NCBI GenBank assembly: GCA_044344255.1
Contig: JBIJDH010000006.1
Span: 32,001 to 96,000 of the forward strand
Direction of reading: 5' to 3'
Source: Myxococcota bacterium
GTDB taxonomy: Bacteria > Myxococcota_A > UBA796 > UBA2385
DNA length: 64,000 nt
A model generated the notes under the pieces. It did not search any database, was not told the DNA's origin, and worked only from the letters and a program-made list of their open reading frames with translations. Shown piece by piece: positions 1 to 64,000 of this stretch. Within the stretch, counting starts at the first letter, position 1, and each line of letters starts with the position of its first letter. Made by a program: the position numbers and the translations under genes.

Positions 1-944
1 GCGATGCGCTGGTTGAGCTTCACGTTGGCGAAGACCCCACCGGCGACGGCCACGTCGGCGCAGCCCGTCTTTTGCACCCAGAAACGAACGAAGGCGAGGA
101 CGGCCTCCTCGAGGACGGCTTGGGCGGCGGAGGCGACCTCCTCGCGCGACCAGCGCTCCAGCTCGGCCCAGTAGGGGTCGTCCTTCCGCTCGGTGTGCAG
201 CACGGCGCCGCGTAAGAAGCGCCCCTCCGAGAAGCGGACCCGGGTCTTCAGGTGATCGACGAGGCGGGGAGGCGGCGGCACGAAGGCGGCGAGGCCGGTG
301 ACCTTGCCCTCGTGGCGGTTGGGCGTGAAGCCGAGCCGCTCGGTGACCCGGCTGTAGAAGTTGTTGACGCTGGCGAGCCCGGATTGACGGGCGATGTGGT
401 CGAGCTGGCCGTTGGTGCCGAGGGAGACGGTGGCGGTGGTGCCGTCGCCCATCGCGTCCACGGTGAGCACGAGGCAGCGCTCGCGGGGCTGGCTGCGGTA
501 GGCGCCGTGGGCGTGGCTGCGGTGGTGGTCGAGGAGCTGGAGGGCGGCGGCGCCGAAGGGGCGGTCCTTGAGGCGGTGGCGCAGGATCGCCTTGCAGGCG
601 TCGACCTCGACCGTGTGGAGCCCCGTGCCCTTGAGCAGGCTCTGGTAGACCACATAGGCGTGGAGGAGCGGGGAGAACTGCCCCCCGGCGCGGGCGTCTT
701 GATGGAGGGTGGGCAGGGCGCGCAGCGCCAACGAGGGCGTGAAGGCGGTGCCGAAGGCGATACGATCGACCTCCCGCTCGCTGACGCCCGCGGTCGCGAG
801 CGCGGCGTCGATGGCGCCCCAAGGGAAGGCCCCCGAGCTCTTGACCCGGTCGACCCGCTCCTGGTTGACCGCGGAGACGAGGACACCGTCGATGGTGACC
901 GCCGCGCCGCTGTCGTGGTTGTCGGCGACGCCGAGGACGATCAT
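1..944 (-). CDS. Carbamoyltransferase (NodU/CmcH family), N-terminal part; runs off window edge
   Basis: Not in the ORF track. Hand translation from ATG at 944 gives MIVLGVADNHDSGAAVTIDG...AVNQERVDRVK, and later HHHRSHAHGAY and TVDAMGDG, all family motifs. ATGA overlap with upstream gene. Confidence 0.9.
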   Translation of the reverse strand, partial: MIVLGVADNHDSGAAVTIDGVLVSAVNQERVDRVKSSGAFPWGAIDAALATAGVSEREVDRIAFGTAFTPSLALRALPTLHQDARAGGQFSPLLHAYVVYQSLLKGTGLHTVEVDACKAILRHRLKDRPFGAAALQLLDHHRSHAHGAYRSQPRERCLVLTVDAMGDGTTATVSLGTNGQLDHIARQSGLASVNNFYSRVTERLGFTPNRHEGKVTGLAAFVPPPPRLVDHLKTRVRFSEGRFLRGAVLHTERKDDPYWAELERWSREEVASAAQAVLEEAVLAFVRFWVQKTGCADVAVAGGVFANVKLNQRI

Positions 945-1516
945 GGGGAGGCCGGCACGGGGGCCGCGGCGGGGGCAGCAGCGGGGACCGCGGCGGGGTC
1001 AGCGGGGGGCGCCTTCGGGTCGGGGGCGCAGACCGACTCCACCTTGAAGTAGGTGCTGGCCGGGGCGCCCTTGCCGTCCCAGGTGGCCTGGACCGTGCAG
1101 AGCCGCCGCCCGTCGCCGAAGCGGAAGGTGGTGCCGCCCTCGCTGTCCACCGCCGCCGCCTTGTCTTCGGTCCAGCTCGCGAAGGGGGCGCGCAGGTGGC
1201 CGACGACGTCGGTGCCGAGCTCGCTGCGGGGCCCGTCGATGGCGTAGCCGCAGCTGTCCTTGCCCGAGGGCTGGTACTCGCGGATGAGGGCCCCGGGGAA
1301 GACGCTCTCGAGCCCCTGCTTGGCGAGATCACAGCCGACCATGTCGCGGACGACGGGCTTTGGCGGGTTGTTCTTGGCGTCCATGGCCTTTTGGATCTTT
1401 ACCAGCTCCTCCGCGGACGGCATGAACATCTCGGGCGTGGTGCAGCCGAGACCGAGCAGGAGGGGGAGGAGCGGCGCGGAGCGGCGGAGGACGGCGGGCC
1501 GGGGCGGGATGAGCAT
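941..1516 (-). CDS. Hypothetical lipoprotein
   Basis: Start reassigned to ATG 1516 (GAGGGAG upstream). Signal peptide with lipobox LGLGC; Ala/Pro-rich C-terminus. Confidence 0.7.
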   Translation of the reverse strand: MLIPPRPAVLRRSAPLLPLLLGLGCTTPEMFMPSAEELVKIQKAMDAKNNPPKPVVRDMVGCDLAKQGLESVFPGALIREYQPSGKDSCGYAIDGPRSELGTDVVGHLRAPFASWTEDKAAAVDSEGGTTFRFGDGRRLCTVQATWDGKGAPASTYFKVESVCAPDPKAPPADPAAVPAAAPAAAPVPASP

Positions 1517-1593
1517 CAGGGCTCCCTCTGGGGCGACGAGCGGTGGTGCGCGTGGGGAGGATCCCAGAGCCACGGTCGCAGGCGTCGGTTCCC

Positions 1594-3063
1594 CTAATTC
1601 TTTCCAGCCGGCCGGCCGAGGCGGCGCCGCAGTCCGGCGCGGACCCGACCGAGCACCGCCTCGTCCTCGGGGCTGCGGGCGGCGGTGAAGGCCACGATCA
1701 GGAAGACCAGGATCACGACGGCCGTGCCGCCGATGCGCAGCAAGGGGTGCTCTGGCCCGACGCCCCAGCGTACGAGGGCCCACCCGGTGGCCGCCAGCGC
1801 GAGCAGGCCGCCCGCCCGTCGATCGAAGGGGAAACAGCCCAGCAGCCACCACACCTCGACCACGCGCCAGCTCGACCAGAGGGTGAGGCTGGTGGCGGTG
1901 GCGAGGCTGGCGCCCCACGCCCCCCAGCGGGGGATGAAGAACCAGCACAGCAGCGCGCTCAGCGCGAGCGCGGCGAGGGCGTTGCCGAGGTTGAGCAGGG
2001 ACCGACCGGACATCGGGATGAGGCGCATCGCCGGCGCGCAGATCGTGTTCACGATCTGGCCAGCGGTGAGCAGCACTAGCGAGCTCGCGCTCACGGCGTA
2101 CGCCTCGTCGTAGATGCTGAGCACGACGTCGGGGACCAGCAGCAGCACGAGGTAGACGGGCACCGAGGCGACGATCAGCCAGCGGGTGGCGGTCTGGAGC
2201 AGCGCGTTCAAGCGCGCGGTCTCACCGGCGTAGACGAGCTCGGCGATGAAGGGGTTGAGCATCCCGGCGATGGCGTTGGCGGGCACCGCTCCGAAGGAGG
2301 CAAGGGAGGCGGCGACGCCGTAGAGGCCCACCTGCTCCATCGAAGCCAGCGCGGTGAGCATCAGCACGTCGAGCTGCATCGTGCCCTGGAAGGCGGCGGC
2401 GGTGAGGCTCTGCGGGATGGAGAAGCGAAGGATCTCGGCGGTCTCGCGCCGAGCGACGATCGCAGGGTCGCGGAGGATCGATCCGTAGGCTTGCCAGGCG
2501 AAGCGGAGGCACTGCGCCATCGCCAGCGCCGTGGCGACGCTGGCGCCGAGGATCGCGCCCTGTACGCCGAGATCGAGCAACCCCACGAGGAGGAAGGTGG
2601 CCGCCAGCATCAGCAGGGGCAGCGTCACCTGGAAGGCCAGGGTCGAGCGGCGCATGTCCTTGAGCGCCTTGAGCGTGCCCACCCCGTAGAGCAGGATCGT
2701 CCAGGGCAGGATCATCGGCGCCGACAAGCGGAAGGCGTCGTCCATCTCGGCGTCGGCGGCCCACCAGGGCCCGAAGCGGGCGGCGCTCCAGAGCGCGCCG
2801 GCCGAGACGGCGCCGAGCACGACGCTGACGACGAGGCCCACCTGTAGCGCGCCCTTGAGGCGGTCGAGCTCGCCCGAGCGCTTGTATCGGGCCGCGAAGT
2901 AGATGATCCCCGTGTCGGTGCCGAGGGGGGAGAAGGAGGTGATGAGCTGGCCCCACCCCATCGCCGCCGAGTAGACGCCGAGGCCCACCGGGCCGAGGGC
3001 CCCCGACAGGTACCACTTGATCGCCCAGCGGACCCCGCGGTCGAAGAGCCCGCCGAGCATCAT
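1594..3063 (-). CDS. Wzx-like polysaccharide flippase (MOP superfamily); may start at CTG 3162
   Basis: Many TM segments; flippase-like motifs LGPVGLGVYS, EILRFSIP, LDVLML...VGLYGVA, FIPRWGAWGASLAT; next to wecB. Confidence 0.85.
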   Translation of the reverse strand: MMLGGLFDRGVRWAIKWYLSGALGPVGLGVYSAAMGWGQLITSFSPLGTDTGIIYFAARYKRSGELDRLKGALQVGLVVSVVLGAVSAGALWSAARFGPWWAADAEMDDAFRLSAPMILPWTILLYGVGTLKALKDMRRSTLAFQVTLPLLMLAATFLLVGLLDLGVQGAILGASVATALAMAQCLRFAWQAYGSILRDPAIVARRETAEILRFSIPQSLTAAAFQGTMQLDVLMLTALASMEQVGLYGVAASLASFGAVPANAIAGMLNPFIAELVYAGETARLNALLQTATRWLIVASVPVYLVLLLVPDVVLSIYDEAYAVSASSLVLLTAGQIVNTICAPAMRLIPMSGRSLLNLGNALAALALSALLCWFFIPRWGAWGASLATATSLTLWSSWRVVEVWWLLGCFPFDRRAGGLLALAATGWALVRWGVGPEHPLLRIGGTAVVILVFLIVAFTAARSPEDEAVLGRVRAGLRRRLGRPAGKN

Positions 3064-3158
3064 CAGGCCCGATCCGCCCGCGACCTTCGTGGCGTCGTCG
3101 TTGCGGATCGCGGCTTCGACGCCGGGGGGGGCCGTCGGGGCCGGTGGCGGCGCCTCGC

Positions 3159-4304
3159 TCAGCCGAGCGCCTGGACGAGGAGGTCGGTGATGCGCTCGCT
3201 GGCGCGGCCGTCCCCGTAGGGGTTGTGGGCGCGCCGCATGGCCGAGGCGGCCTCGGGATCGAGCAGCAGCCGCTCGGACTCGGCGACGATGCGCTCGGTG
3301 TCCGTGCCGACGAGGCGGACGGTGCCCGACTCGACGCCCTCGGGCCGCTCCGTCACCTCGCGCATGACGAGGACGGGCTTACCGAGGCTGGGCGCCTCCT
3401 CCTGGATGCCGCCGGAGTCGGTGAGGATGAAGGTGGAGCGGTCCATCAGGCGGACGAAGGGCTCGTACTCCATCGGCGGCAGCAGGTGGACGTTCGGCAG
3501 GTCGGAGAGGGTCTCCCGCACCGGCCCCTGGACGTTGGGGTTGAGGTGGACGGGGTAGACGAGCTGCACGTCGGGGTGCCGCAGGGCGAGGGTGCGGAGG
3601 GCGCGGCAGATGTTGCGGAAGCCGTCGCCGAAGCTCTCGCGCCGGTGACCGGTGATGAGGATCAGCGGCACCGAGGGATCGAGGGTGGAGGCCCAGGCGC
3701 TGCCGAAGGCGGCCTCGAAGCGCTCGGCCGGCGCGACTCGGACGCGATCCCGCATCCAGAGCAGGGCGTCGATCACCGTGTTGCCGGTGACGTGGACGCG
3801 GGAGGGCTCCTGCCCCTCCGCCCGGAGGATGGCCGCCGAGCGCTCGGTGGGGGCGAAGTGCCAGGTGCAGAGCTTGTCGGCGAGGACGCGGTTCGCCTCT
3901 TCGGGGAAGGGGGCGCGCAGGTCACCCGTCCGCAGCCCCGCCTCGACATGACCGACCGGCACGCCGCTGTAGAAGGCGGCGAGGGTGGCGGCGAGGGTGG
4001 TCGTGGTGTCGCCGTGTACGAGCACCACGTCGGGGCGGGAGGCCTCGAGCACCGGCCGCATGCCGGTGAGCACGCGGGCGGTGAGGGCGTGGAGGTCCTG
4101 GCCCGGGCGCATGAGGTCGAGGTCGTAGTCGGGGACCAGCTCGAAGAGGCTCAGCACCTGGTCGAGCATGTCGCGGTGCTGCGCCGTGACGCAGACCCGC
4201 CCCTCTACCCTCGGGTGCGCGGCGAGCGCCCGCACCACGGGGGCCATCTTGATGGCCTCGGGCCGGGTCCCGAAGACGGTGAGGACCCGGATCGGACGGT
4301 CCAT
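3159..4304 (-). CDS. wecB: UDP-N-acetylglucosamine 2-epimerase (non-hydrolysing)
   Basis: [52 protein letters not shown] motifs. Confidence 0.97.
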
Positions 4305-4344
4305 GTCGGACGCTCCATAGCGGGAGGGCGGAGGCCGCTCAGGC

Positions 4345-4398
4345 CCGACGCCGAGCGGTGAGGGGCCGACGCCGAGCGGTCAGAGGCCGACGCCGAGC
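4345..4398. repeat. 21-bp-period tandem repeat (CCGACGCCGAGC core x3) overlapping the stop of the FG-GAP gene
   Basis: Core at 4345, 4366 and 4387. Confidence 0.8.
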
Positions 4399-6803
4399 AA
4401 GATGTAGGCAGAGCCGGAGTCAGTGGCCGACTGGTCGGCGTTGACGGCGGTGGTGCCGATGTCGTTCGTGCCGTTGCCGTCGAGGTCGCCGAGGAAGTTG
4501 ACCTCGGTGCCGGCGGCGTCGGTGGCCGCGGCCCCGAAGAAGGTCGCGTCGGCCTCGGGCGTGATCTCGTAGGCCCCGGCGGTGAAGGGGCCGTAGATGA
4601 GGTAGGTCAGGCCCTGCTCGTCGCTCCCCGCTCCCGGCGCACCGACCACGAGGTCGGGCTGTCCGTCGCCGTCCACGTCGCCGTCGCCGGCGAGGGAGGC
4701 GCCGATGCCGTCGCTCTCGGTGCTGCCGTAGAGCTGCACGTCGTAAGCGAGGTCGATCGCGACCCCGTCGGTGTCGGTGTCAACGGTGGCGCTGCCGCGG
4801 ATGAGGTAGATCGAGCCCGAGCCGGTGCCGCCCGTCGTGTTGTCGCCAGGGGCCGAGACCCAGAAGTCGATGTAGCCGTCCCCGTCGTCGTCGCCGGCGC
4901 TGGAGATGGCGGTGCCGCAGTAGTCTTTGGCGGTGCCGCCGTAGATCGTGGAGGCGAGCTGGCTCGCGTCCCCGCTGGCGGTGTAGCTGGTCCCGCCGAG
5001 GCCGAGGTAGACGACGCCGGCCTCGGAGCCAGCGGCGCTGGCCACCTTGGCGCCGAGCGCGAAGTCGTCGGCGCCGTCGCCGTTGATGTCGCCGAGCCCG
5101 CGGATGGTCGAGCCGAGCTTGTCGTTCGTCGCCTCGCCGAGGAGCACGACGTCGGCGGTGGAGGCGAGCGCCGAGCCATAACCCTGCAGGTCCGCTCCGC
5201 CGTAGAAGATATAGACCGCCCCAGACGCGCTCGAGAAGGAGTTGACCTCGGCGAAGGTGGCGCCCACGGCGAGGTCGTCGACCCCGTCCCCGTTGATGTC
5301 ACCCAAGCCTGCGAGGCCGCCGCCCAGGTAGTCAAAGGCCTTGCCGCCGTAGAACTGGCGGGTGGTGGTGTCGTCGAGGGTGACGTCGCCCGCGGTCGGG
5401 GTGGTGGCGCCGCTCACGATATAGAGCGTCCCGGCCTTCGACTTGGAGGTGGGAGAGTAGGTGGACGCGGTCACGCCGAAGTCATTGACGCCGTCGTCAT
5501 CGACGTCGCCGAGCGAGGCGATGGCGGTGCCGGCGAGGTCGGAGGTGGACTCGCCGCGGTAGATCACGTCGGCGTCGGCGGCGCTGAAGGTGCCGAGGAT
5601 GTCGGTCACCGGGCCGTAGATGAGGTAGGAGGCGCCCTCGCGCCCGCCATCGCCGTCGGGGTCAGCCGAGTTGGCCGAGACGAGGAGGTCGATGGCGCCG
5701 TCCCCGTTGAGGTCTCCCAGGCCGGTGAAGGCGTGACCGAGACCGTCGGTGGTGGAGGCCCCGGTGATCACGGAGTCGGCGGAGGTGAGCGTGAGATCGC
5801 AGATGGGGGACGGGTCGCAGTCGTTGTCGATCTCGTCGTTGCAGAGCTCGTTGGCGTCGGGGTTCACGGCCCCCGAGGTGTCGTCGCAGTCCCCGCCCGC
5901 CTCGACGTAGCCATCGAGGTTCACACAGGCGATGGCGAGCGTGGCGTCGTCGCCGAAGGTGTCACCGTCCGTGTCGAGGTAGTACTCGCCTGCGTCCTGG
6001 ACGCTGTCGTCGGTGGCGTCGGTGTAGCCGTCGCAGTCGTTGTCGATGCCGTCGCAGATCTCGGACGTGCCGGTGCTGTCGGGCTTGGCGGCCGAGGTGA
6101 AGTCGTTGCAGTCCTCGTCGTTGTCGACGAACAAGGAGCTCGGACGGGAGCACTCGACGAGCGTGTAGGCGTCCGAGCCGTAGCCGTCGAGATCGTAGTC
6201 GATGTACCAGGTCGTGCCGTCGATCGGGTTGTCATCCGCCTCGAGGTCACAGTCGTTGTCGACGCCGTCACAGACCTCGGCGGAGCCGGGCTTGCGGGTC
6301 TCGTCGGAGTCATCGCAGTCTTCGCAGGCCGGGACGCCGTCGGCGTCGGCGTCGGCGTAGCCGGTGGAGCCGTCGCAGTTGTAGTCGCGGTCGTCGGTGC
6401 AGTCCGTCTCGAGCGCCCCGGGGTGGAAGACGTCGGAGTTGTCGTCGCAGTCACCGGCGACGTCGGCGTAGCCGTCGGGCAGCTCGCAGGCGGTGGCGGA
6501 GAGGTCTGCGTCGCCGTAGCCGTCGCCGTCGGCGTCCAGCCAATACGTGCCCTGCACGCCCTCGTCGATCGAGTCGTTGCAGTCGTTGTCCTTGCCGTCG
6601 CAGGTCTCGGCGGCGCCGGGGTGGGCCTCCGGATCATCGTCGTTGCAATCATCGCCCTTGCGGAATCCGTCATTATCGTCGTCTTTGCTGCAGCCGACGG
6701 CGGACACCAAGGTGAACGCGAAGAGACAACGGAGCAGCAGTCGGACCGCGGGAGAACGGGTCACGCCGGCCGGGGTGTGGGCCGAGAAGGGGATGGTCTG
6801 CAT
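4380..6803 (-). CDS. Surface lipoprotein with MopE-like metal-binding repeats and FG-GAP (integrin-alpha) propeller repeats
   Basis: Lipobox AVGC; repeated E-x-CDG-x-DNDC motifs; repeated GD(L/I)NGDG..DL.VGA repeats. Confidence 0.88.
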   Translation of the reverse strand: MQTIPFSAHTPAGVTRSPAVRLLLRCLFAFTLVSAVGCSKDDDNDGFRKGDDCNDDDPEAHPGAAETCDGKDNDCNDSIDEGVQGTYWLDADGDGYGDADLSATACELPDGYADVAGDCDDNSDVFHPGALETDCTDDRDYNCDGSTGYADADADGVPACEDCDDSDETRKPGSAEVCDGVDNDCDLEADDNPIDGTTWYIDYDLDGYGSDAYTLVECSRPSSLFVDNDEDCNDFTSAAKPDSTGTSEICDGIDNDCDGYTDATDDSVQDAGEYYLDTDGDTFGDDATLAIACVNLDGYVEAGGDCDDTSGAVNPDANELCNDEIDNDCDPSPICDLTLTSADSVITGASTTDGLGHAFTGLGDLNGDGAIDLLVSANSADPDGDGGREGASYLIYGPVTDILGTFSAADADVIYRGESTSDLAGTAIASLGDVDDDGVNDFGVTASTYSPTSKSKAGTLYIVSGATTPTAGDVTLDDTTTRQFYGGKAFDYLGGGLAGLGDINGDGVDDLAVGATFAEVNSFSSASGAVYIFYGGADLQGYGSALASTADVVLLGEATNDKLGSTIRGLGDINGDGADDFALGAKVASAAGSEAGVVYLGLGGTSYTASGDASQLASTIYGGTAKDYCGTAISSAGDDDGDGYIDFWVSAPGDNTTGGTGSGSIYLIRGSATVDTDTDGVAIDLAYDVQLYGSTESDGIGASLAGDGDVDGDGQPDLVVGAPGAGSDEQGLTYLIYGPFTAGAYEITPEADATFFGAAATDAAGTEVNFLGDLDGNGTNDIGTTAVNADQSATDSGSAYILLGVGL

Positions 6804-6849
6804 GGACGCTCCTGTGTGCCCCTACCTTAGCCCCGGCCGCGCGAGCCCG

Positions 6850-8361
6850 TCAACGAAGGGCGGGGGCCGCGCGCCGCAGGCTGACCAGCGCAAAGATCAC
6901 CGCGCCAACCAGGAAAAGGCCGCGGGAAGGGTCGAGAGTGGGCGGGCCGCAGGTACATTCGGTTACATTCGCGAACCAAGGAGACAGCCAAAGGCGATCC
7001 TCCTCACCGTCCGAGCGAAAGAAGCGGGCGCGGAGGTAGAGGGTGTCGCCCGGCGCGGGGTCCCACTCGGCGGTTAGGCTGGCCTCCTCGCTCCAAGCGA
7101 GCAGCGCGCCGCCGGGGCCGATGAGCTCGAGGCGGAGATCGAGCTCCTCCTCGCTCAGGGCGGACAGCTCCACCTCGACCCGCAGCGTACCCTCCGAGGG
7201 TACGGCTTCGCCGAAGCTCCAGGCCTGGCCGGCGTCGTCGAAGACCGCGGCGCGGAGCTCGGGGCGGGGCCCGGAGGTGGCGAGGGTCCGGCGGGCGGAG
7301 AGGTTGTCGAAGAGGTGGGCGGCGTCGAGCGGCTCGCCCGCGGCGAGCAGGACCCCCGTGAGGCCGCCGCCGGTGAGCTGGCGTCGCGGGCTGTCGGGGA
7401 CACCGTCCAGATCGACGTCTTCCCACTGTGCGACCGCGCTCGGCCCGTCCTCCAGGCTGCCCGGCCGACCGTCGTGGCTGTCTGTCCCGCCGACGAAGCC
7501 GACCGTCAGGCCGCGGTCGAGGGCGGTCTGCGCGGCGCCGTCCGGGTAGTAGTGGTCGGGCTCGGTGGCCCAGTCGCAGCCCTCGGCGCCGAGGTCGGCG
7601 CACTCCGAGCTGCCATGCTCGGAGAAGATCTCGATGAGGCGGTCGTCGCCGAGCCGGTTCTCGTCGAGGAGCCAATCGGTGGGCTCGGGGGGATCCCAGG
7701 CCGAGTGGTGCACGAAGCTGAGCGCCTCCACCTCGGGGCAGCGGCCGGCGGCGTCTTCGAGCGCTTGGGCCAACTGCGCGGCGCGGTTGGAGATCGAGGC
7801 GTCGGCGCGCTGGCTGAAGTCGGGCGCACCCTCCGGGCGGTTCTCCGAGGGGGCGCGGAGGGCGCTGCCGGGGACCCGCCAGGCCGCGCAGGCGGAGGGA
7901 TCGCTCAGCAGCACCGTGCGGTGGGAGCCCCGGCTGTGCCCCTCGCGCACGGCGCTGTCGTAGGCGGTCCACTCGTAGCCGAGGATCGGCAGCACCGGGC
8001 CGCCCCGCGCGGCGGACACCACGGCGGCTTGCCCGTCCCAGATGTCGAGCGCGGGGCCGCCCTCTCCGTCGAGGGAGAGCGAGTCGGCCTCGGCGTGGTC
8101 GGTGAGCGCCGCGAAGTCGAGGCCGGCGTCCTCCGCCTGCTCGAAGAAGTCGGCGGCCGGTGTCTCGCCCCGGGGTGTGCAATTGGCGTCCGGCTGCTCG
8201 CAGCCGTCGTAGGACCAGCCGCTGTGCGCGTGGAGGTCGCCCCAGACCCACGTGGAGCCCTCCTCGACGCTCGCGAGCTCGTCGCTGGGCGTCCGGCAGG
8301 CCGTCGCGGCGCACGCCACCCCGAGGAGGAGCAGCGTCAAGCGGGTGATTCGCGGGCCCAT
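6850..8361 (-). CDS. DUF3604/CehA-McbA-like PHP-fold metallohydrolase, exported
   Basis: GDLHAHS, LTDHAE, GYEWT, EIFSEHGSSE, GGTDSHDGRPG motifs; signal peptide with lipobox-like Cys; C-terminal CTCG-TM-RR tail. Confidence 0.8.
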   Translation of the reverse strand: MGPRITRLTLLLLGVACAATACRTPSDELASVEEGSTWVWGDLHAHSGWSYDGCEQPDANCTPRGETPAADFFEQAEDAGLDFAALTDHAEADSLSLDGEGGPALDIWDGQAAVVSAARGGPVLPILGYEWTAYDSAVREGHSRGSHRTVLLSDPSACAAWRVPGSALRAPSENRPEGAPDFSQRADASISNRAAQLAQALEDAAGRCPEVEALSFVHHSAWDPPEPTDWLLDENRLGDDRLIEIFSEHGSSECADLGAEGCDWATEPDHYYPDGAAQTALDRGLTVGFVGGTDSHDGRPGSLEDGPSAVAQWEDVDLDGVPDSPRRQLTGGGLTGVLLAAGEPLDAAHLFDNLSARRTLATSGPRPELRAAVFDDAGQAWSFGEAVPSEGTLRVEVELSALSEEELDLRLELIGPGGALLAWSEEASLTAEWDPAPGDTLYLRARFFRSDGEEDRLWLSPWFANVTECTCGPPTLDPSRGLFLVGAVIFALVSLRRAAPALR

Positions 8362-8389
8362 TCGAAGGGGCGACCTCCTGAAACGACGA

Positions 8390-8460
8390 GGCCCGCCTCG
8401 GCGCGAACCGGGCGGGCCAAGCGGTACCTCAGGGGCCCGCCGCGGGGGCGGACCTCTGAG
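8390..8460. terminator. Two GC-rich hairpins downstream of the small lipoprotein gene
   Basis: GGCCCGCC...GGCGGGCC (8390-8418) and CTCAGGGG...CCTCTGAG (8428-8460); no clear U-tract. Confidence 0.4.
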
Positions 8461-8469
8461 GCGCGGGCG

Positions 8470-8985
8470 TTAGATCGAGCCGCAGCCGAGCTCGGAGTAG
8501 TAGGAGCCGGCGCCGTTGCCCCAGGCCCAGCAATCACCGGTGCCGCCGAAGTCGGGGTCCGACTCGAGGTAGTAGGCGACCGAGCCGTCGTAGGACGAGC
8601 TGGTGAAGACGGTGGTGCCCGCCTGGAGGTCGGCGTAGTCGCCGCCGTAGGAGAGGGTGGTGTCGCCGCCGTCACCGGCGTCGTGGCAGTAGGAGAAGTT
8701 GGTGCCGTCACCGGTGGTGTAGCCGTAGAGGCAATCCTCACCGGTCCAGGGGTCGTCGGAGGCGCCGGTCTCGGCCATGCCGAACCAGTAGGCGCCGGGG
8801 CCGCCCGAGACGCTCAGGGTGACGGAGGAGCCGCCCCAAGAGACGGACGCGGAGGGATCGCCGCCGCCGCCGTCGGTGCCGTCACCGCCGCCGCCGCTGG
8901 TGTCACCGGTGTCGCCACCCTTGTCGCTGCAGCCGGTGGTGGCGAAGGCAATGAGGGCGAGGGCCCCGAAGAGCTTGAAGTTCAT
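8470..8985 (-). CDS. Hypothetical lipoprotein with Gly/Asp linker and 4 further Cys
   Basis: ATG 8985 preceded by GGAGG; MNFKLFGALALIAFATTGC lipobox. Confidence 0.8.
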   Translation of the reverse strand: MNFKLFGALALIAFATTGCSDKGGDTGDTSGGGGDGTDGGGGDPSASVSWGGSSVTLSVSGGPGAYWFGMAETGASDDPWTGEDCLYGYTTGDGTNFSYCHDAGDGGDTTLSYGGDYADLQAGTTVFTSSSYDGSVAYYLESDPDFGGTGDCWAWGNGAGSYYSELGCGSI

Positions 8986-9259
8986 GCTGTCCTCCATCTG
9001 AGGCCGGTCACCCGGCGTCTGGTGCCCACGGGGGCGTCGTTGTTGAGATCACTTGTGGCTACTATCACCCGGATTTGACAACACCGCCACAATTGAAAGT
9101 GGCCATGTCGGTCTTCCGTTGAAAGACTGAGCCGCCCGGTGAGCGGAACCGCATCCGCCACGCCGACGCAGCGGAGAGCGGTCTGTTTTTAGCGGAGCTT
9201 GAAGCGATCCGCAAGCGGGCTCCCTCGCGTGCCCCGCCGGGTCAGGGTAGACGGGCCGC

Positions 9260-10027
9260 ATGTGGACCCTCGGCCCCCTCTCGCTGCGCTCCCGCCTCCT
9301 CGTCGGAACCGGGAAGTACCCCGACTTCTCCACCATGCGCGACTGCCACCTGGCAGCCGAGACGGAGATGGTCACCGTCGCCTTACGGCGCGTCGATCTC
9401 TCGGCGCCGCGGGGGAGCAACATCCTCGACTTCATCGATCGCAGCCGCGTCCACATCCTGCCCAACACGGCGGGCTGCTACACGGCCGAGGACGCCATCA
9501 CCACGGCGCGTCTGGCGAGGGAGCTGCTCGAAACGCCGCTGATCAAGCTTGAGGTGATCGGCGATCCGGACACGCTCTTCCCCGACACCGAGGGCACGCT
9601 CGAGGCGGCGCGGGTCCTCGTGAAGGAGGGCTTCGTCGTGCTGCCCTACATCATCGATGATCCCGTCGCCTGCCGGCGCCTCGCAGACCTCGGCTGCGCC
9701 GCCGTGATGCCGCTGGCGGCGCCGATCGGCAGCGGGCTCGGGATCCGCAACCCGACCAACCTCCTCATCATCCGCGAGCAGGCCAAGGTGCCGGTGATCG
9801 TCGATGCGGGCGTGGGCACGGCGAGCGACGCCGCCTTGGCGATGGAGCTCGGTGTGGACGCGATCCTCCTCAACACGGCGATCGCAGGGGCGACCGATCC
9901 GGTCCGCATGGCGAGGGCGATGCGCCTCGGCGTCGAGGCTGGTCGCGAGGCCTTCCTCGCCGGTCGGATCCCGCGCCGGCTGTATGCCGCGGCGAGCTCC
10001 CCCCTCTCGGGGCTCCTCGGCTCGTGA
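9260..10027 (+). CDS. thiG: Thiazole synthase
   Basis: [52 protein letters not shown] motifs. Confidence 0.97.
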
Positions 10028-10722
10028 GCGGCGATCTGCCGGCGCTGATCGGCATCAGCGCGGGGGATCACCGGTGCGGCCGTGATCTGGTCTCGCTCGC
10101 GGAGGGCGCCGCGCGGGGTGGGCTGCGGGCGATCATCTTGCGCGAGGCACAGCTCGGGGATCGCGCCCTCGTCGATCTCGCCCGGCGCCTCGCTCCGACC
10201 TTCGGTGAAGGGCTGCTGCTGCACGGGCGCTCCCCGGCCGGCCTGGAGATCGCCGAGCGGAGCGGCTGGGGCCTGCACCTCCCCGATCGGCTCCCCGATG
10301 GCGCGCCGAGCCTCGCGGAGCATCGGAGAGCGGTGCGCGGCCTCCTCGGCCAGAGCGTACACGACGCCGCGGGCCTCGCCGCCGCCGCCAACGCGGGGCT
10401 CGACTACGCGATCCTCGCGCCGGTCTTCGCCCCCGGCAGCAAGCCCGGAGATGTCCGCCCGACCCTCGGGATCGCAGGGCTGAGCACGCTCATCGCCGGC
10501 GCCGGTCTGCCCGTGTACGCCCTCGGTGGGGTCGGCCCGGAGGCGGTGGGGGCCTGTTTCGCGGCAGGGGCGATCGGCGTGGCGTCGCTGTCCGCGCTGT
10601 TCGGGCCCGACGCGACGCCCGAGTCGGCCGAGCGTGCGGCCCGCGCGCTGCTCCTCGTCGCCTCGGCCGCTCGATCGGGGCAGTTTGGCAGCGGCGCGGG
10701 GTCCGATACACTGCACGAATGA
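10024..10722 (+). CDS. thiE: Thiamine-phosphate synthase / TenI family
   Basis: [35 protein letters not shown] motifs; GTGA overlap with thiG. Confidence 0.8.
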
Positions 10723-12101
10723 TCGGGCCCCCCCAGAGAGTCCTCCTCGTCCGACCGCCGCGTCGGGGGCCCTCCGACGCCGGGCTGAGCGTCCCCCCGC
10801 TGGGCCTCGCGTACATCGCGGGCGCGCTCCGTGAGGCGGGGCACGACGTCCAGATCATAGACGCTTACGCGCTGAATTGGACCTGGCCGCGCTTCGCCGA
10901 CGCCGTCGCCGCTGCCCGACCCGACGTCTTCGGCCTCGGCGCGATGACCCCCGTGGCCGACGTCGCCGCCCGCGCGGTGGCCCTCGCTCGGCCCCATGTC
11001 GGGCGTGTCGTCCTCGGCGGGCCCCACCCCACGGCGGTGCGGGAGGCCGTCTTCACGGCCATGCCGGGCTTGGACGCCGCCGTGGTGGGGGAGGGGGAGC
11101 GAGTGGTGGTGGAGCTCCTCGACTGGTGGGCCGCGGGGGGCTCGGCCGATCCACCGCCCGGGGTGCTGGCGCTCGGCCGCGCCTTCCGCCCTGCGATCCC
11201 CGAGCCTGACCTCACTCGCCTCCCGGCTCCGGCCCGCGACCTCCTGCCGGGCTCCGCCTATCGGTACCTCTTCGCCACAAGGCCGGGCTTCGGCACGCTG
11301 ATCACCAGCCGGGGTTGCCCGTTTCGATGCTCGTTCTGCGACAAGAGCGTGAGCGGATCTCGCTGGCGGGCCCGGCCAGCCGAGCATGTGGTCGACGAGA
11401 TGGCGAGGATGCGGAGCGAACAAGGCGTCCGCTTCATCAATATCTATGATGATAATTTCACGCTGCGCCCGAGTCGGGTGGCCGAGATCTGCGAGGAGCT
11501 TCTGCGGCGGCGCATCGACGTCGAGTGGAAGTGTGAGGGGCGGGTGGACGTGGCCGATCTGGAGCTCCTGCGCCTCATGCGACGCGCCGGCTGTCGCACC
11601 ATCGCCTACGGGGTGGAGAGCGGGAACCCGGAGACCCTGGCCCTCCTGAGGAAGGACATCACGGTTGAGGAGTCGCGCGAGGCCTTCCGGCTGACCCGCG
11701 CGGCGGGCATCCGCAGCCTCGCCTACGTGATCCTCGGGGCGCCCGGGGAGGGGGTGGGTGAGGTGGAGCGGACTGTTCGCTTCTGTCGGGAGATTGGGGC
11801 GGACTACGTACAGTTCTCGTCGCTCGTCGCCATGCCGGGGACCCCGCTCTTCGCCTCCCACGGCGCCACGGCGGGCGTGAAGGGGCCGGTGGACGGCGAT
11901 CTCGAGCGGGCGACGGTCACCGATCTGCCCCCGGAGCAGCTCCAGCGCCTCCTCCGACGGGCCTGGACCGGCTTCTACCTCCGCCCTCGGCCGGCGGCGC
12001 GGCTCGCCCGCGACGCGGTGCGGAGCGGCTCCATCCCAGAGGCGGTCCGGTTGGGATCGGCGCTCGGGCGCTGGGCCCTCGGGGTCGGCGCCGATGTGTG
12101 A
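10719..12101 (+). CDS. Cobalamin-binding radical SAM protein
   Basis: PPLGLAYIA and VLGGPHPT (B12-binding); TSRGCPFRCSFC; DDNFT; YGVESG. Confidence 0.92.
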   Translation: MIGPPQRVLLVRPPRRGPSDAGLSVPPLGLAYIAGALREAGHDVQIIDAYALNWTWPRFADAVAAARPDVFGLGAMTPVADVAARAVALARPHVGRVVLGGPHPTAVREAVFTAMPGLDAAVVGEGERVVVELLDWWAAGGSADPPPGVLALGRAFRPAIPEPDLTRLPAPARDLLPGSAYRYLFATRPGFGTLITSRGCPFRCSFCDKSVSGSRWRARPAEHVVDEMARMRSEQGVRFINIYDDNFTLRPSRVAEICEELLRRRIDVEWKCEGRVDVADLELLRLMRRAGCRTIAYGVESGNPETLALLRKDITVEESREAFRLTRAAGIRSLAYVILGAPGEGVGEVERTVRFCREIGADYVQFSSLVAMPGTPLFASHGATAGVKGPVDGDLERATVTDLPPEQLQRLLRRAWTGFYLRPRPAARLARDAVRSGSIPEAVRLGSALGRWALGVGADV

Positions 12102-12120
12102 GGGCGGTCACGGGCGCGGG

Positions 12121-12837
12121 CTAGGCGGGCACGACCCGCTCGCCTTCGACACGCCAACCGACAGGCGGCCGCTCGGACACGCCAGCGGCGAGGTCCCCGA
12201 GCGTCCAGCCGCGGCGGTTGAAGGCCTCGGCGATCCGCACGCGGACTCGGTTCGACTCTTCGTCTCGGCGGGCGAGGGCGCGGGCGAGGTCGGCCCGAAC
12301 GGCGTCGGACTCCTGCGCCAGCAAGGTCTCGATGGCGGCGTAGCGCACGCCCTCGTCGAAGTCTTCGAGGCAGGCAGGCACGCGCTGCACGATCCGCTCG
12401 TCGAGGAAGTCGGCCAGCTTGATGAGCACCTGGCGCTTCTTCTCGGGCTTGAAGGGATCGACCTCCCGGCCGAGGAGGTCGAGCAGCACGTCCACGGCGG
12501 CAGCGGGCCCCTCCAGCGTGTCGATGATCTGCAGCGGGACGGCGAAGCTCTCGTTCTTCCGAACCCACTGCCGCACCGGATTGCCGACCTTCTCCTTGCC
12601 GAGGCCGAGCAGGAGCCGGTGGGCGAGCTCCTTCTCCGCGGTGTCCTTCATGCGCTGCTCGTAGGTGAGCGTGAAGCGCCCGAGGATCCCGTAGACCGCC
12701 TCCTCCGTCCCGTTCTCCGCGAGCCACTGCATCGACAGCTCCCGCTCCTCGGCCTGCGCGTTCGGGCTCTTCGCCCGCTTCGCATGGCGTTGAATCTGCT
12801 TTTCGTCGCCACCCAGAAAAAAGTCGAAGAATCCCAT
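12121..12837 (-). CDS. HEAT-repeat protein
   Basis: Start reassigned to ATG 12837 (MGFFDFFLGG); helical repeats CLEDFDEGVRYAAIETL and EESNRVRVRIAEAF. Confidence 0.75.
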   Translation of the reverse strand: MGFFDFFLGGDEKQIQRHAKRAKSPNAQAEERELSMQWLAENGTEEAVYGILGRFTLTYEQRMKDTAEKELAHRLLLGLGKEKVGNPVRQWVRKNESFAVPLQIIDTLEGPAAAVDVLLDLLGREVDPFKPEKKRQVLIKLADFLDERIVQRVPACLEDFDEGVRYAAIETLLAQESDAVRADLARALARRDEESNRVRVRIAEAFNRRGWTLGDLAAGVSERPPVGWRVEGERVVPA

Positions 12838-13061
12838 CGCGCGCTCCACCGCCCCCGGGGTCCGGGGGTCGGGCGGCGCAAGGTAAGAACCGACCGGGCG
12901 GGGGCAAGGGGGCGCGGTCGCTTGGCGACCGGCGACCGCTTGCTCGTGAACGTCGTGCACGTTGACGACCGGCGTCGCCTCGCCGTACAATGCTCAACCT
13001 GACTTGTTGTGTCTGGAAACACCTGGGGTCCCGATGTCGGCCCTGGATCGGTGGAGGCTTC

Positions 13062-14432
13062 ATGGCCGTTCGAATGACCTGGTGGACGTCTCCCGCGGTC
13101 TTCACGATGCTGTCCTTGTTCGCATGCGGCGACGAGAAGGTGGTCGACACCGCCACCCGTTGTGACGCGCCGGTCTCCAGCGCAGGGGCGGACGTGTCGG
13201 GCACCCTCGGTGCGCTCGTCACCCTAGACGGCTCGGCCAGCACCTTCTGTGAGAAGTACGCCGATCAGGTGACCTTCACGTGGACCTTCGAGAGCGTGCC
13301 CGCAGGGTCGGCGCTCGATGAGAGCGCGCTCTCCGACAACCGCACCGCGACGGCGGTGGCTCCGGGCTTCGCGCCGGACGCCGTCGGGGACTACACCCTC
13401 CACCTCGTGGTGTCCGATCCCGACGCGACGAGCGCCGAAGACGTCGTCGTGGTGCACGTCACCTCGACGGACAACGCCCCGATCGCCGACTGCGGGCCCA
13501 ACGTCGAGGGCAAGATCGGCGAGGCCGCCACCCTCGACGGCTCGCTGTCGAACGATCCGGAGGGGGCCGAGCTGAGCTTCTCCTGGTCGCTGACCGACGT
13601 CCCCGACTGCTCGACCCGCAGCTCCAGCGACATCTTCAACCCCGGCGGGCCCACCCCCTCGGTGGTGCCGGACTGCGACGGCATCTACACGGTGAGCCTC
13701 GTGGTGTCCGACGGAGTGCAGTACTCCGAGCCCGACATCTGCACGATCAACGTGGCCTCCAGCAATCGTCCGCCCGTGGCCGACGCCGGTGAGTCCGAGG
13801 AGCTCGGCTCCTGCGCGGACAACCCGATCTCCCTCGACGCCTACGGGAGCTACGATCTGGACGGCGACGAGATCACCTACCAGTGGACCGTGATCGAGGT
13901 ACCCTCGGGCTCGGCCTCCACCGACACGAGCTTCTCTGACTCCACCGCCGCCGATCCGAAGTTCACCTGGGACATCCCTGGCAGCTACACCTTCCAGGTC
14001 CAGGTCTACGACGGCACGGACTGGTCGAGCCCCGACATCGTCACCTACCTCATCAACGAGGAGTCGGAGAACCACCGGCCCTCGGCCAACGCGGGAGACG
14101 ACGTCACCATTGAGGCCGAGAGCGACTGTGAGGCCTCCAGCTACGTGTGGACCTGCGCGGACTGCGAGGAGCAGCAGCTCGAGCTGGACGGCTCGGCCTC
14201 CTTCGATCCGGAGGGCGATGAGCTCAGCTACACCTGGAACGAGGCCACCGGCACGGTGATCTTCTCGAGCCGGTACAGCGCGTTGAGCTCCGGTGTCATC
14301 CCGGCCCAGTCGGCGACCTACGGGGTCGCCACGACCATGTCGCTCACCGTCGAGCTGTCGGTCGCCGACTGCCAGCTCTCCGACAATGACACGTTCACGG
14401 TCAGCTATTCCTGCACCGGTCAGAAGCCGTGA
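13062..14432 (+). CDS. PKD/Ig-like repeat lipoprotein
   Basis: GGAGG RBS before ATG 13062; lipobox LFAC; four P-x-A-(D/N)AG...LDGS.S.DP.G...Y.W repeats; Cys-rich C-terminal repeat. Confidence 0.85.
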   Translation: MAVRMTWWTSPAVFTMLSLFACGDEKVVDTATRCDAPVSSAGADVSGTLGALVTLDGSASTFCEKYADQVTFTWTFESVPAGSALDESALSDNRTATAVAPGFAPDAVGDYTLHLVVSDPDATSAEDVVVVHVTSTDNAPIADCGPNVEGKIGEAATLDGSLSNDPEGAELSFSWSLTDVPDCSTRSSSDIFNPGGPTPSVVPDCDGIYTVSLVVSDGVQYSEPDICTINVASSNRPPVADAGESEELGSCADNPISLDAYGSYDLDGDEITYQWTVIEVPSGSASTDTSFSDSTAADPKFTWDIPGSYTFQVQVYDGTDWSSPDIVTYLINEESENHRPSANAGDDVTIEAESDCEASSYVWTCADCEEQQLELDGSASFDPEGDELSYTWNEATGTVIFSSRYSALSSGVIPAQSATYGVATTMSLTVELSVADCQLSDNDTFTVSYSCTGQKP

Positions 14433-14443
14433 GGGCCTCTCCC

Positions 14444-15826
14444 ATGATGTTCGTTCAGCGCCTCTGGGCCTTTTCTCTCGCGTCTTCGGTATTCGTGGCC
14501 TGCGGGACCGACTCCGAGCTCGTCAAGGACAAGGGGGCCTTCAACAGCCCGCCCGTCGCCAACGCGGGCAGCAACTTGAGCCAGAGCTCGGACACGCCGA
14601 TCGAGCTCGACGCCTCGGGCTCCTTCGACCCGGACGGTGACGCGATCACCTACCACTGGTCTTTTGACACGGTGCCCTCGGGCTCCGCCCTGGCCGGCAC
14701 CGAGGCCTCGCTCCCCGGCAACAACAGCTCCGCTCCACAGACCACCTTCCTGGCGGACAAGGCCGGGACCTACGTGGTCTCCTTGATGGTGGAGGACGCC
14801 CTCGGCGCGAAGTCCACCGTAGACTTCGTGATCGTCACGGTCGAGGACGGCAAGGAGCCGGTCGCCAACGCGGGCGTCGACCTCACGGGGCTCGAGGGCG
14901 CGACCTTCAGCCTCGACGGGAGTGAGTCTTACGATCCGCTCGGCCGCACCCTGAGCTACCACTGGAAGATCGAGTCGGCGCCGACGGGCAGCACGGTGGG
15001 TGCGCTCACCGGTGACACCAGCGCCAACGCCAGCTTCGTGGCGGATAAGGGCGGCGTGTACGTCGTCTCGCTCGTGGTCAACAACGGGCTCGACTCCTCG
15101 TCCCCCGACACCGCCCTCGTGCGGGTCTCCGCGGCCGATCCGGCCCCGCCCGTCGCCCTCGCGGGGGACGACATCACGAGCGAGGACTGCTCCTGGGTTG
15201 ACCTGAGCGGCTCCGGCTCCTACGACCCGAACGGGGACAGCCTCACCTATCAATGGGTGCTGCAGAGCAAGCCGTCCAACTCGACGGCCTCTGACGCGAG
15301 CTTCGACAGCACCGCCACGCCGACCCCGAAGTTCTACCCCGACGTCGCGGGCAGCTACGTGGTGTCGTTGGCCGTCTACGACGGCACCGCGTGGTCGACG
15401 CCGGACACCCTCAAGATCACGGCGGACGAGCGGGTGGCCAACGCGGTCCCCACCGTGGAGGCCGGCACGCCGAAGGCGGCGGACGGCGGTGAAGCCGAGT
15501 GTAGCCCGTCTGGCTACACCTACGACTGTGACTCCTGCTCGCCGGTCACGCTCAGCCTCGGGGATGACGCCTCGGCCTCCGATCCCGACGGGGACGGCAT
15601 GACCTACCTGTGGACGGTCGTGAGCGGCAACGGCGTCATCGCCGACCCCACCTCACTGTCCACCACCGTGAGCCTCGAGGACGCCGAGCCCACCGAGCCC
15701 TCGCTCTGTGAGGACAACGACTTCCAGTTCTTGCTGACGGTCACGGACTGCACGGGGGCCACGACCAGCGACACGGTCACCTACACCGTGAACTGCTGCG
15801 GCATCGAGGCGACGGCCGTTCGCTGA
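14444..15826 (+). CDS. PKD/Ig-like repeat lipoprotein, paralogue of upstream gene (alternative start GTG 14429)
   Basis: Lipobox FVAC; PVANAG...LDASGSFDPDGD..TYHW repeats. Confidence 0.85.
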   Translation: MMFVQRLWAFSLASSVFVACGTDSELVKDKGAFNSPPVANAGSNLSQSSDTPIELDASGSFDPDGDAITYHWSFDTVPSGSALAGTEASLPGNNSSAPQTTFLADKAGTYVVSLMVEDALGAKSTVDFVIVTVEDGKEPVANAGVDLTGLEGATFSLDGSESYDPLGRTLSYHWKIESAPTGSTVGALTGDTSANASFVADKGGVYVVSLVVNNGLDSSSPDTALVRVSAADPAPPVALAGDDITSEDCSWVDLSGSGSYDPNGDSLTYQWVLQSKPSNSTASDASFDSTATPTPKFYPDVAGSYVVSLAVYDGTAWSTPDTLKITADERVANAVPTVEAGTPKAADGGEAECSPSGYTYDCDSCSPVTLSLGDDASASDPDGDGMTYLWTVVSGNGVIADPTSLSTTVSLEDAEPTEPSLCEDNDFQFLLTVTDCTGATTSDTVTYTVNCCGIEATAVR

Positions 15827-15827
15827 G

Positions 15828-16727
15828 GTGGGGCCTGCCCTCGATCTGAGCGCGCTCACGGACGGCCAGCGGGTCCCTCTCCACGAGGTGTCGGCCCGCT
15901 GTGACGACGAGCGGCTGCCTGCGCTCTCCGGAGCCTGGGTTCTGGGCTGTGGCCCGGGGGGCACCGTCGATCGCGCCTTGAGCCTGGAGAGCGGGCGGCT
16001 GATCCGGCTCTCCGCTCCCTTGCCGAGCCCGGGATGGGGGGCCGGACTGGTCTTCCAGCCGGGCCTCCAGGGTGGCCTGTTCGCCCTGACAGAGGACGGA
16101 GCGATCGCCGTGCCAGGGACACGCTTGATGGAGCGACTCGTGTCGCCGGTCGCCTTGGACGGCCTCCACATCGCCGCGCTGGACGCCGATCACGTACAGG
16201 CCTTCCCGCAAGAGGCGGCCGCGCGGACCCTCTACGCGGCCCACCCCGCGGGCTGGTACCCGCCCGCCCTCGCCTGGCCCTTCGCGGCGTGGGTAGAGGA
16301 CGCGGGGGGAGGCGACGAGGATGTTGTCCAGATCGACCTCTCTGCCCGGGGCGCGCGCACCGTCCTGGCCGGGGGCCCCGGCCACCAGCGGCACGTGGTG
16401 GGCAGCGGGGCCTGGCTGGCCTGGGTCGAGCCGGAGGCGGTGGTGGTCCGAGACACACGAGACGGCGCTGAGCGACGGATCCCGGCGAAAACGGGCTTCT
16501 CGGCCCCTCCCAGCCTCTGGGAGGACATCGTCTGCTTCGAGACGCGGGCGGTGGGCGGCGCCGTCGGCGGGATCGAGGTCGGGATCGAGGTCGGGATCGA
16601 CGTGCGCTGCTCCGACGGGCTGTCCGCCGGCGGGCCGGGGGACCAACGATGGCCGAGCCGGTGGTCCCGCTGGCTCATCTACCGCGAGGGGGAGACCGTC
16701 TACCTCCGCACCGCGACCCCGCCGTGA
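15828..16727 (+). CDS. Hypothetical protein, possibly beta-propeller-like
   Basis: Sits between coupled genes; Trp-rich beta-strand segments; no family recognised. Confidence 0.6.
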   Translation: MGPALDLSALTDGQRVPLHEVSARCDDERLPALSGAWVLGCGPGGTVDRALSLESGRLIRLSAPLPSPGWGAGLVFQPGLQGGLFALTEDGAIAVPGTRLMERLVSPVALDGLHIAALDADHVQAFPQEAAARTLYAAHPAGWYPPALAWPFAAWVEDAGGGDEDVVQIDLSARGARTVLAGGPGHQRHVVGSGAWLAWVEPEAVVVRDTRDGAERRIPAKTGFSAPPSLWEDIVCFETRAVGGAVGGIEVGIEVGIDVRCSDGLSAGGPGDQRWPSRWSRWLIYREGETVYLRTATPP

Positions 16728-18631
16728 AGCTGGGCCGGTGGCTGATCTTCGGGCTCTGGACCCTCGGCTCGGCCGGCCTCTTCCTGGCAGGAGATCCATC
16801 GTTGACCGGGGAGGCGGCCCTCCGGCTCCTCCGAGGTCTGGGTGGGGTGTTCGTCTGGGCGGTGGCCGCGCTGGGGGCTGGCCAGGCCGTGGTGGGGTGG
16901 GCGACGCCGGCGCTCCGGACCGATCCGCGGGGCTGGGCGCACGCGGCCGTCGCGGGGCTCCTCCTCTGGGGGCTGGGCGGGCTCGGCCTCGCCGCGCTCG
17001 GGATGCTCGACAGCCCAGGCTTCATTGGCCTCGCCGCGCTGCTCTCCTCAGGCTGGCTGCGCCCCGCCGGCATCCCGCTCCCCCGCCGTCCGGAGGCGGG
17101 GACGCTGCTGGCGGTGGGCCTGCTGTTGTTGCCGGGCCTCGTCACCGCCCTCGCCCCGCCGGTGGACACCGACGAGCTCTACTACCAGCTCGCTTTGCCG
17201 CGCCGGATGCTGGACAGCGGCGGACTCTTGGGCGGGGCGTGGAGCCCGGACGGCAGTCGCCCGATGATCCTCCACCTCCCCTACGCGGCGCTGCTCTGGG
17301 CAGGAGGGGAGGCGGCGCCGCGGCTGTTTCACCTCGGGATCGCGGTGGCGCTGCTGCTGCTGGTCGAGGCGCTCGCTCGCGCCCACGGCGCCCCTTCCGC
17401 GGACGAAGGGCCGGTCGCGCGGCCCCTGGGTCAGGGCCTGGGCCTGGGCCTGAGCCTGGGGCCCGTGCTCCTCGCCGCCTCCTGGAGCGTCATCCAAGAG
17501 GCTGGGCTCGCCGCGAACAACCTGCCCGTGGCCTTCGTCGTGCTCGCGGCGGTCGACGCGGGGCTCCGCGGGAGCCGCGCGGCCTTGGCCCTCGCCGCTG
17601 GGCTCGCTTTGTCGATGAAGTACACCGCCGCCGGCCCGCTGCTGGGCGCCTTCTTGTTCTCACGCTTGCCGCTCTCGGGGCGCGCGCAGGCGGGTCTGGC
17701 GGCCCTCGCGCTGATCTCCCCGTGGTGGGTTCGAAACCTGCTCGACGGGCTCCACCCGCTCTTCCCGTACGCCGGGTGGGCGGCCGTGGAGGGCGCGAGC
17801 CTCCGCTTCCAGTACCTCGAGAAGTATGGCGCTGGCCGCGCGCCCACAGACCTGCTCCTGGCTCCGCTTCGTGCGGTGATGTCGGCGAACATCGGTACCT
17901 TTCGGTTTCTTGGGAAGCTGAGCCCGGGCTGGATCGCGGCGCTGCCCCTGCTCGCGCTCGGCGGCAGCCCTGCGATGCTCCGCCTCCTCGGCGTAGGGGT
18001 GGTGGGCCTCGCGGCCTGGACCGCCGGCCCGCATTGGATCCGGCACCTCCTCCCGGTGCTGCCGATCTTCGCGGTCGCGCTGTCGATGGCTGCGGCCCGC
18101 TCCTTGGATCGTCCGATGGGCCTCCTCCTGGGGGCGGCGCTGCTGGCGGGGCTCCCTGCGAACCTCGGGCCCGTGGTGACCACGCTCGCTGACCGCTTGC
18201 CGGTGGCCACGGGGCTCGAGGCGCGGGAGGCCTTCCTCTCCCGGCGGGTGGAGGACTGGGCGGCCGTGGCCTGGATCAACGATCACCTGCCGGCCGAGGC
18301 GCGCCTGGCCGTCTTCTTCGGCTGGAGCGGCTACTACATCGAGCGCGACTACCTCCTCAGCAGCGTAGAAGATCACGTCCCGACCCGACACTTCCTGCTG
18401 CGGGAGGGGGAGGGCGCCCTCGGCCGGCTCCGCGAGGCCGGGGTGGGCTACGTCCTCGTCGAGCGAGTGGGCTTCTTGCCGAGCGTCTACCCCTTCTTGT
18501 CGAAGGCGGACTTCCAGGCTCAATTTGTCGCCCCGGAGGCGCTGCTGGATCGGCTGCTCCTCCAGCAGGGTACCCGGGTGTTTCAGAGCGGCCGCGCCTC
18601 GGTGTGGAGGCTGGACGCCGCCGCTCCTTGA
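16724..18631 (+). CDS. Polytopic membrane protein, GT-C (ArnT/PMT-like) glycosyltransferase candidate
   Basis: GTGA overlap start; many TMs; luminal D-x-D-E-L-Y-Y-Q-L..P, SMKYT, PWWVRN, RHLLP motifs; C-terminal AVAWINDHLP..ARL domain. Confidence 0.7.
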   Translation: MKLGRWLIFGLWTLGSAGLFLAGDPSLTGEAALRLLRGLGGVFVWAVAALGAGQAVVGWATPALRTDPRGWAHAAVAGLLLWGLGGLGLAALGMLDSPGFIGLAALLSSGWLRPAGIPLPRRPEAGTLLAVGLLLLPGLVTALAPPVDTDELYYQLALPRRMLDSGGLLGGAWSPDGSRPMILHLPYAALLWAGGEAAPRLFHLGIAVALLLLVEALARAHGAPSADEGPVARPLGQGLGLGLSLGPVLLAASWSVIQEAGLAANNLPVAFVVLAAVDAGLRGSRAALALAAGLALSMKYTAAGPLLGAFLFSRLPLSGRAQAGLAALALISPWWVRNLLDGLHPLFPYAGWAAVEGASLRFQYLEKYGAGRAPTDLLLAPLRAVMSANIGTFRFLGKLSPGWIAALPLLALGGSPAMLRLLGVGVVGLAAWTAGPHWIRHLLPVLPIFAVALSMAAARSLDRPMGLLLGAALLAGLPANLGPVVTTLADRLPVATGLEAREAFLSRRVEDWAAVAWINDHLPAEARLAVFFGWSGYYIERDYLLSSVEDHVPTRHFLLREGEGALGRLREAGVGYVLVERVGFLPSVYPFLSKADFQAQFVAPEALLDRLLLQQGTRVFQSGRASVWRLDAAAP

Positions 18632-18655
18632 CAGGCCGTCGGAGCTCGTTATGAT
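18628..18655 (+). promoter_or_regulatory. Sigma70-type promoter of tRNA-Leu
   Basis: TTGACA (18628-33), 16-nt spacer, TATGAT (18650-55), 10 nt upstream of the tRNA. Confidence 0.75.
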
Positions 18656-18665
18656 GCCGGCGCTC

Positions 18666-18754
18666 GCGGACGTGGCGGAATTGGCAGACGCGCTAGGCTC
18701 AGGACCTAGTGGCCTTTACCGGCCTTGGGGGTTCAAGTCCCCCCGTCCGCACCA
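18666..18754 (+). tRNA. tRNA-Leu (anticodon CAG)
   Basis: Acceptor stem GCGGACG/CGTCCGC plus ACCA; D-arm GGCGGAATTGGCAGACGC; anticodon arm CTAGG-CTCAGGA-CCTAG; long variable arm; GGTTCAAGTCC T-loop. Confidence 0.97.
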
Positions 18755-18778
18755 TCTTGATGCGGAACACCATCAGAG

Positions 18779-18809
18779 AAACCACCGGCCAACCCCGGTG
18801 GTTTTTTTT
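18779..18809 (+). terminator. Rho-independent terminator after tRNA
   Basis: ACCACCGG-ccaacc-CCGGTGGT followed by a T-tract. Confidence 0.85.
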
Positions 18810-18897
18810 GGCTTCGGTCTTTGGGCAGCGGGCGTGGGACCTTTTGACTGCGTCTGGACAGCCGCTCCGCTATTGTCGACGTCTATCGGAGTCGCGC

Positions 18898-19563
18898 ATG
18901 AGCCTCAACAGCGTCCCCCCCTTGTTCGTGTTCCTCTCGCTCCAGATGGCCTGCACCCCGGGCAAGGCCCAGCTCAGCGCTGGGGATACGGGGGTGGTGA
19001 CCGGTGAAGAGTCCGACGCCGACGCGGACTCCGACTCGGACAGCGACGCCGACGCGGACAGTGACGCTGACGCTGACGCCGACAGCGACGCCGACAGTGA
19101 CGCAGATAGTGACGCAGACAGTGACGCCGATCCGGTCCCCGAGCCCGACTTCTCTCGCTGGGACGGCGGTCGCACCTTCGTGGTTGACTCGTACTACGAC
19201 GATGAGTGGGACTGTACGGAGTCCTCCGTGGAGTCTGCGGAGGAGCTCACGAGCGGCACCACCTACGACGCCCTGGCGGACGCCTGCCGCTCCTGCACCT
19301 ACTTCTACCAGGTAGACGTCAGCCCGGACGAGGTCTGCGGCTGGCTCGGGCTCTCGAACCCCGCCTACCGGGGCCTGATCCTCGACGGTGACCAGGCGGA
19401 GCTCTACACCTTCTACGAAGACCGCGACGGCATCTACGCCTCGCCGATCGACGATCGTGCAGACTTTGACGGGTGGACGGTCAGCTACGTCTACGAAGAC
19501 CAGGGCGACTCCTCCTACTCGCTGGCCATCTCGGGGAGCTTCACCTTCCCGCCGCTCCCCTGA
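18898..19563 (+). CDS. Hypothetical lipoprotein with (S/A)D dipeptide repeat
   Basis: Signal peptide ending QMAC; ~40-aa SD/AD repeat (about 19012-19130); Cys-containing C-terminal domain. Confidence 0.8.
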   Translation: MSLNSVPPLFVFLSLQMACTPGKAQLSAGDTGVVTGEESDADADSDSDSDADADSDADADADSDADSDADSDADSDADPVPEPDFSRWDGGRTFVVDSYYDDEWDCTESSVESAEELTSGTTYDALADACRSCTYFYQVDVSPDEVCGWLGLSNPAYRGLILDGDQAELYTFYEDRDGIYASPIDDRADFDGWTVSYVYEDQGDSSYSLAISGSFTFPPLP

Positions 19564-20099
19564 ACGACGCGCGTCGGGTCGTCTACCGGGGTCGGCTGGT
19601 TGAGCTCGGCCTGGAGCGGGCGCGCCTGCCCAACGGGGCGGAGGTGGAGCTGGAGGTGATCCGCCACCCCGGCGCCGCCGCCGTCGTGCCGCTGCACGAG
19701 GATGGCAGCGTCACCCTCGTCCACCAATACCGGCACGCCGCGGGCGGGATGATCTACGAGGTCCCGGCGGGCAAGCTCGACGGGGGCGAAGACCCGCTCA
19801 CCTGCGCGACGCGGGAGCTCGCCGAAGAGGTGCAGCTCCGCGCCCGAACGCTGCGCCTGTTGACCGTGATCCACACGACGCCGGGCTTCACCAACGAGCG
19901 CATCCACCTCTATGTCGGCACCGAGCTCGAGCCCGCGGAGGGCGCGCCGGAGTGGGATGAGCACCTCCGCGTGGTGCGCGTCCCCGGCGAGGAGGCCCTG
20001 GCGATGGTCCGAGACGGGCGCATCACCGACGCCAAGACCCTCTGCGCCCTGCTCCTGGTCTTGGGCGCTGGCGCGCAGGGCTCACCGGCCCCACGCTGA
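19560..20099 (+). CDS. NUDIX hydrolase (ADP-ribose pyrophosphatase-like); probable CTG start
   Basis: RHPGAAAVVP, QYRH, EVPAGKLDGGEDPLTCATRELAEE Nudix box, TPGFTNE, ITDAKT. Confidence 0.9.
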   Translation: MNDARRVVYRGRLVELGLERARLPNGAEVELEVIRHPGAAAVVPLHEDGSVTLVHQYRHAAGGMIYEVPAGKLDGGEDPLTCATRELAEEVQLRARTLRLLTVIHTTPGFTNERIHLYVGTELEPAEGAPEWDEHLRVVRVPGEEALAMVRDGRITDAKTLCALLLVLGAGAQGSPAPR

Positions 20100-20231
20100 C
20101 CGCACCCAGGCTGGGCCGCCGCGCCGGCGGGACCCTGAGGTGGGACAGGGATGTCGCGGAAAGGCGCGCCGTCGCCTTGTCGGGTCGGCTATCGGTCTGC
20201 ATCTTGTCGGTAGCAAGCCGATGAAATTGCC

Positions 20232-20248
20232 TTGGCATGGCTCGTGCT
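20232..20248 (+). promoter_or_regulatory. Putative sigma54 (-24/-12) promoter
   Basis: TTGGCATGGCTCGTGCT: GG-N10-GC spacing close to TGGCACG-N4-TTGC, ~25 nt upstream of RBS/ATG 20274. Confidence 0.6.
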
Positions 20249-20273
20249 GTATGGATGGCACAATGGAGGCGTG

Positions 20274-21851
20274 ATGCGTTCAACGCTGTTGATCGGGACC
20301 GGGATCTGGTTGGTGGGCTGTGGCGACTACGCCCTCAGCGACACGGGAGCGGCGAAAGGCGGCGCTGACTTCGCCGATGAAGACGGCGGCGCGTCGGCGG
20401 ATGGTGGAGGCGGGGACGGGGGAGGTGAAGAGCCGCCGCCCGAGGAGGAGGACGCCTACGCGGCCCTCGCGCCGGCCTCCACCGCCACCTATGTCTTCGT
20501 CGCCAACCCAGACCTCGGCACGGTGACGCGCATCTCGGTGCCCTCGCTGGCCGTGCTCACCGCGGAGGTGGGCACGAAGCCCACGGTGGTCGCCACCACC
20601 GCCGACTACAGCACCGCGGTCGTCTTCAACCAGGGCTCGGATGACCTCAGCGTCGTCGACGCCGAGACGATGGAGGTCACCACCGTCGAGGTGCGGGACA
20701 ACTACAACAACATGGTGATGTCGCCCGACGGTCGCTGGGTCGCCTGCTTCCACGACCAGGCCAAGGCCGAGCGTGAGGGGGACGAGGGCGACTCCGGCGG
20801 CACCGAGAGCTACAACGAGGTGAGCTTCGTCGATGTGCGCACGGGCGCGCACTTCCCGACCATCGTGGGCTTCAACCCCCGCCAGATCATCTTCACCGCC
20901 GACGCCAGCCGGGCGGTGGTCGTCTCGGACGCCTACCTCGTGGTGGTCGATCTCAGCGGCGAGGAGCCGGAGCGCTTCCCGGTCGCCATCAGCTCCGACA
21001 CCGTCGATCCCCCCGTCGCCGAGGAGGTGGTCCTCGATCCGGGCGGCCACTACGCCATCGTGCGGCAGTTCGGCGTCAACGAGCTCGTGGTGGTCGACCT
21101 CGACACCCTCATCGCTGGTCAGGTCGCCGTCGGAGACTCCCCCACCGACCTCGACGTCACGCCCGACGGTCTGGAGGCGGTCGCGGTCGCGCGCGGATCG
21201 AACGAGCTGTGGGTCTACGATCTCTCCGATCCCTACATCGAGCCCGTCATCGTCAACCTCCCCGCCGATGAGCTGCTCGGCAGCGTCGTGATGAGCGCCG
21301 ACAACACGAAGGGCCTGCTCTTCAGCACCGCCAGCGGCAAGAGCCGCTACGCTGTCTGGGACCGCACCGCCGCAGACCCCACCGACAGCGTCACCGTGCG
21401 CTCCCTCGAGAAGCCGGTGGCCGGCATGTCGGTGAGCCCGGACGGGGGCACGCTGCTCATCTTCCACGACAAAGACAATGGCGAGGACGTGCCGTCGAGC
21501 TCTGTCTTCTACAATGAGTACGCGCTCACCCTCGTGAGCCTCGCGGACTTCTTCCCGAACACGCTCCGCCTCGCCGGCAAGCCAGGCGAGTTCGCGCACA
21601 CGGCGGACGGCGCCGCCGGCTTCCTCATCGAGGAGGGCACGCCCGAGCTGCTGGCCCTCCACTACAGCGAGCTCCGTCACGACGCCATCGCGCTCAAGAG
21701 CGACGCCGTGCACGTCGGTGTCCTCCCCGACACCCACCTGGTCTACGCGAGCCAGGAGCACGACCTCGGTCGCATCAGCTTCTACGACTACGACACCGAG
21801 GAGCTGCAGACGGTCACCGGCTTCGAGCTGAACGCCCAGATCGACCACTGA
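20274..21851 (+). CDS. Lipoprotein with YVTN/YncE-like beta-propeller
   Basis: GGAGG RBS; lipobox LVGC; repeated VG..P..V..(T/S)PDG...V blades. Confidence 0.82.
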   Translation: MRSTLLIGTGIWLVGCGDYALSDTGAAKGGADFADEDGGASADGGGGDGGGEEPPPEEEDAYAALAPASTATYVFVANPDLGTVTRISVPSLAVLTAEVGTKPTVVATTADYSTAVVFNQGSDDLSVVDAETMEVTTVEVRDNYNNMVMSPDGRWVACFHDQAKAEREGDEGDSGGTESYNEVSFVDVRTGAHFPTIVGFNPRQIIFTADASRAVVVSDAYLVVVDLSGEEPERFPVAISSDTVDPPVAEEVVLDPGGHYAIVRQFGVNELVVVDLDTLIAGQVAVGDSPTDLDVTPDGLEAVAVARGSNELWVYDLSDPYIEPVIVNLPADELLGSVVMSADNTKGLLFSTASGKSRYAVWDRTAADPTDSVTVRSLEKPVAGMSVSPDGGTLLIFHDKDNGEDVPSSSVFYNEYALTLVSLADFFPNTLRLAGKPGEFAHTADGAAGFLIEEGTPELLALHYSELRHDAIALKSDAVHVGVLPDTHLVYASQEHDLGRISFYDYDTEELQTVTGFELNAQIDH

Positions 21852-21889
21852 TCCCGCGCCGCCGGGCCCTGTCCGGTGCCCCCCCTCTC

Positions 21890-21935
21890 CTGCATTCGCT
21901 TCTCTGCATTCGCTTCTCTGCATTCGCTTCTCTGC
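21890..21935. repeat. 14-bp tandem repeat CTGCATTCGCTTCT x3.3
   Basis: Perfect units at 21890, 21904, 21918 plus a partial unit; ends just before the RBS of the next gene. Confidence 0.9.
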
Positions 21936-21945
21936 GGAGCCCGTC

Positions 21946-23487
21946 ATGCGCGCCCCTCTGTTGCTCGCCCTGCTCACCGCTTGTGATCCTTTTGGTCGGT
22001 GGACAGATGATGATGAATGGTACCTCGACGCCGAGCTGTGGGACCCCGAGGTCGCCCCGACGGCGGACGGCAGCCTCTACGTGCGGCTCCCTGCCCAGGG
22101 GCAGCTCGTGCGGGTCAAGGAGGACGGCTCCTTCGCTACCGTCGATCTCGACGGCGCGCAGGCCGACTCGATGGTGGTGACCCCGGACGGCGAGCGGGTG
22201 CTCGTTCTGGCCCGCTGGCCGCGCTGCAACAACGATGACGAGGAGATCGTCACCGTCGAGGATTGTCCGGAGGACGACCTCGAGTGGCGGCATGAGCTCG
22301 ACATCGTGGAGGAGGGCAAGCGCATCCGCACCGTCGATGTGCCGCCCCACCTCGACACCTTCTCCTTCGCGCCCGGCGGCACCACCGCGGTGGCCTGGCT
22401 CTCCGGCGACCCCTACGACGTCGAGATCGATGGCGTCGCCGATCTCACCGAGATCGTGTTCGTCGATCTGGCCACCGGCGACACCCAGGGCCTCTCGATC
22501 GGGTTCCGGCCGACCGACATCTTGTTCAGCGAGGACGGCACCCGCGCGGTGGTGCTCTCGAACTTCCAGGTGACGGTGGTGGACCTCGAGACCCGCGAGG
22601 AGCTCGTCACCTACGAGCTCGCCACCGACATCGACGCCAACGTCGTGCCCAAGGACGCCGTGCTCACCTCGGACGGGGACTGGATCCTGCTGACGGTGGA
22701 GGGGCGCTCCGAGCTCTTCGAGCTCAACATGAGCACCTTCTTCATCGACATCGAGGACCTCCCCGGCGAGCCCTTCGGCCTCGCGGAGGCGGCCGATCCG
22801 GAGGGCGAGCTGACGCTGCTGCTCTACGGTTCGCTGGCACAGGTCGATGTGCTCGATCACCGCGACTACCAGCTCCGGGAGGAGCCGATCGAGCTCGACG
22901 AGCCGGTCCACCATGGCCTCGCCGTGAATGGCGGCGCCGTCTTCTACAACGTCAACGAGGGGCACACGATCTACCTCTGGGACGCCGTCACCAACGACGT
23001 AGATGAGACCGCCATCGAGAACCCGCTGCTCGACCTCGCCCTCACCGGCTCGGGTCGCTTCGCGGTGGGCCTGCTCGGCCCGGAGCTCTCGGGCGCCAGC
23101 GAGTTCCAGGACTCGCTCTACGGGCTCGGGGTCGTCGACCTCGCCGAGCGACAGGCCGCCAGCCTCGTCTTCGAGGCCCGCCCGGTGGGCTTGGCCCTCG
23201 TCGATCGGGAGGGGGCCGACTACGCGCTCGCCCTGCTCGAAGGGGTGGAGGACGTCTACCAGATCGACCTCTCCGATCCCTCGAAGGCGCTGCCTATCGA
23301 GCTCCCCGCCCCGCCGGTCGGCATCGGCGCCCTGGCGGACGGGCGCTTCTACATCACGCACCGGCGCGCGCTCGGGCTCATCAGCTTCTTCGACCCGGCG
23401 GACGGCGCGCTCAAGACCGTGGGTGGCTTCGTGACCCCGGCCCTCCTCCCCGGGGAGACGACGCTGCCCCGGATCGAGGCGGACTGA
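21946..23487 (+). CDS. Lipoprotein beta-propeller, distant paralogue of upstream gene
   Basis: Lipobox LTAC; blades similar to upstream gene; shared C-terminal LG.ISF.D...L.TV.GF motif. Confidence 0.8.
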   Translation: MRAPLLLALLTACDPFGRWTDDDEWYLDAELWDPEVAPTADGSLYVRLPAQGQLVRVKEDGSFATVDLDGAQADSMVVTPDGERVLVLARWPRCNNDDEEIVTVEDCPEDDLEWRHELDIVEEGKRIRTVDVPPHLDTFSFAPGGTTAVAWLSGDPYDVEIDGVADLTEIVFVDLATGDTQGLSIGFRPTDILFSEDGTRAVVLSNFQVTVVDLETREELVTYELATDIDANVVPKDAVLTSDGDWILLTVEGRSELFELNMSTFFIDIEDLPGEPFGLAEAADPEGELTLLLYGSLAQVDVLDHRDYQLREEPIELDEPVHHGLAVNGGAVFYNVNEGHTIYLWDAVTNDVDETAIENPLLDLALTGSGRFAVGLLGPELSGASEFQDSLYGLGVVDLAERQAASLVFEARPVGLALVDREGADYALALLEGVEDVYQIDLSDPSKALPIELPAPPVGIGALADGRFYITHRRALGLISFFDPADGALKTVGGFVTPALLPGETTLPRIEAD

Positions 23488-23594
23488 GGCGCCGCTCGTG
23501 CACCTCGTCGCCTCAGGATTGAAATTGGCTCTGGATTGAACGAACCGGAATCGACGGGCCCCCCAGGGCCGCGTCTCGAGAGACGGAGACCCTC

Positions 23595-24302
23595 ATGGAA
23601 ACCATGCTCCTCGCTTTTCTCTTCTCGAACCTGCACTCCCCCGTCGCCGAGGCGGCGCCACCCGCCGCGGGCCGCTCGGCCGCGCTCCAAGGCCACGAGA
23701 TCGCCTTTGAGCTCGGGACGACGCATGACGCGAGCGCGAACGCCGAGTTCCTCCACGGTGGAGAGGCCGCGTCCAGCCAGGGGCTCCGGCTCGGCTTTGG
23801 CCTCGGCGAGCACCTGAGCCTGATCGGAGGCTGGCACCGGAGCCGCTACGGGCAGGAGATCATCCTGGTCTCGGACTCCACCGAGTGGACCGGGGACGGT
23901 GGGCTGCGCTCGCAGTTCGTCCTTGACCAGCTCTCGGCGGGGGTGAAGGTGCGGCGGGAGGTCCGCCCCTGGCTCCAGCCCTACGCCAACGCCCAGCTCG
24001 TCCTGGCCCGCGCGGAGGTGCGCCTGGACGACGCCTCCGAGGAGGATGAGAACCCGAACGAGCTGCGCGCGAAGGGCCTCGCGCCCGGCGCGATGGTCAT
24101 GGCCGGCCTGGAGGTAGACCCGCTGCGCGCCTTCGGCGGTCGCCTCGGCTCCTACCTCGAGCTCGGCTACGACTACACCCTGCCGCTGCACCTCCGCGAC
24201 GAGGCCGGCCACGAAGGCAGCTCCGGCGGCGACGAGGTGGAGCTGGGAGACGTGCGGCTCCAGGGCTTCGCGCTGCGCTGGGGGGTCGGCTACCGCTTCT
24301 GA
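23595..24302 (+). CDS. Outer-membrane beta-barrel protein
   Basis: Signal peptide; alternating amphipathic strands; C-terminal WGVGYRF beta-signal. Confidence 0.75.
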   Translation: METMLLAFLFSNLHSPVAEAAPPAAGRSAALQGHEIAFELGTTHDASANAEFLHGGEAASSQGLRLGFGLGEHLSLIGGWHRSRYGQEIILVSDSTEWTGDGGLRSQFVLDQLSAGVKVRREVRPWLQPYANAQLVLARAEVRLDDASEEDENPNELRAKGLAPGAMVMAGLEVDPLRAFGGRLGSYLELGYDYTLPLHLRDEAGHEGSSGGDEVELGDVRLQGFALRWGVGYRF

Positions 24303-24342
24303 AGAGGGTGGGGTCGCGGTCCGGGAGGCTCAGGGGCAGCCT

Positions 24343-27300
24343 TCAGCGACAGAGCTCGATCCGGCCCTCGACCCGCCGCGCTCGGCCTCGATCGCACAGG
24401 ATGGTGACGCCGGCGGCGATCCGCTCCTCGGCTCGCCGACCGCGCCCGGTGAGGCCGAAGAGGCGCGCGGTCTCGCGGATGAGGGCATCCACCGGGAGGG
24501 AGAGGTTCTGGCGCAGCACATAGAGCGCGCCCGCCGCCATCTCTTCGGCGGGGATCTGCTCGGGCTCGCGGAGGATGCCGTTGGGCGCGGCCCCGCGGAT
24601 GACGGTCCACTCCTCGGGGTCCTGGCCCTCTGCCCACACAAAGCCGTCGATCACGTCGAGCTTGCCGCGGGTCTCGACGGTCGCGACGGCCTCTCCGAGG
24701 CGGCGCCGAACCCGGTCGGTCATCCGGCTGACCCCCCAGCAGGCCGCGACCCGCCGGTACAGCTCATCGACGGCGATGGGGGCCTCTGCCTCGACGAGGA
24801 GGAGGATGCGCCGCTCGATGAGGGGCGTGGCGGCGGGGAGGTACAGGGCCTCGGGATCGGAGGAGACGGGCTCGAGGCCGGCGAGGCGGTAGGGGATGAC
24901 GGGGGCGCGGGGCTTCATCACCGCCTCGAGGCGGCTGGGCTTGGGCGCCTCGGCGGCGGCCTCGCGGGAGCTGTCGAGGGGTGAAGGCGTGGGCGGAGCC
25001 GGGAGCGGAGCGGTGAGGGGCGCAGGCTCGGGCGAGGCGGCGCCGCGACGGCGCTCCTCGAGGGCGGCCTGGAGGGCCGCCTCGACGCGGGCGAGGGTGC
25101 CCTCCCGATCTTGGAGGAGGTCGGTCGACCAGACGCGGAGCACCCGCCAGCCCAGCTGCTGGAGCACGGCGGGCCGGAGGCGGTCGCGGTCGCGGACGGT
25201 GGCGGCGGCGCGGTAGGTGGGCCCGTCCCCCTCGATGGCCATCAGGTACTCGCCCGGCTGGTCGGGGTGCACCACCGCGAGGTCGACCCGGTACTCCCCG
25301 GTCCCCACCTGGCAGTCGACCGTCCAGCCTCGGGCGCTGAGCGCGGCGTGGAGGTCGGCCTCGAAGGGGGAGGGGAAGTCCTGCTGGCGCAGCCGCTGCG
25401 CCCCTTGGCCTCGCGCGGCGGCGAGGCGGAGGAAGGCCTGCAGGTGGCGCGCGCCCACGGCGGGGGCCCGGCTGAGGTCGATCTGGTCGGCGGTGAGGGT
25501 GGCGAAGATCCGCAGCGTCTCCCGGGCCCGCGTGATCGCGACGTTGAGGCGGCGCTCGCCGCCGGCCCGGTTGAGGGGGCCGAAATTCATCCAGACGCGG
25601 CCGCCCTCGTCAGGGCCGTAGCAGACGCTGAACAAGATCTCGTCCCGCTCGTCGCCCTGCACGTTCTCGAGGTTCTTGACGAAGACCGGCTCGGGGATGC
25701 CCTCGGCGAAGTGCGGCTCGATCTCGGGGCAGCGGCCGCGGGCGAGGTCGAGGAGATCGGACACCAGCGCCTGCTGGGGCATGCTGAAGGTGACCACCCC
25801 GAAGCTGCGCGCGCCGGGCCGGGTGGCCTGGAGGGAGGCGACGAGGTGCTCAACCAGGGCCTCGGCCTCCGCGCGGTTGGTCCGGCTCTTCCCCTTCTCG
25901 TAGACCCCGCCCGGCACCGGGTGCAGGTGCAGGCCGAGCTCTGGGTCTCGGCTGCGGGCGGCGGGGAAGATCTGGAGCTTGTTCTCGTAGGAGTGCTCGT
26001 TGCTGAAGGCGATCAGCGACTCGTGCCGGCTCCGATAGTGCCAGCCGAGGGTCATCTGGGGCAGGCCGGCGGCCAGGGCCTCGTCGAGGATGCTCTCCAG
26101 CTCCACGACGTCGTTCTCGTCGGGCAGGGCCTCCTCGGCGGTGTCGCGGGTAAAGAAGGTGGTGGGCGGGAGCTGCTTGCTGTCCCCCACGATGACCACC
26201 TGCTCGCCGCGCGCGATCGCCCCGATGGCCTCGTGGGTGCCGATCTGGCTGGCCTCGTCGAAGACGACGAGGTCAAAGCGCCGCCCGCTCGCAGGGAGGT
26301 ATTGGGCCACGGACAGGGGGCTCATCAACAGACAGGGCTTGAGCCGCGGGAGGAGGTTGGGGATCGAGGCGAGCAGCTTTCGGAGGGGCAGGTGGGCCCG
26401 CTGCTTTCGCAGCTCGCGTTGGAGCAGCGCGGGCTCCCCACCCTCGGCGGCGCCACCCGCGGGCAGCCGCTCCTCTACCCGCCGCAGCACCTGTGCCCGG
26501 GCGAGGGGCAGCAGCGCGGCGTCGATCGCCCGGAAGCGTGCGACCCGTCGATCCTGTTCGTCCCCGCTGAAGGTGCGCAGCAGGGGCTCGTTGTCGCTGA
26601 AGGTCACGCACCAACGCTGGAGCAGGGCTCGCTCGACGGCGCGGCGGAGGTCGGCCGCGCGCACGCGGTCGGTCTTGTGAGCTTCCACGATGCCGGAGAG
26701 CCCGAGGCGGCGGCACCCCTCGGCGGCCCGCCCGTAGAGGGACCAGGCCCGGAAGCGGGGCAGCGCGGCGCCCCACGCCTCGACCTGTTGGCGGAGACTG
26801 GAGAGGTAGTCCGCGGTGTCGGGGTCGCCGAGGTTGGCCTCGACGAGCCCTTCGAGGCGAGAGCGGGCCCCGCGCAGCCGACCAGCGGCGGCCGCGAGCT
26901 CCGCTGATCGCGCGGAGAGGTTGGCGCGACGCGGGTCTTCACCATCGGCGCGGAGGAGGTCGAGGAGGAGGGTGGGCTCCCCGCCGCCGGCCGCCTTCCA
27001 CGAACGGCGGGCCTCCTGGAGGGCCTCAACTTCGCGGAGCAGCGTCGCCAGGGCCGCCGGATCGCCGGACCAGGTGCCCTCCAAGACCTGAACGAGGGCA
27101 GCGCGCTCTGCCTCGTGAGGGGGCTCGAGCGCCTGGACGTCGCGCAGCGTCGAGAGATCGGCCGTGATCCGCGCGTCCGCCGGGAGGTCACCGCGGGCGA
27201 AGCGCCGGAGGCTCTGGCGCGGAAAGAATAGGAAGATCCAAGCGAAGAGGAAGAAGGAGCCGGCCCAGGTCTTGAATTGGAGGTAAATATTGCCGAGGGG

Positions 27301-30300
27301 AGCGCGGAGCAGCTCGTCTCGCCACCGCTGTGCGAGATCGGCGCGTCGCTCGTGGTCCTGCTGATGGAGCCCGAGCCAGGCCGTCGCCCGGGCCGCGATC
27401 TCCGGCCAGACCGGGCTCAGCAGGGCGGGCGGCAGCGGACGCGCGGCGAGGGCGGCGCCGAGCGAGGCGAGGACCTCGGCGCCGCGGAGGCTCCCGAGCG
27501 CGGGGGTGTGGAGGCTGGAGGCCACAGCCCGCAGCGCGCGGTCGAGCTCCGTCTCTCCCTCCCGGACCTCTTCGAGGGCCGCCCGGACAGCCTCGTCGGT
27601 GCCATGGCTCCAGTCGGTGATGCGGGTGTCGCGCCAGGGATTGGCGGGCACGGGCTCGACGGCCTGCGCCGCCACCGCGAGGCTGTCCACGGCCTCCGAC
27701 ATCGCGGAGAGCCAGGCTTGATCGATGCGGGTGACGTCGGCGAAGGTGAGGCGCACGTCGGGCGCGTCGCGGAGCCCGAGGAGGCGCCCCCCGACCTGAT
27801 GCAGGCTGAGCCCGAGGAGGCGGGGGCTGTGCAGGGCGCGGACGACCCCGTGGAGCTGCCCGCGGAGGACCTCCAGCTCCCGATTCCGCGCCGCCCACAT
27901 CGGGTCGTCGGCCAGGGCCCTGCGCTCGAGGGCGCGACCGAGCTCGGTGACGACCTCCTTCTTGCTCGCCTTGTGGGAGTGGAGCTCCAGCACGGCGCCG
28001 CCGAGGCCCACCTGCTGGAGGCGCCGGTGGACGACGTCGAGCGCGGCCATCTTCTCGGAGACGAAGAGGACCGACTTGCCCTCGGCCAGGGCCGCCGCGA
28101 TAAGGTTGGTGATGGTCTGGGACTTGCCGGTGCCCGGCGGCCCCTGGAGCACGAAGCTCCGCCCCCGCAGCGCGGCCAGCACCGCCACGATCTGCGTGCT
28201 GTCTGCGTCGAGGACGAGGGGGAGCGCGCCGCAGGGCAGCTCGGAGTCGAGCTCGGTGGCCTCGGGGGCGGGTGGCGCCGCCGGTGCCGCCTGCAGCCCC
28301 CCGGCGGCGAGGTGTCGGACCACCGCGTTCTCGAGGAGGACCGAAGCGCTCTCTTCGAGGTCCCGCCACATGAGGAAGCGGGTGAAGGTGAAGAGGGCGA
28401 GGTGGGCCTCATCGAGCACCTCCCAGCGGGGGACGCGGCTGATCGCGGCCCGGGCGGCGCGGAGCAGCGCGCCCATGTTCACGCCCGCCTCGTCTCCCTC
28501 GGGGTTGGCGAGGAAGGGCATCTCAACGGCGTAGTCCCGGCGCAGCTTCTCGGCGAGCGTGATGTTGCCGATCGGCTCTTCGTCGATGCGACGCAAGCGG
28601 AGCCGGCGGGTTCGGCGGTCGAAGTCGAGGCGGACCGGCAAGAGGAGGAGGGGGGCGTAACGGGGGCTGGTGACGTCCTCTGCCTCGAACCACTTGAGCA
28701 GACCGAGGGCGACGAAGAGCGTATTGGCGCCGCCCTCTTCGAAGTCACGGCGGGCCGCTCGATCGAGCTCGACGGCCCGCTTGACGAGCTCCGGCTCGGT
28801 CCAGGGGACGTGGATGAGCTGCCGATCGAGGTCATCGGAGCGGCGGCGCTGGAGGTCACCGGCCTCCGTGCGGGTCTCGACGAGGCTCGGATCGCGCGCG
28901 TCCCGGGGGTCCGATGGGGGGCGCGGCAGGAGCTCGTAGGCACGGTCGGAGGACAGCCCGTCCTCGAGGCGCCCGAGGTCTGGCACGAGGAGCGGCAGGG
29001 CGCCGCCGAGCCCCGGCCGGAAGTTGAGCAGGCGGTTGCGGAGGGAGAGGTCGAGCAGGCGCTCCGACCAGCGGCGCAGGCGGGCACGGACGGGGTCGGC
29101 GGGCGCGGTCGCGCTCCCCGACGGGGACCCGGGCGGGAGGGGCACCAGCTCGACCTGGGGTTCCTCGAGCTGCGGCGGCCCGCCCTCGATGCCCTCGCCT
29201 GCAGCCTCGCCCGCGGCCTCGCCGGCGGAGCGCTCGGCGGCCGGCGGGTGGATCCGCAGGGGGAGGGGGAGGTAGCGCTCGCCGCGGGCGACCCGCAGGT
29301 CGATGGCACAGATGAAACGCTCATCGTCGGAGAGCTGCGCCCGGGCGGCCTCGATCGCCACCTCGACCCCCGGCGTCCCGGCCGCGGTGAGCGCGGTGAC
29401 GTCAAAGACCAGCAGCTCATCGAGGCCGAGCAGGCTGCGCAGGCGCGCCGCGTCGCCGACCACACCTTCGGGGAAGCGGTCGTCCGTGAGCCAGACTCCG
29501 AGGAAGATGTGGCCCCGCACGATGATGAGGAGCGGGGCGAGGCGGAGCTGCTCGAGCAGCGCGGCCACGAACAGGCTGAGATCGAGGCAGTTGCCCATCT
29601 CCTCCTGGATGATCTGATCGGGCAGGCGCACCTTCTGGCCCACCGCCTCGAAGCTCGCGGCGCCCCCGATGTAGCTGAGGCCGAGAGACCGAAAGGCCTC
29701 GAGGGCCCCCAGCGCCAGGGTGCGGACCCGCGAGGTCGACCGGGTGGGGTACCCGTCGAGGGAGGGATCCCCCGACCGCGCGACCACCGCCTCCCGCACC
29801 CGCGGCAAGAGGCGGCCGACGTCGGGGTGATTGGGGAGGACGAAGCAGGAGAGCAAGGCGGGCGGTGCGCGGAAGCCCGGCCACTCGTTGAAGGCGAGCA
29901 GCTGGATGCCGACATCGCCAGACGCCAGCACCGCGCCCTCCGGGGCCTCGGGGCCGCCCGGCGCGCCGCGGAGGCACCACCGGAGCCGGATCTGCTCCGC
30001 CTCGACCACCGCGCGGACCCGGCCCGGCGGGGTGGGCAGATCCAGCGGGCCAAGCTCCGCGGTCTCCCCGCCGTGGAGAGGGGGGATCGCGAAGACGTGG
30101 CGGGGACCGAGGTCAGGGAGGAGCTCGACCTCCAGCCGGACCCCGTGTAAGGGCGCCGCGCGGTCGTTGAAGATCCGGACCATCGGGACGAGGGGGACCC
30201 CGCTCTGCTCGAGCGCGAAGTTGAGCGTCGGGGCGACCGTCAGGCTGACCCGGACCCCGTCGCCGCCCTCGCCGCCCGAGGGCGCCTCGTCGCCGCGCGA

Positions 30301-30369
30301 CTGGGGCTCCGCCCCGGGAGGCGTGGACCGGGGCGGCTCTGCCCGCGTGCTCAGCTCGGTGGGGGTCAA
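24343..30369 (-). CDS. DUF4011 - SF1 (Upf1-like) helicase - Vsr-like nuclease - DUF3320 protein (Hhe-type)
   Basis: LLDLSLRNRLLNF (DUF4011); QGPPGTGKSQTI Walker A; FDEASQ, GDSKQLPPT, WHYRSRHE, ENVQGDERD, RRLNVAITRA; nuclease-like YRVDLAV...IEGDG..Y...RDRDRLR...LGWRVLRVWS; N-terminal GNCLD...GH transglutaminase-like motif. Confidence 0.9.
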   Translation of the reverse strand: MTPTELSTRAEPPRSTPPGAEPQSRGDEAPSGGEGGDGVRVSLTVAPTLNFALEQSGVPLVPMVRIFNDRAAPLHGVRLEVELLPDLGPRHVFAIPPLHGGETAELGPLDLPTPPGRVRAVVEAEQIRLRWCLRGAPGGPEAPEGAVLASGDVGIQLLAFNEWPGFRAPPALLSCFVLPNHPDVGRLLPRVREAVVARSGDPSLDGYPTRSTSRVRTLALGALEAFRSLGLSYIGGAASFEAVGQKVRLPDQIIQEEMGNCLDLSLFVAALLEQLRLAPLLIIVRGHIFLGVWLTDDRFPEGVVGDAARLRSLLGLDELLVFDVTALTAAGTPGVEVAIEAARAQLSDDERFICAIDLRVARGERYLPLPLRIHPPAAERSAGEAAGEAAGEGIEGGPPQLEEPQVELVPLPPGSPSGSATAPADPVRARLRRWSERLLDLSLRNRLLNFRPGLGGALPLLVPDLGRLEDGLSSDRAYELLPRPPSDPRDARDPSLVETRTEAGDLQRRRSDDLDRQLIHVPWTEPELVKRAVELDRAARRDFEEGGANTLFVALGLLKWFEAEDVTSPRYAPLLLLPVRLDFDRRTRRLRLRRIDEEPIGNITLAEKLRRDYAVEMPFLANPEGDEAGVNMGALLRAARAAISRVPRWEVLDEAHLALFTFTRFLMWRDLEESASVLLENAVVRHLAAGGLQAAPAAPPAPEATELDSELPCGALPLVLDADSTQIVAVLAALRGRSFVLQGPPGTGKSQTITNLIAAALAEGKSVLFVSEKMAALDVVHRRLQQVGLGGAVLELHSHKASKKEVVTELGRALERRALADDPMWAARNRELEVLRGQLHGVVRALHSPRLLGLSLHQVGGRLLGLRDAPDVRLTFADVTRIDQAWLSAMSEAVDSLAVAAQAVEPVPANPWRDTRITDWSHGTDEAVRAALEEVREGETELDRALRAVASSLHTPALGSLRGAEVLASLGAALAARPLPPALLSPVWPEIAARATAWLGLHQQDHERRADLAQRWRDELLRAPLGNIYLQFKTWAGSFFLFAWIFLFFPRQSLRRFARGDLPADARITADLSTLRDVQALEPPHEAERAALVQVLEGTWSGDPAALATLLREVEALQEARRSWKAAGGGEPTLLLDLLRADGEDPRRANLSARSAELAAAAGRLRGARSRLEGLVEANLGDPDTADYLSSLRQQVEAWGAALPRFRAWSLYGRAAEGCRRLGLSGIVEAHKTDRVRAADLRRAVERALLQRWCVTFSDNEPLLRTFSGDEQDRRVARFRAIDAALLPLARAQVLRRVEERLPAGGAAEGGEPALLQRELRKQRAHLPLRKLLASIPNLLPRLKPCLLMSPLSVAQYLPASGRRFDLVVFDEASQIGTHEAIGAIARGEQVVIVGDSKQLPPTTFFTRDTAEEALPDENDVVELESILDEALAAGLPQMTLGWHYRSRHESLIAFSNEHSYENKLQIFPAARSRDPELGLHLHPVPGGVYEKGKSRTNRAEAEALVEHLVASLQATRPGARSFGVVTFSMPQQALVSDLLDLARGRCPEIEPHFAEGIPEPVFVKNLENVQGDERDEILFSVCYGPDEGGRVWMNFGPLNRAGGERRLNVAITRARETLRIFATLTADQIDLSRAPAVGARHLQAFLRLAAARGQGAQRLRQQDFPSPFEADLHAALSARGWTVDCQVGTGEYRVDLAVVHPDQPGEYLMAIEGDGPTYRAAATVRDRDRLRPAVLQQLGWRVLRVWSTDLLQDREGTLARVEAALQAALEERRRGAASPEPAPLTAPLPAPPTPSPLDSSREAAAEAPKPSRLEAVMKPRAPVIPYRLAGLEPVSSDPEALYLPAATPLIERRILLLVEAEAPIAVDELYRRVAACWGVSRMTDRVRRRLGEAVATVETRGKLDVIDGFVWAEGQDPEEWTVIRGAAPNGILREPEQIPAEEMAAGALYVLRQNLSLPVDALIRETARLFGLTGRGRRAEERIAAGVTILCDRGRARRVEGRIELCR

Positions 30370-30438
30370 GGTGCGTTCCTTCTCCGGCTTCCGTCACCGG
30401 CTCCCTTCGCTTTTCTCATTTCTCTTTTCTCTGGCGCA

Positions 30439-30467
30439 GCCCTCTAGCCACTTTCTGGCGAGAGGGC
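30439..30467. terminator. Hairpin between the BNR lipoprotein gene and the helicase gene
   Basis: GCCCTCTAGCCA-ctttc-TGGCGAGAGGGC. Confidence 0.35.
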
Positions 30468-30481
30468 CGCCCGGCGACGAT

Positions 30482-31699
30482 TCAGAAGGAGCCGCGCGCG
30501 AAGTAGGCGTCACCGGCGATGTACCAGCGGTCGCCCTTCACGGTCACGGTCTGGAGGAGCGGGAGGTCGGCCTCGAGCTCCGTCCAGGTCTGTCCGCCGT
30601 CTTCGGTGAGGAGCACGAAGCCGCCCTGGCTGACCGGATAGCGGTGCCCCACCGCGAGCCCGCGCTGCCCGTCCGCGCTGAACGCGAGGCCGTGTACGAT
30701 GTCCAGCCCATCGCCGAGCGTGATGGCGGTCCAGGTCTCGCCGCGGTCGGTCGAGCGGTAGAGGAAGCCGGAGGCCGAGCTGCTGCGCGACTGATCTCGC
30801 CCGCCGACCAGCCAGGTGGAGCCCCCGTCGGGGGAGGCCATCGCCCAGACCTCGCCTTCGACGCGGTCGGAGATGACGGTGGCGGCCAGGGAGGGCAGGG
30901 CGTCGGGGTGGGCTGCGTCGGGGCCGAAGAAGACGGGCGGCTCGTTGATCACGCTGCCGCCACCGTAGAGCTGTCCTCCGGCCTGGGTCATCGAGATCAA
31001 GGTGTAGACGGCGCGCTCGCCGGCGTAGTTCTCCGCCTCCCAGGTTCGGGACTCCTTCGTCCATGTCGCGCCGCCGTCCTCGCTCGTGCTCAGATCGGGG
31101 CCGGTGTTGCTGGCGACCACGAGGCGGTCGCCGATGGCCTCCACGGCGCCGCAATTCGAGAGATAGGCCGTGCGGTCGTCGCTCGAGTTGTTGCCGTAGG
31201 AGAGCAAGGGGAGGAACGTGTCCCCCTCTTGCACAGAGAGCAAGGTCCCGTCGTCGACGCCCTCGTAATCGTGGCCGCAGACGAGGAGGCGGCCGCGCGC
31301 GTCGCGATCGAGGTCGAAGACGAAGAGGTCTCCGCTCGGGTGGGCCCGCTCCCAGCGCTCGCCGCCGTCGCTCGTGTGCCAGAGGCCGACGCCGTTCCCG
31401 CAGCCGAGGTAGCCCTCGTCTTCGGTGTCGAAGAGCATGTCGTAGGGGGTGCCTTCGCCGTTGCAGGGGTCGGTCGCGACCTCGAGGCTGGCGCTGGCGG
31501 GCTCACCCTCTCCTTCGCCCTCTCCTTCGCCCTCTGCCCCTCCCCCCTGCCCGAGACCGGCGGCGCTGGTGTCGGCGCCGCTGGAGGCGGTGTCGGCGCC
31601 GCTGCCGCTCGAGGGGTCGAAGCAGGCCATGAACATGAGCAGAGGCAGCAGCCGTACGGAGAGGGTGGAGAAGACGGGGAGTGAGGGAGGGTTCATCAT
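30482..31699 (-). CDS. Lipoprotein with BNR/Asp-box (YCF48-like) propeller repeats
   Basis: Lipobox FMAC; repeated (S/T)-x-DGG-x-(T/S)W Asp boxes; start reassigned to 31699. Confidence 0.82.
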   Translation of the reverse strand: MMNPPSLPVFSTLSVRLLPLLMFMACFDPSSGSGADTASSGADTSAAGLGQGGGAEGEGEGEGEGEPASASLEVATDPCNGEGTPYDMLFDTEDEGYLGCGNGVGLWHTSDGGERWERAHPSGDLFVFDLDRDARGRLLVCGHDYEGVDDGTLLSVQEGDTFLPLLSYGNNSSDDRTAYLSNCGAVEAIGDRLVVASNTGPDLSTSEDGGATWTKESRTWEAENYAGERAVYTLISMTQAGGQLYGGGSVINEPPVFFGPDAAHPDALPSLAATVISDRVEGEVWAMASPDGGSTWLVGGRDQSRSSSASGFLYRSTDRGETWTAITLGDGLDIVHGLAFSADGQRGLAVGHRYPVSQGGFVLLTEDGGQTWTELEADLPLLQTVTVKGDRWYIAGDAYFARGSF

Positions 31700-32068
31700 G
31701 GGGGTCTCCAGGGGGCCGGGCGCAGCGCCCAGCTCGACGGGTCGGGTGCACGGGGCCGCCGTCGTCTCTGGCTGCGGACCCTGCACGCGGAGCCCCTGTG
31801 CAAGCGCCAGGCCAACGTGATTTCAGGACCTTAGGCCTGACCAACCTGACCGACTGTCCGAATATCCGACACCCCCCCTGATTCGAGGATACCCATGGAT
31901 CTATGCGATGAGATACCGGAGGCCCTGTCGAGAGGGTGACGAAGGTCGCTCCCCCAGCACCGCCGCTCCCCACTCGCCGAGCCCACGATGGACGAGCCCG
32001 GGGCGACCGACCTTGCCGACGGGGGTGGGATGGCGTAGACGGCCGAAACCGTCTCCCGGGGTGCCGCC

Positions 32069-32707
32069 GTGGCGCTGCAAGACCTGCTTCGGTGGCTCAT
32101 CCCCCGAGAGGACCAGTTCTATTCGTACTTGCTTTTGCAGGCGGCAGAGTCTCGGAAGGGGGCGCTGGCCCTCGGCGAGTTCAGGAACGGGAAGAGCGCC
32201 CTCGAGGTGAGCGCGGCGGTTCAGGCCCACGAGCACGAGGGGGACCGGATCGTCTACGAGATGGAGAACGCGCTCGGACGCACCTTCGTCACGCCAATCG
32301 ATCGCGAAGACCTGCAGCGGCTCTCCGCGGAGCTCGACGACATCCTCGACCTCACGAACAGCGCGGCGCGCGCCGCGACGATGTTCGGCGTGGAGACCCC
32401 AACCCAGCCGATGACACACCTGATCGGTGTGCTCATCGACTGTACCGGTCACATCGAGACGGCGATCACGAAGATGACGCAGAATGACTACGCGGCGGTC
32501 TTAGCGACCGTGCGGATCATCCGTCAGCTCGAGAAGGACGGGGACGCCGTCTTTCGCACCGCCCTCTCCCGTCTGTTCCACGATCCGTCGGTCGAAGCCA
32601 AGGTGTTGCTGCGAGAGAAGGAGGTCCTCGAAGACCTCGAGCACGCGGTCGACCGATGTGAGCACCTCGCGCACACCCTCGCCCACCTCGCCGTGAAGCA
32701 TGGTTAG
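32069..32707 (+). CDS. DUF47 (PhoU-like) phosphate transport regulator
   Basis: EHEGD, TFVTPIDREDL, LDDILD, LEKDGD, LE.AVDRCE motifs; overlaps pit. Confidence 0.92.
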   Translation: MALQDLLRWLIPREDQFYSYLLLQAAESRKGALALGEFRNGKSALEVSAAVQAHEHEGDRIVYEMENALGRTFVTPIDREDLQRLSAELDDILDLTNSAARAATMFGVETPTQPMTHLIGVLIDCTGHIETAITKMTQNDYAAVLATVRIIRQLEKDGDAVFRTALSRLFHDPSVEAKVLLREKEVLEDLEHAVDRCEHLAHTLAHLAVKHG

Positions 32708-33734
32708 CCTGCTCGTCGCGGTGGTGGTGGCGGCGATTATCTTCGATTACATCAACGGCTTTCACGACGCCGCCAACGCCATCGCCACGATCGTCTCCAC
32801 CGGCGTGCTCCCGATGCGCACCGCGGTCATCATGGCGGGGGCCTTCAATTTCATCGGCGCGATGGCGGGTACGGCGGTCGCCAGCACCATCTCGAAGGGG
32901 CTGGCTGATCCGGCCATCGTCACCCAGACGGTGGTCTTGTCCACCTTGATCGGGGCCTGTCTGTGGAACCTCCTCACCTGGTGGTGGGGGATCCCTTCGA
33001 GCTCTTCTCACGCCCTCGTCGGGGGCCTCGCCGGCGCCGTCATCGCCCACGCCGGCGTGGACGCCTTCAACTGGGCGACGCTGATCGACAAGATCCTGGT
33101 CCCCCTCGTGGTGTCGCCCACCCTCGGCTTCGTGGTCGCCTTCCTGCTGAGCGTCCTGCTGCTGTGGGTCTTTCGGCGGGTGCGCCCGTCTCGCGTGAAC
33201 CGCCTGTCGCGCGGGATGCAGCTCGTCTCGGCCTCCGCGATGGCGTTCTCCCATGGGTCGAACGACGCCCAGAAGTCGATGGGCATCATCACCCTGGCCC
33301 TCGTCTCCTTCGCCTCGGCCGGGCACTCCGACGGTGTGCCCGCGTGGGTCCTCCCGACAGCGGGAGAGGTGCCGACGTGGGTGGTGATGATCTGCGCGAC
33401 CGCGATCGGCCTCGGGACCCTGGCGGGGGGCAAGCGTATCATCAAGACCATGGGGACGCGGATCATCCGCATCACCCCCCTCCAGGGCTTCGCGGCGGAG
33501 ACGGCGGGCGCGGCCACGATCCTCACCGCTTCGCACTTCGGGGTGCCGGTGTCGACCACCCACTGCATCAACGCCTGCATCATGGGGGTGGGCGCCAGCA
33601 AGCGGCTGAGCGCGGTCCGTTGGGGTGTGGCCGGCAACATCGTGGTCGCCTGGGTGGTGACGCTGCCGATGAGCGCCGCCCTCTCCTGGATCTCGATGAG
33701 CCTCATCGCTCGGGTCTTCGGGGAGACCGGGTAG
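32700..33734 (+). CDS. pit: Inorganic phosphate transporter (PiT family)
   Basis: NGFHDAANAIAT, GIPSSSSHAL, HGSNDAQKSMG, PVSTTH signatures. Confidence 0.95.
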   Translation: MVSLLVAVVVAAIIFDYINGFHDAANAIATIVSTGVLPMRTAVIMAGAFNFIGAMAGTAVASTISKGLADPAIVTQTVVLSTLIGACLWNLLTWWWGIPSSSSHALVGGLAGAVIAHAGVDAFNWATLIDKILVPLVVSPTLGFVVAFLLSVLLLWVFRRVRPSRVNRLSRGMQLVSASAMAFSHGSNDAQKSMGIITLALVSFASAGHSDGVPAWVLPTAGEVPTWVVMICATAIGLGTLAGGKRIIKTMGTRIIRITPLQGFAAETAGAATILTASHFGVPVSTTHCINACIMGVGASKRLSAVRWGVAGNIVVAWVVTLPMSAALSWISMSLIARVFGETG

Positions 33735-33966
33735 GGGCGGAGCCGGGCCCCGAGGGCCGCTCCGCCCTCGATCCACAGATCTTGACCGATGACGCAGCGT
33801 CAAGGGCCCGGTCCCGTGCTACCGGGGGGAGTGCCTTCGGCGTTATTCCGGTGATACCGGTACCTCCCGCGTACCCGCCCCGGTCTGACGGCCCTCCGGC
33901 TCCCCGCCGCCCAGGCGCCCAGGCGCCCTGCTCCGTCGCCTCCTCCCTCGTGACCGCGATCGGTAG

Positions 33967-35787
33967 ATGTCCGAAGCCGCCGCCCCCCAGGTCTATTGCA
34001 GCCGCTGCCTCACCACCTTCGCGGGTGACCCGGAGCAGTGCCCCAACATGTCCTGCCAGCGGAAGCGGCCGGGGCGCGGTTGGGGGCAGATCTTCGCGGC
34101 CGGTGAGGTCTTTGACCGGAACTACAGCATCCACCGCATGCTCGCGATGGGCGGCGCCGGGGTGACCTACACCGCGCGCGAGATCGGCCCCGATGGCCAG
34201 GAGACGGGCCCGAAGCTTGCGATCAAGGTGCTGCTCGCCGCCCGAGATCAGGGCCCCTATGTGCGGCGCCTCTCCACCGAGGCGCAGATCATCCAGGAGC
34301 TCGATCACCCCAACATCGTGCAGTACCTGGGCTTCGTCCACCGCGCGGGCCACTCGCCCTACCTCATCACCCAATTCGAAGAGGGGGGGAGCCTCCTCGA
34401 CCACATGCGACGGGTGGGGACGCTCCCCGTCCGCCGTGCGTCGGGCGTGGCGCGTCAGATCTGCCTGGCCCTCGAGAAGGCCCATGAGCGCGGGATCATC
34501 CACCGCGACCTGAAGCCCGAGAACGTGCTGCTGGCGAGCGCGGTCCCCGCCGACGCCGATCCGGTCGTGCGGGTGGCAGACTTCGGCATCGCCAAGGTCC
34601 AGGGTGGGGTGGGGGGGAGCCTCACCCGGGTGGGCGCCTTCGTCGGCACGCCGCACTACGCCGCCCCGGAGCAGTTCGTGGGCGGGGCGGTCACCGAGGC
34701 GGCCGACGTCTACGCGGTCGGCGCCCTGGTCTACTTCTGCATCACCGCCCGCCACGTCGTGCGCTTCGCCGATCGGCTGGAGCCCGAAGAGGGCTTCCAG
34801 CTCCTCCAGGAGAGCCTGCCGCCGAAGGTGGAGCGCGCGGGGGAAGACCCCCTCGATGTCCTGCGCATCAACCGCATCCTCGCCAGCGCCATGAACGTCG
34901 ACCCCTCGCAGCGCTGCTCGGTGGTGGAGCTGTCGCGGATGCTGGGTGAGCTCATCAACGGTCTCGAGCCCGCGATCCCGGTCAAGGCGAAGCGCGGGGG
35001 GCTCACCCACGACATGGTGGGTCAGGCCAGCGTGCTCGGCCTCGCGGGCGCAATCACGCCGATGCTCTCGGCGATCGCCGCCACCGAGCCCGCCGCGCCC
35101 TCACAGCGCCGCGGGGCCCCTGGGCGAGAGGCGGCCACCGCCCAGGAGAGCCGCCCCACCGAGATGGGCGCCAGCACCGACGCGGCGCTGCTCCAGCAGA
35201 TGATGTCCCCCGACGGCGCGGTCTCCAAGGGTGCCGCGGGGGCGCGCCGGACCACCGGCGGCGGCCGTCCCGCCTCACCCGCCGAGGCCAGCGGCACGCT
35301 CGACGCCCTCCGCACCGGCGACGACGACGCGCCGACCCCGCGACGCGGCGGCGGAGGCCTCGCGATGATGGCGCTCGGCCTCGTGCTGTTCGTCGGGGTG
35401 GCGGTGGTGGGCGGCGGGGCCCTCGTGGTCTGGCGGGTGCCGGCCGCGCGGCAGGCCCTCGGGCTCTCCGACCGCGATCCCAACCTGCCGAAGCCCGTCG
35501 AGCTCAGCGGGCAGGAGACGGACGCCGCCATGCGGAAGGACTGGCGGGCGATCGACAGCTCGCTCAAGGGGCTCCAGAGCTGGCTCGGCAGCCAGTGCAA
35601 GGTGAAGAGCGGCGCCGATGTCGCGCTGCGCCTCGTGATCGAGCCGGACGGGAAGGTGCGCTCGGCCGAGAACATCGACGGCTCCGGCGGCGAGACCGGC
35701 GAGTGTGTGTCCAAGAAGGTGAAGAAGGCCAAGTTCACCCGAACCGGGACGAAGCCCGTTCGGGTGGAGCTCACCGCGCACTTCTGA
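33967..35787 (+). CDS. Membrane Ser/Thr protein kinase with N-terminal Zn ribbon and C-terminal TonB-C/AgmX-like domain
   Basis: CSRC...CPNMSC; AIK, HRDLKPEN, DFG, GTPHYAAPE; one TM; C-terminal LVIEPDGKV...ECV...KF. Confidence 0.92.
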   Translation: MSEAAAPQVYCSRCLTTFAGDPEQCPNMSCQRKRPGRGWGQIFAAGEVFDRNYSIHRMLAMGGAGVTYTAREIGPDGQETGPKLAIKVLLAARDQGPYVRRLSTEAQIIQELDHPNIVQYLGFVHRAGHSPYLITQFEEGGSLLDHMRRVGTLPVRRASGVARQICLALEKAHERGIIHRDLKPENVLLASAVPADADPVVRVADFGIAKVQGGVGGSLTRVGAFVGTPHYAAPEQFVGGAVTEAADVYAVGALVYFCITARHVVRFADRLEPEEGFQLLQESLPPKVERAGEDPLDVLRINRILASAMNVDPSQRCSVVELSRMLGELINGLEPAIPVKAKRGGLTHDMVGQASVLGLAGAITPMLSAIAATEPAAPSQRRGAPGREAATAQESRPTEMGASTDAALLQQMMSPDGAVSKGAAGARRTTGGGRPASPAEASGTLDALRTGDDDAPTPRRGGGGLAMMALGLVLFVGVAVVGGGALVVWRVPAARQALGLSDRDPNLPKPVELSGQETDAAMRKDWRAIDSSLKGLQSWLGSQCKVKSGADVALRLVIEPDGKVRSAENIDGSGGETGECVSKKVKKAKFTRTGTKPVRVELTAHF

Positions 35788-35817
35788 GCGCGCAGGCGGT
35801 CGCCGCGCGGCCTCGTG

Positions 35818-37026
35818 TCAGTCGCCGCCTCCGCCGCAGGAGCTGCCGCAGCTCGAGCCGCCGTCGCTGGACGAGCAGCTCGAGCCGCCGTCGCCGCCGC
35901 CGTCGGAGGTGTCGGAGCCGCCCCAGCCGCCGTCGCCGCCGCCGTCGCCGCCCTCCCCGGCCTCGGTGTCGGAGCCGCCCCAGCCGCCGTCTTCGCCGCC
36001 GCCGCCGCCGTCCGAAGTGTCGGCGGTGTCAGAGCCGCCCCAGCCATCGTCGGAGCCCCCGCTCGCGCCCTCGGGCACGTCTTCGCTGACCCCGAGCTCG
36101 TCGCCGGTCCAATCCACCTGGCTGGTGCCGAGATCGCCGAGCTGCTCGACCTGATCGCCTCGCCCGAGCTCGTGGCCGTGGCTGTCGACCACCACCACGT
36201 CATGGCTGTGCCAGTGCGCGTGATGGGACATCGAGTTGAGGAGGATGAGGTTCGTGAGAGACCAGTAGGGGTCGTGGTAGTAGACGGTGAAGGTGTCGGG
36301 GGCCGCCCCGGCCCGGGCCGGCGCGCCTCGCCAGGCGGGCTCGGCCACGTCCTCCCCGAAGGGGAGCCGGCGCATCGCGTCGAGCTGACGGTCTCCTGGC
36401 TTGTGCAGGCGCACCTGGGCGAGCTCCGTGCTGACCTCGGCGCCGATCAGGCCGCGACGGAGCGCCGCCGCGAGGAGGTCGGCCCGTTCGTCGAGGAGGT
36501 GGGCCAGGGCGGTGCGGTCGATGGCGCGGGCGAAGTGGCCGACGCGCTCGGCGTAGGCGGCGGCGGTCTCTCCGGCCTGGACGCGCAGCTCGAGCGGGCG
36601 GGCGTGGAGGTCGATCGTCAGCTCGGGCCAGCCCTTCTCCACCTGGCTCTTCACGCGCAGATCGTAGAGGATGTGCAGGCCGATGTGGGTCTCGGCGAGC
36701 ACGAGGTGCATCTCGCGGAAGGGCCGCTCGACGAGGCGGCGGTCGACCAGGGCCTGCCAGACGAGGTCGAGGTCGTCGGCGACGTCGTTCTGATCGACGT
36801 AGACGGCCTTGCGGTCGACGAGGCAGGAGTGAGCGTCGGTGACGCCGATGCTCCGGAGCGCCTGAAAGCAGCCCTCGAACAGGGAGAAGGCGCTGACGGT
36901 GAGCTCCTCCATCCCGCTCCGGGTGTCGATCTTGGCGCCGAACAGCGAGCGGGCCCACTCGAAGAAGGTCTTGCGCCGGTCGGTCTCGACGCTCGGGAGA
37001 TCGACCAGCACGCGTGCGTGGAACAT
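35818..37026 (-). CDS. Hypothetical protein with His patch and Gly/Ser/Asp tail ending in three SSC motifs; candidate MNIO substrate
   Basis: Start reassigned to ATG 37026 (TGATG overlap; AGAGAGG upstream); tail ...SSCSSSDGGSSCGSSCGGGGD. Confidence 0.8.
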   Translation of the reverse strand: MFHARVLVDLPSVETDRRKTFFEWARSLFGAKIDTRSGMEELTVSAFSLFEGCFQALRSIGVTDAHSCLVDRKAVYVDQNDVADDLDLVWQALVDRRLVERPFREMHLVLAETHIGLHILYDLRVKSQVEKGWPELTIDLHARPLELRVQAGETAAAYAERVGHFARAIDRTALAHLLDERADLLAAALRRGLIGAEVSTELAQVRLHKPGDRQLDAMRRLPFGEDVAEPAWRGAPARAGAAPDTFTVYYHDPYWSLTNLILLNSMSHHAHWHSHDVVVVDSHGHELGRGDQVEQLGDLGTSQVDWTGDELGVSEDVPEGASGGSDDGWGGSDTADTSDGGGGGEDGGWGGSDTEAGEGGDGGGDGGWGGSDTSDGGGDGGSSCSSSDGGSSCGSSCGGGGD

Positions 37027-37844
37027 CAACGGCCTCTCTTTTGTAGGGTGGCACTCTGGAGCGTGGAGGCGTGGAGGGCGGCGGCCTCGGCCTCGATCTG
37101 GCGGAGGCGGCCGACGCGCACCGTGGCGTCCCCTTCGGCGCGCGCGGCGGCGGAGAGGCGGGAGGTCAAGCTGGCGGCCCGCTCCTGGATGGCGCGCGCG
37201 TCGGCGGTGTCGAGCGCTTCGGCCCGCATCGTGATGGCGGCGATGGTGGACTCGGCCTCGCTTCGGGCCGCCTCCACGGCGTCTCCGGTGGCGCGGGCAG
37301 CCTGTCGTCGCCGCCAGAGCACGAAGCCGAGGCCGCCGATCGTGAGGGAGCCGGCGAGGCCCATCGCGCCGAGCAGCCCGCCCATGAGCCCGATACCACC
37401 GCTCGTCTCGCCCTCGGCCTCGCCCTCGGCCGCTGGGGCTCCGTCGGCGGAGGCCACGGCGCCGCCCGAGAGCCCGCTGATCGCGGCCTGCAGGCCCAGG
37501 CCGAGGTCTCGGTCGCGGGCCGGCTCGGCGGCGTCGAGCAGCGTGGAGATCCGCCCGGCCGGCTGCCCCCAGCCGCGCGCCTCCCAGCGGCCGCCGGCGT
37601 CGAGGAGGAGCAGGTCGGCGTCGGCGTCGAGGCCGAGCTCCTGCCACAGCGCCCGCCAGTCGGTGATCGGCGCGTCGGATGGCAGCAGCACGATCTTGGC
37701 CTCGAGGCCGCGCGCGCCGAGCGGCTCGAGCTGCTTGAGGAGCCGAGCCCGCCCGGCGGCCTCCAGTCGGCCGCTGGGGTCCCACAGGGGAGAGCCCTCG
37801 AGGGCGCGGCGCGCCTCGTCCAAGGTCGCGTCGGGGAGGCTCAT
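37026..37844 (-). CDS. TPM-domain-like membrane protein with C-terminal coiled coil
   Basis: LWDPSGRL...KIVLLP...LWQELGL...DLLLL resembles TPM; one TM followed by WRRR; ATGA overlap with the DUF692 gene. Confidence 0.6.
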   Translation of the reverse strand: MSLPDATLDEARRALEGSPLWDPSGRLEAAGRARLLKQLEPLGARGLEAKIVLLPSDAPITDWRALWQELGLDADADLLLLDAGGRWEARGWGQPAGRISTLLDAAEPARDRDLGLGLQAAISGLSGGAVASADGAPAAEGEAEGETSGGIGLMGGLLGAMGLAGSLTIGGLGFVLWRRRQAARATGDAVEAARSEAESTIAAITMRAEALDTADARAIQERAASLTSRLSAAARAEGDATVRVGRLRQIEAEAAALHASTLQSATLQKRGR

Positions 37845-38749
37845 CTCTGGGGCTCCTGGGAAGGGGGGGCGGGAGAGATCATAGGGACGGGGCGAGCCTC
37901 CGACCAGCGCCCGATCGCGCTGCGTGCTTCGGCGACGAGCTCGGCGAGGGGAGGGAGGCGGGTGTCCCGCTCGAGCACGATGGCGTCGAGGGGGGCGCGC
38001 CCCCGTAAGGCGGAGAGCAGGGCCCAGGCGCCCTCCTCCACCGGCCGGTCGTGGCTGTCTATCCAGCCGGCGGCGCTGCGCTTCGAGCCGGCGACGTGCG
38101 CTTGGACGGCGCGGTGTAAGGGCCAGGCGTCGAGGCGGCCGCGCGCCGAGCCGTGACCGTTCCCTTCGTCGACGAACAGGTTGCTGAGATCGACGAGGAG
38201 CCCGATGTCGGCCCGCTCGACGAGGGCGTGAAGGAACTCCCCCTCCGGCATCTCGCCGGGGAAACGAAAGGGGGGGAAACGAAAGGGAGTGGCGGGGTTC
38301 TCGAGGGCGAGGGGCAGCCCGAGCGTGTCCTGGAGCGCGCGGCAGTGCTCCGTCAGCACCGTGAGGAAGGCCGGGAGGCGTGGCACGGGGGCGAGGTGAC
38401 CGAGGTCAATGCCGCTGGGGCTGCGCGTGATGGCGATGTGCTCGGTGAGGCGCTCCGCCCGGGACGCGCGCGCCACCGCCGCCACGCGGGCTACGCGCGC
38501 GGGGTCGAGGGGCCCGGGGGTGCCGAGGGAGAGCCCCGTGTCGTGCAGCACGATGGGGTAGCGCTCGGCGAGGGGGCGGAGGGCGTCGGGCTCGTGGAAG
38601 AAGTGGTCGACCACCACCTCGAGCAGCTCGGGCCCCTGACCGTCGGCGGCGGCGAGCAGCTCCCGGAGGTGGGCGCGCCGGAGGGACAGGCCGGCACGGG
38701 GGCGTCGCGGCCCGGGGAGGGGGTCGCTGCACATGGGGGCGCTGCTCAT
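37841..38749 (-). CDS. DUF692 multinuclear non-heme iron oxidative enzyme (MbnB/TglH/ChrH family)
   Basis: GLSLR, LEVVVDHF, VLHDTGLSLG, TEHIA, GHLAPVP, LALEN, LLVDLSNL, AHVAG, IDSH, VLERD ligand motifs; start at ATG 38749 (ATGA overlap). Confidence 0.93.
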   Translation of the reverse strand: MSSAPMCSDPLPGPRRPRAGLSLRRAHLRELLAAADGQGPELLEVVVDHFFHEPDALRPLAERYPIVLHDTGLSLGTPGPLDPARVARVAAVARASRAERLTEHIAITRSPSGIDLGHLAPVPRLPAFLTVLTEHCRALQDTLGLPLALENPATPFRFPPFRFPGEMPEGEFLHALVERADIGLLVDLSNLFVDEGNGHGSARGRLDAWPLHRAVQAHVAGSKRSAAGWIDSHDRPVEEGAWALLSALRGRAPLDAIVLERDTRLPPLAELVAEARSAIGRWSEARPVPMISPAPPSQEPQR

Positions 38750-39306
38750 GGGGCATCTCGCCAGCGCAGGCGGGGGCCGAGCTCGTAGAGGGTCGGGCTG
38801 GGTTCGACCTCGATCGGGACCTGCCCCCTCTCCAGCTCGTCCCACAGGCGGTGGAGGGCGAAGCGGGCGCGGAGGCGGCGCACGCGGCCGTCTCGGCGAG
38901 AGGTCGCGCGGGCGCGCTCGAAGGCGAAGAGCTCCACCGCGTAGACAGGCCCCTCGTCGGAGATCGCGGCCCGGAGCACTTCATCGGCGCGCCAGGCCTC
39001 GGACAGCCCGGGGGGCAAGAGCCCGTCGGTGTGGGGGGCCGGGTGGTCGGCCAGGAAGCGGCGGTAGGCCCCGCCGAGCCCCGGGCAGAGCCGCGCCGTG
39101 AAGGGGAGGGCCCGACACAGCTCATCCTGGCGCTTCTCGAGGAGGGAGGCCGCGAAGCGCTCGAACTCCTCGGTCACGAGGGCGGCGCGGCGGAGTCGCC
39201 GGTCGGCCAGCAGGCCGACATAACGCTCCACGAAGGGGCCCACGGAGGCGGCGAGGTCGGGCTCGGCCGCCTCGGAGGCGCTCACGGCGTCCCAGAGGTC
39301 CTTCAA
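38746..39306 (-). CDS. Putative MNIO partner protein
   Basis: TTG start in TTGA overlap; FAASLLEKR...ALPFTARL...YRRF...ELFAFERARA pattern like proteins adjacent to DUF692 genes. Confidence 0.6.
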   Translation of the reverse strand: MKDLWDAVSASEAAEPDLAASVGPFVERYVGLLADRRLRRAALVTEEFERFAASLLEKRQDELCRALPFTARLCPGLGGAYRRFLADHPAPHTDGLLPPGLSEAWRADEVLRAAISDEGPVYAVELFAFERARATSRRDGRVRRLRARFALHRLWDELERGQVPIEVEPSPTLYELGPRLRWRDAP

Positions 39307-40208
39307 CCGGCGACCTCGAACAGGAAGGGGAAGGCGTAGACGTGGTCCGGATCGGCCTCCCTGCGGACCTGCACCCACATCTTGTAGAGCCCGCCCGCGG
39401 GCATCACGTAGTGGAAGGGGAGGTCTGGGCCGTTGTATTGGTGAGGCATCTCCATGCCGGGCGCCATGCTGTCCATCCCGGGGAACCAGGCGTGGGTGTG
39501 TGTGACCCAGGAGAGGTCGGCCTGCACGACGGCGGCGTGGGCGTCGGCGCCGAGCCAGGGGGTGACGTCGGTGACTGGGGCGCCGTCGGCGTCGGTGAGG
39601 TGGACGGTCCAGATCGCCTCGTAGCCGGCGACCGCCGGGACGTCCCAGGTCAGGGTGGCGGTGAGGTCGTCCACCATGACCTGGGTTCGCAGATCCTCGA
39701 CCGGCGCGTCGAGCTGGGGCACGTCACCGCCCACCTCCAAGTCGCCCTCTCGTGTGAACCAGGCGTTCTGGTGGGCGAAGTCGAAGACGAGGTGATGCGG
39801 CCCCGAGCGGTCGAAGGTGATCGGGAAGGAGTAGGTGGCCTCTCGGAGATTATCGGCGGTGACCGGGGTGGAGTCTTCCTGGTGGAGGTGCTGGAAGGCC
39901 TCGAGGTCGCGGCTGATGAAGAGGGTGTGCACCATCCGCTCGTGGTTCTGCTGGAGGTCCTCGATCGGGCAGGCGTCCTGATCGGTGATCTGGAGGGTGA
40001 AGGTGGCCTCTTCGCCCGCGACGGGGGGGGCTGGGGCGGTAGACCAGCTCACGTTGTACGCCGTCGTCTGGGTGTCGCCGCAGGCGGCGGGCTCGGCGGT
40101 GTCCGCGGCCTTGGTACAGCCGGCGAGGCCGAGGGCGACGAGCGCGACCCGGGTGACGCGGGTGACGCGGGTGACGCGGGTGACGAGGGCGGGGTTGAGC
40201 GGGCGCAT
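39303..40208 (-). CDS. Secreted His-rich, heavy-metal-binding-type lipoprotein
   Basis: Lipobox LAGC; two halves with HERMVH...FQHLH and PWLGADAH...THTH; Met-rich loop PGMDSMAPGMEMPH; G.YKMWVQ. Confidence 0.75.
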   Translation of the reverse strand: MRPLNPALVTRVTRVTRVTRVALVALGLAGCTKAADTAEPAACGDTQTTAYNVSWSTAPAPPVAGEEATFTLQITDQDACPIEDLQQNHERMVHTLFISRDLEAFQHLHQEDSTPVTADNLREATYSFPITFDRSGPHHLVFDFAHQNAWFTREGDLEVGGDVPQLDAPVEDLRTQVMVDDLTATLTWDVPAVAGYEAIWTVHLTDADGAPVTDVTPWLGADAHAAVVQADLSWVTHTHAWFPGMDSMAPGMEMPHQYNGPDLPFHYVMPAGGLYKMWVQVRREADPDHVYAFPFLFEVAG

Positions 40209-40260
40209 GCGGGAGACTAACGGCCTGTCCGAGGGTCGGACCCCCCGTTACGGCGTCGCG

Positions 40261-40899
40261 ATGAGCGACGAACTCCTCCTTGGCCACTCGCGCTTCCGCA
40301 ACAGCTACGTGAAGCGGACGCGCTCCTTCCTCGACAAGCTGGCGGCGGAGTCCCAAAACCCGGACGCCCTGTTCATCGGCTGCTCCGACTCCCGGGTGAT
40401 CCCCGAGCTGCTCACGAGCTCGAGCCCGGGCAAGCTCTTCGTGATTCGGAACGTGGCGAACATCGTGCCCACCTTCGCCAACGTCGACTCCAGCGTCGGC
40501 GCGGCGATCGAGTACGGCCTCGGCGTGCTCGGCGTCGAGAACATCGTGGTCTGCGGCCACACGGGCTGCGGCGGTGTCGAGGCCTTGCTGGGCGACGACC
40601 ACCACGGGCTCGACACGATGCCCTCGGTCAAGGAGTGGCTGGAGGCCGCCCGGCCCGCGGTGATGTCGGTCCGCCGCGCCGATCGTGAGGCTTGGTGGCG
40701 CGCGGCGGTGGAGGCGAACGTGCTGTCCTCCATGTCCAACCTCGCGTCCTACCCCTGCGTGGCGCGTGCCCTCGAGGAGGACCGCTTGGACCTTCACGGC
40801 TGGGTCTACGACCTCCGTGGCGCCCACCTCGACGTCTACGACGGTCGACAGCGGGCCTTCGTTCCGCCCGATCAAGTGCTCTCCCGCACACTCGTGTGA
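40261..40899 (+). CDS. Beta-class carbonic anhydrase
   Basis: FIGCSDSRV, RNVAN, AAIEY, CGHTGCGG, HGWVYD. Confidence 0.95.
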   Translation: MSDELLLGHSRFRNSYVKRTRSFLDKLAAESQNPDALFIGCSDSRVIPELLTSSSPGKLFVIRNVANIVPTFANVDSSVGAAIEYGLGVLGVENIVVCGHTGCGGVEALLGDDHHGLDTMPSVKEWLEAARPAVMSVRRADREAWWRAAVEANVLSSMSNLASYPCVARALEEDRLDLHGWVYDLRGAHLDVYDGRQRAFVPPDQVLSRTLV

Positions 40900-41034
40900 G
40901 CCCGGGCACGCTGACGTGACGCTTTTCCTTGCGGCCTCGTCAACGCTAGCGCATAGTCCAGCTTGGTTGCCTTGGCCTTCCTGGCTCAGCTGGATAGATA
41001 GGTAGGTAAGTCTCCCGACGCTGTGAGGTTCAAC

Positions 41035-41892
41035 ATGTCCGCGCTCACCATCCCCGTCGCCGTCTTGGCGCTCACCCTCTCCTCGGTCGCGCAGGCGGCC
41101 TGCCCCACCGGCATGAACGAGATCACCGGAACCACCGGTGATGACATCTTGAATGGCACCTCCGCCGCGGATTGTATCCTCGGCCTCGCCGGCAACGACA
41201 CCATCAAGGGCTTCGGTGGGAATGACTACGTCGAAGGTGGGGACGGCGACGACCTCATCGACGGCGGGTCGGGCAACGACACCTTGTACGGCAACAACGG
41301 GAACGACGACATCAGCGGCTCGACCGGCGATGACATCCTCTACGGCGTGAACGGGAACGACATCCTCCGCGGCGCCACGGGCAACGACCTGCTCTACGGC
41401 CAGAACAACGACGACGACCTCCGCGGCAGCGACGGCAACGACACGCTCGACGGCGGCGGCGGCAACGACGCCCTCTCCGGCGGCAACGGCAACGACATCC
41501 TCTACGGGCGGTCGGGTGTGGACGCCATCCTCGGCGGCGCCGGCGACCACGACAAGATCTACGGCAGCTACGACAATGACACCATCACGGACGGCGACGG
41601 CGCCGTGTACGTGTCGGGTGACTCCGAGGATGACATCCTCAAGGTGACCTACCGCCTCGGCTGGCGGAACACCTCGGGCGCGGCCACCGTCAACGCGGTG
41701 TACGGCAACGCGGGCAACGACACCGTGCAGGTGATCTTCGACGTCTCCGAGACCTTCACCCTCAAGATCTACGGCGACGCGGCGACCGCCGCCGCGACCG
41801 ACGGCACCGCCGACATCTCGAAGTGCACCGGCACCTTCAGCGCGACCTCGGCGTCGAGCGGCTTCGAGACCGAAGGCGCGAACTGCCCGTAG
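41035..41892 (+). CDS. Secreted RTX-type (hemolysin Ca-binding repeat) protein
   Basis: Sec signal peptide; many GxxGNDxLx nonapeptide repeats. Confidence 0.88.
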   Translation: MSALTIPVAVLALTLSSVAQAACPTGMNEITGTTGDDILNGTSAADCILGLAGNDTIKGFGGNDYVEGGDGDDLIDGGSGNDTLYGNNGNDDISGSTGDDILYGVNGNDILRGATGNDLLYGQNNDDDLRGSDGNDTLDGGGGNDALSGGNGNDILYGRSGVDAILGGAGDHDKIYGSYDNDTITDGDGAVYVSGDSEDDILKVTYRLGWRNTSGAATVNAVYGNAGNDTVQVIFDVSETFTLKIYGDAATAAATDGTADISKCTGTFSATSASSGFETEGANCP

Positions 41893-41899
41893 CCTCCAC

Positions 41900-41989
41900 G
41901 GGGCTGGGGTGGGCTTCGGCCCGCCTCGCCCCGGAGGGCGCCGCCCGGCGCCGACGCGACCCCTCCCCGGAGCACCCGGAGAGGGGTCG
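41900..41989. terminator. Two hairpins between convergent genes
   Basis: GGGTGGGC-TTCG-GCCCGCCT (UUCG tetraloop) and GACCCCTC...GAGGGGTC. Confidence 0.55.
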
Positions 41990-41995
41990 TTTCGT

Positions 41996-42529
41996 TCAGG
42001 CCGGCTGCGAAGACAGCGAGGCGGGGGCGGCCCACACGAGGTCGAGGGCCTCGATGGCGGTCCAGAGCATCAGGTAGATGAGGGCCGACTTCTCGGGGTC
42101 CACGTCCATCTCACCCTCCTTCTTCTCCTCGCCGGCGCGCTCGTAGAGGGCCCAGAGCACCTCGTCGAGGAGGTGGGGCTGGGCGCGATCGGCGATGGCG
42201 CGGGCCCGCTCGTGAAGGGTGCCGTCCGCGGGCATCAGCGAGGCGGCGGCGGCCTGGACCTTCGCGGTGGCGGCGTCGATGTCGGCGCCCGAGACCTTGC
42301 GGAGCTTGCCGCCGGACTGCTCGATGACGCGGATGCTGACCGTCAGCATGTACATGGCCACCTGGGCGGCGACGGGGCCCAGCGCCTCGGCGTTCTGCTC
42401 GAAGAAGCGCGTCAGGCGGCGCTGCTCCTTGATGAGGCGGGTGGCGGTGGGGTTGAAGGCGTCCGGGTTGTTGCCGCAGGCGTCAGCCAGCTCGTGGACC
42501 TGGGCGCGGGAGATGGCGGGGTTCGACAT
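41996..42529 (-). CDS. Hypothetical helical protein
   Basis: Start reassigned to ATG 42529 (MSNPAISRAQVHEL); natural composition; family not recognised. Confidence 0.75.
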   Translation of the reverse strand: MSNPAISRAQVHELADACGNNPDAFNPTATRLIKEQRRLTRFFEQNAEALGPVAAQVAMYMLTVSIRVIEQSGGKLRKVSGADIDAATAKVQAAAASLMPADGTLHERARAIADRAQPHLLDEVLWALYERAGEEKKEGEMDVDPEKSALIYLMLWTAIEALDLVWAAPASLSSQPA

Positions 42530-42600
42530 CGACTGCTCGGTGGAAGAGGGGGGGCGGGAGCGGGGTAGGCCGCCTGGCCCGGCCCCGCGGGCTTCGCCCC

Positions 42601-45132
42601 TTACCATCCGGGTGTCTCGGGTGTCGAGGGAGGGGCGTAGAAGGCGGCGATGCGCTCCAGCACCGCGCGCGCCGGGCCGGTGACCCGCAGCATGTCGGGG
42701 ACGGAGGCCAGGAAGACGCGGCCGTACCAGCGGTCGGAGACCCTGCGGTCGAGCAGCAGCACCACGCCGCGGTCGCGTTGGGTCCGGATGAGGCGGCCGA
42801 CCCCCTGGCGGAGGCGCAGCACGGCCTCGGGGAGCGAGCGCAGCCGGAACGCGTCCTGGCCCAGGGCGGCGAGGCGCTCGGTGCGGGCCTGGGCCACGGG
42901 CTCGGTGGGAACGCGGAAGGGGAGGCGGGGGATGATCACCATCCGCAGCGCGGCGCCCGAGACGCTCACCCCCTCCCAGAAGGCGTCTGTGCCGAAGAGC
43001 ACGGCGTTGCCGTCCTCGCGGAAGCGCTCCAGCAGCCGATCTCGGCCCATCATCCCGTGGCGCAGCAAGAGGAAACGGTCGCCGAGCAGCGCGCCCACCC
43101 GGCTGTGGAGGGCGTTGACCAGCGCGTAGCTCGTGCAGAGCACGAAGACGCCGCCGCCGGCGTGGCCGATCGCGGCGGCCACGAGCTCGCTGATGCGCCC
43201 CTCGAAGTCGGGGGCGTCGGGCTCAGGGAGGTCGCGCGGGATGGCGAGCAGGGCCTGGCGCCGGTAGTCGAAGGGAGAGGGGTGGACGCCCTTGCGGATC
43301 GGCCGCTCTGGGGGCGGCTCGAGCCCGACCTGCCGCAGGAAGTGCTGGAACTCACCGTTGACCGTCATCGTCGCCGAGGTGGCGACGGTGGCCTGCATCG
43401 CCTCGAAGACACGCCCCCGCAGCGAGGGGCCGACGTCGAGCTGGGCGATGCAGAGGGCGGCGGTGGGGGCGGTCGCCCCCTTGTCGCGGGCGAGCTCGAT
43501 CCAGCGCACGTGCTCGGGCCCCTCGGCCTGAAAGCGGCTCGCGAGGCTGGCCTGCTCGCCGAGGCGGCGCATCGCGCGGCCGAGGTCGAAGAGGGGCTGC
43601 GGCTCGCGGCCGCGGTCGGCGGGGCTGAGCTCCTTCAGGGCCTCATCCAGCAGGGAGAGCTTCACGGCGAGGTGGGAGAGGCGGCTCGTCACCTCCTCGA
43701 GCGTGGGCTGGAGGAAGGTCTGCCAGCCAGGGGAGGTGCGCCACTCGGGCACCACGCGGCGGCTCTGCTGGCCGGGCTCGAGGCCGTCGGAGAGCAGCTG
43801 CTCCATCCAGCCCCGCGCCTCCTCGGCGACCACCGGCGCCGCCCGCTCGAGCTCCTCGGTGAGGTCCCAGACCCTGTCCCGCTCGGGCTGCTGCAGGGGA
43901 GACTCGGGGGCGGCGGCCCAGCGCTCGCGCAGGCGGGCGAGGGCGCCCGGGCGGCCCTTCCGACCGACCAGCGGCAGGAGGGCGCGGCGGATCGCGCGCA
44001 GGGTGAGGCGCTCCTGGTAGAGGCTGGTGGCGGCGTCCTCGAGGTGGTGCCCCTCGTCGATGACGACCCGGTCGAACTTGGGGAGGATGCCCTCGGCGCC
44101 TTCCCCCTTGACGAGGAGATCGGCGAGCAGGAGGTGGTGGTTGACCACGAGGAGGTGGGCGTCGGCCGCCCGGCGGCGGGCCTCGTAGTAGAAACACTTG
44201 TCAAAGTGGGGGCAGCGGGCGCGGAGCGTCTGGTCGTGGTCGCTCTGGATGAGCTCCCAGTCCTCGTCCTCGACGGGGAAGGCGATGTCCTGTCGGGTGC
44301 CCTCGGCCGCGGTCTCCGCCCAGCGGGCGAGGCGGCGCAGGCGGTCGCGCAGAGCGCCGCGGTCTGCGCCCTCGCCGTCGGCCTCGGCCTCCACCCGCGC
44401 CTCGGCGAGCTTTCGCCGACAGACGTAGTTGCTCCGGCCCTTGATCACCGCCGATCGCACGGCGAGGCCGCCGCGCGTGAGCACCGGCAGATCCGAGATC
44501 TGGAGCTGCCCCTGGAGCGTGAGGGTGAAGGTGGCGACGGCGACCTTGGCCTCGTTCTCGAGCGCCCAGAGCGCCGAGGGGAGCAGGTAGGCGAGCGACT
44601 TGCCGGTGCCGGTGCCGGCCTCGAGGACGGCGATGCCGCCCTCGTTCAGGGCGCGGGTGACCTCGAGGGCCATCTCGACCTGCCCCGGGCGGGCCTCGTA
44701 GCCGGGGATCGCGCCGGGGAGTGTCTCGTCGAAGAAGCGCCGCACCGCGGCCTCGGGGACGCTGCGCCGCTCCCGCACCAGGGGCTCGCAGACCCACAGC
44801 GCCCGCCGCACCTCGTTGTCGACGATGACGAAGCCCACGCCCTCTTCGCCGAAGCGCCCCGCGAGGTGCATGTCGGCGTCGGAGGCGACGAGCACCCCTG
44901 AGGGGTGGTTGTGGAAGACGGACTCACCGGGCCGCGGGCGGCTGAGCAGCGCGGGCACGGCGCCGGCGTTGCCGCGGCAGTGCACCACGATGTCTTGGAT
45001 GCGGCCCTCCGCGTCGGGCTTGCCCACGCCAAAGACCTCGACGCCGCCGGCCTCGGCGATGGCCCGGCGGAGCTCGGCGGCGGCGGCCTCGGTGAAGCGG
45101 GTGCCGGCGGGGCGGGCCCCTCCGCCGCTCAT
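42601..45132 (-). CDS. DinG/YoaA-family ATP-dependent helicase with N-terminal JAB/MPN domain
   Basis: E...HNHPSG...SDAD JAB motif; EAGTGTGKS, KGRSNYVC, IDEGHHL, TSATM, SPFDY, FWEGVSV, QGVGRLIR. Confidence 0.92.
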   Translation of the reverse strand: MSGGGARPAGTRFTEAAAAELRRAIAEAGGVEVFGVGKPDAEGRIQDIVVHCRGNAGAVPALLSRPRPGESVFHNHPSGVLVASDADMHLAGRFGEEGVGFVIVDNEVRRALWVCEPLVRERRSVPEAAVRRFFDETLPGAIPGYEARPGQVEMALEVTRALNEGGIAVLEAGTGTGKSLAYLLPSALWALENEAKVAVATFTLTLQGQLQISDLPVLTRGGLAVRSAVIKGRSNYVCRRKLAEARVEAEADGEGADRGALRDRLRRLARWAETAAEGTRQDIAFPVEDEDWELIQSDHDQTLRARCPHFDKCFYYEARRRAADAHLLVVNHHLLLADLLVKGEGAEGILPKFDRVVIDEGHHLEDAATSLYQERLTLRAIRRALLPLVGRKGRPGALARLRERWAAAPESPLQQPERDRVWDLTEELERAAPVVAEEARGWMEQLLSDGLEPGQQSRRVVPEWRTSPGWQTFLQPTLEEVTSRLSHLAVKLSLLDEALKELSPADRGREPQPLFDLGRAMRRLGEQASLASRFQAEGPEHVRWIELARDKGATAPTAALCIAQLDVGPSLRGRVFEAMQATVATSATMTVNGEFQHFLRQVGLEPPPERPIRKGVHPSPFDYRRQALLAIPRDLPEPDAPDFEGRISELVAAAIGHAGGGVFVLCTSYALVNALHSRVGALLGDRFLLLRHGMMGRDRLLERFREDGNAVLFGTDAFWEGVSVSGAALRMVIIPRLPFRVPTEPVAQARTERLAALGQDAFRLRSLPEAVLRLRQGVGRLIRTQRDRGVVLLLDRRVSDRWYGRVFLASVPDMLRVTGPARAVLERIAAFYAPPSTPETPGW

Positions 45133-46379
45133 CGAGCTCCTGCGCCGCGGCGCGCCTCGAAGAGCGCGAGCACGGCCTCCAGGTCCGGCGCGACGTCGAC
45201 GGGCCCGCTCACCGCGGAGAGGGCGGTGGCGGTGTCCTTGAGGCCGTTGCCGGTGAGCACGACGGCGACGGACTCGTCGGGGCGGATCAGGCCCTCGGCC
45301 ACCGCCGCCCGCACGCCGGCCGCGCCCGCCGCTGCGGCCGGCTCACTGAAGATCCCGCTGCGGCGGGGCACCTCGACGAGGGCCTCCAAGATGGCGGCGT
45401 CGGGCACGGCGATCCAGGCGCCGCCGGTGCGGGCCACCCACTGCAGCGCCTTGTCCGGGTTGCGGGGGTGGCCGACACAGAGCGAGTCGGCGAGGGTGTC
45501 GGCCGAGGGGATGATCGGCGCCAAGCCCTCGCGCGCGGCCCGGACAAGCGGCGCGGCGCCTGCGGCCTGCACCGCCAGCACGCGCGGAAGGCGGGGGATG
45601 AGGCCGGCCTGGAAGGCCTCGACGAGGCCGCGGGCGAGGCCGGCCACGGTGCAGCCATCACCCACGGTGATCGCCACCCAGTCGGGGATGGAGTCACCGA
45701 GCTGCTCGGCGAGCTCGAGGCCGACCGTCTTCTTGCCCTCGACCAGGTAGGGGTTCACCGCGCAGTTGCGGTTGTACCAGGGCTGCGTGGCGGCGACGGC
45801 GGCGCAGAGGTCCCACGTGGTGTCGTAGTCGGCGGCCACGCGCAGCACGTCGGCGCCGAAGATGCGGAGCTGGGCGATCTTCGAGGCGGGCGCTCGGGCG
45901 GGCACGAAGATGGTGGCCGGCAGGCCCATGCTCGCCGCGAGGCAGGCGGTGGCCGAGGCGGCGTTGCCAGTGCTGGCGCAGACGATGCGCGACTTTCCGG
46001 CCGCGACCGCCATCACCACGCCGATGGCGCTGGCGCGGTCTTTCAGCGAGGCGCTCGGGTTGCGGCCGTCGTCCTTCAGCACCGCGCGGGCCACTCCGAG
46101 CCACTCTGCCACCCGCGGGGCCTCGCTCACCGGCGAGCCGCCCACCTGGATCGGCGGCAGCCGGGCGCCGCTCGGGATGGGGAGCACCGCGGCGTAGCGC
46201 CACATCTCGATCGGGCCCGGCGGGAGGTCAGCGAGGGCCTCGATGGCCTCGGGCGCGTAGCGGACCTCCATGCGCGCCTCGCCCTGGCAGGACGGGCAGC
46301 TCCACTGCCAGGGGTCGGTGGTCTCGTGGCCGCAGCGCACGCAGGCGAGGCAGAGGACGTTGTCGGGGAGGGCCTTCAT
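45129..46379 (-). CDS. thrC: Threonine synthase
   Basis: N-terminal Zn ribbon; NPSASLKDRA (PLP Lys), ASTGNAA, EGKKT, LTGNGLKD. Confidence 0.9.
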   Translation of the reverse strand: MKALPDNVLCLACVRCGHETTDPWQWSCPSCQGEARMEVRYAPEAIEALADLPPGPIEMWRYAAVLPIPSGARLPPIQVGGSPVSEAPRVAEWLGVARAVLKDDGRNPSASLKDRASAIGVVMAVAAGKSRIVCASTGNAASATACLAASMGLPATIFVPARAPASKIAQLRIFGADVLRVAADYDTTWDLCAAVAATQPWYNRNCAVNPYLVEGKKTVGLELAEQLGDSIPDWVAITVGDGCTVAGLARGLVEAFQAGLIPRLPRVLAVQAAGAAPLVRAAREGLAPIIPSADTLADSLCVGHPRNPDKALQWVARTGGAWIAVPDAAILEALVEVPRRSGIFSEPAAAAGAAGVRAAVAEGLIRPDESVAVVLTGNGLKDTATALSAVSGPVDVAPDLEAVLALFEARRGAGAR

Positions 46380-46427
46380 GCCCTCGGGCTAATCCGAAAG
46401 GCCCGGCGCGCGCTACGCTCCGCCGCG

Positions 46428-47147
46428 ATGACCGTTCCACCGCCGCACGCCGCACGCCCCCGCGCCTTGCTCCTCCACGGCCTCGAGTCGGGCCCGCAGG
46501 GCCGTAAGGCGCGCCTGCTCGCCGAGGCCGGCTTTGAGGTGGTCGCCCCGGAGATGCCCTGCGGCCGCCGGGCGATGATGCGGGACCCTGTCTTCGCCGT
46601 CGCGATCGGCCTGGCCGTCAGCCTGCCCCTGCTCGGGGGCGCGACCCTCGGCGCGTGGGGGGTGGCCCTCGGTCTCGGCCTGCTGCCCCCGGGGTACACC
46701 GTGTTGCGGGCGACCCTGCTCCGCCGGGCGGTCCGGGCCAGCCTGCGTATCCAGCGGGCGGCGCTGCGGGCCCAGCCCTTTGACCTGCTGATGGGCTCCT
46801 CCTATGGCGGGGCGATAGGCTTGCTGCTCCTCCAGTCGGGCGACTGGACAGGCCCCTCCCTCTTGCTCTGTCCGGCCTGGCGGCTGGTGGCGAAGAAGAG
46901 CTTCGACAGCCCGCCGCCGCCCCTGTCGGCCCTCCCCGCGGCGGTCAGCGCGCGGACGCTCGTGGTGCACGGCCGGACCGACGAGACCGTCCCCTACGCA
47001 GACTCCGAGGCCCTCGTGGAGGGTAGCGCCGCGACGCTCCTGTCGGTCGAAGATGGCCACCGGCTCGACCTCGCCGTGCAGGTCGACAGCCTCCGCGAAT
47101 GGGCGGCGCGGGTCGGGGTCCTCGCCGGGCCGAGCGCGACCGGGTGA
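46428..47147 (+). CDS. Alpha/beta hydrolase with internal TM hairpin
   Basis: LHGLESGP.G.K, GSSYGG nucleophile elbow, HGRTDETVP, DGH. Confidence 0.8.
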   Translation: MTVPPPHAARPRALLLHGLESGPQGRKARLLAEAGFEVVAPEMPCGRRAMMRDPVFAVAIGLAVSLPLLGGATLGAWGVALGLGLLPPGYTVLRATLLRRAVRASLRIQRAALRAQPFDLLMGSSYGGAIGLLLLQSGDWTGPSLLLCPAWRLVAKKSFDSPPPPLSALPAAVSARTLVVHGRTDETVPYADSEALVEGSAATLLSVEDGHRLDLAVQVDSLREWAARVGVLAGPSATG

Positions 47148-47282
47148 GCGGGGCGCCGGGCGCGGTGAGCGAGGGGCTGCTCCTCTTCTCGCTCAGCGGG
47201 GTATCCTCGGAGACGCCCGACGAGTGCAGCCTCGCGCCTGCGGAGCGATAGGGCCGCCACCCAGGGAGGGCTGAGCTCGCCG

Positions 47283-48680
47283 ATGACCACCCCGCACCCC
47301 TCCGCCGCGACCGCCTCGGTTGAGGAGAGCCACCGCACCAAGGGGCTCCTTCGGTTGACGATGGCCTGCAACGAGCGCTGCCCCTTCTGCAACGTGCCCG
47401 TCGAGGACTACCCCCGGCCGACGCCGCCGGAGGCCGAGGTGGCGGCGGCCCTCGACGCCTTCGTGCAGAGCGGGGAGCAGACGCTGACGATCTCGGGCGG
47501 GGAGCCCACCCTCCTTCGGGTCCGGCTTCTGCGGGTGATCACCGAGGCCCGGGGCCGGGGGGTGCCCTTCGTCGAGCTCCAGACCAACGCCGTCCTGATC
47601 GATCCCCCCTACGCCCAGGCCCTCGCCCAGGCCGGGCTCACCTCGGCCTTCGTGTCCCTGCTCTCCGACGACCCCGCCCTGCACGACCGCCTCGCCGGCC
47701 TCGACGGGGCCTGGCCGCGCTGCCTCGCCGGCATTGACGCCCTCACGGCGGTGGGCGTGCGGGTGACGCTCAACCCGGTGGTGGCGGCGGACACCCAGGA
47801 TCGGCTCCCCCGCTATCTCCGCTTCGTGTCGGAGCGCCTGCGCGGTGTGCGCTCGGTCTCCCTCTCGGCTGTGCAGCCCCACGGGCGGGCGGCGAATGAC
47901 CCGTCCCTCCTCCCCGATTATTCGGTGCTCGGGCCAGGGGTGCGGGAGGCGCGCCGCCTCGCCGTCGAGCTCGGTATCGCGCTCCTAAACCCCTATTGTG
48001 GCCTCCCCCTCTGTGTCGGCTGGGAGGACGGCCTCGCCCACAGCGTAGAGGCGGTCGAGGCCCAGTCGGGCGGCTGGCGAGAGACCCCGGGGATCGAGAA
48101 CCAGGGTGACAAGCGACAGGGCCCCCCCTGCCTCGACTGCGCGCTGCGCGCCCGCTGCGGTGGCGCCTGGCACGCCTATTGGGAGCACCGCGGCGGCGCA
48201 GGCCTCGTCGCCCCCCTCCGCCTCCGTGGGCCCTGGGTGAGCCCGATGGGCCCCGGGGAGCGGCGGGTCGCGCTCGATGAGCCCGCTGCCCCCGCCGCCG
48301 AGGGGGGAGCCTGTTTTCGCTGGCACACCCTCACGGACCTCGACCGCGCCGGGGTGGAGCGGCTGCTGCGGGCGCCGATCGACGGGGTGGGGCTCGACCT
48401 CTCCGGGCAGCCCCTGTCGGCCGCCACCTTGGGCGGCGCGCGCCGACTGCTGTCGGCCCGGGCCCTCCGCCCACCCCAGCGACAGACCGCGCTCTGGCTC
48501 GCTCTCCGGCCCGCCTCCCGCCTCGAGGCCAGCCGCGCCGTGGCCATCGCCGCGGCGATGGGCGTGGACGCGCTCACCCTGCGGGTCTCCGCGCCCGACG
48601 CTTGGGCGCCCCTCGCGGCGGCCCTCTCGGCCACCTCCGGCCTGTCCGTGTCTGTCCTCGGCTCGCCAGAGGATCCCTGA
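47283..48680 (+). CDS. Radical SAM protein with C-terminal Cys cluster (SPASM/twitch-like) and extension
   Basis: CNERCPFC, ISGGEPTL, LQTNA, GLPLC, CLDCALRARCGG. Confidence 0.88.
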   Translation: MTTPHPSAATASVEESHRTKGLLRLTMACNERCPFCNVPVEDYPRPTPPEAEVAAALDAFVQSGEQTLTISGGEPTLLRVRLLRVITEARGRGVPFVELQTNAVLIDPPYAQALAQAGLTSAFVSLLSDDPALHDRLAGLDGAWPRCLAGIDALTAVGVRVTLNPVVAADTQDRLPRYLRFVSERLRGVRSVSLSAVQPHGRAANDPSLLPDYSVLGPGVREARRLAVELGIALLNPYCGLPLCVGWEDGLAHSVEAVEAQSGGWRETPGIENQGDKRQGPPCLDCALRARCGGAWHAYWEHRGGAGLVAPLRLRGPWVSPMGPGERRVALDEPAAPAAEGGACFRWHTLTDLDRAGVERLLRAPIDGVGLDLSGQPLSAATLGGARRLLSARALRPPQRQTALWLALRPASRLEASRAVAIAAAMGVDALTLRVSAPDAWAPLAAALSATSGLSVSVLGSPEDP

Positions 48681-48733
48681 ATGCCCGCCGCCGCTGTCCC
48701 CGCCGGCCTGCTCACCTTGGACGGCGGCCGCCT
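48293..48733 (+). repeat. Direct repeat copy 1 (3' end of radical SAM gene plus downstream sequence)
   Basis: Aligns by eye with 53476-53822. Confidence 0.85.
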
Positions 48734-48734
48734 C

Positions 48735-49514
48735 CAGGGCAATCGCATCTTGACGGGGCAAGAGGTTAGCATGGGTTGATCTCTTACCGCCGGGCATCTG
48801 CCGCGGCCTCGGAGGTCGCCATGGCGACGCTGCTGGAGCACTTCGACAACCTGCCAGACCCTGGGTGGACCGCACCAAGCGACACTCCCTCCGAGACATC
48901 ATCGCCCTCACCATCCTGGCTGTGATCGGCGGCGCAGAGAACTTCGTAGAGGTCGTGGAATTCGGCCGCGCGAAGGAGGCTTGGTTCCGGACCTTTCTGG
49001 AGCTGCCCCACGGCATTCCGTCTCACGACACGCTGGGGCGCATGTTCGCCCGCCTGGACCCGAAGGCGTTTCAAGAGCGGTTCATGGCCTGGGTCGGGTC
49101 GATTCGGGAGCAGATCGGCGGTGACGTCATCTCCATCGATGGCAAGAGCGTGCGCCGCAGCGTTGCAGCTCAGGGACAACCATCCGACCCTGGCCGGCCT
49201 CGTCGAGGACTTCTTCGAAGATGGCATCAACTCTAATTTCGCCGGAATGAGGTCGGACTTCCATGAGGAGACCACCAAGGAGCACGACCGGAACGAAGTT
49301 CGGCGGACCTCGACCTCGCCGGACCTTGAGTGGCTGCCAGAGTCCGAGGAGTGGGTCGGGATGAAGAGCCTCATCTGTGTCGAGTCCCGTCGCGAGGTGC
49401 TCGGCAAGCAAGAGTCGCTCCACCGGCGGTACACCATCAGCGGCGGGCTGGGACAACGAATACCTGCTCAAAGTAATTGGCGGATAAATGGGACGTTTAG
49501 ATGCGATCGCCCTG
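48735..49514 (+). mobile_element. Internally deleted ISAs1-family insertion sequence
   Basis: Terminal inverted repeats CAGGGCAATCGCATCT (48735-50) and AGATGCGATCGCCCTG (49499-514), 1 mismatch; encloses transposase fragments. Confidence 0.9.
48821..49487 (+). pseudogene. ISAs1 transposase pseudogene
   Basis: HFDNLPDP / VDRTKRHSL..GIPSHDT..IDGKSVRRS / LRDNHPTL..HDRNEVRR..RRYTIS / AGWDNEYLLKV*; frameshift near 48863 and two internal deletions (about 49162 and 49441). Confidence 0.9.
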
Positions 49515-51143
49515 GCCAGTACAGGCCTCCGCACCGGTTCGGATAGCCGCCGGCAACGCCACGGTGAACACCGTGCGCCCCGGGCGACTCTCCACGGTGA
49601 TGCTGCCGTTGTGGCGCTCCACGATCTCACGGGAGATGGAGAGCCCGAGCCCGCTGCCCTCCCCCTGCGGCTTGGTCGTGTAGAAGGGCTCGAAGATCCT
49701 GGCACGCGCGCTCTCGCTGATCCCCGACCCGGAGTCGATGACCTGCACGATCACCTGTTCGGCTTTGCAGGCCAGCCGAAGCTCCAGCCGGCCTTTGTAG
49801 TGCATCGCCTGAAGTCCGTTATGGATGAGGTTGGTCCATACCTGGTTGAGCTCGTCGTGATGTCCGACGACGAGGCACGGGTCTTCGAAGCCGCGGATGA
49901 CCTGCACGCCGTTCTTGATCTGGTTCTGGTAGAGCGTCAGGACCGTCTCGAGATTGTCGGAGAGGCGCGCCTCCACGGGCTCGCCGCTCACCGTTCCGGG
50001 GTGGGCGTAGCTCTTCAGCGCGAACACGATCTTGGCCGCGCGGTCCGCCGCCGTCCGGATCGTTCCACTGTTGCGCCGCAGGGAGACCAGACTCGACGCG
50101 GCTCGCATGAGCGGCTCGGCTCGAGCCGACCGCAGGAGGGTCGCGTGCGTGTCAACGTCGACCGTCATCCCGAGAGACACGAGCGTCCGCGCCACGCGAC
50201 GAGGATCGGGGATGGACCGGTCCTCCAGCTCGCGCTCCAGGGTGGTACGGAGCTGCCGCTCTTCCCGCGTGGTCAGCACCCCGGGCCCGGCCTCGCTCTG
50301 CCGCACCAGGGTGCGAAGGCCCGCCAGTTCTTCCGGGGAGGAGGCCGAGAGGACCCCTGGGAGCTCCTCCAACGCCCGGTCCAACGAGACGGAGATGTTG
50401 CCCACCGATGCGACGATGGCGCCGAGGGGGGTGTTCAGCTCGTGCGCGACGCCCGCCACGAGCTGACCGAGCGCCGCCATCTTCTCACTCTGCACCAGCG
50501 CCTGATGCGAACGCGCGAGTTCGTCGTTTTTCCGACGGAGCTCCTCATTCACGAGGTCGCGCCGATGCAGGAAGTAGAGGGTGAGGACGAAGACAGTCGC
50601 GGATACGGTGGAGATGTTCAGCGCGAAGGAGAGGGGACCGAGCCCCTCCGCCGGGAGCACCGCGGGCCGGGGCAGGAAAGGGTCGATCACCCCGGAGGCG
50701 AACGTGAACACCAGGTAGAAAATCAGCCACACCACAGACGCACGTTTGGTTTCGAACGAGAGCGCACACACCAGCGCGAGCATCGACCAGATCATCATCG
50801 CGCCGCTCGCAACGAAGCCGCCGAGCATCCACTGGAACAGAAACGGCAGCAGGAGGCTGATCAATACCTGGACGGTCCTCGCGATCGCAAAGTTCTTCGT
50901 GCGCTTCAAAGTACCGAAATTGGCGATTGTGACCGCGACATAGCCGAACGGAATCAGCGCGTGGAAGGGCAGGCCTGCGGCCAGGCTCAGACCGCCCCAG
51001 ACGAAGCCGCCAAAACTCATGCTAACGCCGGTAAGCAGCATGAACCTGTGCCGCCCCCGGTCGTCGTCAGAGTCTTCCGGACGATCACCGATCTCGCCAA
51101 AGCGCTCGATGTATGGCCACACCCAGGAAATCACCCGCCGCAC
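49497..51143 (-). CDS. Membrane sensor histidine kinase
   Basis: About six N-terminal TMs; EKMAALGQLVAGVAHELNTP H-box; N, G1, F, G2 boxes. Confidence 0.93.
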   Translation of the reverse strand: MRRVISWVWPYIERFGEIGDRPEDSDDDRGRHRFMLLTGVSMSFGGFVWGGLSLAAGLPFHALIPFGYVAVTIANFGTLKRTKNFAIARTVQVLISLLLPFLFQWMLGGFVASGAMMIWSMLALVCALSFETKRASVVWLIFYLVFTFASGVIDPFLPRPAVLPAEGLGPLSFALNISTVSATVFVLTLYFLHRRDLVNEELRRKNDELARSHQALVQSEKMAALGQLVAGVAHELNTPLGAIVASVGNISVSLDRALEELPGVLSASSPEELAGLRTLVRQSEAGPGVLTTREERQLRTTLERELEDRSIPDPRRVARTLVSLGMTVDVDTHATLLRSARAEPLMRAASSLVSLRRNSGTIRTAADRAAKIVFALKSYAHPGTVSGEPVEARLSDNLETVLTLYQNQIKNGVQVIRGFEDPCLVVGHHDELNQVWTNLIHNGLQAMHYKGRLELRLACKAEQVIVQVIDSGSGISESARARIFEPFYTTKPQGEGSGLGLSISREIVERHNGSITVESRPGRTVFTVALPAAIRTGAEACTGQGDRI

Positions 51144-51542
51144 CTATTCGTTCCCGGCCATGCTGTACTCGATGGCGCTGCACAACACATCCACGCGCCA
51201 GGGCTTGGCTACTACGACCTGGATATCCGACGCGAGGCGCGCTCGCTCGAGCGCCGCCGGGTCCGCGTGGCCCGTCAGGAGGATCCGGCCGATGCGTGGG
51301 AAGCGGGCGTGGAGCCCGGCCAGGAACTCGTCGCCCTTGGTTCCGGGCATCAGCCAGTCCGAGACGACGACCACCACCGTCACGCCCTGCCCGTGGAGCG
51401 CCTCGATGACCTCCCACCCCTCGGCGACGCTCTCCGCCGTCTCCAGCGAGAGGCCGCCCGCGAAGTGCTCCTCGAGCTGCTCGCTGAGGGTGTCGAGCAC
51501 CACCTTCTCGTCGTCGACCAGCAAGACAACACGTTCCGTCAC
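51144..51542 (-). CDS. Single-domain response regulator
   Basis: LLVDDE, VSDWLMPG, LLTG, KPW; AAAGGAG RBS. Confidence 0.92.
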   Translation of the reverse strand: MTERVVLLVDDEKVVLDTLSEQLEEHFAGGLSLETAESVAEGWEVIEALHGQGVTVVVVVSDWLMPGTKGDEFLAGLHARFPRIGRILLTGHADPAALERARLASDIQVVVAKPWRVDVLCSAIEYSMAGNE

Positions 51543-51564
51543 GACATCTCCTTTCGGGGCGGTG

Positions 51565-52884
51565 TCATTTCATCTCCAGCCGTGACGTACCATCCCAGTC
51601 CGCCGGCAGCCCTCTACGGGCGGCTTCCGTCGTCCGAGACCGGTGCCATCGAAGCGCAGCGTCTTCCGGATCAACACGCAGAAGCTCGTCGAGGAGCGAC
51701 GCGGCACCGTCGAGGTCCCGCGCCTGGAAGAGGCCCAACGCCTCCGCGAGTCGGTCGGCGGTGGCCATCTTGCGGGCGCGCTCCGCCTCCGGCAGTCCGT
51801 CCAGCACCTCCCACAAGGTGGTGGGCGCGGCGAGGCCCTTCACCCGCACGCGATCCACGTAGCGCATGGCGTATCGGCCGGGGTCGACGAGGGCGCTGCG
51901 CGTCTGCTCGGTGAGGAGCAGCGTGCCGAGGTGCTTCGTGAGCCCCTCCACCCGCGCCGCCAGGTTGACCACGTCTCCGATGACGCCGCACTTCAGGGTG
52001 TCCTCGCCCCCGATGACACCCATCAGGCACGGGCCCGTGGTCATCCCGATGCCGATACGAAGTGGGATTTCGCCGCGGCGGGCGCGGACGGCGTTGCACT
52101 CCTCCAACGCGGCCAGGGACCCGATCGCCGCGCGCACGACCGCGTCAGCCCCGGTGCCGAACAGGGCGAGGATGGCATCGCCGGCGATCCCTTCGATGAA
52201 CCCTCCATGCCGGCGGATCGGACGCTCCATGTACCTCAGATACTCGTTGATCCAGGAGAGGTTCTCGGCGGGGGTGTGGGTCTCGACGAGCGTCGTGAAC
52301 GAGCGGATGTCGGAGTAGTACACGGACACCGGCTCGGCGACGCAGTCGCCGAGCCGCACCTCTGCCAACTCCCGGCGTCCGAACAGCGCCAGGAACTCGG
52401 AGGGGACGAACCGCATCGCGGCCCGGTGTGCGGCGACCAGGCGTGCCTGCTGCTCGCGCACCTGCTGCTCGGAGAGGTAGCTCCGGACCGCCTCGCGCAC
52501 GGTCATCGTCAGGTCGTCTCGGTTCCACGGCTTCGTAATATAGCGATACAACCCTGCATTGTTGACAGCGCGCCCGACCGCGTCCAAGCCCGCCTGCCCC
52601 GTAAGGAGGATGGTGCGGGTGTCTGGCAGGCGCTCGTGCACGCGCACGAGGAGCTCATCGCCCTTCATCCCCGGCATGATGTGGTCGCTGATGACAAGCG
52701 GCACCCGTCGGCCCGCCGCGGACAGCTCGTCGAGGATCTCCAAGGCCTCGGCGGCGTCCTGCGCCACTTCGACCTCGTAGCCGTCGAGGTGCAGCTCGAA
52801 CTGCTCCCGCAGGCTCGTCAGAACAATGGGCTCGTCGTCGACGCACAGGATGGTGGGGACGATGTCCGCGGTCAGCGCTGGCAT
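51565..52884 (-). CDS. Response regulator - class III nucleotide cyclase fusion with TPR-like tail
   Basis: Start reassigned to ATG 52884; REC (CVDDE, ISDHIMPG, TKPW); cyclase SDIRSFT, AGDAI, GDVVNLAARVE, VKG. Confidence 0.92.
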   Translation of the reverse strand: MPALTADIVPTILCVDDEPIVLTSLREQFELHLDGYEVEVAQDAAEALEILDELSAAGRRVPLVISDHIMPGMKGDELLVRVHERLPDTRTILLTGQAGLDAVGRAVNNAGLYRYITKPWNRDDLTMTVREAVRSYLSEQQVREQQARLVAAHRAAMRFVPSEFLALFGRRELAEVRLGDCVAEPVSVYYSDIRSFTTLVETHTPAENLSWINEYLRYMERPIRRHGGFIEGIAGDAILALFGTGADAVVRAAIGSLAALEECNAVRARRGEIPLRIGIGMTTGPCLMGVIGGEDTLKCGVIGDVVNLAARVEGLTKHLGTLLLTEQTRSALVDPGRYAMRYVDRVRVKGLAAPTTLWEVLDGLPEAERARKMATADRLAEALGLFQARDLDGAASLLDELLRVDPEDAALRWHRSRTTEAARRGLPADWDGTSRLEMK

Positions 52885-53038
52885 CGGTTGAGGCTCCTGG
52901 GGAAGGCGGCTGCACCAAATGCCTCTTGAGCATAAAGGCGTGCGACCTCGAACAGATGGCCAGAGTTGGAGCACCCCATGGCCGGATCCACGCCACCATC
53001 CGCCCATGGTACGGTGGTTCTGGCACGGAGGGTGCGAC

Positions 53039-53162
53039 CAGGGAGATGTCCAGATCTTCCACGAAGACGCGTCCGGGGCGAGGATGGCGTTGCTCAGGCT
53101 CGGCCCCCGGACATTCATTCGGAGAGCTCGCGCCGCTCGAAGGGGGGACGCCGCCTGCCCGT
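53039..53162 (+). pseudogene. Relic of a cNMP-binding (Crp-type) domain
   Basis: GDVQIFHEDASGARMALLRLGP then, after a +1 shift in the C5 run at 53104-08, GHSFGELAPLEGG. Confidence 0.6.
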
Positions 53163-53475
53163 GGATCCGAAGGGCGCGGCCGCGGTGTTCGTCGGACGCC
53201 TGACCCCGCACGAGTTGGAGACCGTCACCACCTTCTCGCGGCGCTACGCCGCCACTGGGCTCGCCCGTGACCCTTGCGAGCCGGATGGCAACCCCTTCGT
53301 TGACTGGCTGCCAGCCCGTTGACTTTGGATCTTCGGAGGATCAGAGTGATGCGATCTCGCTCTGGAGAGGATCGTGGCACGTTCAAAGACTGGCGGAGCG
53401 ATCGGCTTGACGCCACGTCCTCCCGAAGAGCTCGCTCGCCTTCCTGCGGCTCACGGTCGAGGAGCGCGGTGCCCT

Positions 53476-53822
53476 CGCCGCCGAGGGGGGCGCCACCTTT
53501 CGCTGGCACGCCCTCCGTCCAGCCGCGCGGCAGACCGCGCTCTGGCTCGCCCTGCGGCCGGCCTCTCGCCTCAAGCCCAGCCGCGCCGTGGCCATCGCCG
53601 CGGCGATGGGCGTGGACGCGCTCACCTTGCGGGTCTCGGAGCCCGGCGCCTGGGCGCCCCTCGCGGCGGCCCTGTCGGCCACCTCCGGCCTGTCCGTGTC
53701 TGTGCTCGGGGATTGAGGCGCTCGGCCTCCTCCCTCCTCGCTGTCCTCGGCTCGCCAGAGGATCCCTGAATGCCCGCTGTCGCTGTCCCCGCTGGCCTGC
53801 TCACCGTGGAGGGCGGCCGCCT
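53476..53822 (+). repeat. Direct repeat copy 2 (degenerate radical SAM 3' end)
   Basis: Matches 48293-48733 with substitutions, a 135-nt deletion at CCCTC microhomology and a short insertion near 53710-53740. Confidence 0.85.
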
Positions 53823-53865
53823 GCGCCTGCAGGCCCCGCTCCGGTATCACCTCATTCAGGGGACC

Positions 53866-54369
53866 ATGGGCCTGGTGCTCGGCCCCGTGGCCGGCGCGCT
53901 CCTCGCGCTCCTGCTCCTGGCCTGCCGGTCGACCTCGGTCTTGCCCCCCCACCCGCCGATGGAGCCTGTCCTGACGCCCGAGGCGGAGGCCGCGCCGGTC
54001 CCCGATCCCGTCCCCGCCTTGATCACCGACGAAGAGTGTGTCGCCCGAGGCGGGACGGTGGTGACGGAGGAGACGTACAGACACCTCGACCGGCGAGACC
54101 CCGACGGCCCCCGTACCCCCTTTCGCGTCTGCCGAATCCCCTCCCCCGAGAACGGAAAGGCCTGTACGGGCAAGGTGGACTGTGGCCAGGGCCGCTGCTA
54201 CTGCACCGGCCCCCTCTCCCGGCCCGATCCCCAGCGTGTCCCCGACCTCCTCGCCCTCGACGGCACCGCCGGAGAAGGCCGTTGTTCGGATGAGCCGGTG
54301 GAGAGCGGCGCCTGGCGGTGCCTCGTCGTGGACGGGAAGGTGGAGCTACAGGGCTTGATCGTCGATTGA
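53866..54369 (+). CDS. Cys-rich hypothetical lipoprotein (ORF track start 53770)
   Basis: ATG 53866 gives signal peptide ending LLLAC; 8 further Cys (ECVARGG, GKACTGKVDCGQGRCYC, GRC, WRC). Confidence 0.75.
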   Translation: MGLVLGPVAGALLALLLLACRSTSVLPPHPPMEPVLTPEAEAAPVPDPVPALITDEECVARGGTVVTEETYRHLDRRDPDGPRTPFRVCRIPSPENGKACTGKVDCGQGRCYCTGPLSRPDPQRVPDLLALDGTAGEGRCSDEPVESGAWRCLVVDGKVELQGLIVD

Positions 54370-54428
54370 CAGCCCCGATAGAAGGAGTCGCTGTCGCGCC
54401 TGGGTCGCCCCCTGGCAAGGGGCCCGGC

Positions 54429-55232
54429 TCAGCTGTTGGTCGGGTGGAGGTACTTGGACTTCTTGAGCCACTCGGGATCGGGCCAATAGGCGAAGATGAG
54501 GCTTCCGCCCTTGATCGTCTCGATCACCTTGCCGTTGACGTCGGGGTCGAGGGCGGGGCAGCCGAGGCTCCGGCCAGTGCGCCCGTTGGCCTCGATGAAG
54601 TCCTCCTCCACGTAGTCAGCGGAGTGCACGACCACGGCGCGCTCGCGGGCCTGATCGTTGAAGCCCCGCTCGAGGCCGTCGAGGCGGAGGGACTTGCCGT
54701 GCTTGCCGGTGTAGGTCTCGGCCGTCTTGAGCAGGCCGACGTTGGAGGTGCCGTCGCCGTTGCCGTTGCCCACCCGGTTGACCTTGCCGTCGCCGTCGAG
54801 ATCAGAGCCCTTGCCGTGGGCGACGTGCTCGTGGAAGAGCAGCTTGCCGGTGGCGAGGTTGATCACCCACATCCGCTTCTCCTTGCTCGGCAGCTCGTAG
54901 TCGATGACCGTGAAGACCATCGAGCTCGTCTGACCGGCGCCGACGGCCACCCGGAAGGCGGTGAGCGCCTTCTCGAGGACGCCGGCCCGCAGGCCCTTGT
55001 CCTCGAAGTCGGAGGAGCCGACCACGATCTCGTCGGCGCTCGCGGCGTCGGGCACGCTCGTGAGCCCCGACTGCGTGGCACCCGACTGCTCGGCGCTGTC
55101 CCCGAGGCCGAGCGAGGCCTGGCGGGCCGAGTTTCCGCGCCCTGCGCCACGACGGGCGCTGCCCTGCGCCGCGGCGCCGAGGCCAGCCTGGAGGGCGCGG
55201 GCGGGGACCGGGGCTTGTTGGAGCGCAGGCAT
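54429..55232 (-). CDS. Murein L,D-transpeptidase catalytic-domain family protein (YkuD_2-like)
   Basis: IDYELPSKEKR, VAHGKGS, YTGKHGKSLRLDGLE, VVHSADY, GRSLGCPA. Confidence 0.9.
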   Translation of the reverse strand: MPALQQAPVPARALQAGLGAAAQGSARRGAGRGNSARQASLGLGDSAEQSGATQSGLTSVPDAASADEIVVGSSDFEDKGLRAGVLEKALTAFRVAVGAGQTSSMVFTVIDYELPSKEKRMWVINLATGKLLFHEHVAHGKGSDLDGDGKVNRVGNGNGDGTSNVGLLKTAETYTGKHGKSLRLDGLERGFNDQARERAVVVHSADYVEEDFIEANGRTGRSLGCPALDPDVNGKVIETIKGGSLIFAYWPDPEWLKKSKYLHPTNS

Positions 55233-55319
55233 GGGGCACCTCGGCGGCACGATCGGAGAGGGGAGGGGAGATCGCCCGAGGAGGCTACCACGCCGGCGCC
55301 CGCGCGCTCGGGCGGCGCC

Positions 55320-55511
55320 TCAGAACACTGCGTAGATGAACGGGGCGACGTACTGGATCGCCTGGAGGCCCACGAGCGCGAGGCCGAGCAGCACCAGCAC
55401 CGCCATCATCGGCATCAGCCACCAGCGGCCGCTGCGGGAGAGCATTCGATAGAGGTCGCGGAGGACGCCCAGGCGGAGGCCGAGGCCGCTCGGCGCGGCG
55501 GGTTCAGTCAA
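55320..55511 (-). CDS. DUF5989 / SxtK-like small membrane protein
   Basis: RWWLMP...one TM...VAPFIYAVF C-terminus; TTG start overlapping the carbamoyltransferase stop region. Confidence 0.85.
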   Translation of the reverse strand: MTEPAAPSGLGLRLGVLRDLYRMLSRSGRWWLMPMMAVLVLLGLALVGLQAIQYVAPFIYAVF

Positions 55512-57246
55512 GAGAGAGCTCCTTCTTTTCGATCCGCCAGCCGCCCAGGTAGAGGGCGTCGAGCCCGCTCCGAAGGAAGGTGGCCAGCGCATGGACGGGG
55601 GAGCTGACGATCGGCTCCCCCTTGAGGTTGAAGCTGGTGTTGAGCGCGACGGCGGCGCCGGTGCGCTCGCCCACGGCGTCGAGGAGGCGATGGAAGAGCG
55701 GGCTCTGGTCGGCCCGCACGAGCTGGACCCGCGCCGAGCCGTCGACGTGGGTGGTGGCGGGGAGGAGCTCGGCGACGCCCTCCTTGACGGGGCAGACGAG
55801 CAGCATCCAGCCAGCCGGGCCCTCCCCGCCCTTGGGGACGTCGAAGTAGCGCCAGGCCTGCTCGGCGGCGCAGGCGGGCGCGAAGGGCCGGAAGAGCTCG
55901 CGGAACTTGATTCGCTCGTTCACCCGGTCCTTCATGGCGGGATCGGCCGGGTTGGCGAGGATCGAGCGGTGGCCGAGGGCCCGCGGGCCCCATTCGAAGC
56001 CGCCCTGCACCCAGCCGATGACCTTGCCGGCGGCGATGTCGTCGGCGGCGCGGGTGATGAGGGCCTCCTCGTCGTGGTGCTCGGCGGGCAGGCGAAGGTC
56101 GCGGAGGGTGGCGCCGATCTCCTCGTCGGTCCAGGCGCGGCCGAGGTCGGGCCGCAGTCCGGCGGGCGCGCGGGGCCGGCCGAGGACCTCGTTCCAGGCC
56201 CAGAGCGCGGCGCCGATGGCCCCGCCGGCGTCACCGGCCGCCGGCTGGATGAAGAGGCGCTGGAAGGGGCTCCGCAGCAGGATCTGCCGGTTGGCGACGC
56301 TGTTTAAGGCCACACCCCCGGCGAGGCAGAGGTTCTCGGATCCCGCCTCGCGGTGCAGCGCCGTCGTGAGGCCGACGAGCGCGTCTTCGGTCACCCTCTG
56401 GATGCTGGCGGCGACGTCGGCGTACCGCTTGTGCGCGGGGTCGGTGGGGTCGAAGTCGGCGCCGGGGAAGCGGGCGGGGCCGAAGAGGGCCTCGAAGGCG
56501 GCGGTGTAGGAGTCCGTGGCGCTGTGGTGATAGGAGACGTATTTCGTGTCGACGTCGAAGGCGCCGTCGTCGTGGAGCCGAAGCACCTTTCGCACCTCGG
56601 CCTCGAAGCGGGGCTCCCCATAGGGGGCCATCCCCATCACCTTGTATTCTCCGTCATTGACCAGGAAGCCGAGCCAGGCGGTGAAGGCCGAGTAGACGAG
56701 GCCGATGCTGTGCGGGAAGCGGAGCTCTTGGAGCAGCCGGAGGCCCTTGCCGGCCTCGGCTTTGTAGAGGCTGGTGGTGGCCCACTCACCCACGCCGTCT
56801 ACGGTGAGCACGGCGGCCTCGTCGAAGGGCGAGCAGTAGAAGGCGCTCGCGGCGTGGCTGCGGTGGTGGTCGCAGAAGAGCACCTTGTCGGGGTGGACAC
56901 CGAAGTTCGACACCAGCGCGGACTTCACCCAGAGCTTGTCGGTCAGCCAATTAAAGGTGGAGCGCCGAAAGGCGGTGAAGCTCTTCGGGAAGTGGAGCAC
57001 CTGGTGCACCAGGATGCGCTCGAATTTACGGAGGGGCTTCTCGTAATAGACGAGGTGGTCGAGGTCTCGCGCCTGAATGCCGGCCTGCTCGAGGCACCAG
57101 CGGGCGGCCAGCACGGGGAGACTGGCGTCGTGCTTGAGGCGGCTGAAGCGCTCCTCGGAGGCCGCCGCCACCAGGACGCCATCCTTGAGGAGGGCGGCCG
57201 CGGAGTCGTGATAGAGCGCCGAGACGCCGAGGATCCAGGTGCTCAT
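55504..57246 (-). CDS. Carbamoyltransferase (NodU/CmcH/SxtI family)
   Basis: Start ATG 57246: ILGVSALYHDSAAAL, EERFSRLKHD, HHRSHAASAF, DGVGEW, GEYKVMGMAPYG, AGGVALN, EWGPRALGHRSIL, FRPFAP, NTSFN. Confidence 0.96.
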   Translation of the reverse strand: MSTWILGVSALYHDSAAALLKDGVLVAAASEERFSRLKHDASLPVLAARWCLEQAGIQARDLDHLVYYEKPLRKFERILVHQVLHFPKSFTAFRRSTFNWLTDKLWVKSALVSNFGVHPDKVLFCDHHRSHAASAFYCSPFDEAAVLTVDGVGEWATTSLYKAEAGKGLRLLQELRFPHSIGLVYSAFTAWLGFLVNDGEYKVMGMAPYGEPRFEAEVRKVLRLHDDGAFDVDTKYVSYHHSATDSYTAAFEALFGPARFPGADFDPTDPAHKRYADVAASIQRVTEDALVGLTTALHREAGSENLCLAGGVALNSVANRQILLRSPFQRLFIQPAAGDAGGAIGAALWAWNEVLGRPRAPAGLRPDLGRAWTDEEIGATLRDLRLPAEHHDEEALITRAADDIAAGKVIGWVQGGFEWGPRALGHRSILANPADPAMKDRVNERIKFRELFRPFAPACAAEQAWRYFDVPKGGEGPAGWMLLVCPVKEGVAELLPATTHVDGSARVQLVRADQSPLFHRLLDAVGERTGAAVALNTSFNLKGEPIVSSPVHALATFLRSGLDALYLGGWRIEKKELSLD

Positions 57247-58019
57247 CCGAGCTCCCGGGCGGTGGCGATGGGGTCGGGGCTGTCGGGGCCCGGCCGGAGG
57301 AAGCCCCGCTGCTCCCGCTCGGCGTGTCGCGCGAAGAGGGAGAAGGGGCCGACCATGAACAGGTAAATGAGGCCGAGCCAGAGGCCGGCCATGAAATTGC
57401 CGAGCTCCCGCGACAGGCGCAGCCAGGCCTGCAGGTAACGGCGGCCCCAGACCCGCGTCACCGCCGTCCGCACCGCCCACCCCTGGCCCTGCTTCCGGTA
57501 GCGGTCGAGCTCGGCGCGGCTGTAGGCGATGTGAAAGCGCTCGTCGCGCGCGATCTCGGCGAACATCACCTGGGTGTCTCGGTCGTCCTGGAGGAGGTCG
57601 GAGAGGACCTGGAACTGCTCGGCCCCCCGCTTCTCGTGTACCCAGACGAAGGCGAGGAACTCGAGCTCTCCGAGCTCGCGAATGAGTGAGTCCTTCTGCC
57701 GGATGCCGTGGGTGCCGATGTACTCGGCGTCGTCGAGCACCGCCTGCGCTCGCCCCTTCCCTTTGGACCACAGGCCCGCCCGGCGCCGGAACAGCACCGA
57801 GTGGTTGAGCTCGTCGAGGGCGTGGCGAAAATAGCGGAGCCGCAGCTCGGGGCGCGGGGTCTCCTCGACGGCCGCGAGCATGTCGAGGCCGCTGCCGGCC
57901 TCGGTGTGCGAGAACTCGGCGAGCTTGGCGGCGGCCCGACCCGGCACCAGCTTGAAGACGATCCAGCTCACGGCATAGAGCGGGATCTCGGTCCAGGCGC
58001 GGGCTGGCCTCGAAGTCAC
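57243..58019 (-). CDS. Ferritin-like diiron protein with SxtJ-like C-terminal membrane segment (start approximate)
   Basis: Hidden at the end of ORF 57243..60485. Ligand pattern HTE...DELNH...VHE...DERFH; tail AWLRLSRELGNFMAGLWLGLIYLFMVGPFSLFAR; ATGA overlap with carbamoyltransferase. Confidence 0.78.
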   Translation of the reverse strand: MTSRPARAWTEIPLYAVSWIVFKLVPGRAAAKLAEFSHTEAGSGLDMLAAVEETPRPELRLRYFRHALDELNHSVLFRRRAGLWSKGKGRAQAVLDDAEYIGTHGIRQKDSLIRELGELEFLAFVWVHEKRGAEQFQVLSDLLQDDRDTQVMFAEIARDERFHIAYSRAELDRYRKQGQGWAVRTAVTRVWGRRYLQAWLRLSRELGNFMAGLWLGLIYLFMVGPFSLFARHAEREQRGFLRPGPDSPDPIATARELG

Positions 58020-58211
58020 CCACACCGGCGCACCCCCCGCGTAGGGGGCGTCGCGCCGGGGGGCTGGGAGCGGAGGAGCATCGAGGCCCAGTAGAACACA
58101 TGGAGCGTGGGCCGGGGGCTCGATCGATCGGGCGCCCCCGCGGGGGGCACCGCGCTGGGGGCGGTGGAAGGGAGGGCCTCCGGGGAGATAGGGGCCCGTC
58201 CGGAGGGTGAG

Positions 58212-58838
58212 ATGGACGAACGAAAGGCGGCCCGCAGCCGCCCCCCGAACAGCCGAGACCGACAGCGCGAAGAGACGCGCCGGCGCCTGTTCGAAGAGGC
58301 GCTGGACATCTTCCGGCGCGACGGTGCCACCGAGGCCCGCATCGAGGACATTGCCCAGAAGGTGGGGGTGAGCCGGGGCACGTTCTACCTCTACTTCCCC
58401 ACCAAGGATGACGTGCTCACCGAGGTCCTCGCGGTGGCGGAGCGCGAGCACCTCCGCGACATCGATCGCATCGGCCCCGACGCGGACATCCACACGCTGC
58501 TCACCACCATCGGCGCCTCGATGGCCCGCCGCTGGGAGGACGACCCTCGGCTCTTCCTCGAGGTGGGGCTGATGGTCTTCCGGCGAGGGTCGAGTCAGCT
58601 CTCCGACTTCAGTCGGGATCCGCTCCGGATGGCCCTCTCGCACCGCTTCCACGGCGCGCTCAGCTCCGGGGAGGTCATCTCGGCGCTCCCCGCCGCCATC
58701 CTCGCCGACGCCTACCTCCTCAGCCTGTTCGCGGCGGCGGTGGCCTGGTGTGGCAACCCGATCCTGCCCTTGCAGGCCGTGCTGGAGGGGGTCGGCAGCC
58801 TCTTCCTCTACGGGGTGGTGGCGCGGGAGGCGCGTTAG
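58212..58838 (+). CDS. TetR/AcrR family transcriptional regulator
   Basis: IEDIAQKVGVSRGTFYLYFPTKDDV HTH; GGAGGG RBS before ATG 58212. Confidence 0.93.
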   Translation: MDERKAARSRPPNSRDRQREETRRRLFEEALDIFRRDGATEARIEDIAQKVGVSRGTFYLYFPTKDDVLTEVLAVAEREHLRDIDRIGPDADIHTLLTTIGASMARRWEDDPRLFLEVGLMVFRRGSSQLSDFSRDPLRMALSHRFHGALSSGEVISALPAAILADAYLLSLFAAAVAWCGNPILPLQAVLEGVGSLFLYGVVAREAR

Positions 58839-58886
58839 CGCTGGGCGGCCGGCCGGGCTAATCGACCGTTCCTGCCCGGAGCGCAT

Positions 58887-60290
58887 ATGTCCTCGACCAT
58901 CGACTTCAATGTGGGTAACGTCAGCGTCGATCCTGCCCTCGTGGGCGAACTCAACCTGGGTGGCCTCGTCGGCGGGCCCTCGCTCGCGGGCGGGCCTGGG
59001 GGCGCTGAGGCCGCCGCGATCCTGGACGAGGCCAAGGCCTGCCTCGCCGAGGGAGAGGCTGAGAGCGCGCTCCGCCTGCTCGAGGGCCTGCTGCCCGGCA
59101 ACGGCGACGCCTGGGCCCTGGCCGCCTTCGCCGCCGAGTCGGTGGGCGCCATCGAGGACGCCGCCGCTTACCTTCGCGCCGCCCGCTCCCGCCCCTCCAC
59201 CGAGGAGGGCCGCGGCTGGATGGACCAAGTCGAGGCCGCGCTCGCCATCTACTCCGGCCGCGCCGGCCCCGGCCCGGGCATGCTCGGGCTGCTGGCCTCG
59301 CTCATCTCGCGCACCCCGCTCGAGGAGTGGCAGCTCCAGTCGGCGGAGCTTGACCTCGTGATGCTCGGCCGCGTGGTGATGAACCTCATCCAGGCCGGGC
59401 GCGGGCACGACCTCGAGCCCCTCTTCGAGGCCCGCGCCGAGTCCCTCATCCCGGGCATCCACGAGGGCCTCCGCCTCGTGTTGAGCGAGATCGGGGCCGA
59501 GGTCACCGACGACGGTGAGCCCAACTACATCTTCATCGGCGGCGTCGAGCGCTCCGGCGCCACGCTCTTCCGCGCGATGCTCGGCTCGCACCCGAACGTC
59601 CACGCCGGCCCCGAGCTCAAGATCGTCGCCTCGCTGGTGGCCACCCAGGAGGCCTGGGGCCGCCACTACGGCGCCGCGCTGGCCTCGAACGGCATCTCGC
59701 AGACCGCGGTGGATCAGGCCACCCGCTCCTTCCTGATGTCGCTGCTCTCCTCGGTGGGCCTGGGTAAGCGCGTCGCCGAGAAGACCCCGCACAACCTCCT
59801 CTACATGCGCACGCTCGGCCGCCTCTTCCCGCGCGCGCGCTTCATCCACGTCGTCCGCGACGGCCGCTCGGTGGCCGCTTCGCTCGTCTCCCAGCCCTGG
59901 ACGGACGGCGCGACCGGGCAGACCATGCCCCAGTGTGAGAGCGCGGTCGCGGCCGCCCGGAGCTGGGTGGAGACCGTCACCGAGGTGCGGCGCCAGGCCG
60001 GCAGCGTGCCGGGGCGGTACCTCGAGGTCCGCTACGAGGCCCTGGTCAACGATCCCGTCCGCGTGATGGGCACCGTGCTGGCCTTCCTCGGCGAGCCTTG
60101 GAGCGACCGCGTGCTCCACCACACGAGCTCGGGCGTTCAGCTCCCGGCCCACGAGCTGGCCAGCGCCGAGGTCAAGAAGCCGCTTCACAACAGCGACACC
60201 CACCTCTGGCGGCGCAAGCTCACCATCGAAGACCTCGACGAGGTCAACGCCGTGGCCGGCCCCACCCTGCGGCTGCTCGGCTACACCTGA
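58887..60290 (+). CDS. Sulfotransferase (Sulfotransfer_3 / TPST-like) with helical TPR-like N-terminus
   Basis: FIGGVERSGATLFRAMLGSHP, EKTP, FIHVVRDGRSVAAS, VRYEALV, FLGEPW. Confidence 0.9.
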   Translation: MSSTIDFNVGNVSVDPALVGELNLGGLVGGPSLAGGPGGAEAAAILDEAKACLAEGEAESALRLLEGLLPGNGDAWALAAFAAESVGAIEDAAAYLRAARSRPSTEEGRGWMDQVEAALAIYSGRAGPGPGMLGLLASLISRTPLEEWQLQSAELDLVMLGRVVMNLIQAGRGHDLEPLFEARAESLIPGIHEGLRLVLSEIGAEVTDDGEPNYIFIGGVERSGATLFRAMLGSHPNVHAGPELKIVASLVATQEAWGRHYGAALASNGISQTAVDQATRSFLMSLLSSVGLGKRVAEKTPHNLLYMRTLGRLFPRARFIHVVRDGRSVAASLVSQPWTDGATGQTMPQCESAVAAARSWVETVTEVRRQAGSVPGRYLEVRYEALVNDPVRVMGTVLAFLGEPWSDRVLHHTSSGVQLPAHELASAEVKKPLHNSDTHLWRRKLTIEDLDEVNAVAGPTLRLLGYT

Positions 60291-60324
60291 GCCCGAGGGC
60301 GGCTGCCTTGGGGTGTCATGGTCT

Positions 60325-60356
60325 GAAGAGCCGTAGGAAGAGCCGTAGGAAGAGCC
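60325..60356. repeat. 12-bp tandem repeat GAAGAGCCGTAG x2.7 over the RBS of the GspE/PilB gene
   Basis: Units at 60325, 60337, 60349 (partial). Confidence 0.85.
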
Positions 60357-60357
60357 T

Positions 60358-62184
60358 TTGACGGACCCGAAGCGCCTCGGTGACATCCTCGATCTGCTGG
60401 TCGGGCGGGGCATCTTGCACGCAGGCCAGCGGCAGGACGTCCTGAACCGGGGCGCCGAACAGTCGCGCCACATCCTGCTCGACAAGCGCGCCGAGCTGCG
60501 GCGGCTGCTCGGGCGGGCGCGCGTGGCCTATCAGGTCACCGAGATCGAGCTCATCGCCAGCTTCCGCTTCAAGCGGGAGAAGCATGGCAAGGCCGAGACG
60601 CCCTTCGTCGATGAGGAGCTCGTCACCCGCGAGGTGGCCGAGTGGCTCAGCATCCCCTACGTCCACCTCGACCCCCTCCAGCTCGACTACAAGCTGGTGA
60701 CCGAGGCCTTCGGCGGGCCCTTCGCCGAGCGGCACCTCGTCATCGCCATCGCCGACAGCCCGGCGGCCCTGACCCTCGCCGTCACCGATCCCTGGAACCG
60801 CGAGCTCTTCGAGAGCATCGCCCGGGTCAAGAACAAGCCCATCCGGCTCGCCCTCGCGCAGAAGGCGCAGATCCTCCAGGTCATCGTCGAGTTCCACGGC
60901 TTCCGCCGCTCGATGCGGGCCGCGGAGATCGAGCGCGACTCTGACTTGCCCGACCTCGGCAACCTCGAGCAGCTCTACGAGCTCACCAACGCCGCCGAGC
61001 TCGACGCCAACGACCAGCCGGTGGTGCGGGCGGTCTGGTACCTCCTCAACTACGCCTTCGAGCACCGCGCGAGCGACATCCACATCGAGCCCAAGCGCGA
61101 CGAGGCCCTCGTCCGCATGCGCATCGACGGCGTCCTCCACACCGTGCACCGGCTGCCGCGGGTCGTGCACCCGGCCCTCGTGAGCCGCGTGAAGATGCTG
61201 GCGCGCATGGACATCGCCGAGCGGCGCCGGCCCCAGGACGGGCGCTTCAAGACCACCTTCAAGGACGACGAGATCGAGCTCCGCGTCTCGACGGTGCCGA
61301 TCGCCTTCGGGGAGAAGGTGGTGGTGCGCGTCTTTGACCCCGGCGTGCTGCAGCTCGGCCTCGAGAACCTGGGCTTCTTCCCCCGAGAGCTCGGCCTCGT
61401 CCGCAATATGCTCGCCACCCGCAACGGCATGGTGCTGGTGGTGGGCCCCACCGGCAGCGGCAAGACGACCACCCTCTACAGCGCGCTGCACCACGTCTCG
61501 TCGCCGCGGCTCAACATCGTCACCCTCGAAGACCCCATCGAGAACGTGCACGACGCCTTCAACCAGATCGCGATGCAGCCGAAGATCGGCCTCACCTTCG
61601 GCTCCGCCCTGCGCAACGTGCTGCGGCAAGACCCCGACGTCGTGATGGTGGGCGAGATCCGCGACGAGGAGACCGCCCAGAACGCCGTGCAGGCCGCGCT
61701 CACCGGCCACCAGGTGCTCTCGACCATCCACACGGGCGAGGCCTCGGGGGCGGTGGGCCGCCTGATGGACCTGGGCGTGCTGCCCTTCCTCCTCTCGAGC
61801 GTGCTCGTGGGGGTCATCGCCCAGCGCCTCGTGCGCAAGATCTGCCCCTTCTGCGCCCAGGAGGAGCTGCTGACCGAGGAGCAGGCCCTGGCGCTGCGCA
61901 TCCCGGGCACCCGCGGCCGGCGCCTCGCCATCCAGCGGGGGGCGGGCTGCGTGCGCTGCCGCTTCACCGGCTACAAGGGCCGCACGGGGATCTTCGAGGT
62001 CATGCCGATCACGCCGCGGCTCCAGCGCCTGATCAACGACAAGGCGAGCTCGCAAGACCTCAAGCGCGAGGCCCTGAACGACGGGATGCTGACGCTCCGC
62101 GAGTACGGCATCAAGAAGCTGGCGCAGGGGGAGACCACCTTCGAGGAGGTGATCGCCAACTCCGACGACCGCCCGGTCTACTGA
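60358..62184 (+). CDS. GspE/PilB-family secretion/pilus assembly ATPase
   Basis: RLGDIL N-terminus; ASDIHIEP, PQDGR, GPTGSGKTTTLY, LEDPIE, LRQDPDVVMVGEIRD, CxxC pairs, GYKGR. Confidence 0.95.
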   Translation: MTDPKRLGDILDLLVGRGILHAGQRQDVLNRGAEQSRHILLDKRAELRRLLGRARVAYQVTEIELIASFRFKREKHGKAETPFVDEELVTREVAEWLSIPYVHLDPLQLDYKLVTEAFGGPFAERHLVIAIADSPAALTLAVTDPWNRELFESIARVKNKPIRLALAQKAQILQVIVEFHGFRRSMRAAEIERDSDLPDLGNLEQLYELTNAAELDANDQPVVRAVWYLLNYAFEHRASDIHIEPKRDEALVRMRIDGVLHTVHRLPRVVHPALVSRVKMLARMDIAERRRPQDGRFKTTFKDDEIELRVSTVPIAFGEKVVVRVFDPGVLQLGLENLGFFPRELGLVRNMLATRNGMVLVVGPTGSGKTTTLYSALHHVSSPRLNIVTLEDPIENVHDAFNQIAMQPKIGLTFGSALRNVLRQDPDVVMVGEIRDEETAQNAVQAALTGHQVLSTIHTGEASGAVGRLMDLGVLPFLLSSVLVGVIAQRLVRKICPFCAQEELLTEEQALALRIPGTRGRRLAIQRGAGCVRCRFTGYKGRTGIFEVMPITPRLQRLINDKASSQDLKREALNDGMLTLREYGIKKLAQGETTFEEVIANSDDRPVY

Positions 62185-62193
62185 GCTTGGCGC

Positions 62194-63336
62194 CTAGCGC
62201 GGCGCGGGCCGGTCACGCCGCCGCCGCAGGGCCGCGAGGCCGAGCAGGCCGCCCGGGAGGAGGAGCAGGCCCGTGTACTCGGCCTCATATGCGCTCTCTT
62301 CCATCAGGTAGATGACGGTGCTCGACTCCACCCCCTCGCCGGTGTCGGTGAAGACGGGGTCGATGGTGTTGGTGGAGGGGGCGACGACGGCGTCGTAGCG
62401 GGTGAGCCAGGCCGCCCCGCCCTCGTTGCTGTAGTCGCGTGAGGCCGCCTGCCAGGCCACCGGTTGGTCCCCACCGAGGGTGTAGAGGTGCTCCCAGTAC
62501 AGGCCGGAGGGATCTTCGTAGTCGGGGCCGACGACGTCGTAGCTGTGGCCCCCGGCGCGGTCGGGGTTCTCGGGGGCCGACCAGCCCGAGAGGGCCGCGG
62601 TGCCGGCGCCGAGCACGAGCAGCTCGGTGTGGATGGTCTCGACGGTGGAGCTCTGGGAGAGGCGGGCGGGGAAGATCGCGTGGAGGGCGCCGTCAGCGGC
62701 GGGGCCGTAGTGGATCTCGATCGGGTCGAGCACCACGCCTTCCACGGTGAGGTACTCGGGCGCGATCTGCACGGCGACGAACTCGTAGTCGAGCGGATCG
62801 GCGACGTAGGCGTCAATGGCGCCCTGCAGCATGCTCGCGTTGTAGCCGTGCTCGGTGAGCCAGGTGGAGAGGCCGTCGGCGTCGGTGGCGGCGAGGGTGG
62901 TGTAGCTCAGGTTCCCAGCGAAGCCCTGGCCGGTGATGGTCACGCCGTTGGAGTCGCCGCCCCCGAGCGCGGAGTCGGACATGCCGCCCTTGACCGCGCC
63001 ACAGCCGCAGCGGCCGGACTCGGCCTCGGCCTCGGCGATGGCGGGGTCTACCTCGACTTGGGGAGCGGAGGCCTCCAGCAGGGTGTCGAGCCAGGCAGCG
63101 TCGCCCTCCACCACCTCGGTGATGGTGCCCGGAACGGCGATCACCCAGGCGAAGTCGGCGGCGTCGCCGTTGTAGCGGGCCCGGTAGGTGACCGCGATCT
63201 CCCCCGGCGTGCGGGTGTCGAAGAGGGCCTGCTGGGCGTCCGAGGAGACGAGAGAGCCCTCCTGGGGGGCGAAGCCGCCGCAGGCCTGGGCCTCGGGGAG
63301 GAGGGCGGCGGAGAGCCAGAGCAGGATGGGCGTCAT
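62194..63336 (-). CDS. DUF2330-domain protein, exported, with C-terminal TM-Arg tail
   Basis: AQACGGF, YNGDAADFAWVIAVP, L.TWL..HGY, FVAVQ, WLTR; tail LLLLPGGLLGLAALRRRR. Confidence 0.82.
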   Translation of the reverse strand: MTPILLWLSAALLPEAQACGGFAPQEGSLVSSDAQQALFDTRTPGEIAVTYRARYNGDAADFAWVIAVPGTITEVVEGDAAWLDTLLEASAPQVEVDPAIAEAEAESGRCGCGAVKGGMSDSALGGGDSNGVTITGQGFAGNLSYTTLAATDADGLSTWLTEHGYNASMLQGAIDAYVADPLDYEFVAVQIAPEYLTVEGVVLDPIEIHYGPAADGALHAIFPARLSQSSTVETIHTELLVLGAGTAALSGWSAPENPDRAGGHSYDVVGPDYEDPSGLYWEHLYTLGGDQPVAWQAASRDYSNEGGAAWLTRYDAVVAPSTNTIDPVFTDTGEGVESSTVIYLMEESAYEAEYTGLLLLPGGLLGLAALRRRRDRPAPR

Positions 63337-63400
63337 CGGTGTCCCTCGTTGTCTTGGGCCCATTTTAGGGCCGCGGAGGCGGAGAGGCTACCGGCGCAGA

Positions 63401-64000
63401 TCAGGGCGCGGCGGTGTCTGTCCCACCGGCGGTGGGCTCGCTGCACCAAGAGGCCCAGGCGTCGATGCCGCTGGTCTCGAAGGGGGACGGCTGCCCGAAG
63501 ACGTGGACAGGCAGCCACTCGAGCATCGCCTCGTACTCGGGCTGGGTCACCGTGTGACCCTGCTCGTGGTAACAGCGCACGACGTAGCTCTCGTCGGTGA
63601 GGAGCTGCGCCTGGAGGCTGTCGGTGGCGATCGTGAAGTCGACCAGCTTGAAGGAGCTGTTCGGCCAGGCGTCGTCCACGCCGCCGGTGGCGAGGTAGAC
63701 GGGGATCGGCCAGGAGGGGCTGCCGTACTGAGAGATGGTGTTGGGCAGCAGCGCGTTCTCGATGTCGGAGCCGCCCGACATCTCGAGCACGGTGGAGAAG
63801 GTGTCGGCCCGCTCGCGCAGCAGCACGCTCTCAAAGAGGGAGCCCCCCGAGAAGCCGGCCGAGGCGACGCGGTAGAGATCGATGTCAAAGGTCTCGGCGA
63901 GGCAGGTGCGGAGGTCGTCGTAGAGCACGAGGTCGAGCTCGTCCTGGTCAAAGACCTCCCACATCGCGAAGCTGAAGTTGGCGATGGTCATGTCGCGCGA
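63401..64000 (-). CDS. Alpha/beta hydrolase (esterase/PHB-depolymerase-like), C-terminal part
   Basis: C...FDID..RVASAGFSGG elbow, GG..D, HEQGH; begins beyond the window. Confidence 0.75.
   Translation of the reverse strand, partial: SRDMTIANFSFAMWEVFDQDELDLVLYDDLRTCLAETFDIDLYRVASAGFSGGSLFESVLLRERADTFSTVLEMSGGSDIENALLPNTISQYGSPSWPIPVYLATGGVDDAWPNSSFKLVDFTIATDSLQAQLLTDESYVVRCYHEQGHTVTQPEYEAMLEWLPVHVFGQPSPFETSGIDAWASWCSEPTAGGTDTAAP

Follow-up and report, generated by a model that had tools for sequence, protein, structure and literature searches.

Antoine et al. (2025) have proposed on bioinformatic grounds that some MNIO (DUF692) enzymes modify bona fide proteins, namely membrane proteins of the TIGR04222 type (PMC12452194). 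Their systems combine a TIGR04222 protein with an MNIO and a PME-type 2 partner and resemble the locus described here: as in the window, by which we mean the whole 64,000-nt stretch of DNA that was analysed, they include a large protein whose Ser/Gly/Cys C-terminus is unstructured, and they lack a short precursor. The question whether MNIOs act on real proteins has been put for these membrane proteins, which are difficult to assay. In the bufferin, oxazolin and captophorin systems (BufBC, HvfBC and FonBC), the substrate is a short, Sec-exported peptide with Cys repeats in Lys-Cys motifs, and the bufferin-type product is described as a 5-thiooxazole with an absorbance at ~305 nm (PMC12668002). 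TglH, the enzyme of the TglH/TglI pair, is described as acting on a 50-aa scaffold, where it excises the β-carbon from one terminal Cys (PMC10880893, PMC9016710). SbtM makes thiooxazoles at Gly-Cys (PMC9204691), PapB is reported to link Cys-Xn-Asp with n from 0 to 6 (PMC9413430), and CrpC and QhpD are described as modifying proteins (PMC13692751).

Unlike the TIGR04222 proteins, the large protein of the present locus, E, has neither a transmembrane segment nor a TIGR04222 match, and its tail is therefore predicted to be cytoplasmic, not periplasmic. The locus also differs in having an MNIO of a separate clade, a linked gene D, and the order partner-MNIO-D-substrate. Its gene combination had originally not been recognized as characterized. 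This stands for E, D and the cassette, no description of which was found in the literature searched; two E and four guessed neighboring accessions are also absent from two supplements of PMC12452194. It does not stand for the idea of a full-length protein as substrate, which is in print for TIGR04222 (PMC12452194). What is new here is a soluble, non-TIGR04222 scaffold, together with tails that co-vary with the enzyme.

Five overlapping genes and their products

The locus had been read as five minus-strand genes, each overlapping the next, and all five open reading frames and four overlaps were recovered when we re-read the window (Table 1). The arrangement is no assembly artefact, since contigs of several runs span it: a single contig of run X7, which is possibly the source of this DNA, crosses the whole stretch with 11 differences and 0 gaps, a contig of run X14 bridges the A–B junction, and one of run X6 covers B through E. 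A single 231-nt contig in one RNA run is too little to bear on expression either way. As expected from the first reading, no plausible short precursor was seen by eye among the open reading frames of at least 20 aa in 35600–41100.

Table 1. Genes, overlaps and parts of protein E in the window
Feature	Position	Strand	Length (aa)	Description
Gene A	39303..40208	(-)	301	Lipoprotein-like, tandem YtkA-like domains, His/Met motifs; outside the conserved unit
Gene B	38746..39306	(-)	186	Predicted MNIO partner, PME-type 2 (TglI-like); start TTG or internal GTG near V22
Gene C	37841..38749	(-)	302	MNIO (DUF692) enzyme
Gene D	37026..37844	(-)	272	Membrane protein with a single TM segment; N-terminal domain weakly TPM-like; may tether E
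Gene E	35818..37026	(-)	402	Likely substrate; soluble, from a family not yet described
E folded domain	36067..37026	(-)		Residues 1 to ~320; AF2 model, no clear PDB match
E linker	35884..36072	(-)		Disordered, acidic; three WGGSD repeats with a 57-nt period
E tail	35821..35895	(-)		Ser/Gly/Cys; its three Cys are the predicted modification sites
E Cys384	35875–77			Tail Cys
E Cys393	35848–50			Tail Cys
E Cys397	35836–38			Tail Cys
A–B overlap	39303–06			TTGA
B–C overlap	38746–49			ATGA
C–D overlap	37841–44			ATGA
D–E overlap	37024–28			TGATG

Pfam and NCBIfam searches gave nothing useful for A, B, D and E. C, thought from the start to be a DUF692 enzyme with intact-looking iron ligands, matches PF05114 with 193.6 bits (E 4.9e-57; cut-off 25). 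All nine ligands (H69, H104, E150, D187, N190, H218, D231, H233 and E260) are present, are invariant in 19 members, and align to H71, H107, E151, D184, N187, H216, D229, H231 and E258 of TglH; judged by its sequence, C looks catalytically intact. Its best NCBIfam matches are to the bufferin (163 bits) and oxazolin (125.5 bits) models, followed by ApyH (74), ChrH (26) and MbnB (24). These scores place C under the cut-offs of both BufB (310) and HvfB (360), and since it falls short of the former, its chemistry may differ. Further differences from the bufferin, oxazolin and captophorin systems are that B lacks DUF2063 and that the motifs of E are Ser-Cys-Gly/Ser as opposed to Lys-Cys; the DUF2063 (PME-type 1) partner and short Sec-exported Cys precursor that define captophorin clusters were not found here.

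B, the putative partner, was placed only by fold search, as a sequence-profile search against the PDB gave 0 matches. Its AF2 model (pLDDT 85.2) most closely resembles TglI (8hci; Z 10.7, rmsd 3.5, 155 aligned), followed by NGO1945 (3dee; Z 7.9, rmsd 3.0, 118 aligned) and, in the next row, a match at Z 4.8; TglI is also the top Foldseek match (prob 0.99, E 8e-3). DUF2063 was matched by 0 of 17 B members (E <= 0.1). With a TglI/NGO1945-like fold and no DUF2063 signature, B thus fits PME-type 2, and the model supports its suggested role as a partner of the MNIO. The TTG start has GAGGT 6 nt upstream, and the conserved N-terminal motif of the family, which aligns loosely here, begins near V22 by eye. 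Because this start is uncertain, so is the A–B overlap.

For D, the membrane part of the suggested TPM-like membrane protein holds: hydropathy and alignment predict a transmembrane segment at ~158–176, followed by RRR and a helical C-terminal domain. The TPM part is weak, in that D itself does not match PF04536 and 8 of 32 D homologues do so weakly (best E 1.3e-4). Neither D nor its alignment consensus has a conserved Cys. A D–E complex was predicted weakly (0.55 versus 0.00 for the best control), with 58% or more of the contacts shared between runs and a partner pLDDT of 69 or higher. Of 157 solved pairs, 116 attained the mark used, as did 2 of 215 mismatched ones; scores of 0.60 or less within it came from just 18 solved pairs and both mismatches.

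E was modeled by AF2 as an α/β protein with a mean pLDDT of 84.6, mostly above 90 for residues 1–320 and below 50 over 323–371 and 377–392. Foldseek returned nothing at E <= 0.001, and the best fold match was VIA (Z 6.6, rmsd 2.5, 94 aligned); these searches barely cover the part after residue 203, and the lack of a clear match does not imply a new fold. An Atlas search yielded hypothetical clusters only, no Pfam or NCBIfam family was found, and 0 of 56 E members matched TIGR04222 (E <= 0.1). The maximum 19-residue hydropathy is 1.07, and 1 of 83 homologues exceeds 1.8, i.e. there is no transmembrane segment. The tail, which ends in SSCGSSCGGGGD, bears out the early description of a 402-aa protein with a Cys-bearing tail; its three Cys lie in a Ser/Gly context and are at the low end of the 3–8 range.

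A had been described as a His/Met-rich lipoprotein, and it indeed has a lipobox-like LAGC at residues 28–31 (by eye, as for all signal peptides here), 14 His and 9 Met. Its His/Met motifs suggest that it may bind copper. While hmmscan gave no YtkA match, Atlas structures align with TM 0.69–0.74, the aligned part being named PF31173 in five rows, and the matched clusters include CopC, HMBD and cupredoxin fusions.

Co-variation of enzyme and tail across genomes

The conserved unit consists of four genes, B-C-D-E, not five. Searches with E gave 84 homologues, and 455 representatives at 50% clustering. At least two Cys occur in the last 30 aa of 79 of 83 homologues, as opposed to a median of one in the first 300 aa, and tails differ freely in length and in their number of repeats. 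Of 105 further representatives from the wider family, 80 carry no more than a single Cys within their last 45 aa, so the folded domain has its own function. A distant second Cys-tailed group (P0212–P0246) was matched neither in 113 genomes of a single class nor in viral contigs; a plasmid search gave three distant matches, and the two that were read are Cys-free stand-alone genes.

The E tree stems from a quick IQ-TREE search without 3 of 76 rows (L033, L042 and L047, frameshifted or fragmentary), and L002, L076, L081, L097 and L145 sit on long branches with unsure placement. Its main clade holds 38 distinct non-SbtM rows, 30 of them informative (at least 950 nt upstream), and the MNIO lies upstream of E in 24 of these 30, the window included. 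In a tree built by FastTree only, a single clade of 22 rows (SH-like 99) unites the E-linked MNIOs. The co-occurrence with this DUF692 clade that the original prediction had asked for is thus seen in other genomes. Among the 14 MNIO rows whose flank is long enough, 13 contain B; D is absent from 3 of 25 MNIO rows. One draw of 401 genomes of the phylum gave strong B matches (207–246 bits) in G000, G115 and G157 only, which are the three genomes with E in an MNIO cassette; among 55 E-bearing genomes, strong matches occur in 13, all with main-clade E (0 of 20 in family f20, 0 of 2 of the SbtM type).

The six informative rows without the MNIO follow the same trend. Four have no tail Cys at all; L013 has one Cys and only a 3' scrap of C, its sister L043 being intact (SH 100); and L015 has 8 Cys, with B-C elsewhere in the genome. 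Likewise, L014, with no enzyme and no Cys, is sister to L041, with B-C and 7 Cys (SH 98). Tails without Cys, and flanks that show no such enzyme as far as they were read, are also found in all 14 outgroup rows and in two Bacteroidota homologues; in 10 of the 14, these flanks are short (0.4–1.5 kb). In MNIO rows, Ser or Gly precedes 109 of 112 tail Cys. Two rows are irregular: in L016, the MNIO match is shortened at its 5' end and B is not matched, and in L027 a TGA lies ahead of the tail.

Beside other E homologues, relatives of SbtM and of the ranthionine-forming radical SAM enzymes PapB/QhpD/CrpC, which are absent from the window, fill the enzyme slot. In G169 and G510, both of one genus, a radical SAM domain follows E after 7–8 nt and matches the SbtM model TIGR04082 (464.6 and 444.5 bits; cut-off 350), the match covering enzyme residues 1–340 and profile positions 196–516 only, with the N-terminal 195 positions missing. 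In family f20, a PapB-like radical SAM enzyme follows E in 14 of 19 D-E rows; it scores 112–114 bits against the PapB model NF047865, far under the cut-off of 340. There, 176 of 176 tail Cys follow Asp, and all 19 tails carry 4–8 CxxD motifs each, which conform to Cys-Xn-Asp. Related rows are not independent: the f20 pairing amounts to one evolutionary event and the SbtM pairing to one genus. That short SbtM-like enzymes always lie behind a tailed protein was ruled out, as this is true for two of five in 401 genomes, the other three having no tailed protein within 12–15 kb.

Proposed function and alternatives

E co-occurs with the MNIO clade and loses its Cys where the enzyme is lost, which makes its tail the likely substrate and speaks for the original idea that the operon modifies the tail of a large protein. 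On these sequence comparisons, B-C-D-E is a conserved cassette in which C and B likely oxidize tail Cys of E, probably to thiooxazoles, the tail likely staying attached. The parts of this proposal differ in strength. That C, with its TglI-like partner B, would oxidize Cys in the floppy C-terminal tail of E appears highly probable as far as the site of action is concerned. By analogy to bufferins and SbtM, a 5-thiooxazole is the somewhat favored product; unlike the terminal Cys on which TglH acts, the Cys of E are internal repeats. The tail is probably not cut off, because no conserved protease or exporter was seen, by eye, around the cassette in the loci listed. The chances that D holds E at the inner membrane seem about even, and cytoplasmic binding of soft metals, Cu(I) for example, by the modified tail is a tentative suggestion. 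Equally tentatively, E could be a cytoplasmic scaffold with a plug-in modification tail, paired by lineage with an MNIO, an SbtM-like enzyme (both giving thiooxazoles, with or without oxygen) or a ranthionine-forming enzyme, the tail being recoded to fit; the result would be a full-length protein, tethered to the membrane, whose RiPP-type tail binds metal.

The disorder of the tail, its position behind a long acidic linker and its free variation in length and repeat number would also suit a RiPP precursor of the ordinary kind whose leader is folded and very large, and from which a housekeeping protease frees a Cys-rich peptide after B-C has acted; proteolytic release is described as common for RiPPs (PMC13692751). 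We regard this as unlikely, given the lack of a conserved protease or transporter beside the cassette, the retention of D with E under two enzyme types, and a folded domain that is widespread without Cys or enzyme and hence no dedicated leader. B-C could instead act on a small peptide encoded elsewhere or on D, leaving the Cys of E without modification, to serve as a thiol metal site or a disulfide tail. B-C apart from E in G427 and G428, and two further MNIO genes in G000, fit such a reading; yet both of the former genomes still carry a Cys-tailed E, neither a short precursor in the operon nor a conserved Cys in D offers a substrate, and an unmodified thiol tail would predict neither the joint loss of Cys and enzyme nor a pre-Cys residue that changes with enzyme class. 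We thus find it very improbable.

The claim of a single metal-handling system comprising all five genes, with A donating copper to the modified tail or receiving it from there, fared worse than the modification of the tail itself. It draws on the A–B overlap and the bridged junction, on the resemblance of A to YtkA-like domains fused to CopC, HMBD and cupredoxin, on a YtkA domain described as supporting copper-oxidase function in B. subtilis (PMC13344008), and on copper binding by thiooxazole peptides (PMC12538549). However, A is absent from every other E or B locus, and its orthologues, found in 12 of 60 relatives, adjoin unrelated genes in genomes without a match to the E query; none of its 14 orthologous loci contains B, C or E, and the only match to D is a single one of 18 bits. 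The link to metal handling is therefore weak, and A was ruled out as a core member of the cassette. In addition, the inner membrane is predicted to separate A (outside) from E (inside), other loci show no conserved metal gene next to the cassette, and the uncertain start of B leaves the A–B coupling uncertain, so that a five-gene system is improbable; A would rather be a lipoprotein gene that moves independently and whose coupling to the cassette arose in this lineage. Finally, the window might hold a decaying copy of a conserved system: its E and C branches are long (0.9 and 0.93), the N-terminus of B is divergent, only three tail Cys are left, and E has no match in 21 genomes of the same family. 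Since all frames are intact and coupled, the nine ligands are kept, and the 11 differences to the X7 contig include zero indels, we give decay very little weight.

If the proposed modification of E by B-C is correct, RiPP chemistry would extend to a full-length protein, this MNIO clade would have a new Ser-Cys-Gly/Ser specificity, and nature would provide one scaffold on which to compare three enzyme classes. Because E is soluble, confidently folded and has three tail Cys only, B-C-E offers a direct test system. The proposal may also account for tailed proteins without an adjoining MNIO. The same type of tail occurs on TIGR04222 proteins, both matched by the TIGR04222 model, of which one adjoins an MNIO (L174) and the other an SbtM-like enzyme (L196).

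The four-gene cassette

The five minus-strand open reading frames of the original prediction, with their lengths and four overlaps, were all recovered (see the table). They form a bounded unit, as the flanking genes are divergent on one side (carbonic anhydrase) and convergent on the other (Ser/Thr kinase); the start of B is uncertain. The gene order recurs in public freshwater sequencing runs, where one contig covers everything (X7, possibly itself the source of the window DNA), another bridges A-B (X14) and a third covers B to E (X6). As anticipated, no short precursor was seen among ORFs of at least 20 aa at the operon. B-C-D-E is a real, conserved four-gene cassette.

Genes of the operon (window positions)
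Gene	Product	Position	Strand
A	lipoprotein-like	39303-40208	minus
B	MNIO partner, 186 aa	38746-39306	minus
C	MNIO (DUF692) enzyme	37841-38749	minus
D	membrane protein	37026-37844	minus
E	tailed protein, 402 aa	35818-37026	minus

C matches PF05114 with 193.6 bits, and its Fe ligands, which had looked intact, hold up: the nine iron ligands listed for TglH (PMC10880893, in part) align with H69, H104, E150, D187, N190, H218, D231, H233 and E260, residues that are invariant across 19 cassette members. Its closest NCBIfam models are those of the bufferin/oxazolin MNIOs (BufB 163, HvfB 125), yet both scores lie under the model cut-offs; ApyH (74), ChrH (26) and MbnB (24) follow. No Pfam signature was found in B. 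Its predicted model (pLDDT 85.2) resembles TglI (Z 10.7, rmsd 3.5, 155 aligned) and NGO1945 (Z 7.9; the next row only 4.8), which is consistent with the PME-type 2 partners of PMC12452194 (in part) and favors the partner role proposed for it. The window's genome carries two further MNIO genes. One is typical (G000:C26:55359-56141, L156; 314 bits) and is flanked by genes for a MopE-motif cytochrome c protein and a YtkA-domain protein; the second (G000:C20:149597-150274, L155) is divergent and lies within a 575-aa ORF.

Tail cysteines of E and the adjoining enzyme

The search with E yielded 84 homologues, one being the window's own protein; 79 of the other 83 have at least two Cys in the last 30 residues, and the first 300 residues hold a median of one. 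The model comprises a confident domain of ~320 residues and then a disordered tail, with no clear PDB match. E has no TM segment and no TIGR04222 match among the 56 family members tested, which sets it apart from TIGR04222 proteins. A profile search returned 455 representatives; the final 45 residues hold at least two Cys in 25 of 105 further long ones and fewer in the other 80. The Cys tail is thus a trait of one part of a larger, uncharacterised family. A more remote second group of E homologues (P0212-P0246; Enhygromyxa salina and Rubripirellula sp. are named as sources for two) likewise ends in SSCGSSCGGGCGG-type tails, and in P0155 an E-like domain is fused to a GGDEF domain, a possible hint that the folded domain takes part in sensing.

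From 114 locus hits, 76 distinct E rows were kept, 73 of which entered a quick tree. The main clade, which includes the window, has 40 rows (SH 100), namely two in which an SbtM-like radical SAM gene follows E and 38 others. The rows include kin and are thus not independent of one another; the MNIO gene lies upstream of E in 24 (window included) of the 30 such others with at least 950 nt upstream, a conserved neighborhood. Of the 14 MNIO rows whose flanks reach far enough, 13 have B; D is present in 22/25 MNIO rows. Three to eight tail Cys occur in 19 of the 20 complete MNIO rows; the remaining one, L027, has the full B-C-D-E cassette and a single in-frame TGA before an otherwise intact Cys tail (a nonsense change, an error or read-through). 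The other six of these 30 rows are without the MNIO: in L002, L014, L076 and L081 the tail is devoid of Cys; L013 retains a single one, along with a 21-bit scrap of C behind a transposase-like gene (by eye); and L015 has eight, with B-C on another contig of its genome. L013 is sister to the intact L043, and L014 to L041.

Conversely, strong B matches in 401 genomes of the phylum are confined to the three with the MNIO cassette, and four of the six weak ones adjoin other MNIOs; strong B occurs in 13 of 55 E-bearing genomes, all 13 with main-clade E. The tail protein accompanies this DUF692 clade elsewhere; the 22 E-linked MNIOs group together in a single clade, separate from 35 further MNIOs of the same genomes (SH-like 99). 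None of the 14 outgroup E rows has Cys in its tail or such an enzyme in the flanking DNA covered (a short stretch in 10 of the rows); two homologues from Bacteroidota also lack tail Cys and occur as stand-alone genes.

Other enzymes occupy the slot beside E. In one family of genomes (f20), D-E is found in 20/26 genomes with a (CSSD/CSWD)n tail, followed by a radical SAM enzyme in 14 of 19 distinct rows; for the other five, an orthologue lies elsewhere in 5/5 genomes tested, 4.3-5.3 kb downstream in three. Its best model is PapB, albeit below cut-off, an enzyme that forms Cys-Xn-Asp links with n 0-6 (PMC9413430, in part); the residue before the tail Cys is Asp for 176/176 in f20, and Ser or Gly for 109/112 in MNIO rows. 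In G169 and G510, genomes of one genus, E ends in GGGCGGGY and is directly followed by a radical SAM domain that scores above the SbtM cut-off but from which profile positions 1-195 are missing. At Gly-Cys, SbtM produces thiooxazoles (PMC9204691, in part), the ring type also made by bufferin-class MNIOs (PMC12538549 and PMC12668002, both in part). In both genomes this frame stays open for ~840 codons (L080:8747-11275, L150:3229-5757): it crosses a gene on the opposite strand that looks by eye like a shikimate kinase and then reaches a second radical SAM domain.

SbtM-like matches in the 401 genomes number eight, three full-length and five short. One short enzyme follows E, and another (474 bits, cut-off 350) comes directly after a TIGR04222 protein whose tail is of the same type (G126:C28, L196:610-2520; 57.7 bits, Ser/Gly/Cys tail); around the other three (G385, G114, G115; L203-L205), 12-15 kb of sequence contain no protein with a Cys tail. 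The MNIO cassette is present in G115 as well, and in L174 a TIGR04222 scaffold as in L196 precedes an MNIO.

A proposed modification of E

E is likely the protein substrate of the cassette, the strongest reason being that its tail composition co-varies with the adjoining enzyme. The original prediction of a modified tail on a large protein is upheld to this extent; metal binding by that tail is suggested by analogy only. C and B likely bind E in the cytoplasm and would oxidise its tail Cys, each probably losing four electrons to become a 5-thiooxazole; E itself is probably left uncut, and D may hold it at the membrane. A published proposal already casts TIGR04222 proteins with such tails as substrates of MNIOs that have PME-type 2 partners, and adds that bona fide proteins may be the targets of some MNIOs (PMC12452194, in part); a Cys-rich protein cross-linked by a radical SAM enzyme has also been described (PMC13692751, in part). 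In line with the initial impression of novelty, the literature searched, with subscription papers outside it, yielded no description of E or the cassette.

D has one hydrophobic stretch and then RRR, as suits a membrane protein, but the TPM likeness ascribed to it is weak and confined to 8/32 homologues. Signal peptides (by eye) are present in f20 D homologues and absent from MNIO-type D. Complex prediction lends weak support to a D-E complex (0.55 vs 0.00 for the best control; contacts agree to 58% or more, and partner pLDDT is 69 or higher): the mark is reached by 116/157 solved and 2/215 mismatched pairs, and at scores of 0.60 or less only by 18 solved pairs and both mismatched ones.

The lipoprotein and its surroundings

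The lipoprotein had been counted as part of one operon system, which the comparison does not support. No ORF matched A in any other E locus, including 11 MNIO loci with 3.4 kb or more of upstream sequence, or in any other B locus. Its orthologues (12/60 relatives, 14 loci, mostly 43-56% identity) adjoin unrelated genes in genomes without a match to the E query. None of 21 genomes from the same family (68-96% complete) yielded E; therefore, the cassette is probably an acquisition that ended up downstream of A. A resembles tandem YtkA-like domains, which occur fused to CopC, HMBD and cupredoxins, and by this likeness a copper role is plausible; one has been described for a YtkA-type domain (PMC13344008, in part). 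The signal peptide of A contains (VTR)4, encoded by a 9-bp tandem repeat of 4.9 copies (window 40146-40189).

Elsewhere, the window encodes a 2008-aa helicase-like protein (24343-30369, minus strand; by eye), a DUF47/PiT-like phosphate transporter pair (32069-33734, plus strand; by eye) and an RTX-repeat protein (41023-41892, plus strand).
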